Source: Escherichia coli O127:H6 str. E2348/69 | GTDB taxonomy: Bacteria; Pseudomonadota; Gammaproteobacteria; Enterobacterales; Enterobacteriaceae | NCBI RefSeq assembly: GCF_000026545.1 | Contig: NC_011601.1 | Reading direction: 5' to 3' (one strand) | DNA length: 64,000 bases | Part shown: piece after piece, positions 1 to 64,000 of the stretch | How the letters are laid out: each line of letters begins with the position of its first letter | How positions within the stretch are numbered: position 1 is the stretch's first letter | The notes under the pieces: generated by a model | Databases searched by the model: none | What the model was told of the DNA's origin: nothing | What the model saw: only the letters and a program-made list of their open reading frames with translations | Position numbers and translations under genes: made by a program

Positions 1-26961: not shown

Positions 26962-28083
26962 TTACTGGCGATTGTCATTCGCCTGACGCAATAACACGCG
27001 GCTTTCACTCTGAAAACGCTGTGCGTAATCACCGAACCAGTGCTCCACCTTGCGGAAACTGTCAATAAACGCCTGCTTATCGCCCTGCTCCAGCAACTCA
27101 ATCGCCTCGCCGAAACGCTTATAGTAACGTTTGATTAACGCCAGATTACGCTCTGACGACATAATAATGTCGGCATAAAGCTGCGGATCCTGAGCAAACA
27201 GTCGCCCGACCATCGCCAGCTCAAGGCGGTAAATCGGCGAAGAGAGCGCCAGTAGTTGCTCAAGCTGAACATTTTCTTCTGCCAGGTGCAGCCCATAAGC
27301 AAAAGTAGCAAAGTGGCGCAAAGCCTGAATAAACGCCATATTCTGATCGTGCTCGACAGCGCTAATACGATGCAACCGAGCGCCCCAGACCTGAATTTGC
27401 TCCAGAAACCATTGGTATGCTTCCGGCTTACGTCCATCACACCAGACCACAACTTGCTTTGCCAGGCTACCGCTGTCCGGGCCGAACATCGGGTGTAACC
27501 CCAGCACCGGGCCATCGTGCGCCGCCAGCATGGCCTGTAATGGCCCATTTTTCACCGATGCCAGATCAACCAGAATACAATCTTTCGGTAAAGGCGGTAA
27601 TTTGCCGATAACTTGCTCAGTAACGTGGATGGGCACACTAACAATCACCATTCCGGCATCGGCAACAATATCAGCCGCTCGATCCCAGTCATGTTGCTCC
27701 AGAATCCGCACCTGATAACCCGAGAGTGTCAGCATCTTCTCGAACAGACGCCCCATCTGACCGCCACCACCGACGATAACCACCGGGCGCAGTGACGGAC
27801 AAAGCGTTTTAAATCCTTTGTCGTTTTCACTGGAGTAAGATTCACGCATCACCCGACGCAAAACATCCTCAATCAGATCTGGCGGTACACCCAGAGCTTC
27901 CGCCTCTGCACGACGCGAGGCCAACATAGATGCCTCGCGCTCCGGAACATAAATAGGCAGTCCAAAGCGGCTTTTCACCTCGCCCACTTCAGCAACCAGT
28001 TCCAGACGCTTCGCTAATAAATTCAGCAGCGCTTTATCGACTTCATCAATTTGATCGCGTAATGCGGTCAATTCAGCAACCAT
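26962..28083 (-). CDS. tyrA: Chorismate mutase / prephenate dehydrogenase (T-protein)
   Basis: 373-aa [31 protein letters not shown]... Confidence 0.95.
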
Positions 28084-28093
28084 AATAAACCTC

Positions 28094-29164
28094 TTAAGCC
28101 ACGCGAGCCGTCAGCTGCCCGTTCAGATCCTGATGAATTTCACGCAGCAAGGCATCGGTCATTTCCCAGCTAATGCAGGCATCGGTTACGGATACACCGT
28201 ATTTCATTTCACTGCGCGGTTGCTCGGAAGACTGATTGCCCTCGTGGATATTACTTTCGATCATCAGACCAATAATTGAGCGATTGCCATCTTTGATTTG
28301 AGCAACCACGGATTCTGCCACCGCAGGCTGACGACGATAATCTTTATTGGAATTACCGTGGCTGCAATCTACCATCAGAGACGGGCGCAGTCCCGCCTGT
28401 TCCATCTCTTTTTCACATTGCGCAACATCCGCAGGGCTATAGTTTGGCGCTTTACCACCGCGCAGGATCACATGCCCGTCCGGATTCCCCTGAGTTTGTA
28501 GCAACGCAACCTGCCCTGCCTGGTTAATGCCAACAAAACGGTGCGGCTGGGCGGCGGCACGCATAGCGTTAATTGCCGTTGCAAGGCTGCCGTCGGTGCC
28601 GTTTTTAAAACCAACCGGCATGGAAAGCCCGGAGGCCATTTCACGGTGAGTTTGCGATTCCGTTGTACGAGCACCAATTGCTGACCAGCTAAACAGATCG
28701 CCCAGGTATTGCGGGCTATTCGGATCTAACGCTTCCGTCGCCAGTGGCAGTCCCATATTCACCAGCTCAAGCAGCAATTTACGCGCGATCTGCAGCCCGG
28801 CTTCTACATCAAAAGAGCCATCCATATGGGGATCGTTAATTAACCCTTTCCAGCCGACAGTGGTACGGGGTTTTTCAAAATAGACGCGCATTACCAGATA
28901 GAGGCTATCGCTGACCTCTGCGGCAAGGGCTTTAAATCGACGAGCATATTCCAGAGCAGTTTCCGGATCATGAATGGAACAAGGACCACATACTACCAGC
29001 AGACGAGGATCGCGCCCGGCGATAATATCTGAAATGGTTTTACGCGAGTCAGCAATCTGGGCTTCTTGTTGCAGGCTTAATGGAAAAGCGGCCTTCAGTT
29101 GTTCCGGAGTCATTAAAACCTGTTCGTCGGTAATATGTACGTTATTCAGCGCGTCTTTCTGCAT
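28094..29164 (-). CDS. aroF: DAHP synthase, Tyr-sensitive
   Basis: ORF 28094..29233; start at [25 protein letters not shown] (29164). Confidence 0.93.
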
Positions 29165-29374
29165 GATGGCGATCCTGTTTATGCTCGTTTGCGATAGTTG
29201 ATCCTCAGCGAGGATGACGTAACGATAACACATAAAGTAAAGTTTTCAATCCATATTTCGTACGCATTTCTTTACACAGGCAATTTATTCGCGCTTTTTT
29301 ACCCTTATTTATGTATATATAAATTTACACCATCTATAAAAATAATCCGCTATGCTTTGAAAAAGGAGAAAGAA

Positions 29375-29740
29375 ATGATGAAAAAATTTATCGCCCCCTT
29401 GTTGGCTTTACTGGTTAGCGGATGTCAGATTGATCCTTATACTTACGCGCCAACCTTAACCAGCACCGACTGGTATGATGTTGGTATGGAAGATGCGATA
29501 TCGGGCAGCGCCATTAAAGATGACGATGCATTTAGCGATTCACACGCGGATCGCGGTCTATACCTTAAAGGATATGCCGAAGGGCAAAAGAAAACTTGCC
29601 AGACTGATTTTACTTATGCCCGGGGACTTTCTGGTAAAAGCTTTCCTGCCAGCTGCAATAATGTTGAAAATGCCAGCCAACTGCATGAAGTATGGCGAAA
29701 AGGGGCTGATGAAAATGCCAGCACAATACGATTAAATTAA
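29375..29740 (+). CDS. yfiL: Lipoprotein YfiL
   Basis: ATG at 29375 preceded by aaggaga RBS; MMKKFIAPLLALLVSGCQ lipobox. The 29198 start in the ORF track is an upstream extension. Confidence 0.8.
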   Translation: MMKKFIAPLLALLVSGCQIDPYTYAPTLTSTDWYDVGMEDAISGSAIKDDDAFSDSHADRGLYLKGYAEGQKKTCQTDFTYARGLSGKSFPASCNNVENASQLHEVWRKGADENASTIRLN

Positions 29741-29887
29741 TTACTCACCCAAATAAATTAAGCATGAGATTTTACTCATTATGTTTTATTTCTCACATTG
29801 ATGACGACCGCATGAAAGGATGATATTTTAATGAGCATTCTGAAAAAATATCGATGCATTTCGAGCGAAGATGGTGAGGATCCCTGA

Positions 29888-30406
29888 ATGCGTTTTTCTC
29901 ACCGACTGTTCTTACTGCTGATTCTCCTGCTGACGGGAGCACCAATACTCGCTCAGGAACCTTCTGACGTTGCGAAAAACGTGCGTATGATGGTTTCCGG
30001 TATTGTCAGTTACACCCGCTGGCCTGGGCTATCAGGGCCACCAAAGTTATGTATCTTTTCATCTTCACGTTTTAGTACCGCCTTACAAGAAAATGCTGCT
30101 ACATCTTTACCTTATCTGCCTGTCATCATTCATACTCAACAAGAGGCGATAATTTCAGGCTGCAATGGTTTTTATTTTGGCAACGAGTCACCGACATTCC
30201 AGATGGAATTAACCGAACAATATCCGTCAAAGGCGTTATTATTAATTGCCGAACAAAATACCGAGTGCATTATTGGTAGCGCCTTTTGTCTGATCATCCA
30301 AAATAATGACGTCAGATTTGCCGTAAACCTGGATGCCTTATCGCGTAGCGGTGTAAAGGTCAACCCGGATGTCTTAATGCTCGCACGGAAGAAAAATGAT
30401 GGATAA
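29888..30406 (+). CDS. yfiR: Periplasmic repressor of DgcN (YfiR)
   Basis: 172-aa ORF with signal peptide, first gene of the yfiRNB unit. Confidence 0.85.
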
Positions 30407-31622
30407 CGATAATTCTCTTCATAAGCGCCCCACGTTTAAAAGAGCATTACGCAACATCAGCATGACCAGCATATTTATCACTATGACGCTGATCTGGCTG
30501 CTGCTTTCCGTGACGTCAGTGCTAACCCTGAAACAATACGCGCAAAAAAACCTGGCACTGACAGCAGCAACAATGACTTACAGTCTGGAAGCAGCTGTCG
30601 TTTTTGCCGATGGCCCTGCAGCAACTGAAACACTGGCAGCGCTGGGCCAGCAAGGCCAATTTTCAACTGCAGAAGTGCGTGATAAGCAGCAAAATATTCT
30701 GGCATCCTGGCATTACACCCATAAGGAACCAGGCGATACTTTCAGCAATTTCATAAGCCACTGGCTCTTCCCTGCCCCCATCATTCAGCCGATTCGCCAC
30801 AATGGTGAAGCCATTGGCGAAGTACGCTTAACTGCTCGCGACAGTTCAATCAGCCATTTTATCTGGTTTTCGCTCGCTGTCCTGACCGGTTGTATTCTGC
30901 TGGCATCAGGCATCGCAATTACCCTCACCCGCCATTTGCACAATGGCCTGGTGGAAGCGCTGAAAAATATCACCGATGTCGTACATGATGTGCGTTCTAA
31001 CCGCAATTTTTCCCGACGAGTTTCGGAAGAACGTATCGCTGAGTTTCACCGCTTCGCTCTCGACTTCAACAGTCTGCTGGATGAAATGGAAGAGTGGCAG
31101 CTTCGTTTACAGGCCAAAAATGCGCAGCTTCTACGTACCGCGCTACATGACCCATTAACCGGACTGGCTAACCGCGCAGCGTTTCGTAGCGGCATCAACA
31201 CGTTGATGAACAATTCCGATGCCCGAAAAACGTCGGCGTTACTATTTCTTGATGGCGATAATTTCAAATATATCAATGATACCTGGGGTCATGCGACGGG
31301 CGATAGAGTCTTGATTGAAATAGCAAAACGGTTAGCTGAATTTGGCGGGCTGCGACATAAAGCATACCGCCTGGGCGGCGATGAATTCGCTATGGTGCTC
31401 TATGATGTACAGTCGGAATCTGAAGTGCAGCAGATATGCTCAGCACTGACACAAATTTTTAATCTCCCATTTGATCTTCATAATGGCCATCAGACTACCA
31501 TGACATTAAGCATTGGTTACGCGATGACCATTGAGCACGCCTCTGCGGAAAATTTACAAGAGCTTGCCGATCACAATATGTATCAGGCCAAACACCAGCG
31601 TGCCGAAAAGCTGGTGAGATAA
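30396..31622 (+). CDS. dgcN: Diguanylate cyclase DgcN (YfiN), membrane-bound with HAMP and GGDEF domains
   Basis: 408-aa ORF with N-terminal TM segments and a C-terminal GGDEF domain (RLGGDEF). Confidence 0.9.
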
Positions 31623-31637
31623 CAAGGATATATCGAT

Positions 31638-32120
31638 ATGATAAAGCACCTGGTAGCCCCCCTGATTTTCACCTCGCTAATACTTACTGGCTGCCAGTCC
31701 CCTCAGGGAAAGTTTACTCCTGAGCAAGTCGCCGCTATGCAATCTTATGGATTTACTGAATCCGCCGGCGACTGGTCGCTGGGCTTATCAGATGCCATTC
31801 TGTTCGCAAAAAATGACTACAAATTGCTCCCGGAAAGCCAGCAACAAATCCAAACCATGGCAGCCAAATTGGCCTCGATAGGGCTAACACATGCCCGTAT
31901 GGATGGACACACCGACAACTATGGTGAAGACAGTTACAACGAAGTCTTATCATTAAAACGGGCGAATGTCGTGGCCGATGCATGGGCTATAGGTGGACAA
32001 ATTCCGCGCAGCAATCTCACCACACAGGGTTTAGGAAAAAAATATCCCATAGCCAGTAACAAGACCGCCCAGGGCCGCGCCGAGAACCGCCGCGTCGCAG
32101 TGGTGATTACAACCCCTTAA
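31638..32120 (+). CDS. yfiB: OmpA-family outer-membrane lipoprotein YfiB
   Basis: 160-aa ORF with lipobox LTGCQ and an OmpA-like C-terminal domain. Confidence 0.9.
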   Translation: MIKHLVAPLIFTSLILTGCQSPQGKFTPEQVAAMQSYGFTESAGDWSLGLSDAILFAKNDYKLLPESQQQIQTMAAKLASIGLTHARMDGHTDNYGEDSYNEVLSLKRANVVADAWAIGGQIPRSNLTTQGLGKKYPIASNKTAQGRAENRRVAVVITTP

Positions 32121-32138
32121 AACATGAGCAAACAGACA

Positions 32139-32171
32139 AAAAAAGGGCCAGCCAATTGGCCAGCCCTTCTT
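32139..32171. terminator. Bidirectional hairpin terminator (yfiB 3' end; original rplS terminator displaced to attL)
   Basis: gggccagccaattggccagccc palindrome flanked by an A-run upstream and T-rich sequence downstream. Confidence 0.6.
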
Positions 32172-32196
32172 AACAGGATGTCGCTTAAGCGAAATC

Positions 32197-32210
32197 TTAG
32201 TTAAGACGCT
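32197..32210. repeat. attL core of the P2-like prophage remnant
   Basis: ttagttaagacgct repeated exactly at 43725-43738, where it overlaps the rplS stop codon. Confidence 0.7.
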
Positions 32211-32295
32211 TTTACATGATACCATTGATAAACATGCATTTTTCATTATAAACAGTTAGTTATATGTATCACTAGTGTAGTCAAGTGCAGCCATA

Positions 32296-32305
32296 AACAT
32301 GCTGT
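32296..32305. promoter_or_regulatory. Candidate integrase arm-type binding site (TGTGGACACT)
   Basis: Same motif as the two copies near the other prophage end (43630-43650); resembles the P2 Int arm-site consensus as I recall it. Confidence 0.4.
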
Positions 32306-32323
32306 GTGGGCAGATTGTGGACA

Positions 32324-33253
32324 CTACTTATTTCCCTGTCCAATCTTACCCGCAACTGCCTCGGTAAGCTTTACTAAGGTTTCAAGTTCATTTTTGTCTA
32401 ATTTTCTTGCTTCAATAATTTCAGTAGTCTGCCCTGATTCTAGTTTTCCAACTCTTGAGCTAAAATTAATTTTATCCAGAAGGTCTATCATATCGATATC
32501 TTTCTGGCTAGCCATTACAAGCTTTATAATGGCATAGCTTTCCTCACGTGAACGTTTTATTGCCTCGTAATAGCGAAACTCATCCATCGTAACCCGATAT
32601 TGCTTCAAAAAGAAAAATGCGATTAACTCCAAGAAAATCAACACGCCAAAATTAGGGAGAAGATACATTACCTTGGTTACCGCATCATCCTTAGCATCAA
32701 TTACATGTGATTGAGAATAGAAGAAACCTAATCCAACTATTGCAAAACAAACACCGACTAATAAATAAAGACTACCGCGAGAATATATGTTTTTCGCAAG
32801 ACCTTCAGAGCTATTAATCAAACCTTTAAGATAAAAATCCAGAGATTCATCTTCATCAGCAGCAGCCCTTTCCTCTTGAGCCTTCTTGAGTAGTTTTATC
32901 TCATTTATAATATCGACAATATTAAACATCGATGATTTGTCGACTGAATCACTCCCTGTAATTCTCATAAACATTCTTTGGATTGGAGACACACCATAGA
33001 TAATGGTGTAAACGATTACAAATGACACTGCGAATATTGACCTGATAAAGCTCGGCAAATGTGTAAGATCTGCTCTCGCACTGGGAAATAAATAATAAAA
33101 GGTTGAGTCTAATATCCCTGTAGCAAAAATTACATTTGCAACTAGAAAGACTGCACCTATCTCAACTAAATTATAAAAACCACGAGTGCGTACCCTAATG
33201 ACTTTGGCCTCGGTCATTCTTGGAGGTGTTTCGATGGTTGGCTCACTCATCAT
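32324..33253 (-). CDS. Hypothetical 4-TM membrane protein (309 aa), phage cargo of unknown function
   Basis: ORF with four hydrophobic segments and a charged, probably coiled-coil C-terminal region; visibly AT-rich; AGGA RBS; ATG overlaps the integrase stop (ATGATGAGTGA). Confidence 0.6.
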   Translation of the reverse strand: MMSEPTIETPPRMTEAKVIRVRTRGFYNLVEIGAVFLVANVIFATGILDSTFYYLFPSARADLTHLPSFIRSIFAVSFVIVYTIIYGVSPIQRMFMRITGSDSVDKSSMFNIVDIINEIKLLKKAQEERAAADEDESLDFYLKGLINSSEGLAKNIYSRGSLYLLVGVCFAIVGLGFFYSQSHVIDAKDDAVTKVMYLLPNFGVLIFLELIAFFFLKQYRVTMDEFRYYEAIKRSREESYAIIKLVMASQKDIDMIDLLDKINFSSRVGKLESGQTTEIIEARKLDKNELETLVKLTEAVAGKIGQGNK

Positions 33254-33602
33254 ATAATCCTGTTAAATTAGAAATAGGGTTAAGAGTTACAGCTTCTTCT
33301 AAATGATCTGGTGCAAAATGAGCGTATCTCATGGTTTCCCTAATGTTAGAATGGCCCAAGATTCGTTGCAGTACTAAAATGTTCCCACCATTCATCATAA
33401 AGTGACTCGCAAATGTATGACGTAACACATTCGTTTTTTGCCCTTCAGCTAACTCTATATCGGTCAGAGCGAGCATTTTCTTGAACTCCTGATAGCAGGG
33501 GTGGAACATTTTTCCCTGTAAAGGAGCCAACTCGTCATATAGCCACCGAGGGATCGGTACTGTACGATTCTTCTTTCCCTTGGTTTGGGAGAAGGCTCTG
33601 CA
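33243..33602 (-). pseudogene. Tyrosine recombinase (phage integrase) C-terminal fragment
   Basis: ...TKGKKNRTVPIPRWLYDELAPLQGKMFHPCYQEF...RHTFASHFMMNGGNILVLQRILGHSNIRETMRYAHFAPDHLEEAV; the N-terminal two-thirds of the gene is absent. Confidence 0.8.
33568..33593. other. Left inversion crossover site (pix/gix/cix-like, 26 bp)
   Basis: ttcttctttcccTTggtttgggagaa; inner half-site is the exact inverted copy of the inner half of the right site at 35454-35479. Confidence 0.6.
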
Positions 33603-34079
33603 TTACCTGTTGGCGTCCCTGTTCCGTGGCCTTCAGCCACACCGCCAACAGGCTGGCTGAAATGCAATGGTGCAGCTTTTTCTGCTGAAGAATACCCGGA
33701 ACTGGCAAAGGCTTATCCGGCAAATAAATTGCCTGATTTACGTGGTGAGTTTATTCGTGGCTGGGATGACGGACGGGGGATTGATACAGGTCGCTCTATT
33801 TTAAGTATTCAGGGGTATGCAACGGAGGATCATGCTCATGGATTACCGTCAAGATCCACGATTGTGACTGATGCAACGATTAATTTCTATTTTGATGAAA
33901 GCTGGGTAAATAGTGGCACTGACATTATCAAAAGAGGAAACACAAACGATGCCGGATTACCAGCACCGGATTATGGAACCTTTAAAACATATAAACAATC
34001 AGTGGCTGGTTTAGGTGCCGCAGCCTCAGAAACGCGTCCGCGTAATATTGCATTTAACTATATCGTGAGGTCAGCCTGA
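33585..34079 (+). CDS. Tail fibre C-terminal variable domain (one invertible-segment orientation)
   Basis: ...GLGEGSALPVGVPVPWPSATPPTGWLKCNGAAFSAEEYPELAKAYP..., tail-collar-like C-terminus; no constant N-terminal tail-fibre part upstream. Confidence 0.7.
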   Translation: MGEGSALPVGVPVPWPSATPPTGWLKCNGAAFSAEEYPELAKAYPANKLPDLRGEFIRGWDDGRGIDTGRSILSIQGYATEDHAHGLPSRSTIVTDATINFYFDESWVNSGTDIIKRGNTNDAGLPAPDYGTFKTYKQSVAGLGAAASETRPRNIAFNYIVRSA

Positions 34080-34681
34080 TGCATAAAGCAATATTAAATA
34101 GTGAGCTTATTGCAACAAAGGCAGGGGATGTTACCGTTTATAACTACGATGGTGAAACACGGGAATATATTTCCACGTCAACTGAATATCTTGCGGTTGG
34201 CGTCGGTATCCCGGCATGTTCTTGTTTAGATGCGCCAGTTACACATAAAGCTGGTTATGCAATCTGCCGTTCTGCAGATTTTAACTCATGGGAATATGTG
34301 CCAGACCATCGCGGTGAAATCATCTATAGCACAGAAACAGGAGAATCGAAAGAAATCACAGCTCCGGGTGATTATCCTGAAAATACAACCACTATCGCCC
34401 CGTTAACGCCATACGATGAATGGGATGGTGAGAAATGGGTAACAGATACTGTGGCACAGCATAGCGCCGCAGTAGGCGCGGCAGAAGCACAGCGTCAGTC
34501 ACTGATTGATAATGCAATGGCTTCCATTAGTCTGATTCAGCTGAAATTGCAGGCCGGACGGAATCTGACGCAGGCAGAAACCGCCCGACTTAACGCTGCG
34601 CTGGATTACATTGACGCGGTGACGGCAACAGATACCAGCACCGCGCCGGATGTCATCTGGCCTGAACTGCCGGAGGCGTAG
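34079..34681 (+). CDS. Tail fibre assembly protein (Tfa)
   Basis: 200-aa ORF with the typical Tfa C-terminus (...RLNAALDYIDAVTATDTSTAPDVIWPELPEA). Confidence 0.8.
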   Translation: MHKAILNSELIATKAGDVTVYNYDGETREYISTSTEYLAVGVGIPACSCLDAPVTHKAGYAICRSADFNSWEYVPDHRGEIIYSTETGESKEITAPGDYPENTTTIAPLTPYDEWDGEKWVTDTVAQHSAAVGAAEAQRQSLIDNAMASISLIQLKLQAGRNLTQAETARLNAALDYIDAVTATDTSTAPDVIWPELPEA

Positions 34682-35093
34682 GCCATTCAATATCTGGCGC
34701 ACCGGAAGTATCGACCAGTTCCAGTGCGTCCAGATAATCCAGCCACAAATTATATTGCGCCAGTTCCTCACCTTTCAGACGACCAATAGCCGCTTTACCA
34801 GGCCATTGTTTACTGTTCATATAATCGTTGGCCTGATTAATCAGTTGCTGCTTTTCAAGTTCGGCTGCAGCAATCTGTTCCTCATGTGTTGGTGGTGGAA
34901 TTTCAGTCCATGCAGGAAAACTATTTTCTCCAGCGATACGGATTTTTCCTTTCGGCGGTAATCCGGAAAACTCAATATACACTTGCTCATCAACTTCAAC
35001 AGCATCATCTGGCCATGAGTCAGCTTGAGTGTAATCCTCTTTCATCTCCAGCGGATAGAAAGAGTTTGTAGTCGCGGAATATATGTAATTCAT
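34653..35093 (-). CDS. Tail fibre assembly protein, alternative (opposite orientation)
   Basis: 146-aa ORF ending ...YNLWLDYLDALELVDTSGAPDIEWPTPPAVQAR, convergent with the other tfa. Confidence 0.8.
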   Translation of the reverse strand: MNYIYSATTNSFYPLEMKEDYTQADSWPDDAVEVDEQVYIEFSGLPPKGKIRIAGENSFPAWTEIPPPTHEEQIAAAELEKQQLINQANDYMNSKQWPGKAAIGRLKGEELAQYNLWLDYLDALELVDTSGAPDIEWPTPPAVQAR

Positions 35094-35114
35094 TTTTCAC
35101 TCCATATAGCTAAA

Positions 35115-35480
35115 TTAACAGCCTAACGCTAAAAATGAAGCGCCGAGGCCAGGAGTACTGGCTCTGGATATAAATTTAACCGGGTCGGGACTAAAACCTG
35201 CACAGGCAATATAACCAACAGCCCCGCTATCTGGTGTGTAGTCTTGTGAGACCAAAACACGCAGACATCTGTTTGGAAATGCAATCGGGAAATGGGTTAC
35301 TACATCCTGTGCAATGCCTGGTGCGCCGATTGAGCCCCACTGAAGAATAAAACCTGATGGAAATTTTTGATATCCAGTACCTGAAACAGAAAGCGTGAAG
35401 CTACCCATATCAGGTATCTGATTCGCCCCTGTCCCTACATTCCTTTTAGCCGCTTCTCCCAAACCAACGTTTAAGAAAAT
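35115..35480 (-). CDS. Alternative tail fibre C-terminal variable domain
   Basis: Reverse ORF 35115..35564 reads ...[17 protein letters not shown]... across the right crossover site; the part inside the invertible segment ends near 35480. Confidence 0.65.
35454..35479. other. Right inversion crossover site (pix/gix/cix-like, 26 bp)
   Basis: ttctcccaaaccAAcgtttaagaaaa, imperfect dyad, immediately upstream of the invertase gene. Confidence 0.65.
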
Positions 35481-35533
35481 GTAGTTTTCCCCCCTAGCTG
35501 GCATCATTTGGGCTTTTGCATGAGGGAAAACAA

Positions 35534-36112
35534 ATGCAGGTTGGCTATGTGCGCGTATCAACAAATGAACAAAATACCGCGCTACAGCGTGACGCGCTGG
35601 AACGGTCGGGATGTGAGCTAATTTTCGAGGATAAAATCAGCGGTAAATCGACAAACAGGCCAAGGTTAAATCGCGCACTCAGGCAACTTAATGCCGGTGA
35701 TACTCTCGTTGTCTGGAAGCTCGACAGGCTCGGGCGTAGCATGCGCCATCTTGTCTCTATGACTGAAGAGCTTCGCCAGCGAGGGGTTAATTTCAGAAGC
35801 CTGACCGACAGTATTGATACCTCAACCCCGATGGGGCGATTTTTCTTTCACATCATGGGCGCTCTTGCAGAAATGGAACGCGAGTTAATCGTCGAACGAA
35901 CCCGCGCCGGGCTGGATGCAGCCCGGGCACAAGGCAGGATCGGAGGTCGTAGGCCGAAGCTGACGCCTGATGAATGGGCTCAGGCTGGCCGGTTGATTGC
36001 GGCCGGAGAATCCCGACAGCGTGTTGCACTGATTTTTGATGTGGGCATATCGACGCTGTATAAAAAATTTCCGGCGACAAATCCCGTTGTGTCAGCCACC
36101 GGCGAACCCTGA
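35534..36112 (+). CDS. Serine-recombinase DNA invertase (Pin/Gin/Hin/Cin family)
   Basis: [38 protein letters not shown]... with catalytic Ser in the VRVST motif and a C-terminal HTH. Confidence 0.9.
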
Positions 36113-36176
36113 CAAATAGCCGCATACAGGCGTAAACCAGACAATATCACTCACCTCAACTAACGGAGTTAAACGG

Positions 36177-37364
36177 ATGAGTGATTATCATCACGGTGTC
36201 GAGGTCGTCGAAATTAACGACGGCACCCGCACAATCTCGACGGTATCAACGGCGGTCGTTGGCATGGTCTGCACAGCCAGTGATGCTGACGCCGGGGCTT
36301 TCCCTCTCAATGAGCCGGTGCTGATTACCAACCCACAAAGCGCCATCGCAAAAGCCGGTACTAAAGGTACCCTGGCAAAATCCTTACAGCTCATCGCTAA
36401 CCAGTCAAAACCGGTTGTCGTTGTTGTGCGTGTCGCGGAGGGTACCGGCGACGGCGAAGAGGCACAGGCGCAAACCATTTCTAACATCATCGGCACCACG
36501 AATGAGAATGGCAAATATACCGGGATGAAAGCGCTGTTAACGGCGAAAGCGGTCACCGGCGTGAAGCCACGTATTCTCGGTGTGCCGGGGCTCGATACTC
36601 AGGAGGTGGCGACCGCGCTTGTCTCCGTGGCTCAGAAGCTGCGCGCTTTCGCCTATGTCAGCGCGTGGGGCTGTAAAACCATTGCTGACGTTATCGCCTA
36701 CCGCGAAAACTTCAGCGCCCGTGAGCTCATGATTATCTGGCCTGACTTCCTCGGGTGGGATACCACGGCCAACGCGACCACAACCAGTTATGCAACAGCG
36801 ATCGCGTTGGGACTGCGCGCAAAAATCGACAATGATACAGGCTGGCATAAAACCCTGTCAAACGTCGGCATCAATGGCGTCACCGGTATCAGTGCGTCGG
36901 TCTTCTGGGATTTGCAGGAATCTGGCACTGATGCCGACCTGCTGAATGAGGCCGGTGTTACGACGCTGATTCGTGCCGATGGTTTCCGCTTCTGGGGTAA
37001 CCGTAATTGCTCCGATGACCCGCTGTTTCAGTTTGAGAACTACACCCGCACCGCACAGGTCATAGCCGACACAATAGCCGAGGGGCATATGTGGGCGAAC
37101 GATAAGCCCATCACCGCGACGTTGATTCGCGACATTATCGACGGCATCAACGCGAAATTCCGCGAGCTGAAAACCGGCGGTTACATCATCGATGCGACGT
37201 GCTGGTTTGACGAAGAGGCCAACAGTAAAGAAACCCTGAAAGCCGGGAAACTGTTTATCGATTATGACTATACGCCGGTGCCGCCACTCGAACACCTGAC
37301 CTTACGCCAGCGCATTACTGATAAATATCTGGCGAATCTTATCTCGTCCGTCAACAGCAAATAA
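36177..37364 (+). CDS. Contractile tail sheath protein (P2 gpFI-like)
   Basis: 395-aa ORF MSDYHHGVEVVEINDGTRTISTVSTAVVGMVCTASDAD..., order and size as P2 FI. Confidence 0.9.
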   Translation: MSDYHHGVEVVEINDGTRTISTVSTAVVGMVCTASDADAGAFPLNEPVLITNPQSAIAKAGTKGTLAKSLQLIANQSKPVVVVVRVAEGTGDGEEAQAQTISNIIGTTNENGKYTGMKALLTAKAVTGVKPRILGVPGLDTQEVATALVSVAQKLRAFAYVSAWGCKTIADVIAYRENFSARELMIIWPDFLGWDTTANATTTSYATAIALGLRAKIDNDTGWHKTLSNVGINGVTGISASVFWDLQESGTDADLLNEAGVTTLIRADGFRFWGNRNCSDDPLFQFENYTRTAQVIADTIAEGHMWANDKPITATLIRDIIDGINAKFRELKTGGYIIDATCWFDEEANSKETLKAGKLFIDYDYTPVPPLEHLTLRQRITDKYLANLISSVNSK

Positions 37365-37376
37365 GGAGCCTGACAA

Positions 37377-37895
37377 ATGGCATTACCGCGCAAGCTCAAA
37401 CTCATGAACCTGTTTATCGATGGGGTGAGTTATCTCGGCGTCGTGCAGTCCGTCACGCTGCCGAAATTAACCCGCAAGCTCGAGAACTATCGCGGCGGCG
37501 GGATGAATGGTTCGGCACCGGTCGACCTCGGCCTCGATGACGATGCGCTGTCGGCTGAAATCTCTCTCGGCGGCTTCCCCGATGACGCTATCTGGTCGTT
37601 ATACGCTGCCACCGGCGCGGCCTCCGTACCGCTACGTTTTGCCGGGTCTTACCAGCGTGATGACACCGGCGAGACCGTGCCGGTTGAGGTTGTTCTCCGT
37701 GGCCGTCAGAAAGAAATCGACCTCGGTGAAGCCAAACAGGGCGAAGACACCGAGTCGAAAATCGCTCTCGCGTGTACCTATTTCAAGCTGACGATGAATG
37801 GCTCGGAACTGGTGGAAATCGACACCGTGAACCTCATCGAAAAAGTGAACGGCACCGACATGCTCGAGGCGCACCGACAAAATATCGGCCTGTAA
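37377..37895 (+). CDS. Tail tube protein (P2 gpFII-like)
   Basis: 172-aa ORF MALPRKLKLMNLFIDGVSYLGVVQSVTLPKL... Confidence 0.9.
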   Translation: MALPRKLKLMNLFIDGVSYLGVVQSVTLPKLTRKLENYRGGGMNGSAPVDLGLDDDALSAEISLGGFPDDAIWSLYAATGAASVPLRFAGSYQRDDTGETVPVEVVLRGRQKEIDLGEAKQGEDTESKIALACTYFKLTMNGSELVEIDTVNLIEKVNGTDMLEAHRQNIGL

Positions 37896-37957
37896 TTTAT
37901 GCCCCGGTCAGCATGGCTGGCCGGGCATCCTGAAACCAGAATTTAACGAGAAATATC

Positions 37958-38230
37958 ATGGATAAAACTAACGAAAATATCGTCACTCTGATTAAACCCA
38001 TTAAGCGCGGTGAGCAGGTTATTACTGACGTCACCCTGTTAAAACCGTGTGCCGGAACCCTTCGCGGTGTCAGCCTGGCATCAGTCGCAAACTCTGACGT
38101 CGATGCGCTGATTAAAGTGCTGCCGCGCATGACCATGCCGTCGCTGACCGAGCAGGAAGCCGCCGCACTGGAGCTGCCCGACCTGCTGTCGTTTGCCGGT
38201 AAGGTGGTCGGTTTTTTGTCACCGAGTTAG
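37958..38230 (+). CDS. Tail assembly chaperone gpE
   Basis: 90-aa ORF between FII and T; contains the slippery heptamer T-TTT-TTG at 38212-38218. Confidence 0.8.
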   Translation: MDKTNENIVTLIKPIKRGEQVITDVTLLKPCAGTLRGVSLASVANSDVDALIKVLPRMTMPSLTEQEAAALELPDLLSFAGKVVGFLSPS

Positions 38231-38391
38231 GCGGCGTAATCTTCCCGCAAAAACTCACGGTCGATGACCTGATGGCTGACATAGCGGTAATTTTCCACTG
38301 GTCGCCATCAGACCTGTATCCCATGAGCCTGACCGAACTCGTCAACTGGCGCGAAAAAGCGCTACAGCGAAGCGGAAACACGAATGAGTAA
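37958..38391 (+). CDS. gpE+E' extended product via programmed -1 frameshift (predicted)
   Basis: -1 frame after TTTTTTG is open to TAA at 38389-38391, overlapping the start of the tape-measure gene. Confidence 0.5.
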
Positions 38392-40813
38392 TAACCTCAA
38401 ACTCGAAGTGCTGCTGAAAGCTGTCGACCAGGCGACCCGACCCTTTAAAGCGATCCAGACGGCGAGCAAATCGCTGTCTGGCGATATCCGCACGACTCAG
38501 CAATCCCTGCGTGATTTGAATGGTCAGGCATCGAAAATCGACGGTTTTCGCAAAACCAGCGCACAACTGGCGGTAACCGGACAGGCACTGGAAAAGGCAA
38601 AACAGGAAGCCGCCGAGCTGGCGGTGCAGTTTAAAAACACGGAACGGCCAACGGCGGCACAGGCCAGAGTGCTGGAATCAGCAAAGCGTTCGGCTGAAGG
38701 GTTACAGGCAAAATATAACAGCCTCACCCAATCGGTGAAGCGGCAACAGACCGAGCTCGGCAAAGCGGGGATTAATACGCGCAATCTGTCGAATGATGAA
38801 AGCCGCCTGAAAAACTCTATCAATGAAACTACCGCACAACTTAACCGCCAGCGTGAAGCACTGGCGCGGGTCAGCGCGCAACAGGCAAAACTCAGCGCAG
38901 TACAAAAACGCTATCAGGCAGGAAAGGCACTGGCTGGAAATGCGGCATCGATGGGCGCTGCCGGGATAGGCATGGCAACGACCGGAGCGCTTGCCGGTGT
39001 TGCACTGATGAAGCCCGGTTATGATTTTGCTCAGAAAAACTCTGAGTTACAGGCCGTTCTCGGTGTCGGTAAAGACTCAGCTGATATGGTGGCGCTCCGC
39101 AAACAGGCGCGCCAGCTCGGTGACAACACCGCCGCGTCGGCTGATGATGCTGCCGGTGCTCAGATTATTATTGCAAAGGCTGGCGGCGATGCTGCGGCTA
39201 TTCAGGCCGCTACCCCCGTAACACTCGATATGGCGCTCGCAAACCGTCGAACGATGGAAGAGAACGCCGGGTTATTGATGGGGATGCGCTCTGCCTTCCA
39301 GCTTTCAAACGATAAGGTCGCCCATATCGGTGATGTTCTGTCGATGACGATGAACAAAACCGCCGCCGACTTTGACGGCCTGAGTGATGCGCTGACTTAT
39401 GCCGCGCCGGTGGCGAAAAATGCCGGGGTCAGCATCGAAGAAACAGCCGCAATGGTCGGCGCACTGCATGACGCCAAAATTACGGGATCGATGGCGGGTA
39501 CGGGGAGCCGTGCCGTATTAAGTCGCCTGCAGGCTCCAACGGGCAAAGCGTATGACGCCATTAAAGAGCTCGGCGTCAAAACGGCTGATGGTAAGGGGAA
39601 CACACGTCCAATATTTACCATCCTGAAAGAAATGCAGCGGAGTTTTGATAAAAACAACCTCGGCACCGGCCAGCGTGCCGAATATATGAAAACCATTTTC
39701 GGTGAAGAGGCCAGCTCGTCGGCTGCGGTACTCATGACCGCTGCCTCGAGCGGGAAATTAGACCAGCTTACCGCTTCCCTTAAAGCATCGGATGGCAAAA
39801 CCGCTGAGCTGGTGAAGGTCATGCAGGATAACCTCGGCGGCGATTTTAAAGAGTTTCAGTCTGCGTATGAAGCGGTAGGAACCGACCTGTTTGACCAGCA
39901 AGAGTCATCATTAAGAAAGCTGGTACAAACGACGACAGGGTATGTATTGAGGCTCGATAGCTGGATCCAAAAGAACAAATCTCTTGCCACCACGCTGGGT
40001 GTCATTACGGCGGCAGCTGTCGGTATTGTGGGGATGATTGGTGCCATTGGCCTTGTATCGTGGCCGGTAATTACTGGCATTAACGCCATCATTTCGGCGG
40101 CTGGTGCGCTTGGTGCGGTCTTTACGACAATCAGTGGCGGGGTCATTGCGGCTATTGGTGCTATTACGTGGCCTGTCGTGGCGGTAGCGGCGGCTGTTGT
40201 CGCTGGCGCGCTGCTTATCCGTAAATACTGGGAGCCTGTCAGCGCATTCTTTGCCGGTGTGGTCGAGGGGCTCATGAGTGCCTTTGCGCCGGTCGGGGAA
40301 ATGTTCGCCCCGCTGGCACCCATTTTCGACGGTCTCGGCGAAAAACTTCGCGGCGTCTGGCAGTGGTTTAAAGACCTGATAGCGCCGGTGAAAGCGACTC
40401 AGGACACGCTCAACAGTTGTCGTGATGTTGGGGTTATGTTCGGTCAGACGCTGGCCGATGCACTGCTGATGCCGCTTAACGCCTTTAACAAGCTGCGAAG
40501 CGGGATTGACTGGGTGCTCGAAAAACTCGGCATTATCAACAAAGAATCCAGCTCACTTGACCAGACTGCGGCGAAAGCCAATGCAGCGACGCAGAACGGT
40601 TACAGCCCGGCAATCAGCGCATACAACAGCTATCAGCCGGTCACGGCACCCGCCGGTAAAACCTACATCGACCAGAGTCGGCCAATCTATCAAATCACCG
40701 TGCCGGGCAATGGTATGCCGGGAGATCGGTTGGGTAATGATTTGCAGGATGCATTAGAAAAGTATGAGCGCGAGAAGCGCGCCAAAGCCCGCGCAAGCAT
40801 GATGCATGACTAA
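38384..40813 (+). CDS. Tail tape measure protein (P2 gpT-like)
   Basis: 809-aa ORF with coiled-coil N-terminus and Gly/Ala-rich hydrophobic central region. Confidence 0.9.
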   Translation: MSNNLKLEVLLKAVDQATRPFKAIQTASKSLSGDIRTTQQSLRDLNGQASKIDGFRKTSAQLAVTGQALEKAKQEAAELAVQFKNTERPTAAQARVLESAKRSAEGLQAKYNSLTQSVKRQQTELGKAGINTRNLSNDESRLKNSINETTAQLNRQREALARVSAQQAKLSAVQKRYQAGKALAGNAASMGAAGIGMATTGALAGVALMKPGYDFAQKNSELQAVLGVGKDSADMVALRKQARQLGDNTAASADDAAGAQIIIAKAGGDAAAIQAATPVTLDMALANRRTMEENAGLLMGMRSAFQLSNDKVAHIGDVLSMTMNKTAADFDGLSDALTYAAPVAKNAGVSIEETAAMVGALHDAKITGSMAGTGSRAVLSRLQAPTGKAYDAIKELGVKTADGKGNTRPIFTILKEMQRSFDKNNLGTGQRAEYMKTIFGEEASSSAAVLMTAASSGKLDQLTASLKASDGKTAELVKVMQDNLGGDFKEFQSAYEAVGTDLFDQQESSLRKLVQTTTGYVLRLDSWIQKNKSLATTLGVITAAAVGIVGMIGAIGLVSWPVITGINAIISAAGALGAVFTTISGGVIAAIGAITWPVVAVAAAVVAGALLIRKYWEPVSAFFAGVVEGLMSAFAPVGEMFAPLAPIFDGLGEKLRGVWQWFKDLIAPVKATQDTLNSCRDVGVMFGQTLADALLMPLNAFNKLRSGIDWVLEKLGIINKESSSLDQTAAKANAATQNGYSPAISAYNSYQPVTAPAGKTYIDQSRPIYQITVPGNGMPGDRLGNDLQDALEKYEREKRAKARASMMHD

Positions 40814-40824
40814 GGAGACTGATT

Positions 40825-41289
40825 ATGATGCTGGCATTAGGTATGTTTGTTTTTATGCGTCAGACGCTGCCCTACCAGAGCATGCAGCGCAGCGCGGATT
40901 ATAGCTGGGCGTCAAACTCTCGCATCGGGAAGCGTGACGCTTTTCAGTATCTCGGCGAGGGGGAAGATAAAATCACCCTGAGCGGTGACCTGTATCCTGA
41001 GCTGACCGGCGGTAAGCTCACGATGCTGGCGCTTTATGCAATGGCTGAACAGGGGCGCGCATGGCCGCTTATCTCTGGCTCAGGCTGGATTTACGGGATG
41101 TTTGTTGTCAGTAATGTCTCGGAGACCGGCACGGTATTTTTTGAGGATGGGACGCCACGAAAAATCAGCTTCACCCTGTCACTGACCCGTGTCGATGAGT
41201 CGCTCGCCGCGGTGTATGGCGATATTGGAAAACAGGCCGAAAGTCTGGTCGGGAAAGCTGGCGATCTGCTGTCGATGGTGGGGGCGTAA
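40825..41289 (+). CDS. Tail protein gpU-like
   Basis: 154-aa ORF MMLALGMFVFMRQTLPYQSMQRSADYSWAS... following T. Confidence 0.85.
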   Translation: MMLALGMFVFMRQTLPYQSMQRSADYSWASNSRIGKRDAFQYLGEGEDKITLSGDLYPELTGGKLTMLALYAMAEQGRAWPLISGSGWIYGMFVVSNVSETGTVFFEDGTPRKISFTLSLTRVDESLAAVYGDIGKQAESLVGKAGDLLSMVGA

Positions 41290-41291
41290 TC

Positions 41292-42464
41292 ATGCTGGAT
41301 ATTATCACCGGCGCGGGTGCCACGCTGACGCCCGACTTTATGCTGACACTGGAAAGCAAAGATATCACCGGCAATATCAGTGACCGGCTGATTAACCTCT
41401 CGATGACGGACAATCGGGGTTTTGAGGCCGACCAGCTCTACATCGAGCTCGACGATACTGACGGTCTGGTCGCATTGCCGATTCGCGGTGCGGTGCTGTC
41501 GCTGTATCTCGGGTGGAAAGGTTTCTCTCTGGTCAGCAAGGGGCGATTTACCGTCGATGAGGTAGAGCACCGGGGGGCGCCGGATACGGTAACCATTCGC
41601 GCCCGGGGTGCGGATTTTCGCGGGACGCTTAATTCCCGTCGTGAGGAGTCATGGCATGACACCACGCTCGGCGCAATCGTCAGCTCGATAGCTGAGCGGA
41701 ACAAGTTAACGGCCAGCGTCACTGATTCTCTTGCGGGGATCCAGATTCCGCATATCGACCAGTCTCAGGAATCCGACGCCGTTTTCCTGACTCGCCTCGC
41801 AGAACGCAACGGCGGTGCGGTCTCAGTGAAAGCGGGTAGATTGCTGATGCTCAAAGCGGGAAGCGGTACCACTGCCAGTGGAAAAGCTATTCCTCAAATT
41901 ACCATCCAGCGCGGTGACGGTGACCGGCATCAGTTTGCCATTGCCGACCGTGGCGCTTACACCGGCGTAACCGCTAAGTGGCTGCACACTAAAGACCCGA
42001 AACCGGCGAAACAAAAGCAGACAGTGAAGCTGAAACGTAAGCCCAAAGAGCAACACCTCCGGGCGCTACAGCACCCGAAAGCAAAACCAGTGAGCAGTAA
42101 AGTCACGGCCAAAAAGCAAAAAGAGCAGGAAGCCCGCGAGGGTGAATACATGGCCGGTGAGGCTGACAACGTTTTCGCGCTGACGACCATTTACGCGACA
42201 AAGGCGCAAGCGATGCGTGCAGCTCAGGCGAAGTGGGATAAATTGCAGCGTGGGGTTGCGGAGTTCTCCATTATGTTAGCGACCGGCCGCGAGGATATTT
42301 ACCCCGAAACGCCGGTCAGGGTCTCAGGCTTTAAGAGCGTTATAGACGAGCAAGCATGGATAATCAGCAGGGTGACCCATAATCTCGGTGGGAATGGCTT
42401 CACAACGGCTGTAGAGCTTGAGGTGATGCTTTCGGATGTAGAATATGACACCGACGAATCTTGA
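41292..42464 (+). CDS. Tail protein gpD-like (late control gene D)
   Basis: 390-aa ORF following U. Confidence 0.85.
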   Translation: MLDIITGAGATLTPDFMLTLESKDITGNISDRLINLSMTDNRGFEADQLYIELDDTDGLVALPIRGAVLSLYLGWKGFSLVSKGRFTVDEVEHRGAPDTVTIRARGADFRGTLNSRREESWHDTTLGAIVSSIAERNKLTASVTDSLAGIQIPHIDQSQESDAVFLTRLAERNGGAVSVKAGRLLMLKAGSGTTASGKAIPQITIQRGDGDRHQFAIADRGAYTGVTAKWLHTKDPKPAKQKQTVKLKRKPKEQHLRALQHPKAKPVSSKVTAKKQKEQEAREGEYMAGEADNVFALTTIYATKAQAMRAAQAKWDKLQRGVAEFSIMLATGREDIYPETPVRVSGFKSVIDEQAWIISRVTHNLGGNGFTTAVELEVMLSDVEYDTDES

Positions 42465-42540
42465 TTATACAAACAAAACTTGCAAATGTAAGATTCAAGT
42501 TTATTATCCCCCTCAAGTCAGCAAGGAGAGGGAAGAAATT

Positions 42541-42759
42541 ATGATGCACTGTCCGCTATGTCAGGATGCAGCACACGCACGATCAAGCCGGTACCTGAGC
42601 ACTGAAACGAAAGAGCGCTACCACCAGTGCCAGAACATCAACTGCGGTTGCACTTTCGTCACCCACGAGAGCCTTGCTCGTTTTATCGTGAAGCCAGGAG
42701 AAATTGAACCCGCCCCACCCCACCCGTCTAAATACCAACAACATCAGCTCTGGCTTTAA
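42541..42759 (+). CDS. ogr: Late-gene transcription activator Ogr (zinc finger)
   Basis: MMHCPLCQDAAHARSSRYLSTETKERYHQCQNINCGCTF... with a Cys4 arrangement; ATG at 42541 preceded by aaggagag. Confidence 0.9.
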   Translation: MMHCPLCQDAAHARSSRYLSTETKERYHQCQNINCGCTFVTHESLARFIVKPGEIEPAPPHPSKYQQHQLWL

Positions 42760-42796
42760 ATCAAAGGCCTGCTTTGCAGGCCTTCTTGTATCAAAC

Positions 42797-43519
42797 TTAG
42801 ATTGGTAATGAAAAAGCTATCGCCTTGCAGATATGTTGCTTTGTTAACGCAGGATGTGTTGAAGCAAAAAGCGATAAAAAGCTTTTAGCTTCAACCGAAT
42901 CATCATTAAGCGAAATATTATCTTTGATGAATGGATGAAGTGCGATTCCAGCGCTCATAGATAACGGCACATAGTTGATGAATATATCTTCTTTTGTGAG
43001 ACCTAGCTGGTTTGCTTGTGCTTCAAATGAATTAGCATCTAAATAATCACGTATACGTTCTTTGGCCTCTGGTCGGAGTCTCGATTCTTGACGCGGCAGA
43101 GAAAGCATCTTATCAATATCTCCCCATGAGATAGGAACCTCAAAATAGCCACCACCTTCTTCCTCTAGAGGTGCCGGGAAATTCACATAAAAATAGTTTT
43201 TTTGCTGTGTAGGGTCGTTCATGGACTGACGATGATAGTTATAAATACTTCTAATACGGTTGGCCTTGTTATGATGCCGAGCATTTCGAATAACAAGCAT
43301 CATTAATAATTCAGGTTTCAAATACCAGTCAGGCTCTAATCCATTGCTTTGCATGTTGTCATACAAATTATGAAAAGCATTAAGTTGTGTATTCAGGCCC
43401 GATTCTAAATTGCCAATTGCTTCAGCACGATCAATAGCCAACAAACGCTGTAGTGACCAGTTAGACTCTAATAAAACCCGAAAGGCCTGTGCAAGATCTT
43501 CAAAAGAGTGGGAAAGCAT
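42797..43519 (-). CDS. Hypothetical soluble protein (240 aa), phage cargo; possible HEPN-like Rx4H motif
   Basis: AT-rich ORF with AAGGA RBS between ogr and attR; contains ...LVIRNARHHNKANR... (R-x4-H pattern). Confidence 0.6.
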   Translation of the reverse strand: MLSHSFEDLAQAFRVLLESNWSLQRLLAIDRAEAIGNLESGLNTQLNAFHNLYDNMQSNGLEPDWYLKPELLMMLVIRNARHHNKANRIRSIYNYHRQSMNDPTQQKNYFYVNFPAPLEEEGGGYFEVPISWGDIDKMLSLPRQESRLRPEAKERIRDYLDANSFEAQANQLGLTKEDIFINYVPLSMSAGIALHPFIKDNISLNDDSVEAKSFLSLFASTHPALTKQHICKAIAFSLPI

Positions 43520-43629
43520 CCTTTACGTCCTTATACGCACATTCATGAGATTTCAGTGTAAACCAAAAGTACTAAACTAACAGTATCAGGTAGATGATGG
43601 ATAGATGGGCTGGCAAGTATTCTATCTGC

Positions 43630-43650
43630 GTGGACACTCTATGGACACTC
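43630..43650. promoter_or_regulatory. Candidate integrase arm-type sites (two direct copies of TGGACACTC)
   Basis: gtggacactctatggacactc; same motif as 32296-32305 at the other prophage end. Confidence 0.4.
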
Positions 43651-43686
43651 AAAATAAAAAAGGGGTTAGCTCTACGCTAACCCCTT
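43651..43686 (-). terminator. Rho-independent terminator now serving rplS (prophage-encoded)
   Basis: aggggttagctctacgctaacccct hairpin with T-run on the transcribed strand, about 40 bp downstream of the rplS stop, on the prophage side of attR. Confidence 0.7.
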
Positions 43687-43724
43687 GTTTTATAACACGC
43701 TTTGGATGTGGCGTGAACGCGTTA

Positions 43725-44075
<351 letters not shown>

Positions 44076-44113
44076 TTAATCTCTTATCCTGGGTAAACTG
44101 ATATCTCGGGGGC

Positions 44114-44881
44114 TTACGCCATCCCATCATGTTTATGTTGCTGTTGTGCGTGTTCCGTTTTGAACTCCGCCAGCAACCTTGCTTGCTCTTCAGTCAGAGC
44201 CAGGTTTTCCAGAAGTTCAGGTCTTCTAAGCCAGGTACGGCCCAGCGACTGTTTCAAACGCCAGCGACGTATCTCGGCATGGTTGCCCGACAGTAACACT
44301 GGCGGAACTTCCATCCCTTCTAACACCTCAGGCCGCGTATAGTGCGGGCAATCCAGCAATCCTTCAGCAAAGGAATCTTCCGTTGCCGAGGCTTCATGTC
44401 CCAGTACTCCCGGAATAAACCGGGAAACGGAGTCAATCAGCGTCATTGCTGGTAACTCACCACCACTGAGAACGTAATCGCCGATTGACCATTCTTCGTC
44501 AATTTCGGTTTGGATCACGCGCTCATCTATACCTTCGTAGCGACCGCACACCAGAATCAATTTTTGATTCGTTGCCAGCTCGCTGACGCCCGCTTGATCA
44601 AGCTTGCGTCCCTGTGGTGACAGATAAATCACCTTTGCGCCTTCACCCGCCGCGGCTTTTGCTGCATGAATGGCGTCCCGCAAGGGTTGCACCATCATTA
44701 ACATCCCCGGTCCGCCGCCGTAAGGACGATCGTCCACGGTACGGTGCCGGTCATACGTGAAGTCGCGAGGACTCCAGCTCTGGATGCTCAGCAGGCCATT
44801 TTTAACTGCCCGGCCAGTTACCCCGTAATCGGTAATTGCGCGGAACATTTCAGGAAACAGGCTAATTATGCCAATCCACAT
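44114..44881 (-). CDS. trmD: tRNA (guanine37-N1)-methyltransferase
   Basis: 255-aa [34 protein letters not shown]... Confidence 0.97.
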
Positions 44882-44911
44882 AGCGCCGTCTTTTACCGTT
44901 TATCCGGTGGT

Positions 44912-45460
44912 TTAAAAACCAGGATCCCAATCTACTTCGATTGAACGAGTAGTGAGATCGACTTTCTTGATAACCTGCCCATCGAGGAACGGTACGAGAC
45001 GTTCCTTGATACCAAACGCATCTTTCAGGTTTGCCTTAATGACGAGAACGTCATTAGATCCGGTTTCCATCATATCTACGACTTTACCGAGATCGTAGCC
45101 TTCAGTGGTTACTACCTGGCAGCCCATCAGGTCTTTCCAGTAGTAGTCCCCCTCTTCAAGCTGAGGCAACTGCGATGAATCCACGACAATTTCACAATTC
45201 GTCAGCAGGTTCGCCGCATCACGATCGTCAACGCCTTTCAGCTTGATGATCATGTCCTGATTGTGGTGCTTCCAGCTTTCCAGCTGGACTTGCTGCCACT
45301 GACCCGCCTTCTGGATAAACCAGGGCTGATAGTCAAAAATGCTTTCGGCGTCTTCGGTGGAAGAAAACACTCTGAGCCACCCACGAATACCGTAAGACGA
45401 ACCCATTTTTCCCAAAACGATGGGATCAACAGGTGCTTGCGCGGTGAGTTGTTTGCTCAT
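44912..45460 (-). CDS. rimM: 16S rRNA processing protein RimM
   Basis: ORF 44912..45469; likely start at [19 protein letters not shown]. Confidence 0.93.
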
Positions 45461-45478
45461 CATGACCACCGTGACAGA

Positions 45479-45805
<327 letters not shown>

Positions 45806-45863
45806 TTACTGATTTCTGGAGAAAATGCAATCAGCAGTTAATAACTCTATCGCATAAGGTCAT

Positions 45864-47225
45864 TTAGCGACCAGGAAATCCCGGCGGCATCATCCCTTTC
45901 ATGCTTCTCATCATCTTCGCCATCCCGCCCTTTTTCATTTTCTTCATCATGCGCTGCATGTCGTCGAACTGTTTCAGAAGACGGTTAACGTCCTGCACCT
46001 GCATACCGCAACCGGCAGCGATACGGCGTTTACGCGAACCTTTGATGATTTCTGGCTTAGCGCGCTCTTTCATCGTCATCGAGTTGATGATGGCTTCCAT
46101 ACGCACCAGCACTTTATCGTCCATCTGCGACTTGACGTTATCCGGGATCTGCCCCATGCCCGGCAGTTTGCCCATCAGGCTGGCCATGCCGCCCATATTT
46201 TTCATCTGGCGCAGCTGCTCAAGAAAGTCGTTGAGATCGAAGCCGTCGCCTTTTTTCAGCTTGCTGGCTAATTTCTCTGCCTGCGCGCGGTCAACCTTGC
46301 TTTCGATATCTTCGATCAGTGACAGTACGTCGCCCATGCCGAGAATACGGGAGGCAATACGGTCCGGATGGAATGGCTCCAGCGCCTCGGTTTTCTCGCC
46401 AACACCGAGGAACTTGATCGGTTTGCCAGTGATGTGACGAATAGAGAGCGCCGCACCGCCGCGGGCATCGCCGTCCACTTTGGTCAACACTACACCGGTA
46501 AGCGGTAACGCTTCATTGAATGCTTTTGCCGTATTGGCCGCATCCTGACCGGTCATGGCATCGACCACAAACAGGGTTTCAACCGGATTAATCGACGCAT
46601 GGACTTGTTTGATCTCGTCCATCATCGCTTCGTCAACGTGCAGACGACCGGCAGTATCCACCAGCAGCACGTCGTAGAATTTCAGTTTGGCTTCTTTCAG
46701 CGCCGCGTTAACGATATCTACCGGCTTCTGACCAACATCAGAAGGGAAGAAATCAACGCCCACCTGCTCTGCCAGCGTCTCAAGCTGTTTGATTGCCGCC
46801 GGGCGATAGACGTCGGCAGAAACCACCAGTACTTTCTTCTTGTGCTTCTCGCGCAGGAACTTACCGAGTTTACCAACGCTGGTTGTTTTACCGGCACCTT
46901 GCAGGCCCGCCATCAGCACGACCGCAGGCGGTTGCGCAGCCAGGTTCAGGGTCTGGTTCTCTTCGCCCATCGCCGCAACCAGTTCGTTACGGACAATTTT
47001 GACGAACTCCTGCCCCGGCGTCAGGCTCTTATTAACTTCATGACCAACCGCTTTCTCTTTTACGCGATTGATAAACTCACGCACTACCGGCAGAGCGACG
47101 TCCGCCTCCAGCAGCGCCATGCGCACTTCGCGCAGCGTATCTTTTACGTTGTCTTCAGTGAGGCGTCCACGGCCACTGATATTGCGCAGCGTGCGCGACA
47201 AACGATCGGTTAAATTATCAAACAT
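45864..47225 (-). CDS. ffh: Signal recognition particle protein Ffh
   Basis: 453-aa ORF with GTPase motifs (GLQGAGKTT) and Met-rich C-terminal M domain. Confidence 0.97.
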   Translation of the reverse strand: MFDNLTDRLSRTLRNISGRGRLTEDNVKDTLREVRMALLEADVALPVVREFINRVKEKAVGHEVNKSLTPGQEFVKIVRNELVAAMGEENQTLNLAAQPPAVVLMAGLQGAGKTTSVGKLGKFLREKHKKKVLVVSADVYRPAAIKQLETLAEQVGVDFFPSDVGQKPVDIVNAALKEAKLKFYDVLLVDTAGRLHVDEAMMDEIKQVHASINPVETLFVVDAMTGQDAANTAKAFNEALPLTGVVLTKVDGDARGGAALSIRHITGKPIKFLGVGEKTEALEPFHPDRIASRILGMGDVLSLIEDIESKVDRAQAEKLASKLKKGDGFDLNDFLEQLRQMKNMGGMASLMGKLPGMGQIPDNVKSQMDDKVLVRMEAIINSMTMKERAKPEIIKGSRKRRIAAGCGMQVQDVNRLLKQFDDMQRMMKKMKKGGMAKMMRSMKGMMPPGFPGR

Positions 47226-47391
47226 TGTCTCTCGCCTGGGGTGGAAACGGTTGGCCGCAATCGCGACACATCATCAGTATTTTGCCGCAGTATAACATGA
47301 AGGCGTCTTTGTTGTTATGCAACGGTTGGAGCAGCGTTCACCTGACGCTATACTGCTTCTCTTTCTTATTGCTCAAACTGTCGACATTACT

Positions 47392-64000: not shown

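What the first reader, a model, noticed from the sequence alone, without database searches (positions are those of the whole stretch)
32324..33253. AT-rich 4-TM membrane protein, translationally coupled to the integrase remnant, next to attL
The 309-aa ORF has four hydrophobic helices and a charged C-terminal domain. It is clearly AT-richer than the tail genes, and its ATG overlaps the integrase stop (ATGATGAGTGA), so it would be co-transcribed with int. P2 and P4-like prophages are known to carry anti-phage cargo at defined variable loci (P2 old, tin, fun/Z); whether this att-proximal position is such a locus is not established. I recognise no family for this protein. A superinfection-exclusion or abortive-infection membrane effector is a reasonable hypothesis, but it rests on context alone.
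Basis: inference. Interest (0 to 1): 0.75.

Follow-up and report, generated by a model that had tools for sequence, protein, structure and literature searches.

The report
Prophage membrane gene, likely anti-phage cargo
This is a real, strongly conserved gene for a four-helix inner-membrane protein that 186-type (P2-like) prophages carry as optional cargo between their integrase and the attachment site; it belongs to a large undescribed family found in phage cargo slots and bacterial defence islands, so it is a good but untested candidate for a new single-gene anti-phage protein.

Summary
ORF 32324-33253 (-) encodes 309 aa with four hydrophobic helices. It has 37% GC against about 55% in the tail genes. 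Its start overlaps the stop of a truncated integrase, and it ends 113 bp from attL.

The window is E. coli E2348/69. An 11.5-kb remnant of a 186-type prophage sits in the 3' end of rplS, bounded by a 14-bp att repeat.

The protein matches no Pfam, NCBIfam or PADLOC family, only the unannotated phrog_5157. It belongs to a family of at least 1,200 clusters at 50% identity across several phyla, under purifying selection (dN/dS 0.08).

Family members are always solo genes. They fill at least five different cargo slots in temperate phages. Elsewhere they sit beside Lamassu, AbiJ-like, SIR2-like, PD-T4-6-like and type IV restriction genes.

In the rplS-integrating phage lineage, alleles only 37-57% identical occupy the same slot. 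A related prophage has the slot empty. At least three heavily decayed remnants (E. coli, Enterobacter, Citrobacter) still keep the gene intact.

MotA/ExbB homology was tested and rejected. Resemblance to SLATT two-helix pore effectors is weak.

Best reading: a lysogen-expressed membrane defence effector, either abortive-infection or exclusion type. This is unproven. In E2348/69 itself the native cI promoter is deleted, so expression here is uncertain.

The parts
32324..33253 (-). ORF309, a 309-aa predicted inner-membrane protein (RefSeq WP_001294850.1 starts at 33250). It is accessory cargo of the prophage.
32351..32851 (-). Conserved family core, residues 135-301. It comprises an amphipathic helix, TM3 (G167xxxA171xxG174), a short outer loop, TM4 (P200, G203, buried E209), the juxtamembrane motif KQYRxxMDEFRYYEAIKRSREE, and a small helical C-terminal domain.
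   Evidence: alignments; matched ranges; AF2 pLDDT 82-92 over residues 141-250
33113..33169 (-). TM1 (residues 29-47); its sequence is variable across the family
32981..33037 (-). TM2 (residues 73-91)
32720..32776 (-). TM3 (residues 160-178), with invariant G167 and G174
32606..32662 (-). TM4 (residues 198-216), with near-invariant P200, G203 and E209 and invariant F215
33243..33593 (-). Integrase remnant (C-terminal catalytic part only). Its stop overlaps the ORF309 start by 11 nt.
32197..32210 (.). attL core TTAGTTAAGACGCT, a duplicated copy of the rplS 3' end
32211..32323 (.). 113-bp phage arm between attL and the ORF309 stop. Its length is conserved (113-126 bp) in every related locus with enough sequence. 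It holds an outward-facing promoter-like site at 32272-32245 (-).
32140..32171 (-). Bacterial yfiB/rplS hairpin terminator. It is the first strong - strand terminator after ORF309.
43725..43738 (.). attR core, which is the true 3' end of rplS. The prophage remnant spans 32211-43724.
42797..43519 (-). ORF240, a second AT-rich (39% GC) cargo gene on the other side of attP. It has no known family and is inherited independently of ORF309.

Best explanation
ORF309 is an accessory ('moron') gene of a 186-type temperate phage that integrates into the 3' end of rplS.

In intact prophages it is the last gene of the compact cI-int-ORF309 unit, so it would be made in lysogens. This follows from gene order and the lack of an intervening strong terminator; it is an inference, not a measurement.

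The product is an N-in/C-in four-helix inner-membrane protein. Its conserved part is a two-helix hairpin with a glycine-zipper-like face and a buried glutamate, followed by a strongly conserved cytoplasmic helix and a small helical domain.

My best guess at function is a self-contained anti-phage effector. I propose that the cytoplasmic part senses an infection cue. The hairpins of several subunits would then form or open an ion-conducting pore. This would collapse the membrane potential and abort the infection, protecting the lysogen population and the resident prophage.

Shown here: the gene is real, constrained, membrane-embedded, optional phage cargo, and keeps company with defence genes. 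Inferred: expression in lysogeny, oligomeric pore formation, the trigger, and the anti-phage phenotype itself.
For: Real and constrained:
- At least 1,201 clusters at 50% identity match at E<=1e-3.
- dN/dS is 0.08 against the Citrobacter orthologue.

Optional cargo:
- It lies inside the att-bounded element.
- A related rplS prophage in strain E21 has only 172 bp between int and yfiB and carries no such gene.
- Only 16 of 5,426 complete E. coli genomes carry it.

Fixed slot with swapped alleles:
- Six intact 186-type proviruses carry homologues 37-47% identical to ORF309.
- Their start overlaps the int stop by 4-20 nt, and their GC is 32-37% against 44-47% for int.
- The att core lies 113-126 bp after the stop in all seven loci with enough sequence.

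Other phage cargo slots:
- CI-int (L022), which matches the cI-int hotspot described for K139-like phages in PMC9122126.
- gpS-gpV (L024, L025, L027), where strain 1190 carries a DUF4062 gene.
- Repressor to gpD (L013, L030).
- Lambdoid Rz to nu1.
- Beside the lysis genes, as the last phage-side gene called.

Defence neighbours outside phages:
- Lamassu LmuB and CTD7/MC3.
- A PD-T4-6-like kinase, a reverse transcriptase and an OLD-TOPRIM protein.
- An AbiJ-like protein and CcdB.
- A SIR2-like protein.
- SRA-McrA and a PD-T7-4-like protein.
- Type I-F cas genes nearby.

Retention after prophage decay:
- Enterobacter keeps ORF240, a 136-bp int fragment and the homologue.
- Citrobacter keeps a roughly 2-kb att-bounded remnant holding only int residues 228-339 and the homologue.
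- A second Citrobacter locus has a 77-aa int fragment before the orthologue on a 2.1-kb contig.

Membrane effector features:
- Invariant G167 and G174; near-invariant P200, G203 and E209 in TM4.
- A confident long helical hairpin in the AF2 model.
- Weak but repeated structural or profile echoes of two-helix conflict-system effectors: DUF4231/SLATT and TIR-2TM proteins in AFDB50, SLATT proteins in BFVD, and sub-threshold CyanoTRADDas_TM hits (3 members of alignment A1 and 4 of A2).

Literature:
- The int-att position is a minor P2 defence hotspot.
- Transmembrane proteins in known systems are generally regarded as suicide effectors (PMC9122126).
Against: - There is no experimental phenotype for any family member. 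The accession appears in no searchable paper.
- No PADLOC, Pfam or NCBIfam model matches. The only family hit is the unannotated phrog_5157.
- The SLATT-like similarity is not statistically convincing. No SLATT model appears even at E<=10 in NCBIfam.
- The protein has no partner gene, whereas SLATT-type effectors usually depend on a signalling partner.
- A position in the lysogeny module and allele swapping in a fixed slot are equally typical of non-lethal superinfection exclusion.
- No homologue was found in 50,697 deposited phage genomes or 72,556 plasmids.
- In E2348/69 the cI/pL region is deleted and no promoter-like site was found upstream on the - strand. The copy in this window may be silent.
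Confidence: 0.35

Rival explanations
1. Superinfection exclusion without cell death. The protein sits in the inner membrane of the lysogen and blocks genome entry of incoming phages, as P22 SieA, T4 Imm, HK97 gp15 and lactococcal Sie2009 do. It would do this by occupying or altering the membrane component used for DNA translocation.
For: - It is the last gene of the cI-int unit in intact prophages, or lies between CI and int (L022). From my knowledge, that is the classical place for sie genes of temperate phages.
- It is predicted to be an inner-membrane protein.
- It is always a solo gene.
- Strongly divergent alleles occupy one slot, as expected if specificity tracks competing phages.
- Its persistence as a solo gene in remnants suggests it is harmless to the host.
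Against: - The most conserved parts are the intramembrane hairpin and the cytoplasmic motif, not the outward-facing loops.
- The family spans Proteobacteria, Bacteroidota and Cyanobacteria. It also sits in non-phage defence islands. Both are unusual for exclusion proteins, which are usually narrow in range and phage-bound.
- There is no homology to any annotated exclusion protein in PHROGs.
Confidence: 0.25
2. A lysogenic-conversion or phage-lifecycle membrane factor unrelated to defence. Examples would be an ion or stress-homeostasis channel that benefits the host, or a modulator of lysis or induction timing.
For: - It is retained in chromosomes long after the phage is gone and is under strong purifying selection. 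Both fit any host-beneficial function.
- In two prophages it lies next to the lysis cassette.
- Many hotspot cargo genes are not defence genes; PMC9122126 notes plasmid-partition systems and toxins in P2 hotspots.
Against: - It repeatedly neighbours recognised defence genes outside prophages.
- It has the opposite orientation to the lysis genes in the Alcaligenes and Serratia prophages, and its size and architecture are not holin-like.
- It has no transporter or enzyme signature.
Confidence: 0.15
3. A divergent MotA/ExbB/TolQ-type proton channel (a stator-like unit) that uses the membrane potential to do work, as ZorA does in the Zorya defence system.
For: - The topology is MotA-like: TM1, TM2, a long cytoplasmic loop, TM3, TM4 and a cytoplasmic tail.
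- TM4 has a buried acidic residue.
- One family member in AFDB50 (A0A1G3GWC8) carries the UniProt name 'MotA/TolQ/ExbB proton channel domain-containing protein'.
Against: - None of the sequences in the two alignments scanned one by one (55 and 101, with some overlap) match Pfam MotA_ExbB, even at E<=0.1.
- A family profile finds no MotA, ExbB or TolQ chain in the PDB at E<=10.
- hhalign against a TolQ/ExbB alignment gives a probability of 0.3%.
- No MotB/ExbD/TolR/ZorB-like partner gene lies beside it in any locus examined.
Confidence: 0.03
4. An addiction or toxin gene that stabilises the prophage by killing cells that lose it.
For: A membrane protein with pore-like features, at the edge of a mobile element.
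Against: - There is no adjacent antitoxin gene or conserved small partner in any locus.
- The gene persists intact in remnants where nothing is left to stabilise.
- It is expressed as the last cistron of the repressor operon rather than as a separate module.
Confidence: 0.04

Closest known systems
SLATT (SMODS- and SLOG-associating 2TM effector; DUF4231) and related two-helix effector modules of conflict systems (TIR-2TM, CyanoTRADDas_TM)
   Same: Both have a two-helix membrane hairpin flanked by a preceding amphipathic helix and a following conserved cytoplasmic helix. Both occur in defence islands and mobile elements. Weak fold and profile echoes were seen.
   Different: There is no significant sequence or profile match. 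ORF309 has an extra N-terminal helix pair and its own C-terminal domain. It is never fused to, or next to, a conserved signalling enzyme.
Lambda RexB and other membrane suicide effectors of abortive-infection systems (CBASS and Pycsar transmembrane effectors)
   Same: A prophage-encoded four-helix inner-membrane protein expected to be made in lysogens. The proposed action is dissipation of the membrane potential.
   Different: RexB needs the sensor RexA, whereas ORF309 is solo. ORF309 matches none of the PADLOC-DB models; I expect these to cover the known membrane effectors, but I did not check the model list. It is about twice the size of RexB (from my knowledge).
Superinfection-exclusion membrane proteins of temperate phages (P22 SieA, lactococcal Sie2009, HK97 gp15, T4 Imm)
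   Same: A solo inner-membrane protein encoded in or next to the lysogeny module, and variable between related phages.
   Different: There is no detectable homology. Conservation is concentrated on the membrane and cytoplasmic sides. The family reaches far beyond one phage-host pair.
P2 hotspot cargo (old, tin, fun/Z and the systems of Rousset et al. 2022, PMC9122126)
   Same: An AT-rich optional gene in a small slot between conserved anchors of a P2-family prophage. The same family also occurs in the gpS-gpV slot and the cI-int slot.
   Different: The position is int-att, reported only as a minor hotspot holding about 3% of P2 defence systems (bioRxiv 10.64898/2026.02.27.708500). In this phage lineage the slot, when filled, held only members of this one family in the 12 loci examined, rather than a mixture of systems.
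phrog_5157 (PHROGs, unknown function)
   Same: It is the only library family hit. Nine of ten diverse members and the family consensus match it at E 1e-5 to 5e-9, over the hairpin plus C-terminal region.
   Different: It is a sister family of about 331 positions with only modest scores, and it carries no functional annotation.

Membership tests
Accessory (moron / hotspot cargo) gene of a P2/186-type prophage | Lies inside the att-bounded element | tested here: met
   The 14-bp core occurs at 32197-32210 and 43725-43738. Both junctions were confirmed against the empty site in strain SK1144.
Accessory (moron / hotspot cargo) gene of a P2/186-type prophage | Dispensable: closely related phages lack it | tested here: met
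   Strain E21 has a 186-type prophage at the same rplS site with 172 bp between int and yfiB and no such gene. Only 16 of 5,426 E. coli genomes carry it.
Accessory (moron / hotspot cargo) gene of a P2/186-type prophage | Variable content between conserved anchors, with atypical base composition | tested here: met
   Alleles 37-57% identical lie between the int stop and the att arm. GC is 32-37% against 44-47% for int and about 55% for tail genes.
Described anti-phage defence families (PADLOC-DB v2.0.0) | Significant match to a defence-protein model | tested here: not met
   The only hit is Cas5a at E 0.0015 and 16.7 bits. The matching NCBIfam Cas5a model scores the same, below its curated cut-off of 23 bits. 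I judge it spurious.
Described anti-phage defence families (PADLOC-DB v2.0.0) | Reduces phage infection when expressed | not testable with these tools
   This needs cloning and a phage challenge.
SLATT / DUF4231 two-helix effector superfamily | Two-helix hairpin flanked by an N-terminal and a C-terminal helix | tested here: met
   The AF2 model has helices 134-182 and 191-248 with pLDDT of 82-92.
SLATT / DUF4231 two-helix effector superfamily | Significant sequence or profile match to SLATT models | tested here: not met
   There is no SLATT or DUF4231 hit in Pfam for the query or for the sequences of either alignment scanned one by one. There is none in NCBIfam at E<=10.
SLATT / DUF4231 two-helix effector superfamily | Fold match | tested here: inconclusive
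SLATT / DUF4231 two-helix effector superfamily | Fusion to, or operon with, a signalling or sensor enzyme (SMODS, SLOG, TIR) | tested here: not met
   No conserved neighbour was seen across about 40 loci. All family members are about 230-440 aa and have no extra domains.
MotA/ExbB/TolQ proton-channel family (PF01618) | Match to PF01618 or to solved family members | tested here: not met
   No sequence of either alignment matches at E<=0.1. The PDB profile search is empty of them. hhalign gives a probability of 0.3%.
MotA/ExbB/TolQ proton-channel family (PF01618) | Adjacent single-helix partner (MotB/ExbD/TolR/ZorB type) | tested here: not met
   No such neighbour is present in any locus examined.
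Superinfection-exclusion proteins of temperate phages | Encoded in or next to the lysogeny module and co-oriented with the repressor | tested here: met
   CI, int and ORF309 lie on one strand, with a 4-bp gap between CI and int and an 8-nt overlap between int and ORF309 by the RefSeq starts. There is no strong terminator before the bacterial one. This does not hold in E2348/69, where cI is deleted.
Superinfection-exclusion proteins of temperate phages | Blocks DNA entry of incoming phage without killing the cell | not testable with these tools
   This needs infection assays.
Gtr O-antigen modification cassette (the classical int-att cargo of P22- and SfV-type phages) | GtrA flippase or GT2 glycosyltransferase domains | tested here: not met
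   There is no glycosyltransferase or GtrA Pfam hit.

The most novel reading that the evidence does not exclude
ORF309 would found a large, undescribed family (at least 1,200 clusters at 50% identity, spanning several phyla) of self-contained sensor-plus-pore membrane proteins that form a new single-gene anti-phage system. Temperate phages would shuttle it between at least five cargo slots. Enterobacteria would have repeatedly domesticated it at the rplS locus by letting the rest of the prophage decay around it.
Probability: 0.35. Interest if true: 0.65.

Novelty: new variant of a known kind. Interest (0 to 1): 0.5.

Why it matters
If the prediction holds, it adds a widespread single-gene membrane defence family that current annotation (PADLOC v2, Pfam, NCBIfam) does not recognise.

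It would also give a concrete occupant for the little-studied int-att slot of P2-family phages.

It offers a clean natural example of a prophage cargo gene surviving as a chromosomal gene after the phage has decayed. This has happened independently in E. coli, Enterobacter and Citrobacter at the same rplS site.

The gene is small and solo. It has obvious mutational targets (E209, G167, G174 and the RYYE motif), so the hypothesis is cheap to test.

Tried and rejected
- **MotA/ExbB/TolQ homology.** The topology and one UniProt name in AFDB50 suggested it. I rejected it because no alignment member matches PF01618, the PDB profile search found none, and hhalign gave 0.3%.
- **The Cas5a hit** in PADLOC and NCBIfam (16.7 bits, below the cut-off). 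I treat it as spurious.
- **ORF309 and ORF240 as a two-gene system split by phage integration.** The adjacent pair in Enterobacter suggested this. I rejected it for three reasons:
  - The att repeats enclose both genes.
  - The Enterobacter spacer contains an int fragment, so that locus is a collapsed prophage.
  - The two genes occur on different viral contigs, and distant ORF309 homologues never have an ORF240 neighbour.
- **A profile search of the 5.8-billion-protein set** with a 101-sequence alignment returned only family members with no Pfam annotation.
- **Searches of deposited phage genomes and plasmids** found nothing.
- **Literature searches** for the accession and for E2348/69 P2-like remnants found nothing.
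- **An internal promoter in the retained int 3' segment.** The alignment of remnants shows coding conservation only, and no promoter-like site was found there.
- **A Gtr-type O-antigen modification gene.** No glycosyltransferase or GtrA domain is present.
Full report
**Where the window comes from.** The window is identical to E. coli E2348/69 (EPEC O127:H6) around yfiB and rplS.

Most E. coli genomes have only about 76 bp between yfiB and rplS. E2348/69 has an 11.5-kb insertion there.

A 14-bp direct repeat, TTAGTTAAGACGCT, lies at 32197-32210 and at 43725-43738. The second copy is the 3' end of rplS. Alignment with the empty site of strain SK1144 places both junctions exactly at this core.

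Reading along the + strand, the element between the repeats contains:
- ORF309 (-)
- an integrase fragment (-)
- an invertible tail-fibre segment with its invertase
- the tail genes: sheath, tube, tape measure, U and D
- an ogr-like regulator
- a second AT-rich ORF of 240 aa (-), lying next to rplS

Thirteen other complete E. coli genomes carry the same two end genes on a full-length prophage. Its CI, CII, Fil and replication genes mark it as 186-type.

**The observation.**
- The ORF is 309 aa; RefSeq annotates 308 aa as WP_001294850.1, 'hypothetical protein'.
- Its GC content is 37%, against 50% for the window and 55-57% for sheath and tube.
- It has four strongly hydrophobic 19-residue segments: residues 29-47, 73-91, 160-178 and 198-216.
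- It has a charged C-terminal 90 residues.
- Its ATG overlaps the int stop by 11 nt (ATGATGAGTGA).
- Its stop lies 113 bp from the attL core.

At this base composition an open frame of this length has a chance probability of roughly 1e-9 to 1e-10. This is my own estimate from the composition.

**A real and large family without a name.**
- Pfam, NCBIfam and PADLOC give nothing credible. The 16.7-bit Cas5a hit is below the curated cut-off.
- The only library family matched is phrog_5157, which has no known function. The query, the family consensus and nine of ten diverse relatives all hit it.
- A word-indexed search found 117 homologues.
- An exhaustive HMMER scan of 1.84 billion cluster representatives found 1,201 at E<=1e-3 and 89 at E<=1e-30.
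- Members are 230-440 aa long and carry no additional domains.
- Named sources include many Enterobacterales, Pseudomonas, Alcaligenes, Variovorax, Chromobacterium, Sphingomonas, Methylobacter, Flavobacterium and a cyanobacterial genome assembled from a metagenome.

The conserved unit is residues 135-301. It consists of an amphipathic helix running into TM3, a short outer loop, TM4, the motif KQYRxxMDEFRYYEAIKRSREE, and a small helical domain with a GxTTExxExxKL signature.
- Invariant residues: G167, G174, F215 and R234.
- Near-invariant residues include P200, G203 and a glutamate in the middle of TM4, E209.

The first two helices are hydrophobic but variable in sequence.

Against the 86%-identical Citrobacter orthologue, dS is 0.83 and dN/dS is 0.08. 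The protein is therefore under strong purifying selection.

**Cargo behaviour in phages.** A scan of IMG/VR found 22 viral loci encoding a family member. In ten of them the gene's 3' end lies within about 500 bp of the contig end.

Several positions were seen:
- **int-att.** Eight loci show the order repA, CII | CI, int, homologue, end; one of them (L022) instead has the homologue between CI and int.
- **gpS-gpV.** Three P2-type contigs carry the gene between gpS and gpV. In strain 1190 this same slot holds a DUF4062 gene.
- **Repressor to gpD.** Two P2-type elements carry it between the repressor region and gpD.
- **Lambdoid moron site.** A Serratia lambdoid prophage has it between Rz/LysC and nu1.
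- **Beside the lysis genes.** An Alcaligenes prophage has it next to the lysis genes, as the last phage-side gene called.
- **Next to int and xis.** A Chromobacterium prophage has it a few genes from int and xis.

Within the rplS-integrating 186-type lineage the slot is sharply bounded.
- In six intact proviruses the homologue is only 37-47% identical to ORF309.
- It still starts 4-20 nt before the int stop and is 32-37% GC.
- In all seven loci with enough downstream sequence, the att core follows the stop codon by 113-126 bp.

The slot can also be empty. E. coli E21 carries a 186-type prophage at the same att site with nothing between int and yfiB, and nothing between ogr and rplS.

The gene is therefore optional cargo, and its alleles are exchanged within a fixed frame.

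**Published context.** Rousset et al. 2022 (PMC9122126) described a hotspot of anti-phage systems in P2-like phages (the locus of old and tin). They also described a cI-int hotspot in K139-like phages. [quoted passage not shown]

**Company outside phages.** Where the gene is not in a recognisable prophage, its neighbours are often defence genes:
- Lamassu LmuB with CTD7/MC3 conflict-system components in Pseudomonas
- a PD-T4-6-like kinase, a reverse transcriptase and a PRTase/OLD-TOPRIM protein in Flavobacterium
- an AbiJ-like protein and CcdB in Marinobacterium
- a SIR2-like protein downstream of a prophage repressor in Sphingomonas
- SRA-McrA and a PD-T7-4-like DUF4145 protein in Chromobacterium
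- type I-F cas genes a few kilobases away in Methylobacter

No neighbour is conserved across these loci. The gene is a solo unit.

**Survival in decayed prophages.** Three further remnants keep the gene.
- **Enterobacter hormaechei.** The same rplS-yfiB site holds, between att-core copies, only an IS200-like fragment, a 90%-identical ORF240, 136 bp of the int 3' end, and a 318-aa family member.
- **A Citrobacter lineage.** A roughly 2-kb att-bounded remnant holds only int residues 228-339 and a 277-aa member.
- **A second Citrobacter locus.** A 77-aa int fragment precedes the 86%-identical orthologue; only a 2.1-kb contig is available.

E2348/69 is a fourth, less advanced case. Repeated loss of everything except this gene, with its upstream piece of int, argues that the host benefits from keeping it.

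**A caveat for this window.** In intact relatives CI, int and ORF309 are contiguous on one strand. Face-to-face promoter-like sites lie at the CI/CII boundary, as in 186. The first strong - strand terminator is the bacterial hairpin beyond attL. Expression in lysogens is therefore a reasonable inference for those prophages.

In E2348/69 the deletion fused the int fragment to the tail-fibre inversion segment and removed cI and its promoter. No promoter-like site is predicted upstream on the - strand. Whether this particular copy is transcribed is unknown.

**Fold and remote homology.** AlphaFold2 with a 55-sequence alignment gives mean pLDDT 75.6 and pTM 0.60. Two very long helices (134-182 and 191-248) form a confident hairpin through the membrane.

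- **AFDB50.** Foldseek against AFDB50 first returns family members, one of which UniProt names a MotA/TolQ/ExbB domain protein. A weaker tier follows at E 1e-4 to 1e-2. It includes a DUF4231 (SLATT) protein and two TIR-domain proteins.
- **BFVD.** Two SLATT-annotated viral proteins appear at E 0.35-0.41.
- **Pfam.** Scanning the alignment members one by one gives a single recurring sub-threshold hit, the TRADD-N-associated two-helix domain CyanoTRADDas_TM. It appears in 3 members of the first alignment and 4 of the second, at E<=0.1.
- **NCBIfam.** No SLATT model appears even at E<=10.

I tested the MotA/ExbB idea directly:
- No member of either alignment hits PF01618.
- The family profile finds no such chain in the PDB.
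- hhalign against a TolQ/ExbB alignment gives 0.3% probability.
- No MotB-like partner gene exists in any locus.

I reject that idea. The SLATT-like resemblance is a lead, not a membership.

**Mechanism.** I commit to the following, with modest confidence. The protein is a lysogen-expressed, self-contained anti-phage effector of the inner membrane.

The glycine-zipper-like face of TM3 and the buried glutamate in TM4 suggest that hairpins from several subunits pack into an ion-conducting assembly. The invariant cytoplasmic helix and the C-terminal domain are the likely sensing or gating part. Opening would dissipate the membrane potential and abort the infection.

The main rival is non-lethal superinfection exclusion at the DNA-entry step. 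That fits the position in the lysogeny module and the allele swapping equally well. It fits less well with the cross-phylum conservation of intramembrane and cytoplasmic residues, and with the gene's presence in non-phage defence islands.

A non-defence conversion function cannot be excluded. A stator-like proton channel and an addiction toxin are unlikely.

**Novelty and verdict.** The finding is real and is more than a one-off hypothetical gene. It is a large unannotated family with the full behavioural signature of defence cargo.

In kind it is not new, because prophage membrane effectors are well known. No phenotype is shown for any member.

I rate it a new variant of a known kind, with interest 0.5. 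The experiments needed to test it are simple.

Noticed in passing
window 42797-43519 (-): ORF240 is a second AT-rich (39% GC) cargo gene between the ogr-like regulator and attR, on the other side of attP from ORF309. It matches no Pfam, PADLOC or PHROG family. A 90%-identical copy is retained in the Enterobacter remnant. It lies at the very end of most of the 7 IMG/VR contigs that carry it, none of which carries an ORF309 homologue. It is an independent candidate cargo or defence gene.
   Followed up: partly
window 32245-32272 (-): A promoter-like site (GTGATA-16-TATAAT, 10 of 12 matches) lies after the ORF309 stop and points outward through attL. In the circular phage genome it would point across attP towards ORF240. 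ORF240 could therefore be expressed differently from excised and integrated DNA.
   Followed up: no
window 33585-36112: The int remnant is fused directly to an invertible tail-fibre segment. The segment has two opposed pairs of tail-fibre tip and assembly genes (33585-34681 +, 34653-35564 -) and a Gin/Pin-type serine invertase (35516-36112 +). The large deletion that made the remnant ends inside this segment.
   Followed up: no
window 43653-43724: The phage arm next to attR carries its own hairpin terminator and about 70 bp that imitate the native sequence downstream of rplS. After integration, rplS is therefore terminated by phage DNA. Sixty-odd other E. coli genomes match this arm at 90-95% identity. 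The one examined (strain E21) carries a related rplS prophage.
   Followed up: partly
L002 22492-24158 and L038 13777-15120 (E. coli strain 1190, intact relative): The intact prophage has further unannotated cargo. Two proteins (327 and 228 aa) lie in the gpA-portal hotspot, and a 447-aa DUF4062 protein lies between gpS and gpV. None matches PADLOC. Its replication gene carries an internal stop.
   Followed up: partly
L053 28817-29221 (E. coli strain E21): This 186-type prophage at the same rplS att site has empty int-att and ogr-att slots, but carries a 134-aa unknown ORF between CI and int.
   Followed up: no
L007 6667-6904 (Enterobacter hormaechei): An IS200/IS605-like transposase fragment lies between the rplS terminator and ORF240 in the collapsed prophage remnant. 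I identified it by eye from the translated sequence and did not verify it.
   Followed up: no
window about 23918-24873: A frameshifted IS4-family transposase pseudogene lies between bamD and raiA. This comes from the RefSeq annotation of the matching E2348/69 record.
   Followed up: no

Follow-up and report, generated by a model that had tools for sequence, protein, structure and literature searches.

The P2-like prophage remnant at rplS

The window, a stretch of 64,000 nucleotides from Escherichia coli O127:H6 E2348/69 that matches three E2348/69 assemblies with 100% identity in the 4 kb that were compared, carries a P2-like prophage remnant at the 3' end of rplS. The remnant is bounded by a 14-bp direct repeat, TTAGTTAAGACGCT, at 32197-32210 and 43725-43738, a putative att core, and the host homology of another prophage locus inserted at the same place stops at 32210. 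Over 34029-44500 the sequence aligns gap-free with FORC 064 (99.3% identity). The features are listed below in window coordinates, with the crossover sites read as 12+2+12.

32197-43738, no strand: whole P2-like prophage remnant, ~11.5 kb, between yfiB and the rplS 3' end
33243-33581, minus strand: remnant of a 345-aa P2-family tyrosine integrase, of which the 112 C-terminal codons are left (annotation, homology)
33568-33593, no strand: left crossover site, hybrid, TTCTTCTTTCCC-TT-GGTTTGGGAGAA (three-way alignment with the FORC 064 int and fibre genes)
33582-35465, no strand: invertible segment, 1,884 bp between the cores (core positions)
33582-34079, plus strand: alternative tail-fibre C-terminal tip 1 (C-terminal ends of the phrog_523 and phrog_3100 profiles; RefSeq 'phage tail protein')
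34079-34681, plus strand: tfa (tail fibre assembly) paired with tip 1 (phrog_105, E = 2e-96)
34653-35093, minus strand: tfa (tail fibre assembly) paired with tip 2 (phrog_188, E = 2e-65)
35115-35465, minus strand: alternative tail-fibre C-terminal tip 2 with a gp53-like domain (C-terminal ends of phrog_2557 and phrog_1396)
35454-35479, no strand: right crossover site, TTCTCCCAAACC-AA-CGTTTAAGAAAA, core inverted relative to the left site (site comparison)
35534-36112, plus strand: full-length serine DNA invertase of the Din family (Pin/Gin/Cin/Hin), 192 aa (Gin alignment; phrog_125)
36177-42759, plus strand: surviving P2-type tail module and late activator, comprising sheath, tube, E/E', tape measure, U, D and ogr (annotation)

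Two cargo ORFs lie at the prophage ends, and no function was obtained for them from PADLOC, NCBIfam or PHROGs. A promoter and terminator scan of the locus gave no enrichment over shuffled sequence. Elsewhere in the genome, the tail block of the other E2348/69 P2-like prophage lies in the opposite orientation. An aberrant invertase event was ruled out as its origin, as the boundaries of the block lack invertase-like sites, and the three shufflon sites are the only ones that score.

The invertible tail-fibre segment

By homology and site comparison, the locus is confirmed as a Pin/Gin-type tail-fibre inversion switch of the P2-like prophage. The initial annotation had placed two 26-bp sites in inverted orientation at 33568-33593 and 35454-35479. 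Both are present there and share a perfect 15-nt inverted repeat, TTGGTTTGGGAGAAG / CTTCTCCCAAACCAA, at 33580-33594 and 35453-35467, which is unique in the window with up to two mismatches allowed (chance expectation 0.09 matches). The left site is made up of an int-derived outer half (33568-33579), the core TT (33580-33581) and a fibre-derived inner half (33582-33593). The right site is identical to that of phage 500465-1.

Annotation and PHROG matches bear out the two convergent pairs of fibre tip and tfa that had been described between the sites. Likewise, the assignment of a standard G-segment layout is backed by homology and by comparison of the sites with those of e14, Mu-like, P1-like and P2-like elements. 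Paired 26-bp sites, 12-bp half-sites and matching inverted cores are all found, as in other members of the Din family. In that family the tips are joined to a constant part outside the segment; here the tips and tfa genes are present and the constant part is missing. Alignment with intact FORC 064 verified this absence, which had also been noted initially: the constant N-terminal part of the fibre gene H is gone and int sequence abuts the left site. With the constant part deleted, tip 1 is headless and the switch has no gene to complete.

The invertase gene

The enzyme, described at the outset as a Pin/Gin-type invertase just outside the right site, is indeed encoded there, with its start at 35534, 54 nt past the site. 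Residues 1-183 align to Gin (3UJ3, 4M6F) with E = 1e-85, and both Ser9 and the VRVST motif are present. The sole residue that differs from the FORC 064 invertase is G44R (codon 35663-35665), at a position occupied by Gly in 10/10 other invertases aligned; no mention of Gly44 was found in the Gin structure paper. In such systems the recombinational enhancer, bound by Fis, is usually located within the 5' part of invertase genes. In the present gene a loose pattern picks out a Fis-like 15-mer, GAGGATAAAATCAGC, with its centre at nt 101, and a matching 15-mer occupies the same position in pinE, the Mu-like gin, a Salmonella P2-like gene and a Yersinia gene. No convincing second Fis site 48 bp away was found in the invertase gene with the loose pattern.

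Inversion in present-day cultures

Flipping of this segment in E2348/69 is already published. Goldberg et al. 2014 measured the inversion, with PCR validation, at 93 ± 4% forward (PMC4272514 Table S1). The published boundaries, NC_011601.1 2977580-2979467 (PMC4272514), correspond to window positions 33580-35467, a match that was checked via the constant offset. The inverted repeat is printed there as TTGTTTGGGAGAAG, one G short of the 15-nt arm, probably through loss in text extraction (PMC4272514). The segment thus exists in both orientations, as seen in published reads and by PCR in E2348/69, and in its flipped form in strains 1190 and PCN033: a synthetic flipped FORC 064 junction matches both strains with 100% identity over 752 nt. 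The initial annotation had named a lack of inversion combined with a mutated invertase as the observation that would speak against it. Inversion at the exact coordinates is on record, though the invertase does carry G44R.

It follows from inversion of the segment in E2348/69 that the hybrid left site still works, and hence that a crossover site with a single good half supports measurable inversion. The 7% flipped subpopulation is functionally silent at this locus. As to which invertase acts today, we infer that the resident R44 enzyme may now be inactive, because G44R hits an invariant glycine, and that it is perhaps not the one flipping the segment. The E2348/69 genome encodes a second full-length invertase, WP_001165545.1, at another locus, and the Mu-like segment of this strain, whose own invertase gene is truncated, must depend on an enzyme acting in trans for its flipping.

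The deletion and its junction

An intact prophage occupies the same insertion site in 13 other E. coli genomes. Alignment to an intact relative had been proposed beforehand as the way to place the deletion endpoints, and FORC 064, with the same site and flanks 99% identical, served this purpose. Relative to FORC 064, exactly 21,073 bp are missing from E2348/69, between two TT cores. On its two sides the deletion is flanked by sequence with 98.9% and 99.3% identity to FORC 064, and the junction holds no extra bases. In the three-way alignment with FORC 064, int-specific sequence reaches as far as 33577 and fibre-specific sequence begins at 33582, so that the junction falls inside CCTT (33578-33581), which includes the core TT at 33580-33581. 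The novel joint and its crossover interval, 33578-33581, consequently lie at the 2-bp core of a true site. Both endpoints are inside these four bases and not away from the core, in agreement with the initial claim that the deletion ends at or within the crossover site. The left site is accordingly a hybrid of the int-site outer half, TT and the fibre-site inner half, the structure expected if strands were exchanged at the core.

In intact int the junction maps to nt 688-713, which encode the motif FTKTKGKKNR. The int reading frame had been described as running straight into the left site, with the residues FSQT encoded by int. The first part of this description holds. The second does not, as the int-derived sequence ends at the core and FSQT is encoded by the fibre-derived half-site, where intact int reads FTKT.

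A junction of this kind might in principle be an assembly artefact, or E2348/69 might be ancestral and the intact prophages derived. The probability of either is practically negligible, and nothing was found in favour of them. Three independent assemblies of E2348/69 agree fully in the 4 kb that were compared, and the paired-end mapping and PCR of Goldberg et al. used the same boundaries (PMC4272514). The 13 genomes hold a complete, coherent P2-type genome between the same flanks. Moreover, an int fragment that lacks a start codon cannot be the ancestral form.

A look-alike of the crossover site in int

In intact int the partner site reads TTCTTCTTTCCC-TT-CGTTTTAGTGAA. A matrix derived from 18 true half-sites, taken from 9 elements (e14, Mu-like, P1-like, Yersinia phage and P2-likes), was used to score it. 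At 12.9 bits it ranks 3/32,594 among the 26-mers of the intact prophage, behind both true sites, and 2/2,028 among those with a TT core, behind the true left site only; the next TT-core candidate scores 1.5 bits. Its inner half, TTCACTAAAACG, contributes 9.0 bits and its outer half is poor (3.9 bits). The hybrid left site of E2348/69 scores 20.0 bits (inner half 16.1, outer half 3.9) vs 24.6-33.0 for true sites, a range that includes the right site. The pix-like pseudo-site predicted by the initial annotation for intact int is therefore present, at the exact position and with the same core, as the best non-cognate site in the prophage. On the plus strand the cores of the int site and of the left site are both TT, and thus direct, and that of the right site is AA, and thus inverted. 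Exchange between int and left site accordingly gives deletion, and exchange between left and right site gives inversion.

In 80 related int genes the quasi-site keeps its position, nucleotide 688, and has AA as its core; often it outscores all other invertase-like sites of the gene. The motif in question is the Arg-I box, F-T-K-T-K-G-K-K-N-R-T-V-P, written as TTCACnAAAACn-AA-rGGnAArAArAA. We consider it unlikely, if conceivable, that the conserved Arg-I box of P2-family integrases generally encodes the quasi-site, which would then be no accident of one phage. If this were true, a weak target for the phage's own invertase would be built into each P2-like phage that has a Pin-type fibre switch, and such prophages could repeatedly become grounded and domesticated in a single step, by deletion between int and the fibre site. 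In a bolder variant of this unlikely reading, G44R would be the sign of an enzyme whose control had changed, which allowed the deletion to happen. The exact 33-nt junction gave 0 matches in a metagenome scan, and a degenerate pattern for an int-to-site fusion, TTCYCCNAAACCAARGGNAARAARAAYCG, gave only two viral matches across viral, species-representative genome and metagenome contigs. The one of the two that was analysed was rejected as a fusion, being an intact int that naturally encodes FSKTK. No independent second int-to-site fusion was found in either search.

Origin of the deletion

The 21-kb deletion very probably arose by invertase-mediated exchange between the true left site and the look-alike in int. 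The ancestor would have been an intact prophage with its left crossover site within H, ~200 codons in. A DNA invertase, from the prophage itself or a related enzyme present in the cell, would have synapsed this site with the look-alike 21 kb away, whose core dinucleotide has the same orientation. Strand exchange at the 2-bp core would then have excised 21,073 bp, since cores in direct orientation give excision and not inversion. The genes for the repressor, replication, the head, lysis and the baseplate are gone with the deleted DNA, together with the int N-terminus and the constant part of H. The hybrid left site would have been what remained after the exchange. The prophage is now unable to excise or make particles, and the 1.9-kb segment still flips at low level in E2348/69 cultures, exchanging tips without a gene head. 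That the end of the deletion coincides with the crossover point makes the switch's own type of enzyme the most likely agent of the cut.

The principal alternative is an illegitimate deletion that involves no recombinase, through replication slippage or end-joining at CCTT (CCTTGGTTT vs CCTTCGTTT), with the coincidence at the core being due to chance. The partners do share 4 bp perfectly and 8/9 bp at the junction, and wild-type invertases disfavour deletion: Gin and Hin strongly prefer inverted sites in the Fis/enhancer invertasome. An event between direct sites must accordingly have been rare. However, the intact prophage offers 85,493 pairs that agree at 8/9 bases, and 2.4 million 4-mer position pairs. 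The pair actually used unites a true-site core with that of the top-ranking quasi-site of the 32.6 kb, the two being oriented as a deletion requires, and the shared bases are the conserved part of the recombinase site, ACC-core-GGTTT. Random microhomology is for these reasons a very unlikely explanation, and a rare invertase-mediated deletion at a secondary site fits the data far better.

An invertase could also have produced the deletion indirectly, via a 23-kb inversion between the pseudo-site in int and the right site followed by deletion, or via unequal intermolecular exchange between sister chromosomes or with a replicating phage genome. The pseudo-site (TT) and the right site (AA) are inverted, which is the geometry that invertases prefer, and the final product would be the same at the sequence level. 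Conversely, such routes involve more events, and each route still requires one direct-site or intermolecular exchange; we regard these routes as very improbable indeed. Direct exchange between left site and int look-alike remains the preferred explanation. The aberrant, invertase-mediated deletion via a pseudo-site in int that was suggested initially is supported by the position of the junction at the core, the rank of the site and the direct orientation of the cores; catalysis by an invertase is what these sequence features point to.

As a switch, the locus is standard textbook material. New here are the mapping of the junction, the proposed encoding of the quasi-site by a conserved integrase motif, and the G44R change at an invariant glycine of the invertase. 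Recombination of invertases at secondary sites was previously known mainly from laboratory selections with Cin, for which the primary work on cix quasi-sites is reportedly that of Iida, Hiestand-Nauer and colleagues from 1984-1987. According to Arber, P1 Cin turns to secondary crossover sites on rare occasions (PMC4270481). The present locus offers a clean natural example, resolved to 4 bp, of an invertase apparently acting off-target, in an event that would have removed two thirds of the enzyme's own phage. An enzyme of programmed variation could thus also drive prophage decay and lock-in.

Comparison with known systems

A close counterpart is the P-segment of e14 in E. coli K-12, whose invertase PinE is 80% identical to that of E2348/69. 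The right site of e14, TTCTCCCAAACC-AA-CGTTTATGAAAA, is one base from the E2348/69 right site. Its left site, CTCTCGAAAACC-TT-GGTTTGGGAGAA, shares the inner half and the AA/TT core, whereas the outer half in E2348/69 is int-derived. The layout is alike, with fibre tip and tfa followed by a convergent tfa and fibre tip and then the invertase, and both elements are defective prophages that flip in culture. However, e14 retains the constant fibre part (stfP/ycfK) upstream of the left site, where E2348/69 has int sequence, and the forward fraction is 51% in e14 vs 93% in E2348/69 (PMC4272514).

With the Mu G segment/Gin and P1 C segment/Cin systems the locus has in common the 26-bp 12+2+12 sites and the switching of tail-fibre tips, and its invertase shares 72-76% identity with Mu-like Gin and P1-like Cin. 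In the Mu-like sites that were examined the core is GA/TC, in contrast to AA/TT in E2348/69, and the host element of the latter is a P2-type prophage.

The quasi-sites of Cin likewise involve a true site and a weak look-alike with the same core dinucleotide, which recombine into new fusions (PMC4270481). The Cin cases were obtained by laboratory selection on plasmids or P1, whereas E2348/69 would preserve a natural chromosomal fossil of such an event, with a 21-kb deletion and a partner in the phage's own integrase gene. Finally, the intact rplS prophages (FORC 064, PCN033, 1190 and others) have the same insertion site and the same end cargo genes, and the shared parts are 99% identical. Unlike the remnant, they keep the 21,073 bp and a full left site, TTCTCAAAAACC-TT-GGTTTGGGAGAA, inside gene H, and their fibre tip 1 differs from that of E2348/69 over window positions 33788-34028.

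The prophage remnant and its insertion site

Three assemblies of E2348/69 (enteropathogenic E. coli O127:H6) match window 32200-36200 at 100% identity. A 14-bp direct repeat, TTAGTTAAGACGCT, likely the att core, flanks the element at the rplS 3' end (32197-32210 and 43725-43738), which gives a remnant of about 11.5 kb. As the right copy overlaps the end of the rplS stop codon, the phage inserts into the rplS 3' end and restores the gene. In a different P2-like prophage carrying another int (L097), host homology stops at the same base, 32210. The regional order in the RefSeq annotation is as follows:

yfiR-dgcN-yfiB, the first genes of the region
32324-33253, minus strand, 309-aa hypothetical gene
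minus strand, tyrosine integrase pseudogene 'missing N-terminus'
'phage tail protein' (plus), tfa (plus), tfa (minus), gp53-like fibre tip (minus)
plus strand, 'recombinase family protein'
P2-type tail genes (sheath, tube, E/E', tape measure, U, D), then ogr
42797-43519, minus strand, 240-aa hypothetical gene, then rplS

The full 345-aa integrase that contains the int fragment is found in 13 other complete genomes. One of them, FORC 064, carries a complete P2-type prophage in the same insertion site, with the same cargo genes (the 309-aa and 240-aa ORFs) retained one per end, just inside the att repeats. PHROGs, PADLOC and NCBIfam gave no function for these two ORFs, only one weak match to a PHROG of unknown function. 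Elsewhere in the window, the annotation lists a frameshifted IS4 transposase adjoining bamD (about 23900-24900), a frameshifted IS110 transposase adjoining an rrn operon (11570-12635) and a decayed island at ssrA (55000-64000) with IS21 and integrase pseudogenes and espC at its end.

The inversion switch

The inverted sites proposed in the initial annotation are present, as a perfect 15-nt inverted repeat (33580-33594 and 35453-35467) that matches nowhere else in the window when up to two mismatches are allowed (chance expectation 0.09 matches). Read as 12+2+12, the left site (33568-33593) is TTCTTCTTTCCC-TT-GGTTTGGGAGAA and the right site (35454-35479) is TTCTCCCAAACC-AA-CGTTTAAGAAAA. True crossover sites for comparison were taken from the sequences of e14 of K-12, a Mu-like prophage, a P1-like phage, a Yersinia phage and five P2-like elements. 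The right site of e14 differs from that of the window by one base, and the inner half of its left site is identical. PHROG profiles confirm the two convergent pairs, with two C-terminal fibre tips and two tfa genes, and the supposed Pin/Gin-type invertase, a 192-aa protein starting at 35534, matches the sequences of Gin crystal structures across residues 1-183 (E = 1e-85) and has the nucleophilic serine in place; it shares 80% identity with PinE of e14. The invertase gene contains a Fis-like 15-mer centred at nt 101, and pinE, the Mu-like gin and two further genes have a matching one at the same position; a loose pattern gave no convincing second Fis site 48 bp away. The minus-strand int frame does run into the left site. 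The description of the locus is correct.

The deletion junction

The FORC 064 prophage was reassembled from two loci in window orientation and compared with the window:

31000-33586, int side, 98.9% identity
33578-33787, fibre gene H, 92% identity
33788-34028, no match, mosaic tip patch
34029-44500, 99.3% identity, gapless

In the approximately 240 bp without a match, in a prophage otherwise 99% identical, the receptor-binding end of fibre tip 1 has been replaced in mosaic fashion. At the junction, the three sequences align as

intact int: TTCTTCTTTCCC-TT-CGTTTTAGTGAA
intact H left site: TTCTCAAAAACC-TT-GGTTTGGGAGAA
window: TTCTTCTTTCCC-TT-GGTTTGGGAGAA

The last base specific to int is 33577 and the first specific to the fibre gene is 33582; consequently, the exchange took place within CCTT (33578-33581), the core TT included, which bears out the proposal that the deletion ended at or within the crossover site. 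Relative to FORC 064, E2348/69 is short of exactly 21,073 bp, with zero inserted bases; the loss starts at int codon ~230, takes in the repressor, replication, head, lysis and baseplate genes and covers the first ~200 codons of H. That the junction is an artefact, or the remnant the ancestral state, is extremely improbable. At 19553-20896 and 32101-34323 of entry L002, the FORC 064 prophage has a DUF4062 cargo gene, flanked by the V and S-like tail genes, and a replication endonuclease gene annotated with an internal stop; because of that stop, this 'intact' relative may itself be defective.

A quasi-site in int as the partner of the exchange

The pseudo-site that had been predicted in int was sought with a log-odds matrix built from 18 distinct true half-sites, the hybrid left site of E2348/69 being left out, and all 26-mers of the intact prophage were scored. 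The true sites reached 33.0 and 29.1 bits, and the int site ranked third of 32,594 positions with 12.9 bits (inner half, TTCACTAAAACG, 9.0; outer half 3.9). When the ranking was limited to the 2,028 positions whose core is TT, the orientation that a deletion involving the left site requires, the int site came second to the true left site, and the next candidate scored 1.5 bits. The cores of the quasi-site and the left site are both TT on the same strand and that of the right site is AA, a geometry in which pairing with the left site is predicted to delete and pairing with the right site to invert.

The quasi-site (nt 688-713 of intact int; entry L004, 2994-3019) codes for F-T-K-T-K-G-K-K-N-R, the conserved tyrosine-recombinase box with the first catalytic arginine. 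The same peptide is conserved (motif FTKTKGKKNRTVP) among 80 relatives of this int gene, of the P2 family and taken from viral contigs (L017-L096; 58-94% amino-acid identity), and most of these have an AA-core quasi-site at the same nucleotide. It is the top-scoring 26-mer of the gene in many, and reaches at least 10 bits in 17 of the 80. This recurrence of motif and site indicates that the look-alike is a by-product of codon choice for the conserved motif. A degenerate pattern for other int-to-site fusions gave two matches only, both viral, in viral, representative-genome and metagenome contigs; the one that was read is an intact int gene encoding FSKTK naturally, and on that reading the search showed no second such deletion. 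The exact E2348/69 junction had zero matches in metagenome contigs.

Mechanism of the deletion

The deletion would follow from one rare strand exchange in which an invertase paired the left site of H with the directly oriented quasi-site of int, and such a direct invertase-mediated step is very probably what occurred, being the most economical account. Gin and Hin favour inversion within the Fis/enhancer complex and perform deletion poorly, which counts against it. In its favour, Arber noted that Cin now and then uses secondary crossover sites (PMC4270481). The 4-bp repeat at the junction leaves a formal non-enzymatic alternative, deletion by microhomology alone. However, 2.4 million position pairs in the intact prophage share a 4-mer and 85,493 match at 8/9 bases, so that very many alternatives were open to a homology-driven accident, and we regard this route as improbable. 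Indirect invertase routes, such as a preceding large inversion or an exchange between molecules, leave the same sequence as the direct route and are considered quite improbable.

Inversion in the present-day remnant

The junction predicted for an inverted FORC 064 prophage is 752 nt long and consists of 352 nt of H, up to and including the core, plus the reverse complement of the segment's far end. Strains 1190 and PCN033 carry the same prophage and contain this junction at 100% identity. For E2348/69, the accessible text of Goldberg et al. 2014 (PMC4272514) describes phase variation found by paired-end sequencing and confirmed by PCR; its Table S1 gives NC_011601.1 2977580-2979467, 'P2', with inverted repeat TTGTTTGGGAGAAG and 93 +/- 4 % forward. 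As printed there, TTGTTTGGGAGAAG is one G short of the 15-nt arm of the window, probably a text-extraction loss. Subtracting 40,787 from the published Mu-locus coordinate gives exactly the Mu-like left repeat in NZ_LT827011.1, and the same offset takes 2977580 to window 33580 and, with the 1,887-bp span, the end to 35467. The published inversion thus coincides with 33580-35467, and the hybrid site is therefore functional. All three E2348/69 assemblies are in the forward orientation, in agreement with the 93% value. The low flipped fraction is what a weakened site could give, yet it is not diagnostic, since the other P2-like locus is itself 90% forward (e14, 51%; Mu-like locus, 60%; accessible text of PMC4272514).

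Between the resident invertase and its FORC 064 counterpart there is one amino-acid difference, G44R (codon 35663-35665). Gly44 lies in the motif R-P-G-L, is kept in all ten other Din invertases aligned, and corresponds to Gly47 of gamma-delta resolvase, two residues past Arg45, which is an active-site residue. G44R may inactivate the enzyme or alter its control. A second full-length invertase of E2348/69 is encoded in its other P2-like prophage. In the Mu-like prophage, gin is cut to 31 codons and adjoins a truncated eutC (NZ_LT827011.1 2710673-2710765; entry L013, 4674-4766), yet the segment flips (60% forward in the accessible part of PMC4272514); in E2348/69, one or more invertases must therefore be acting in trans. 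The other P2-like prophage (entry L014) has three sites, at 2897, 3336 and 4897, in agreement with the published shufflon. Its sheath-to-U tail block (within 4977-12446) is opposite in strand to the fibre and invertase genes, its D-like gene is apparently truncated, and no invertase-like sites were found at the tail-block boundaries.

Comparison with known systems

The segment type is already known, as is flipping at these coordinates from the accessible text of PMC4272514, in which neither the hybrid nature of the left site nor a prophage deletion ending there is mentioned. New details are the base-level mapping, the rank of the quasi-site, the derivation of that site from a conserved Int motif, and the G44R substitution. 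Overall, the E2348/69 deletion is a well-resolved new instance of a phenomenon already known.

What the first reader, a model, noticed from the sequence alone, without database searches (positions are those of the whole stretch)
36080..36176. Retained ogr next to an intact tail operon: candidate Ogr-dependent late promoter upstream of FI
ogr is intact and has its own RBS, and FI to D are intact. About 65-90 bp upstream of the FI start, overlapping the invertase 3' end, lies the inverted repeat TGTCAG...CTGACA (36090-36113). The spacing does not fit the canonical TGT-N12-ACA element, so this is only a tentative activator site. The tail genes may still be inducible, for example by a co-resident satellite or helper phage.
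Basis: inference. Interest (0 to 1): 0.25.

Follow-up and report, generated by a model that had tools for sequence, protein, structure and literature searches.

The report
P2-type late promoter before tail-sheath gene

Summary
The window is E. coli O127:H6 E2348/69. A P2/186-family prophage remnant lies between yfiB and rplS.

The region 36082-36176 aligns about 70% with two experimentally mapped late promoters, P2 PF and phage 186 pJ. The upstream control stretch aligns at about 46%.

It is centred about 56 bp upstream of the start site inferred by alignment (36152-54). In 75 FI-upstream regions chosen only by FI protein similarity, 68 have TGT-N12-CCA and 3 have CGA.

ogr is intact: 72 aa, Ogr_Delta zinc finger, 61% identical to P2 Ogr. 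FI to D are intact, including the E/E' slippery site.

Full-length copies of the same prophage sit at the same site in other strains. They have the identical promoter and Ogr, and one differs by 12 SNPs in 8.2 kb. So the "retention" reflects a recent deletion, whose junction lies in an invertase crossover site.

Verdict: a new member of a known kind, of low interest. Ogr dependence is inferred, not shown.

The parts
36086..36105 (+). Predicted Ogr/B-type activator binding site, GTTGTGTCAGCCACCGGCGA. It contains TGT(36088-90)-N12-CGA(36103-05), a partial dyad cGTTG-N14-gAACC.
   Evidence: It aligns column for column with the annotated 186 B-protein site GTTGTGCCAGACATCATCCA (U32222 14091-14110) and lies inside the equivalent of the P2 PF activator site (AF063097 17555-17583, equal to window 36082-36110). 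TGT is 99% conserved, and the 3' half is CCA in 58/68 and 68/75 relatives and CGA in 5/68 and 3/75.
36090..36114 (.). It is real but is not a functional unit in its own right.
   Evidence: Sequence. It is perfect in only 16/68 pattern-selected and 5/75 unbiased relatives, with no compensatory changes. The window holds 330 comparable repeats. Its RNA fold has z = +0.75.
36111..36121 (+). Conserved block GACAAATAGCC, at about -43 to -33 (the -35 region of the late promoter).
   Evidence: It is invariant in P2, 186, PSP3 and S164. The AAATAGC core is conserved across FI-selected relatives, while the ACA varies to ATA or TCA. The annotated 186 pJ promoter begins at the equivalent TAGCC.
36140..36155 (+). 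Conserved -10 and start-site block GACAATATCACTCACC. The weak -10 is CAATAT (36142-47) and the inferred start site is 36152-36154.
   Evidence: The position follows from alignment to the mapped start sites of P2 PF (17626-28) and 186 pJ (14159). The consensus scan found no sigma-70-type promoter on this strand, as expected for an activator-dependent promoter.
36163..36179 (+). Conserved leader and ribosome-binding site ACGGAGTTAAACGG, followed by the FI ATG (36177).
   Evidence: It is nearly invariant in all relatives.
35534..36112 (+). Serine DNA invertase (Hin/Gin/Cin type). Its last 9 codons run through the activator site, and no terminator separates it from FI.
   Evidence: Pfam Resolvase 2.7e-50 and HTH_7 9e-13. 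No terminator-like site was found after 35836 on the + strand. RefSeq calls it a recombinase family protein.
36177..42464 (+). F operon: FI sheath 36177-37364, FII tube 37377-37895, E 37958-38230 (E' by -1 frameshift at GGTTTTTTG, 38212), T tape measure 38384-40813, U 40825-41289, D 41292-42464.
   Evidence: Pfam hits for every product. There are 0-1 amino-acid differences from the full prophage of PCN033. The slippery site matches that of P2.
42480..42507 (+). Candidate promoter of ogr itself, TTGCAA-16-TATTAT.
   Evidence: The consensus scan gives 9 of 12 matches. P2 has an annotated promoter in the same D-ogr interval. No test was done.
42541..42759 (+). ogr: a 72-aa zinc-finger late activator of the Ogr/B/Delta family.
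   Evidence: Pfam PF04606, 1.2e-21, full-length match. It is 61% identical to P2 Ogr with no gaps and carries C4, C7, C30 and C35. The same protein (WP_000972008.1) is found in full-length prophages.
42764..42784 (+). GC-rich hairpin AAGGCCTGC-TTT-GCAGGCCTT just after ogr, a likely terminator of the F/ogr transcript.
   Evidence: Read directly. P2 has an annotated terminator in the same position. The scan did not call it because the T-run is short.
33568..33593 (+). Hybrid invertase crossover site, TTCTTCTTTCCC-TT-GGTTTGGGAGAA, at the int'/H' deletion junction.
   Evidence: the left half matches int of PCN033 and the right half matches H of FORC 064, with the switch exactly at the central TT.
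35454..35479 (+). Right crossover site of the invertible tail-fibre segment, TTCTCCCAAACC-AA-CGTTTAAGAAAA.
   Evidence: It forms an inverted repeat with 33580-33594. In PCN033 the segment lies in the opposite orientation and the match breaks at 35453.

Best explanation
Window 36082-36176 is the orthologue of the P2 PF / phage 186 pJ late promoter, which drives the tail operon FI-FII-E/E'-T-U-D and, by read-through, ogr.

Proposed mechanism:
- The zinc-finger activator Ogr, encoded 6.4 kb downstream at 42541-42759, binds the partial dyad TGT-N12-CGA (36088-36105).
- That site is centred about 56 bp upstream of the start site at 36152-54.
- Bound Ogr recruits RNA polymerase through the alpha-subunit C-terminal domain to a promoter that has only a weak -10 (CAATAT) and no usable -35.

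Shown here: homology, position, conservation of the blocks, and an intact cognate activator gene. Inferred: binding, the start site and Ogr dependence.

The remnant came from a full 186-like prophage that lost about 21 kb, from int to the middle of H. The promoter is unchanged since that deletion.
For: - Alignment: 70-72% identity to P2 PF, 186 pJ, PSP3 and S164 over 95 nt, against about 46% for the 95 nt further upstream versus P2.
- Where homology starts: similarity to phages that lack the invertase begins at 36085-86, exactly at GTTGTG.
- Database annotation: GenBank places the B-protein site, the activator site and the start sites on the aligned columns.
- Family statistics: TGT is 99% conserved. 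TGT-N12-CCA occurs in 68 of 75 unbiased relatives. TGT lies 88-92 nt before the ATG in 73 of 75, and 89 nt in the window.
- Uniqueness: the family pattern TTGTG[TC]CA-N8-C[CG]A occurs once in 64 kb.
- Promoter strength: no sigma-70 consensus promoter on this strand.
- Activator: Ogr has a full-length PF04606 match at 1.2e-21 and is 61% identical to P2 Ogr.
- Comparison with intact prophages: the promoter and Ogr are identical in the full-length prophages of PCN033 and FORC 064.
- Literature: Ogr binds inverted repeats centred near -55 and needs contact with the alpha subunit (PMC3152322). The consensus is TGT-N12-ACA and the zinc motif is CX2CX22CX4C (PMC3931495).
Against: - The 3' half-site is CGA. 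G replaces a C that is 88% conserved and pairs with the invariant G of TGT. Binding may therefore be weaker or differently specified.
- No isolated, plaque-forming phage in the INPHARED phage collection carries this variant. The best FI match there is about 79%.
- PCN033's copy has a pseudogenised replication gene A, so a functional phage with this exact promoter has not been demonstrated.
- No expression data were examined.
- From my own recollection of Birkeland et al. 1991, P2 late transcription also needs phage DNA replication. The remnant cannot replicate, so the promoter may be silent in place even when Ogr is present.
Confidence: 0.88

Rival explanations
1. The flagged palindrome TGTCAG-N13-CTGACA is itself the activator site, a variant with wider spacing.
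For: It is centred at 36102, about -51 from the inferred start site. It contains TGT and ACA. It is perfect in 16 of 68 pattern-selected relatives.
Against: - It is perfect in only 5 of 75 relatives chosen by FI protein, and most have just 2-3 of 6 complementary positions.
- Its variable positions change on one arm only. Left position 3 is T or C against an invariant A, and right position 5 is T, G or C against an invariant A.
- The annotated P2 and 186 sites end before the right arm.
- The inner CCA is far better conserved than the outer ACA.
Confidence: 0.05
2. The promoter is structurally intact but functionally silent or crippled in this remnant. Either the CGA half-site weakens Ogr binding, or the remnant lacks the replication and early functions that P2-type late transcription and ogr expression need.
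For: - G at 36104 replaces a C that is 88-96% conserved.
- All early and replication genes are deleted.
- No isolated phage carries this variant.
- From my own recollection of Birkeland et al. 1991, late transcription requires replication, and Pogr needs an early function for full activity.
Against: - The same sequence is kept in full-length prophages in at least 11 other E. coli genomes and in IMG/VR viral contigs of about 30 kb.
- The other late promoters of the same phage also have degenerate 3' halves: PO has ACT and PV has AAA. The lineage therefore seems to rely mainly on the 5' half-site.
- A second ogr-like sequence elsewhere in the E2348/69 chromosome could supply activator in trans.
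Confidence: 0.3
3. The repeat is an RNA hairpin or terminator that ends the invertase transcript.
For: It sits at the invertase stop codon. Relatives without the invertase have a strong terminator at exactly this place, just upstream of GTTGT.
Against: The minimum free energy is -7.1 kcal/mol with z = +0.75, and 155 of 200 shuffles fold at least as well. There is no U-tract, and the scan did not call it.
Confidence: 0.02

Closest known systems
Bacteriophage P2 late promoter PF (AF063097: activator site 17555-17583, start site 17626-28)
   Same: - It holds the same position, immediately upstream of FI.
- It is 70% identical over the promoter.
- It shares the blocks GTTGTG, GACAAATAGCC, GA(A/C)AATAnCACTCACC and ACGGAGTTAAACGGATG.
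- The distance from TGT to the ATG is the same (89-91 nt).
- The downstream operon is the same, with ogr at its end.
   Different: - The 3' half-site is CGA here and CCA in P2, so the dyad shrinks from GGTTG/CAACC to GTT/AAC.
- An invertase ORF reads into the site here. In P2 a terminator and the fun(Z) locus lie upstream.
- Ogr is only 61% identical.
Phage 186 late promoter pJ with its B-protein site (U32222 14091-14110, start site 14159)
   Same: - It is 71% identical.
- Its annotated 20-bp B site aligns exactly with window 36086-36105.
- It shares CCCTGACAAATAGCC and GACAATA.
- The full-length parent prophage has a 186-type early region with CI, CII and Fil.
   Different: - 186 has CCA where the window has CGA.
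- 186 has terminator t45 just upstream, where the window has an invertase gene.
PSP3 FI promoter and P4 Psid/PLL (sites for the Pag and Delta activators)
   Same: They are the same class: activator-dependent promoters with a TGT-N12-ACA dyad near -55. PSP3 has the perfect TGT-N12-ACA. The consensus is cited in PMC3931495.
   Different: The PSP3 spacing to the -40 block differs by 1 nt. P4 promoters were not compared here, and the statement about them rests on the literature only.

Membership tests
P2-family Ogr/B/Delta-dependent late promoter (PF/pJ orthologue) | Located directly upstream of the tail-sheath gene FI, at the head of the FI-FII-E-T-U-D operon | tested here: met
   FI starts at 36177. 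All six products have the matching Pfam families, and RefSeq annotates them accordingly.
P2-family Ogr/B/Delta-dependent late promoter (PF/pJ orthologue) | Sequence homology to experimentally mapped PF/pJ across the activator site, -35 region, -10 region and leader | tested here: met
   70-72% identity over 95 nt, against about 46% for the flanking control. Four conserved blocks are present.
P2-family Ogr/B/Delta-dependent late promoter (PF/pJ orthologue) | Partial dyad TGT-N12-ACA centred near -55 | tested here: inconclusive
   The element is TGT-N12-CGA, centred at about -56 from the inferred start site. The 5' half is perfect. The 3' half matches ACA at 1 of 3 bases and the family-typical CCA at 2 of 3. 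P2 PF itself is TGT-N12-CCA.
P2-family Ogr/B/Delta-dependent late promoter (PF/pJ orthologue) | Weak core promoter (no consensus -35), as expected for activator dependence | tested here: met
   The scan finds no sigma-70-like site on the + strand in 35400-36400. The -10 is CAATAT and the -35 region is AGCCGC.
P2-family Ogr/B/Delta-dependent late promoter (PF/pJ orthologue) | Cognate Ogr/Delta-family zinc-finger activator encoded by the same element | tested here: met
   PF04606 at 1.2e-21, the CX2CX22CX4C motif, and 61% identity to P2 Ogr.
P2-family Ogr/B/Delta-dependent late promoter (PF/pJ orthologue) | Transcription depends on the activator and on the RNA polymerase alpha C-terminal domain | not testable with these tools
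   This needs a reporter or in vitro transcription assay. The literature basis is PMC3152322 and PMC11434276.
Intrinsic terminator of the invertase gene | Stable GC-rich hairpin followed by a U-run | tested here: not met
   -7.1 kcal/mol, z = +0.75, no U-run.

The most novel reading that the evidence does not exclude
In this invertase-carrying lineage the late promoter has lost its usual insulation. Most relatives have a strong terminator abutting the activator site, whereas here the invertase gene reads straight through the site into FI. Invertase genes of this type are expressed in lysogens (my recollection, not tested here). Read-through could therefore give basal, Ogr-independent transcription of the tail operon and of ogr at its end. 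That would set up an Ogr positive-feedback loop, perhaps tempered by the weakened CGA half-site. In the E2348/69 remnant, which has no repressor or lysis genes, this could make sheath, tube and Ogr production constitutive and available to cross-activate co-resident P2-type phages or P4-type satellites.
Probability: 0.08. Interest if true: 0.35.

Novelty: new member of a known kind. Interest (0 to 1): 0.1.

Why it matters
It matters little beyond correct annotation. The result assigns the regulatory element of a prophage remnant in the reference EPEC strain E2348/69. It also shows that the textbook TGT-N12-ACA consensus is, for PF promoters, really TGT-N12-CCA (GTTG-N14-CAAC), with a rare CGA variant.

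If the remnant's Ogr is expressed, it could trans-activate other P2-type prophages or P4-type satellites in the same cell. It cannot build tails alone.

Tried and rejected
- The repeat as a significant feature: rejected, because 330 comparable repeats occur in the window.
- The repeat as an RNA hairpin or terminator: rejected.
- A known RNA family: none in the region.
- Covariation between the two arms of the repeat: none found.
- Exact TGT-N12-ACA matches: 11 in the window, none near FI, so this pattern alone is uninformative.
- A cultured phage with the same promoter variant: none in the INPHARED phage collection.
- The primary papers (Julien & Calendar 1995; Van Bokkelen 1991; Birkeland 1991; Pountney 1997; Iguchi 2009): not held in the library. 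Statements from them are marked as my own recollection or taken from secondary citations.
- Pfam and PADLOC scans of the two unnamed cargo genes: nothing credible.

Full report
**Origin and context.** The window is 100% identical to the chromosome of E. coli O127:H6 strain E2348/69. The finding lies in a P2/186-family prophage remnant inserted between yfiB (31638-32120) and rplS (43725-44072).

RefSeq annotation and ORF listing give this gene order:
- a 308-aa hypothetical gene;
- a C-terminal integrase fragment;
- the C-terminal third of tail fibre H;
- two tail-fibre assembly genes and an alternative H end, together forming an invertible segment;
- a serine DNA invertase (35534-36112);
- FI, FII, E/E', T, U, D and ogr;
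- a 239-aa hypothetical gene.

Pfam confirms every tail product, the invertase and Ogr.

**The observation.** TGTCAG (36090-95) and CTGACA (36109-14) form a perfect 6-bp inverted repeat with a 13-nt spacer. It lies 63-87 bp upstream of the FI ATG and overlaps the invertase stop codon.

The repeat is not statistically remarkable. The window contains 330 perfect 6-bp inverted repeats with 8-20 nt spacers, against 198 +/- 19 in shuffles. It does not form a meaningful RNA hairpin: -7.1 kcal/mol, z = +0.75. No Rfam family matches there.

**What it is.** A distant DNA search against phage genomes showed that phages lacking the invertase (186, PSP3 and many others) become alignable with the window exactly at 36085-86, at GTTGTG.

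Two experimentally characterised records carry annotations here:
- Phage 186 marks a B-protein binding site (14091-14110), promoter pJ and its initiation point (14159).
- P2 marks the PF activator binding site (17555-17583) and start site (17626-28).

In the alignment:
- the 186 B site GTTGTGCCAGACATCATCCA corresponds to window 36086-36105, GTTGTGTCAGCCACCGGCGA;
- the P2 site corresponds to 36082-36110;
- both mapped start sites fall on window 36152-36154.

Over 36082-36176 the window is 70-72% identical to P2, 186, PSP3 and S164. The preceding 95 nt align to P2 at about 46%.

Four blocks are shared:
- GTTGTG;
- GACAAATAGCC, at about -43 to -33;
- GA(A/C)AATAnCACTCACC, the -10 region and start site;
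- ACGGAGTTAAACGGATG.

The consensus scan finds no sigma-70-type promoter on this strand. That fits an activator-dependent promoter.

**The activator element.** It is centred about 56 bp upstream of the inferred start site.

P2 PF itself reads TGT-N12-CCA, and PSP3 reads TGT-N12-ACA.

I collected two sets of relatives from IMG/VR:
- Pattern-selected set, 68 unique upstream regions. TGT is 99% conserved. The 3' half is CCA in 58, CGA in 5 (the window's invertase-linked lineage) and ACA in 2.
- Unbiased set, chosen only by FI protein similarity: 80 loci and 76 unique upstream regions. TGT-N12-CCA occurs in 68 of the 75 that have a TTGT in range, and CGA in 3. TGT lies 88-92 nt before the ATG in 73 of 75, and 89 nt in the window.

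The family element is therefore better written GTTG-N14-CAAC. The window has GTTG-N14-GAAC, in which G36104 replaces an 88%-conserved C.

The family pattern TTGTG[TC]CA-N8-C[CG]A occurs once in the 64-kb window, at 36087. Plain TGT-N12-ACA occurs 11 times, none near FI.

- Its left arm is the 3' part of the conserved 5' half-site (TTGTGTCAG).
- Its right arm is the start of the separate -40 block (CTGACAAATAGCC).
- It is perfect in 16 of 68 pattern-selected relatives and only 5 of 75 unbiased ones.
- Variable positions change on one arm only.
- The outer ACA becomes ATA or TCA in about half of the relatives.

**The activator.** ogr (42541-42759) encodes 72 aa with cysteines at positions 4, 7, 30 and 35 (CX2CX22CX4C). 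It gives a full-length Ogr_Delta match at 1.2e-21 and is 61% identical to P2 Ogr without gaps.

It has an AAGGAG ribosome-binding site. It also has a candidate promoter of its own, TTGCAA-16-TATTAT at 42480-42507. P2 has an annotated ogr promoter in the same interval. A GC-rich hairpin follows at 42764-84.

According to the literature, Ogr binds inverted repeats centred near -55 and must contact the RNA polymerase alpha subunit (PMC3152322; see also PMC11434276). The consensus and the zinc motif are as cited in PMC3931495.

**"Retained" or just young?** Full-length versions of the same prophage occupy the same yfiB-rplS site in strains PCN033 and FORC 064. They have a 186-type early region (CI, CII, Fil), capsid, lysis and baseplate genes, and the identical Ogr protein (WP_000972008.1).

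The PCN033 copy has the identical PF region. It differs from the window by 12 substitutions in 8,248 bp, giving 0-1 amino-acid changes per gene.

In one search, only the three E2348/69 assemblies match the window right across the int'/H' junction and the 308-aa gene. The intact state of FI-D and ogr therefore needs no selective explanation. The deletion is recent.

The other late promoters of the full phage also have degenerate 3' halves:
- PO/PP: TTGTGTCAG...ACT
- PV: TTGTGCCAT...AAA

This lineage therefore appears to lean on the 5' half-site.

**Function in the remnant.** The promoter is structurally intact, but its activity is untested. The remnant lacks V, W, J, I, most of H, and R, S and X, so it cannot make tails alone. 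It also lacks all early and replication functions.

From my recollection of Birkeland et al. 1991 (a paper not held here), P2 late transcription also needs phage replication, and Pogr needs an early function for full activity. A second ogr-like sequence exists elsewhere in the E2348/69 chromosome, so activation in trans is conceivable.

One real difference from most relatives is the lack of insulation. They carry a strong terminator abutting GTTGT. Here the invertase ORF reads through the activator site, and no terminator intervenes. Read-through into FI is therefore possible, though this is inference.

**Side finding: how the remnant arose.** The deletion junction is a hybrid invertase crossover site:

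| Site | Sequence |
|---|---|
| Junction in E2348/69 (33568-33593) | TTCTTCTTTCCC-TT-GGTTTGGGAGAA |
| Quasi-site inside int of the full prophage | TTCTTCTTTCCC-TT-CGTTTTAGTGAA |
| Left crossover site in H | TTCTCAAAAACC-TT-GGTTTGGGAGAA |
| Right crossover site (35454-79) | TTCTCCCAAACC-AA-CGTTTAAGAAAA |

The left half of the junction matches the int quasi-site and the right half matches the H site. The switch falls exactly at the shared central TT. The right site has AA at its centre, which makes it inverted relative to the left site.

Two sites with the same central dinucleotide in direct orientation predict deletion. The roughly 21-kb loss was therefore most likely made by the prophage's own invertase. 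This is an inference. It resembles the use of quasi-sites described for P1 Cin, which I cite from memory.

**Verdict.** This is an ordinary PF/pJ-type late promoter in an uncharacterised 186-like prophage lineage. I rate it a new member of a known kind, of low interest.

Noticed in passing
window 33568-33593 (junction); 35454-35479 (right site); L209 about 8790-8815 (int quasi-site); L128 about 8985-9010 (H site): The prophage deletion junction is a hybrid invertase crossover site. Its left half comes from a quasi-site inside int and its right half from the left crossover site in tail fibre H, with the exchange at the shared central TT. The roughly 21-kb loss of early, capsid, lysis and baseplate genes was probably made by the prophage's own serine invertase acting on directly oriented sites.
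   Followed up: partly
window 36000-36176, compared with relatives: Most P2-family phages have a strong GC-hairpin and T-run terminator directly abutting the GTTGT activator half-site. In the invertase-carrying lineages that terminator is replaced by the invertase 3' end, so PF is not insulated from upstream transcription.
   Followed up: partly
window 36104; L127 7690-7712 and 14994-15016: This prophage lineage has degenerate 3' half-sites at all three late promoter regions: PF has CGA, PO/PP has ACT and PV has AAA. P2 has CCA, CCA and CAA. Its Ogr has His at position 42, where P2 has the Tyr42 that the literature implicates in alpha-subunit contact (my recollection).
   Followed up: no
window 42797-43519 (-) and 32324-33253 (-): Two prophage-borne genes of unknown function sit at the two ends of the element, one after ogr (239 aa) and one overlapping the end of int (308 aa). 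Both are also present in the full-length prophages. They have no Pfam hit and no credible PADLOC hit, and could be cargo or defence genes.
   Followed up: partly
L127 13641-14984 (PCN033 full prophage): A DUF4062-domain gene occupies the S-V intergenic slot of the full-length prophage, the position of orf30 in P2. It is lost in E2348/69.
   Followed up: no
E2348/69 chromosome outside the window: A distant DNA search with ogr finds two places in the E2348/69 chromosome, so a second Ogr-family gene is present elsewhere. Its location was not determined.
   Followed up: no
window 13057-18072 (-), 21068-21206 (-), 25612-25737 (+), 55022-55384 (+): Ordinary chromosomal RNA features: an rRNA operon (5S, 23S, a tRNA, 16S), the RyfD sRNA next to clpB, the pheA leader, and the tmRNA ssrA.
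   Followed up: no

What the first reader, a model, noticed from the sequence alone, without database searches (positions are those of the whole stretch)
37958..38391. Predicted programmed -1 frameshift site in the tail chaperone gene (E/E')
The heptamer T-TTT-TTG at 38212-38218 lies near the end of the E ORF. The -1 frame is open from there to a TAA at 38389-38391, overlapping the tape-measure start, matching the conserved E/E' (G/GT-like) arrangement of P2-type tail operons.
Basis: partly seen in the sequence, partly recalled or inferred. Interest (0 to 1): 0.3.

Follow-up and report, generated by a model that had tools for sequence, protein, structure and literature searches.

The report
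P2-type tail chaperone frameshift site
This is the well-known programmed -1 ribosomal frameshift site (T-TTT-TTG) of the P2-phage tail chaperone gene E/E', intact in a deleted prophage remnant of E. coli E2348/69: a correct call of an ordinary, already described feature.

Summary
E runs 37958-38230. T_TTT_TTG lies at 38212-38218 in X_XXY_YYZ phase with E. The -1 frame runs open from there to TAA 38389-38391, overlapping the tape-measure ATG at 38384.

The heptamer alone is common (14 copies on the + strand). The context is what makes it non-random:
- The -1 frame is open only from 38203, so the shift must fall in a 28-nt window, and this is the only in-phase slippery heptamer there.
- The fused 144-aa product hits Pfam Phage_TAC_7 and Phage_P2_GpE (6e-22). 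It is 79% identical to P2 gpE+E', whose annotated frameshift site aligns base for base.
- In 93 of 93 related loci, E' lies in the -1 frame with an in-phase T-rich heptamer.
- Synonymous positions that build the T run never vary, and the codon periodicity of variation switches frame at the heptamer.

No conserved downstream RNA structure exists, as published for P2.

The window is E. coli E2348/69. The element is a deletion remnant that keeps only tail-fibre, FI-FII-E-T-U-D and ogr genes. RefSeq does not annotate the frameshift.

Verdict: interpretation supported, already known, low interest. One small open point is a conserved Shine-Dalgarno-like AAGGTGG 4 nt upstream of the heptamer.

The parts
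37958..38230 (+). Gene E: 90-aa tail assembly chaperone, the 0-frame product
   Evidence: ORF, translation. Pfam PF10109 Phage_TAC_7, E 2.5e-8, 34 bits against a cut-off of 25. phrog_103 'tail protein', 1e-39. RefSeq WP_000361834.1 'phage tail assembly protein'.
38212..38218 (+). Slippery heptamer T_TTT_TTG, in X_XXY_YYZ phase with E
   Evidence: Aligned with the annotated P2 frameshift site. An in-phase T-rich heptamer is present in 93 of 93 related loci; 84 of them are TTTTTTG. GGT 30/30, TTT 30/30 and TTG 28/29 at synonymous positions.
38203..38230 (+). Shift window: the only stretch where frame 0 (E) and the open -1 frame overlap
   Evidence: The -1 frame is closed by TAA 38200-38202 and E stops at TAG 38228-38230.
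38218..38391 (+). E' segment: 57 codons read in the -1 frame plus TAA. With E residues 1-87 it gives the 144-aa E+E' fusion
   Evidence: Pfam PF06528 Phage_P2_GpE, 6.3e-22. phrog_1756 covers fusion residues 85-144, including the linker. Third-position variation follows the -1 frame from the heptamer onward.
38384..40813 (+). Gene T (tape measure, 809 aa). Its ATG overlaps the E' stop (ATGAGTAA)
   Evidence: Pfam PF10145 PhageMin_Tail, 1.7e-43.
37377..37895 (+). Gene FII (tail tube), the upstream neighbour that fixes the synteny
   Evidence: Pfam PF04985 Phage_tube, 1.4e-60.
38201..38207 (+). Shine-Dalgarno-like AAGGTGG, 4 nt upstream of the heptamer. Candidate modulator; function not shown
   Evidence: It is the strongest anti-SD match in the E gene in 23 of 40 non-redundant relatives. 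Codon choice is constrained: AAG 25/26, and GTG 28/30, the second-lowest third-position entropy of 27 conserved four-fold sites.

Best explanation
This is the E/E+E' programmed -1 ribosomal frameshift cassette of a P2-like (Peduoviridae) contractile-tail operon. Most ribosomes translating E read GGT TTT TTG TCA CCG AGT TAG and release the 90-aa chaperone E. A minority slip back one base with tRNA-Phe and tRNA-Leu on T_TTT_TTG. They then continue in the -1 frame from G38218 for 57 codons and release a 144-aa E+E' fusion that ends 8 nt inside the tape-measure gene. By analogy with P2 gpE/gpE+E' and lambda gpG/gpGT, the shared N-terminal part coats the tape-measure protein, and the E' extension recruits tube subunits. 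The slip rate sets a fixed ratio of the two products, and neither ends up in the virion. Shown here: the anatomy, the homology of both parts, the orthology of the site with P2's annotated site, and purifying selection on the heptamer and on the -1 frame downstream of it. Inferred: that slippage actually happens at this locus, its rate, the exact junction residue, and the chaperone roles. In E. coli E2348/69 the cassette lies in a recent deletion remnant that cannot build tails alone. The signal is intact but probably idle unless the operon is switched on (for example by Ogr) and complemented by another phage.
For: Coordinates and phase. Pfam TAC_7 plus Phage_P2_GpE on the fused product. PHROG tail families, one of which spans the junction. 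P2 record AF063097 annotates E, E+E' (joined CDS, '-1 frameshift; essential tail protein') and the frameshift site; the window aligns to it at 80.6% nt identity with an identical GGTAAGGTGGTCGGTTTTTTGTC block. In 93 of 93 loci (80 IMG/VR, 12 GenBank phages from Escherichia to Burkholderia, Ralstonia, Pseudomonas, Acidovorax, Zymomonas and Vibrio, plus the window) E' is in the -1 frame, the two frames overlap, and an in-phase heptamer is present. In tblastn against 50,697 phage records, 402 of 417 matching records cover at least 80% of the fusion, and 48 of the 50 listed rows (all that match both parts) do so as two pieces. Per-site entropy shows third-position periodicity in frame 0 up to the heptamer and in frame -1 after it. 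The Gly codon supplying the first T is GGT in 30 of 30 sequences, the lowest entropy of 27 conserved four-fold sites. Phe is TTT in 30 of 30. Leu is TTG in 28 of 29, although other Leu codons in E are mostly CTG. The conserved 'Met' that PGAP uses as a separate E' start is ATA, ATC, GCC or TGG in 13 of 92 relatives, so E' has no start of its own there. The AlphaFold2 model of the fusion is confident as one chain (pLDDT 88, pTM 0.77). Literature: P2 frameshifts at TTTTTTG to give 91-aa E and 142-aa E+E', with no downstream hairpin (PMC3091744). Efficiency in P2 and relatives is 2-3 fold above lambda's, whose G:GT molar ratio is about 30:1 (PMC5009743).
Against: There is no expression or protein data for this locus. 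U_UUU_UUG is not among the efficient heptamers measured in E. coli (PMC4066793), and no conserved 3' stimulatory structure was found, so the rate cannot be predicted from the sequence. The element lacks baseplate, head and lysis genes, so the product has no complete tail to assemble in this strain. RefSeq annotates E and a separate 39-aa 'GpE family' gene, with no frameshift. A run of six T could in principle also give the same frame change by RNA polymerase slippage.
Confidence: 0.9

Rival explanations
1. The same fusion protein arises by transcriptional slippage. RNA polymerase adds one extra U at the T6 run, so a fraction of mRNAs carries U7 and reads E+E' in a single frame, giving the junction ...GFF-VTE...
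For: The site is a homopolymeric T6 run. The consensus scan flags a hairpin plus T-run at 38195-38212, a terminator-like arrangement. From my own recollection, not checked here: hairpins 5' adjacent to short slippery runs have been reported to stimulate polymerase slippage.
Against: Six T is short for efficient bacterial polymerase slippage (general knowledge). The 5' hairpin is weak, -3 to -8 kcal/mol, and is not kept in relatives, several of which have energies of 0 or above. The scan found no more terminator-like sites than in shuffles: 2 against 2.6 expected. One relative (Xuanwuvirus P88, L089) has A_AAT_TTT, a proper tandem-slippage heptamer with no run longer than four. In all 93 loci the motif keeps X_XXY_YYZ phase. 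The run is exactly six T in nearly all loci and is not extended, as selection for polymerase slippage would favour.
Confidence: 0.06
2. E' is a separate small gene, as RefSeq has it: a 39-aa GpE-family protein initiated at ATG 38272, with no frameshift.
For: PGAP annotates WP_000763326.1 at 38272-38391. The Pfam GpE model starts exactly at that Met (fusion residue 106).
Against: No Shine-Dalgarno sequence precedes ATG 38272 (ACGGTCGATGACCTG). The codon is a non-start codon (ATA, ATC, GCC or TGG) in 13 of 92 relatives. The 18 codons between the heptamer and that Met are free of stops in all 93 loci and vary mainly at -1-frame third positions, so they are translated. phrog_1756 aligns from fusion residue 85. 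The P2 record describes E+E' as an essential joined product.
Confidence: 0.03
3. The cassette is a decaying relic. The sequence resembles the P2 site but has lost function in this remnant.
For: The element is a remnant of about 11 kb with a truncated integrase and a truncated tail-fibre gene, and no baseplate, head or lysis genes. E ends three codons earlier than in every other relative examined apart from the FORC 064 prophage (stop 16 nt rather than 25 nt or more after the heptamer).
Against: All of FI, FII, E, T, U, D and ogr are intact ORFs with full-length Pfam matches. The 6,583-nt operon differs at only 10 positions from the same operon in an intact prophage at the same site in strain FORC 064. 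That prophage has the identical E protein, including the early TAG, and the identical heptamer. The early stop is therefore a feature of a complete phage, not decay. This rival concerns present use in the strain, not what the site is.
Confidence: 0.1

Closest known systems
Bacteriophage P2 gpE / gpE+E' (-1 frameshift in the FETUD tail operon; Christie et al. 2002, as cited in PMC3091744 and PMC5009743; GenBank AF063097)
   Same: Same gene order, the same TTTTTTG heptamer at the aligned position, and the same -1 direction. The E' stop overlaps the T start in both. Identity is 80.6% at the nucleotide level and 79% at the protein level. Neither has a downstream hairpin.
   Different: E is 90 aa here against 91 aa in P2: two extra N-terminal residues, and a stop three codons earlier (TCG to TAG at 38228). 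The fusion is 144 aa against 142 aa. The locus lies in a deletion remnant rather than in a viable phage.
Lambda gpG / gpGT and the conserved tail-assembly-chaperone frameshift of long-tailed phages (Levin 1993; Xu, Hendrix and Duda 2004, 2013, 2014, as summarised in PMC5009743)
   Same: Two overlapping ORFs between the major tail (tube) gene and the tape-measure gene. A -1 slip near the end of the first ORF gives a minor fusion product. The presumed roles are chaperones that are absent from virions.
   Different: The Pfam family differs: PF10109/PF06528 here, with no hit to any other chaperone family. The heptamer differs: T_TTT_TTG here against G_GGA_AAG in lambda. The tail is contractile, not flexible. 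The reported efficiency in P2-like phages is 2-3 fold higher.
E. coli dnaX and IS-element -1 frameshift sites with a 5' Shine-Dalgarno stimulator and a 3' hairpin
   Same: A tandem-slippage heptamer read by bacterial ribosomes, with an SD-like sequence upstream.
   Different: The SD-like AAGGTGG lies 4 nt from the heptamer, not 9-14 nt (PMC5009743). No 3' hairpin is present. [quoted passage not shown]

Membership tests
P2-type E/E+E' frameshift cassette (Peduoviridae) | Located between the tail tube gene (FII) and the tape-measure gene (T) in an FI-FII-E-T-U-D operon | tested here: met
   ORFs. Pfam hits for sheath, tube, tape measure, GpU, GPD and Ogr/Delta. RefSeq annotation.
P2-type E/E+E' frameshift cassette (Peduoviridae) | The upstream ORF is a member of the E/gp41/gp14 chaperone family | tested here: met
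   PF10109 Phage_TAC_7, 34.3 bits against a cut-off of 25. E part 79% identical to the P2 E part by tblastn.
P2-type E/E+E' frameshift cassette (Peduoviridae) | The -1 frame downstream encodes the GpE (E') domain and has no independent start | tested here: met
   PF06528, 77 bits against a cut-off of 23. The linker is under -1-frame coding constraint. The 'start' codon is absent in 13 of 92 relatives.
P2-type E/E+E' frameshift cassette (Peduoviridae) | An in-phase slippery heptamer (TTTTTTG) inside the frame-overlap window, orthologous to the P2 site | tested here: met
   Conserved in 93 of 93 loci. Synonymous constraint.
P2-type E/E+E' frameshift cassette (Peduoviridae) | Two proteins are actually made from one start, and both are needed for tail assembly | not testable with these tools
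   This needs protein detection and genetics. It is recorded only for P2 itself, by the record's annotation and by the literature cited.
Lambda G/GT-type tail assembly chaperone pair (functional class) | Overlapping ORF pair directly upstream of the tape-measure gene, joined by a programmed frameshift | tested here: met
Lambda G/GT-type tail assembly chaperone pair (functional class) | Structural or sequence relationship to solved tail assembly chaperones | tested here: inconclusive
dnaX/IS-type SD-stimulated -1 frameshift | Internal Shine-Dalgarno sequence 9-14 nt 5' of the shift site | tested here: not met
   The SD-like AAGGTGG ends 4 nt before the heptamer. Spacing rule from PMC5009743.
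dnaX/IS-type SD-stimulated -1 frameshift | Stable 3' hairpin or pseudoknot 5-9 nt after the heptamer | tested here: not met
   The 82 nt downstream fold no better than shuffles (z = -0.08). The 30-sequence consensus fold is -10 kcal/mol with a covariation term of -0.38 and one compensatory pair.

The most novel reading that the evidence does not exclude
The conserved Shine-Dalgarno-like AAGGTGG 4 nt upstream of T_TTT_TTG may be a stimulator or pause element of the P2-family frameshift. Pairing with the anti-SD of the translating ribosome would occur at initiation-like spacing, 5 nt to the P-site codon UUU. That could explain how an intrinsically weak heptamer with no 3' structure reaches an efficiency reported as 2-3 fold above lambda's. 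It would be an SD-dependent -1 stimulator outside the canonical 9-14 nt spacing. My evidence is limited. The motif is the best anti-SD match in the gene in 23 of 40 non-redundant relatives, including five of ten distant ones. Codon choice at AAG and GTG is unusually fixed. Amino-acid conservation (K/E-V-V) confounds both observations, and I could not read the primary P2 paper to see whether this was already tested.
Probability: 0.2. Interest if true: 0.4.

Novelty: already known. Interest (0 to 1): 0.1.

Why it matters
The practical value lies mainly in annotation. RefSeq (PGAP) splits this locus into 'phage tail assembly protein' and a free-standing 39-aa 'GpE family' gene in every E. coli genome inspected. 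The joined 144-aa E+E' product is therefore missing from the protein set. The biology is textbook: a fixed-ratio pair of tail chaperones made by ribosomal slippage. The comparative data add a clear picture of how selection holds a slippery heptamer in place through synonymous sites. They also raise one small testable question about the upstream SD-like motif.

Tried and rejected
1. Downstream stimulatory RNA structure. Single-sequence folds and a 30-sequence consensus fold show nothing beyond chance. The 3-bp CCG/CGG mini-hairpin seen in relatives is broken in the window by the TCG to TAG change.
2. A 5' hairpin plus T-run (the terminator-like hit) as a driver of transcriptional slippage. The hairpin is weak and is not conserved.
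3. Independent initiation of E' at ATG 38272. Rejected on the grounds given under the rival explanations.
5. NCBIfam gave no hit for the fusion.
6. The primary paper (Christie et al. 2002, PMC135442) is not held. Statements about P2 therefore rest on the GenBank annotation and on secondary sources.
7. A literature search for a description of this E2348/69 remnant returned nothing useful.

Full report
**Observation.** Reading the sequence and listing ORFs confirms each coordinate in the finding.
- E is ATG 37958 to TAG 38228-38230 (90 aa).
- TTTTTTG lies at 38212-38218, and 38213 is a first codon position of E. The motif therefore reads T_TTT_TTG in the X_XXY_YYZ phase needed for tandem -1 slippage.
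- From G38218 the -1 frame is open for 57 codons to TAA 38389-38391.
- The 809-aa tape-measure ORF starts at ATG 38384, giving the overlap ATGAGTAA.

The -1 frame is closed just upstream by TAA 38200-38202. Frame 0 and the open -1 frame therefore overlap only over 38203-38230 (28 nt), and T_TTT_TTG is the only in-phase slippery heptamer there. The heptamer alone means little. The window holds 14 TTTTTTG and 287 X_XXY_YYZ motifs on the + strand, so about 0.04 in-phase motifs are expected in 28 nt.

**What it is.** The flanking genes give full-length Pfam matches:

| Window coordinates | Pfam assignment |
|---|---|
| 36177-37364 | tail sheath |
| 37377-37895 | tail tube FII |
| 38384-40813 | tape measure |
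| 40825-41289 | GpU |
| 41292-42464 | GPD |
| 42445-42759 (longest ORF; RefSeq start at 42543) | Ogr/Delta |

E alone hits Phage_TAC_7 (PF10109). The conceptual fusion of E residues 1-87 with the -1 frame hits both PF10109 and Phage_P2_GpE (PF06528, E 6.3e-22). It also hits PHROG tail families, and phrog_1756 spans the junction and linker, residues 85-144.

blastn against phage genomes finds 177 records. P2 itself (AF063097 / NC_001895) matches at 80.6% identity, and its record annotates E, a joined E+E' CDS ('-1 frameshift; essential tail protein') and a 'site of -1 translational frameshift'. In the pairwise alignment, the 23-nt block GGTAAGGTGGTCGGTTTTTTGTC is identical in the two sequences, and the heptamers coincide. 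The fusion is 79% identical to P2 gpE+E'.

**Conservation.** I collected 80 IMG/VR loci and 12 annotated phage loci, from P2 to Burkholderia, Ralstonia, Pseudomonas, Acidovorax, Zymomonas and Vibrio phages.
- In all 93 loci, counting the window, the E' homology lies in the -1 frame relative to E, the two frames overlap, and an in-phase slippery heptamer sits in the overlap.
- The heptamer is TTTTTTG in 84 loci, TTTTTTC in 4, TTTTTTA in 3, TTTTTTT in 1 and AAATTTT in 1.
- In tblastn against all phage records, 402 of 417 matching records cover at least 80% of the fusion. Of the 50 rows listed, 48 match as two pieces; the other two match only one of the two parts.
- Across 30 non-redundant enterobacterial sequences, per-site entropy peaks at frame-0 third positions up to the heptamer and at -1-frame third positions after it.
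- The Gly codon that supplies the first T is GGT in 30 of 30, the lowest third-position entropy among 27 conserved four-fold sites.
- Phe is TTT in 30 of 30. Leu is TTG in 28 of 29, although the other Leu codons of E are mostly CTG.

Selection is therefore acting on the nucleotides of the heptamer itself and on the -1 reading frame downstream.

**Mechanism and rivals.** The best-supported mechanism is tandem -1 ribosomal slippage. The roles of E and E+E' are inferred from P2 and from the lambda G/GT paradigm.

No 3' stimulator exists. The 82 nt downstream fold no better than shuffles (z = -0.08). The consensus fold of 30 relatives is weak, with essentially no covariation. This matches what is reported for P2 and for Burkholderia P2-like phages (PMC3091744). 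U_UUU_UUG is not among the efficient heptamers in E. coli (PMC4066793), yet the efficiency in P2-like phages is said to be 2-3 fold above lambda's (PMC5009743).

- *Independent initiation at ATG 38272*, which is how RefSeq annotates E', is unlikely. No SD precedes the ATG. The codon is ATA, ATC, GCC or TGG in 13 of 92 relatives. The linker upstream of it is under coding constraint.
- *Transcriptional slippage at the T6 run* cannot be excluded by computation, but it is disfavoured. One relative uses A_AAT_TTT, which has no long run. The run is not extended in the family. The terminator-like 5' hairpin flagged is weak and not conserved.

**An unexplained detail.** AAGGTGG (38201-38207) lies 4 nt upstream of the heptamer and is a strong anti-SD match. 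It is the best such site in the E gene in 23 of 40 non-redundant relatives, including five of the ten distant ones. Its codons are unusually fixed: AAG 25/26, whereas other Lys codons favour AAA, and GTG 28/30. Its spacing is shorter than the 9-14 nt known to stimulate -1 shifts, and amino-acid conservation confounds the signal. I record it as a hypothesis, not a finding.

**Context.** The window is 100% identical to the E. coli E2348/69 (O127:H6) chromosome. Between the yfiB side and rplS, the element retains only:
- a 308-aa hypothetical gene and an integrase fragment;
- the 3' part of the tail-fibre gene;
- a tail-fibre-assembly cassette with a Din-type invertase;
- FI-FII-E-T-U-D, ogr, and a 240-aa unknown gene.

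It is a deletion remnant. Strain FORC 064 carries the intact prophage at the same site, with terminase, lysis and baseplate genes. The two 6,583-nt tail operons differ at 10 positions. The E protein is identical in both, including its early TAG, and so is the heptamer. The cassette is thus that of a complete phage, and the deletion is recent. In E2348/69 it cannot by itself contribute to a tail.

**Structure.** AlphaFold2 on a 30-sequence alignment of fusions gives a confident single-chain model (pLDDT 88.4, pTM 0.77). No solved structure matches by sequence or by fold. Membership of the chaperone class therefore rests on Pfam and synteny, not on fold.

**Verdict.** The feature is the already described P2 E/E+E' frameshift site. 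Interest is low. The practical point is that genome annotation omits the joined product.

Noticed in passing
window 32324-43519: The P2-like element is a deletion remnant of about 11 kb. It has no head, baseplate, lysis or replication genes. An intact copy of the same prophage sits at the same site next to rplS in E. coli FORC 064, and its tail operon differs at 10 of 6,583 nt.
   Followed up: partly
window 33580-33594 and 35453-35467; invertase 35516-36112: Perfect 15-bp inverted repeats (TTGGTTTGGGAGAAG) flank a 1.9-kb tail-fibre / fibre-assembly segment next to a Din-family (resolvase-type) invertase gene: an invertible host-range switch. Homology to the intact prophage begins about two bases before the left repeat (about 33578), with an integrase fragment abutting it. 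The large deletion may therefore have been made by the invertase at this crossover site.
   Followed up: partly
window 42797-43519 (- strand): A 240-aa ORF between ogr and rplS has no Pfam, PHROG or PADLOC match. It has 188 unnamed homologues of about 240 aa; among those that carry an organism name are Citrobacter, Enterobacter, Morganella, Vibrio, Shewanella, Halomonas, Paenibacillus and Rufibacter. It is a conserved prophage-end cargo gene of unknown function.
   Followed up: partly
window 38201-38207: A Shine-Dalgarno-like AAGGTGG lies 4 nt upstream of the slippery heptamer. It is conserved in position and shows constrained codon choice across relatives, but its spacing is outside the canonical range for -1 stimulators.
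   Followed up: partly
window 38228-38230: E ends at TAG three codons earlier than in P2 and in the 91 other phage and IMG/VR loci examined (TCG to TAG). The same base change makes Phe to Leu in E'. The intact FORC 064 prophage shares it, so it is not decay.
   Followed up: yes
window 38272-38391: RefSeq/PGAP annotates E' as a free-standing 39-aa 'GpE family phage tail protein', with no frameshift. This holds in E2348/69 and in every other E. coli genome listed. The 144-aa joined product is missing from the annotation.
   Followed up: yes
window 38026, 38083, 38240, 38257: Four of the ten substitutions that separate the remnant's 6.6-kb tail operon from the intact FORC 064 copy fall in the 434-nt E/E' stretch. 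Two are synonymous in E. Two change linker residues of the fusion (I95T and T101S). The numbers are too small to interpret.
   Followed up: no
window 37901-37928: An imperfect GC-rich inverted repeat (TGCCCCGGTCAGC ATG GCTGGCCGGGCA) lies in the 62-nt gap between FII and E. It could be an mRNA hairpin. It was not tested for conservation (seen).
   Followed up: no
window 32324-33250 (- strand): A 308-aa hypothetical protein lies next to the integrase fragment at the left end of the remnant. It has no Pfam match and only a sub-threshold PADLOC Cas5a hit (E 0.0015).
   Followed up: no

What the first reader, a model, noticed from the sequence alone, without database searches (positions are those of the whole stretch)
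42797..43519. AT-rich 240-aa ORF between ogr and attR with a possible HEPN-like Rx4H motif
In P2 itself nothing lies between ogr and attP, so this ORF looks like acquired cargo. It has a good RBS (AAGGA), low GC, and the segment LVIRNARHHNKANR fits the R-x4-6-H pattern seen in HEPN RNases (Abi-type toxins, HepT). The motif alone is weak evidence. Transcripts reading through from the rpsP-rimM-trmD-rplS operon would enter this gene unless the prophage-encoded hairpin at 43651-43686 terminates efficiently.
Basis: inference. Interest (0 to 1): 0.75.

Follow-up and report, generated by a model that had tools for sequence, protein, structure and literature searches.

The report
Orphan prophage gene, probable solo HEPN RNase
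A 240-residue gene wedged into the end of a decayed P2-like prophage of E. coli E2348/69 belongs to a small, unnamed, horizontally mobile protein family that probably encodes a stand-alone RNA-cutting (HEPN-type) enzyme, possibly used for anti-phage defence; nothing has been shown experimentally.

Summary
The ORF is real: 42797-43519, minus strand, 240 aa, GC 0.39, annotated only as a hypothetical protein. It lies in an 892-nt insertion between ogr and the attP arm. P2 and PSP3 have only about 70-100 nt there and no gene.

The family is rare: 96 clusters at 50% identity among 1.84 billion proteins, and 16 of 5426 E. coli genomes. It is always about 240 aa and has no conserved neighbour. It moves as a single gene into P2-like prophages, lambdoid prophages, Vibrio integron cassettes, a defence island and an RtcB RNA-repair operon.

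Verdict: acquired cargo is confirmed. A solo HEPN-like RNase with a defence role is the best explanation (about 0.55) but is unproven. The rplS terminator supplied by the phage looks strong, so read-through is probably minor.

The parts
42797..43519 (-). 240-aa ORF (WP_000948614.1) including its stop codon; founding E. coli member of an unnamed ~240-aa family
   Evidence: Purifying selection: pN 0.11-0.31 against pS 0.74-0.86.
43220..43519 (-). N-terminal four-helix bundle (residues 1-100), the HEPN-like domain. Model helices: 2-26, 31-58, 69-82, 92-99.
43271..43288 (-). Codons for R78-N79-A80-R81-H82-H83, the candidate RNxxxH catalytic motif at the end of helix 3
   Evidence: R78 is invariant; N79, H82 and H83 are each 96% conserved in 47 diverse members. 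Position checked against the HEPN definition.
42800..43219 (-). C-terminal alpha/beta domain (residues 101-240). No match outside the family. Inferred sensor, regulatory or oligomerisation domain.
43528..43532 (-). Shine-Dalgarno AAGGA, 8 nt upstream of the ATG
   Evidence: read. The N-terminus MLSHSFEDLAQ aligns with the start of the homologues.
42764..42784 (.). GC-rich hairpin shared by the convergent ogr and the ORF; a likely bidirectional terminator
   Evidence: -15.4 kcal/mol on the plus strand, -17.0 on the minus strand
42761..43652 (.). 892-nt cargo segment, absent from the PSP3-type phages that share the flanking D-ogr and attP sequences
   Evidence: blastn against PSP3
43630..43648 (+). 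Direct repeats GTGGACAC / TGGACAC resembling the P2 Int arm-type sites (TGTGGACAC in P2). They place the ORF inside the phage, between ogr and the att arm.
   Evidence: sequence, compared with the annotated P2 arm sites
43650..43686 (-). Phage-supplied intrinsic terminator for rplS: 11-bp stem plus U-tract
   Evidence: conserved in PSP3, SW9 and SEN1 attP
43725..43738 (.). attR core TTAGTTAAGACGCT, overlapping the rplS stop codon; its attL twin is at 32197-32210
42541..42759 (+). ogr (late-gene activator), the last conserved phage gene before the cargo

Best explanation
The ORF most likely encodes a self-contained ('solo') HEPN-type ribonuclease that a P2-like phage carries as a moron gene.

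**Proposed mechanism**
- The N-terminal four-helix bundle supplies the metal-independent RNxxxH active site (R78, N79, H83).
- As in other HEPN enzymes, this site would become competent only in a particular dimer or oligomer arrangement.
- The family-specific C-terminal alpha/beta domain keeps the enzyme silent until a signal, most plausibly a component of an infecting phage, switches it on.
- The enzyme then cuts tRNA, mRNA or rRNA, leaving 2',3'-cyclic phosphate ends. Translation stops and the infection aborts.

**Shown**
- The gene is real and under purifying selection.
- It moves as a single gene between mobile elements.
- The motif is the conserved core of the family and sits at the HEPN position in a confident model.

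**Inferred**
- RNase activity, auto-inhibition, the trigger and the defence phenotype.
For: **Motif and fold**
1. R78 is invariant, and N79, H82 and H83 are each 96% conserved across 47 members down to ~20% identity. The other conserved residues are also polar: R14, E18, D30, E33, N37, H50, D54, D134.
2. The AF2 model has pLDDT 93.4 and pTM 0.91. [quoted passage not shown] This is where Anantharaman et al. 2013 (PMC3710099) place Rx4-6H, with N/D/H after the R, an insert between helices 2 and 3, and a conserved acidic residue in helix 2.

**Single-gene mobility**
4. The gene recurs after ogr in several P2-likes with different att sites, and between D and ogr in another lineage.
5. In Enterobacter lambdoid prophages it sits between a DNA methylase and DinI.
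6. In Vibrio parahaemolyticus it is an integron cassette bracketed by attC-like repeats.
7. It also occurs next to a GmrSD_N + HEPN_RiboL-PSP gene pair and in other cassette-like arrays.
8. No neighbour is conserved across contexts.

**Link to RNA**
9. In Rufibacter the gene starts 40 nt after RtcB in a RlaP-RlaP-RtcB string, beside TROVE/Ro, Hen1 and Pnkp. RtcB joins the kind of RNA ends that HEPN enzymes generate.

**Selection and precedent**
10. pN is 0.11-0.31 against pS 0.74-0.86. GC stays at 31-42% in every host, which fits recent horizontal transfer.
11. HepS of Gifsy-1 is a precedent: a solo HEPN prophage protein with no partner, silent until triggered, and an anticodon nuclease (PMC13043305).
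Against: - No sequence-based method links the family to any HEPN family:
  - Pfam on the protein, on 47 members and on 40 N-domains;
  - PADLOC, NCBIfam and PHROGs;
  - PDB profile searches;
  - a profile search with the N-domain, which returns only family members;
  - hhalign against one RiboL-PSP HEPN sequence, which aligns only 'RN', probability 0.2%.
- Foldseek against the PDB finds nothing (E >= 0.14).
- The Ex3[K/R] element common in HEPN families is absent.
- H50/D54/E18/H82 could equally line a metal site.
- The RtcB association is a single locus.
- In some Phycisphaerales-type contigs the gene sits among housekeeping genes (PNPase, DnaA, L27), not obviously in a mobile element.
Confidence: 0.55

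Rival explanations
1. The protein is a helical-bundle protein that is not a HEPN RNase. For example, it could be a metal-dependent hydrolase or a ligand-binding protein that uses H50/D54/E18/H82/H83. It would still be a mobile accessory gene, with a different chemistry and possibly a non-defence benefit.
For: - There is no profile or Foldseek link to HEPN.
- Several conserved His, Asp and Glu residues lie on helices 1-3.
- The Ex3[K/R] element is lacking.
Against: - The strictly conserved element is R-N-x-x-H-H, with the R invariant. That pattern is typical of HEPN, not of di-iron or His-triad bundles.
- Its position at the end of helix 3 fits HEPN exactly.
- The contexts are defence-like or RNA-repair-like.
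Confidence: 0.2
2. The protein is an RNA-processing or RNA-repair accessory factor rather than an immune effector. It would work with RtcB-type ligases or on stable RNAs, and would be carried by phages for their own or the host's RNA metabolism.
For: - The gene is probably co-transcribed with RlaP-RlaP-RtcB in Rufibacter, beside Ro/TROVE, Hen1 and Pnkp.
- Its neighbours in planctomycete-type contigs are housekeeping genes: PNPase, DnaA, L27.
Against: - The RtcB link is one locus out of about 40 examined.
- Most occurrences are in prophage moron sites, integron cassettes and a defence island.
- The patchy distribution (16 of 5426 E. coli genomes, 11 loci in 100,044 species genomes) and the foreign GC content argue against a housekeeping role.
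Confidence: 0.1
3. The protein is the toxin of a toxin-antitoxin pair whose antitoxin went unnoticed. The antitoxin could be a small protein, an antisense RNA or a repeat RNA.
For: - Many HEPN proteins (HepT, RnlA, LsoA) are TA toxins.
- The best structural matches are HepT toxins.
Against: - No MNT or other conserved neighbour is present in any context.
- The Vibrio copy is a one-gene integron cassette with about 180 nt upstream.
- The E. coli flanks hold only a terminator, Int arm repeats and a shared hairpin.
- Rfam finds no meaningful RNA there; the only match (STnc490, E = 0.85, 18.6 bits against a 56-bit gathering score) is chance-level.
Confidence: 0.05
4. The gene serves the phage directly, as a counter-defence, lysogeny-control or superinfection-exclusion factor unrelated to RNA cleavage.
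For: - It sits at the end of the late operon next to ogr, and in the lambdoid nin-like region.
- These positions also hold non-defence morons.
Against: - It is present in chromosomal integron cassettes, rhizobial megaplasmids and non-phage islands.
- It has been kept intact in an 11.5-kb prophage remnant that has lost its integrase, head and replication genes.
- It is absent from all 50,697 GenBank phage records.
Confidence: 0.05

Closest known systems
HepS, the solo HEPN abortive-infection protein of Salmonella prophage Gifsy-1 (Sargen et al., Nature 2026, PMC13043305; PDB 9OIJ/9OIK)
   Same: - A single gene with no partner.
- About 200-240 aa.
- Sits at a prophage accessory-gene site. One branch of the present family occupies the equivalent replication-to-Q region of lambdoid prophages.
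- Carries a canonical Rx4H motif.
- It would have to be silent until triggered.
   Different: - No detectable sequence similarity: PDB profile searches at E <= 10 return no HEPN entry.
- The motif is at R78-H83, not R100-H105.
- Here the bundle is N-terminal and followed by a ~140-residue alpha/beta domain.
- Tetramer formation, the tail-tip trigger and anticodon-nuclease activity are known for HepS and untested here.
HepT toxins of HEPN/MNT (HepT-MntA) toxin-antitoxin systems (PDB 5YEP, 7AE2, 8XDJ) and their relatives YutE and HI0074
   Same: - They carry an RNxxxH-type motif.
   Different: - No MNT antitoxin gene is adjacent in any context.
- HepT is about 130-140 aa with no extra domain.
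- There is no sequence-profile similarity.
Single-gene lactococcal-type Abi proteins with HEPN domains (AbiD/AbiF = Abi_2, AbiJ, AbiU2, AbiV), including an AbiU2-HEPN integron cassette of Vibrio mimicus reported to protect against T4 and T7 (bioRxiv 10.64898/2026.03.17.712381)
   Same: - Stand-alone HEPN proteins on mobile elements, including integron cassettes.
- Thought to act by abortive infection.
   Different: - None of the corresponding Pfam or PADLOC models matches.
- The domain order and the C-terminal domain are different.
P2 accessory exclusion genes old, tin and Z/fun, and the defence hotspots of P2-like phages (Rousset et al. 2022, PMC9122126; bioRxiv 10.64898/2026.02.27.708500)
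   Same: - Non-essential, AT-rich cargo of P2-like prophages.
- Expected to act against other phages.
   Different: - The published hotspots I read are gpA-portal, int-att, int-primase and within the late genes.
- The D/ogr-att junction used here is not named among them.
- The gene has no similarity to old, tin or fun.

Membership tests
HEPN superfamily (definition of Anantharaman et al. 2013, PMC3710099) | Four-helix up-down bundle of ~100-120 residues | tested here: met
   [not shown]
HEPN superfamily | Conserved Rx4-6H motif with a polar residue (N/D/H) straight after the R | tested here: met
   R78 is 100% conserved, N79 96% and H83 96% in 47 diverse members. They are invariant in the 40-sequence N-domain alignment.
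HEPN superfamily | [quoted passage not shown] | tested here: met
   Helix 3 is residues 69-82 in the model. R78 is in its last turn and H83 is the first loop residue (against the text). This rests on a predicted model, not a solved structure.
HEPN superfamily | [quoted passage not shown] | tested here: met
   Residues 59-68 form a loop with a short helical turn between helices 2 and 3. The insert is short.
HEPN superfamily | Second conserved acidic residue upstream (helix 2), typically within Ex3[K/R] | tested here: inconclusive
   D30, E33 and D54 in helix 2 and E18 in helix 1 are 94-98% conserved. There is no Ex3[K/R]; helix 1 has the reverse, R14x3E18. Proximity to the motif could not be checked without coordinates.
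HEPN superfamily | Statistically significant sequence or profile similarity to an established HEPN family | tested here: not met
   - Pfam: no HEPN family at E <= 0.1 for the protein, for 47 members or for 40 N-domains.
- PDB profiles: no HEPN entry at E <= 10.
- hhalign against one RiboL-PSP HEPN sequence: probability 0.2%.
- HHpred against full profile libraries was not available.
HEPN superfamily | Structure-search hits that single out HEPN domains | tested here: inconclusive
   [not shown]
HEPN superfamily | Metal-independent RNase activity giving 2',3'-cyclic phosphate ends; active site formed across a dimer | not testable with these tools
   Needs biochemistry, or at least a multimer model with coordinates.
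Anti-phage defence system (abortive-infection type) | Match to a catalogued defence protein | tested here: not met
   PADLOC-DB v2.0.0 gives 0 families at E <= 1. Newer catalogues were not available.
Anti-phage defence system (abortive-infection type) | Residence in mobile-element hotspots or defence islands, patchy distribution, foreign composition | tested here: met
   - Prophage moron sites, integron cassettes and a GmrSD/HEPN island.
- Present in 16 of 5426 E. coli genomes.
- GC is 31-42% in all hosts.
Anti-phage defence system (abortive-infection type) | Protection against phage infection | not testable with these tools
   No paper found for the accession. The V. parahaemolyticus integron screen (Getz et al. 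2025) is not in the searchable library.
Type II/VII toxin-antitoxin (HepT-MntA-like) | Adjacent cognate antitoxin gene | tested here: not met
   No conserved neighbour in about 40 loci. The Vibrio copy is a one-gene cassette.

The most novel reading that the evidence does not exclude
This is the founding member of an undescribed family of solo HEPN abortive-infection nucleases with a new C-terminal sensor domain. The family circulates as a one-gene module among P2-like and lambdoid prophages, chromosomal integrons and RNA-repair islands. It would also mark the D/ogr-att junction as an additional cargo or defence hotspot of P2-like phages, one not named in the hotspot surveys I read.
Probability: 0.4. 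Interest if true: 0.6.

Novelty: new variant of a known kind. Interest (0 to 1): 0.5.

Why it matters
**If the prediction holds**
- The family adds a compact (240 aa), partner-less RNase immune module to the growing class of solo HEPN defences such as HepS.
- It would bring a different sensor domain and so probably a different trigger.
- Its carriage by two unrelated prophage types and by integron cassettes makes it a tractable case of how one-gene defences are exchanged among mobile elements.
- It suggests that the ogr-att end of P2-like phages should be scanned for cargo alongside the known hotspots.
- The protein is intact in a decayed prophage of the prototype EPEC strain E2348/69, so testing is straightforward.

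**If the prediction fails**
- It remains a conserved orphan fold with an obvious polar active site and no annotation.

Tried and rejected
**Searches that gave nothing**
- Pfam, PADLOC, NCBIfam and PHROGs on the full protein gave nothing meaningful. The best were a PHROG portal hit at E = 0.014 and PPR_2 at E = 0.39, both treated as noise.
- Pfam on every member of two alignments gave nothing at E <= 0.001.
- PDB profile searches returned only coiled-coil or ArsR-type noise. The SmtB hit at E = 0.04 is inconsistent with the long-helix model.
- Foldseek against the PDB gave no hit.
- Foldseek against AFDB50 returned only 28 'Uncharacterized protein' family members.
- A profile search with the N-domain alone, meant to reach annotated distant relatives, returned only family fragments.
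- hhalign against a single RiboL-PSP HEPN sequence was uninformative.

**HepS comparison**
- I tried to recover the HepS sequence from the Gifsy-1 record for a direct comparison. The LT2 Gifsy-1 record has no ORF with R100/H105, and the paper's supplements are not held. The comparison therefore rests on the absence of 9OIJ among the PDB hits.

**Apparent fusions**
- The N-terminal extensions in P0125 and P0212 are low-complexity mis-called starts, not fusions.

**Promoter**
- A sigma-70 promoter for the ORF was not found at normal stringency. The only candidate is weak: TGTCCA-17-TAGAAT, 8 of 12 matches, overlapping the Int arm repeats.

**A name rejected**
- The UniRef name 'DUF2612' given to one homologue is not supported by the Pfam scans.

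Full report
**1. What is in the sequence**

The window is the E. coli E2348/69 chromosome (100% identity). An ORF of 240 codons runs on the minus strand from ATG 43519 to stop 42797. RefSeq calls it WP_000948614.1, 'hypothetical protein'. GC is 0.385-0.40 over the ORF, against 0.53-0.59 in the adjacent tail genes. An AAGGA lies 8 nt before the ATG, and the N-terminus aligns with the start of all homologues.

The neighbours are:
- gpD at 41292-42464(+);
- ogr at 42541-42759(+);
- a GC-rich hairpin shared by the two convergent genes at 42764-42784;
- the ORF;
- two direct repeats GTGGACAC/TGGACAC at 43630-43648, which resemble the annotated Int arm sites of P2;
- a hairpin plus T-run at 43650-43686;
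- rplS at 43725-44072(-).

**2. The prophage**

A 14-nt exact repeat, TTAGTTAAGACGCT, occurs at 32197-32210 and at 43725-43738. The second copy covers the rplS stop codon. Between these cores lie only 11.5 kb:
- an unannotated 309-aa membrane-like ORF;
- a 95-aa C-terminal stump of a tyrosine recombinase;
- tail-fibre fragments with a DNA invertase;
- sheath, tube, tape measure, U, D and ogr;
- the ORF.

So this is a decayed P2-like prophage. Strain PCN033 carries a fuller version at the same site with the same ORF.

The hairpin and core at 43653-43739 are 85-90% identical to the attP region of PSP3, SW9, SEN1 and other Eganvirus phages. The terminator that now follows rplS is therefore phage-borne. 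The native-looking terminator is stranded at attL, at 32140-32171.

In P2 only about 100 nt separate ogr from the attP core, and they hold a terminator, an Int arm and an IHF site. In PSP3 71 nt separate pag/ogr from the segment shared with the window. Here 892 nt (42761-43652) are inserted. The 'acquired cargo' observation is therefore confirmed, and more strongly than a comparison with P2 alone allows.

**3. The protein family**

- No Pfam, PADLOC, NCBIfam or meaningful PHROG match exists.
- A search of 5.8 billion proteins finds 188 relatives. Nearly all are 237-245 aa and named 'hypothetical'.
- An exhaustive HMMER search of 1.84 billion cluster representatives finds only 96.
- Members occur in Enterobacterales, Vibrio, Shewanella, Halomonas, methanotrophs, Alphaproteobacteria, Planctomycetes, Bacteroidota and Paenibacillus.
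- The family is rare:
  - 16 of 5426 complete E. coli genomes, all at least 99.7% identical and all at rplS;
  - none of 50,697 GenBank phage records;
  - 14 IMG/VR contigs;
  - 4 plasmids, all large rhizobial or Paraburkholderia replicons;
  - 11 loci in one genome each of 100,044 species.
- Synonymous sites are saturated (pS 0.74-0.86) while pN is 0.11-0.31, so the protein is under purifying selection.
- The gene is 31-42% GC in every host.

**4. Context**

The gene travels alone. I found it in these settings:
- after ogr in P2-like prophages with other attachment sites (Buttiauxella, several IMG/VR contigs), and between D and ogr in another lineage;
- between a 662-aa DNA methylase and DinI in Enterobacter lambdoid prophages;
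- as a cassette of the Vibrio parahaemolyticus chromosomal integron, bracketed by ~122-nt attC-like repeats that begin TAACAAA and end GCGTTA;
- in other cassette-like arrays;
- beside a GmrSD_N + HEPN_RiboL-PSP pair in Halomonas;
- in an IS-rich patch;
- in Rufibacter, 40 nt downstream of RtcB in a RlaP-RlaP-RtcB string, next to TROVE/Ro, Hen1 and Pnkp.

Immediate neighbours in eleven further genomes share nothing. A few planctomycete-type contigs place the gene among housekeeping genes. Apparent N-terminal fusions are mis-called starts. There is thus no partner gene, which argues against a classical toxin-antitoxin pair.

**5. Is it HEPN?**

A bare Rx4-6H is not informative: it occurs in 74% of shuffles of this protein, and R[NDH]xxxH in 6.6%. 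Conservation is what singles the motif out. In 47 members down to about 20% identity, R78 is the only invariant residue, and N79, H82 and H83 are each kept in 96%. In the 40-sequence N-domain alignment all four are invariant.

The AlphaFold2 model built on 30 homologues is confident, with pLDDT 93.4 and pTM 0.91. It shows an N-terminal bundle (helices 2-26, 31-58, 69-82, 92-99) followed by an alpha/beta domain. R78-H83 lies in the last turn of helix 3 and the first loop residue.

Anantharaman et al. 2013 define the HEPN domain as follows:
- a 100-120-residue four-helix up-down bundle;
- a polar N/D/H after the R;
- an insert between helices 2 and 3;
- often a conserved acidic residue in helix 2.

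All of these are met except the usual Ex3[K/R] form of the acidic element.

The negative evidence is substantial:
- Foldseek against the PDB finds nothing;
- Foldseek against AFDB50 finds only uncharacterised family members;
- no profile method connects the family to any HEPN family.

I therefore treat HEPN as the best-supported reading, at about 0.55, and not as established membership.

**6. How it most likely works**

By analogy with characterised solo HEPN defences, I propose an auto-inhibited RNase. The closest analogue is HepS of Gifsy-1, which has no partner, is constitutively made, is an inactive tetramer until a phage tail-tip protein binds, and then acts as an anticodon nuclease. In the present protein the family-specific C-terminal domain would sense a phage product and license the RNxxxH site. 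The result would be RNA cleavage and abortive infection.

The Rufibacter RtcB linkage fits RNA ends that RtcB can reseal. It is also reminiscent of the reported link between Gifsy-1 nuclease genes and induction of the Salmonella rtc operon (title and abstract of PMC9879122). Activity, trigger, oligomeric state and phenotype are all inferred.

**7. Expression**

- The intervening hairpin has an 11-bp stem with 6 G-C pairs. It folds at -21.6 kcal/mol (z = -5.7) and is followed by UUUUUUAUUUU. That is the signature of an efficient intrinsic terminator.
- Only a weak promoter candidate (TGTCCA-17-TAGAAT) lies between the hairpin and the ORF.
- The source of transcription is therefore unresolved. 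Low constitutive expression would fit the model.

**8. Novelty**

I found no paper naming the protein. The two P2 hotspot surveys I read do not list the D/ogr-att junction. The most likely outcome is a new, sequence-orphan family within a known kind of system (solo HEPN defence), with a new domain architecture. It is moderately interesting and easy to test, but it is not a conceptual surprise.

Noticed in passing
window 32324-33253 (-): A 309-aa ORF with apparent hydrophobic (membrane-like) stretches lies between the attL core and the truncated integrase. It has no Pfam or PADLOC match. The int-att interval is listed as a minor defence hotspot of P2-like phages in a 2026 preprint, so this may be a second cargo gene of the same remnant.
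   Followed up: partly
window 32197-43738: The 'prophage' is an 11.5-kb remnant. The integrase is reduced to a 95-aa C-terminal stump (33243-33530), and the head, replication and lysis genes are absent, yet the tail genes, ogr and the 240-aa ORF are intact. E. coli PCN033 has a fuller copy at the same site, which also carries a DUF4062 gene inserted among the late genes (L049 694-2037).
   Followed up: partly
window 32140-32171 (-) and 43650-43686 (-): The native-looking rplS terminator (14-pair stem plus T-run) is displaced to the attL side. The phage supplies a replacement terminator directly after rplS. PSP3-like phages carry the same hairpin and rplS-like core in attP.
   Followed up: yes
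window 34079-36112: Oppositely oriented tail-fibre and tail-fibre-assembly gene fragments lie next to a 198-aa Hin/Cin-type DNA invertase (35516-36112). This looks like an invertible host-range segment within the remnant.
   Followed up: no
window 11934-12040: A perfect hexanucleotide array, (CCGGGT) x 17.8, lies inside a transposase-like ORF (11644-12348) and gives long RV/GS repeats in translation.
   Followed up: partly
L010 2718-16723 (Rufibacter immobilis): A dense RNA-repair island reads: WYL regulator, two RlaP nucleotidyltransferases, RtcB, the 240-aa family member, DUF5131, TROVE/Ro, Hen1 and Pnkp. It is the only locus found that ties the family to RNA repair.
   Followed up: partly
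L043 5965-7988 (Amylibacter marinus): A distant family member (26% identity) is followed by a 348-aa AAA ATPase that matches NCBIfam 'anti-phage ATPase IteA' (E = 1e-65, below the curated cutoff). This hints that a divergent branch may work with an ATPase partner.
   Followed up: no
L015-L017 (metagenomic P2-like prophages): In this lineage the gene is inserted between gpD and ogr rather than after ogr. That indicates independent acquisitions at the same end of P2-like genomes.
   Followed up: partly
L040 and L019 (Phycisphaerales-type contigs): Family members lie near PNPase, DnaA and ribosomal protein L27 with no obvious mobile-element genes. This suggests vertical inheritance, or a different role, in that clade.
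   Followed up: no
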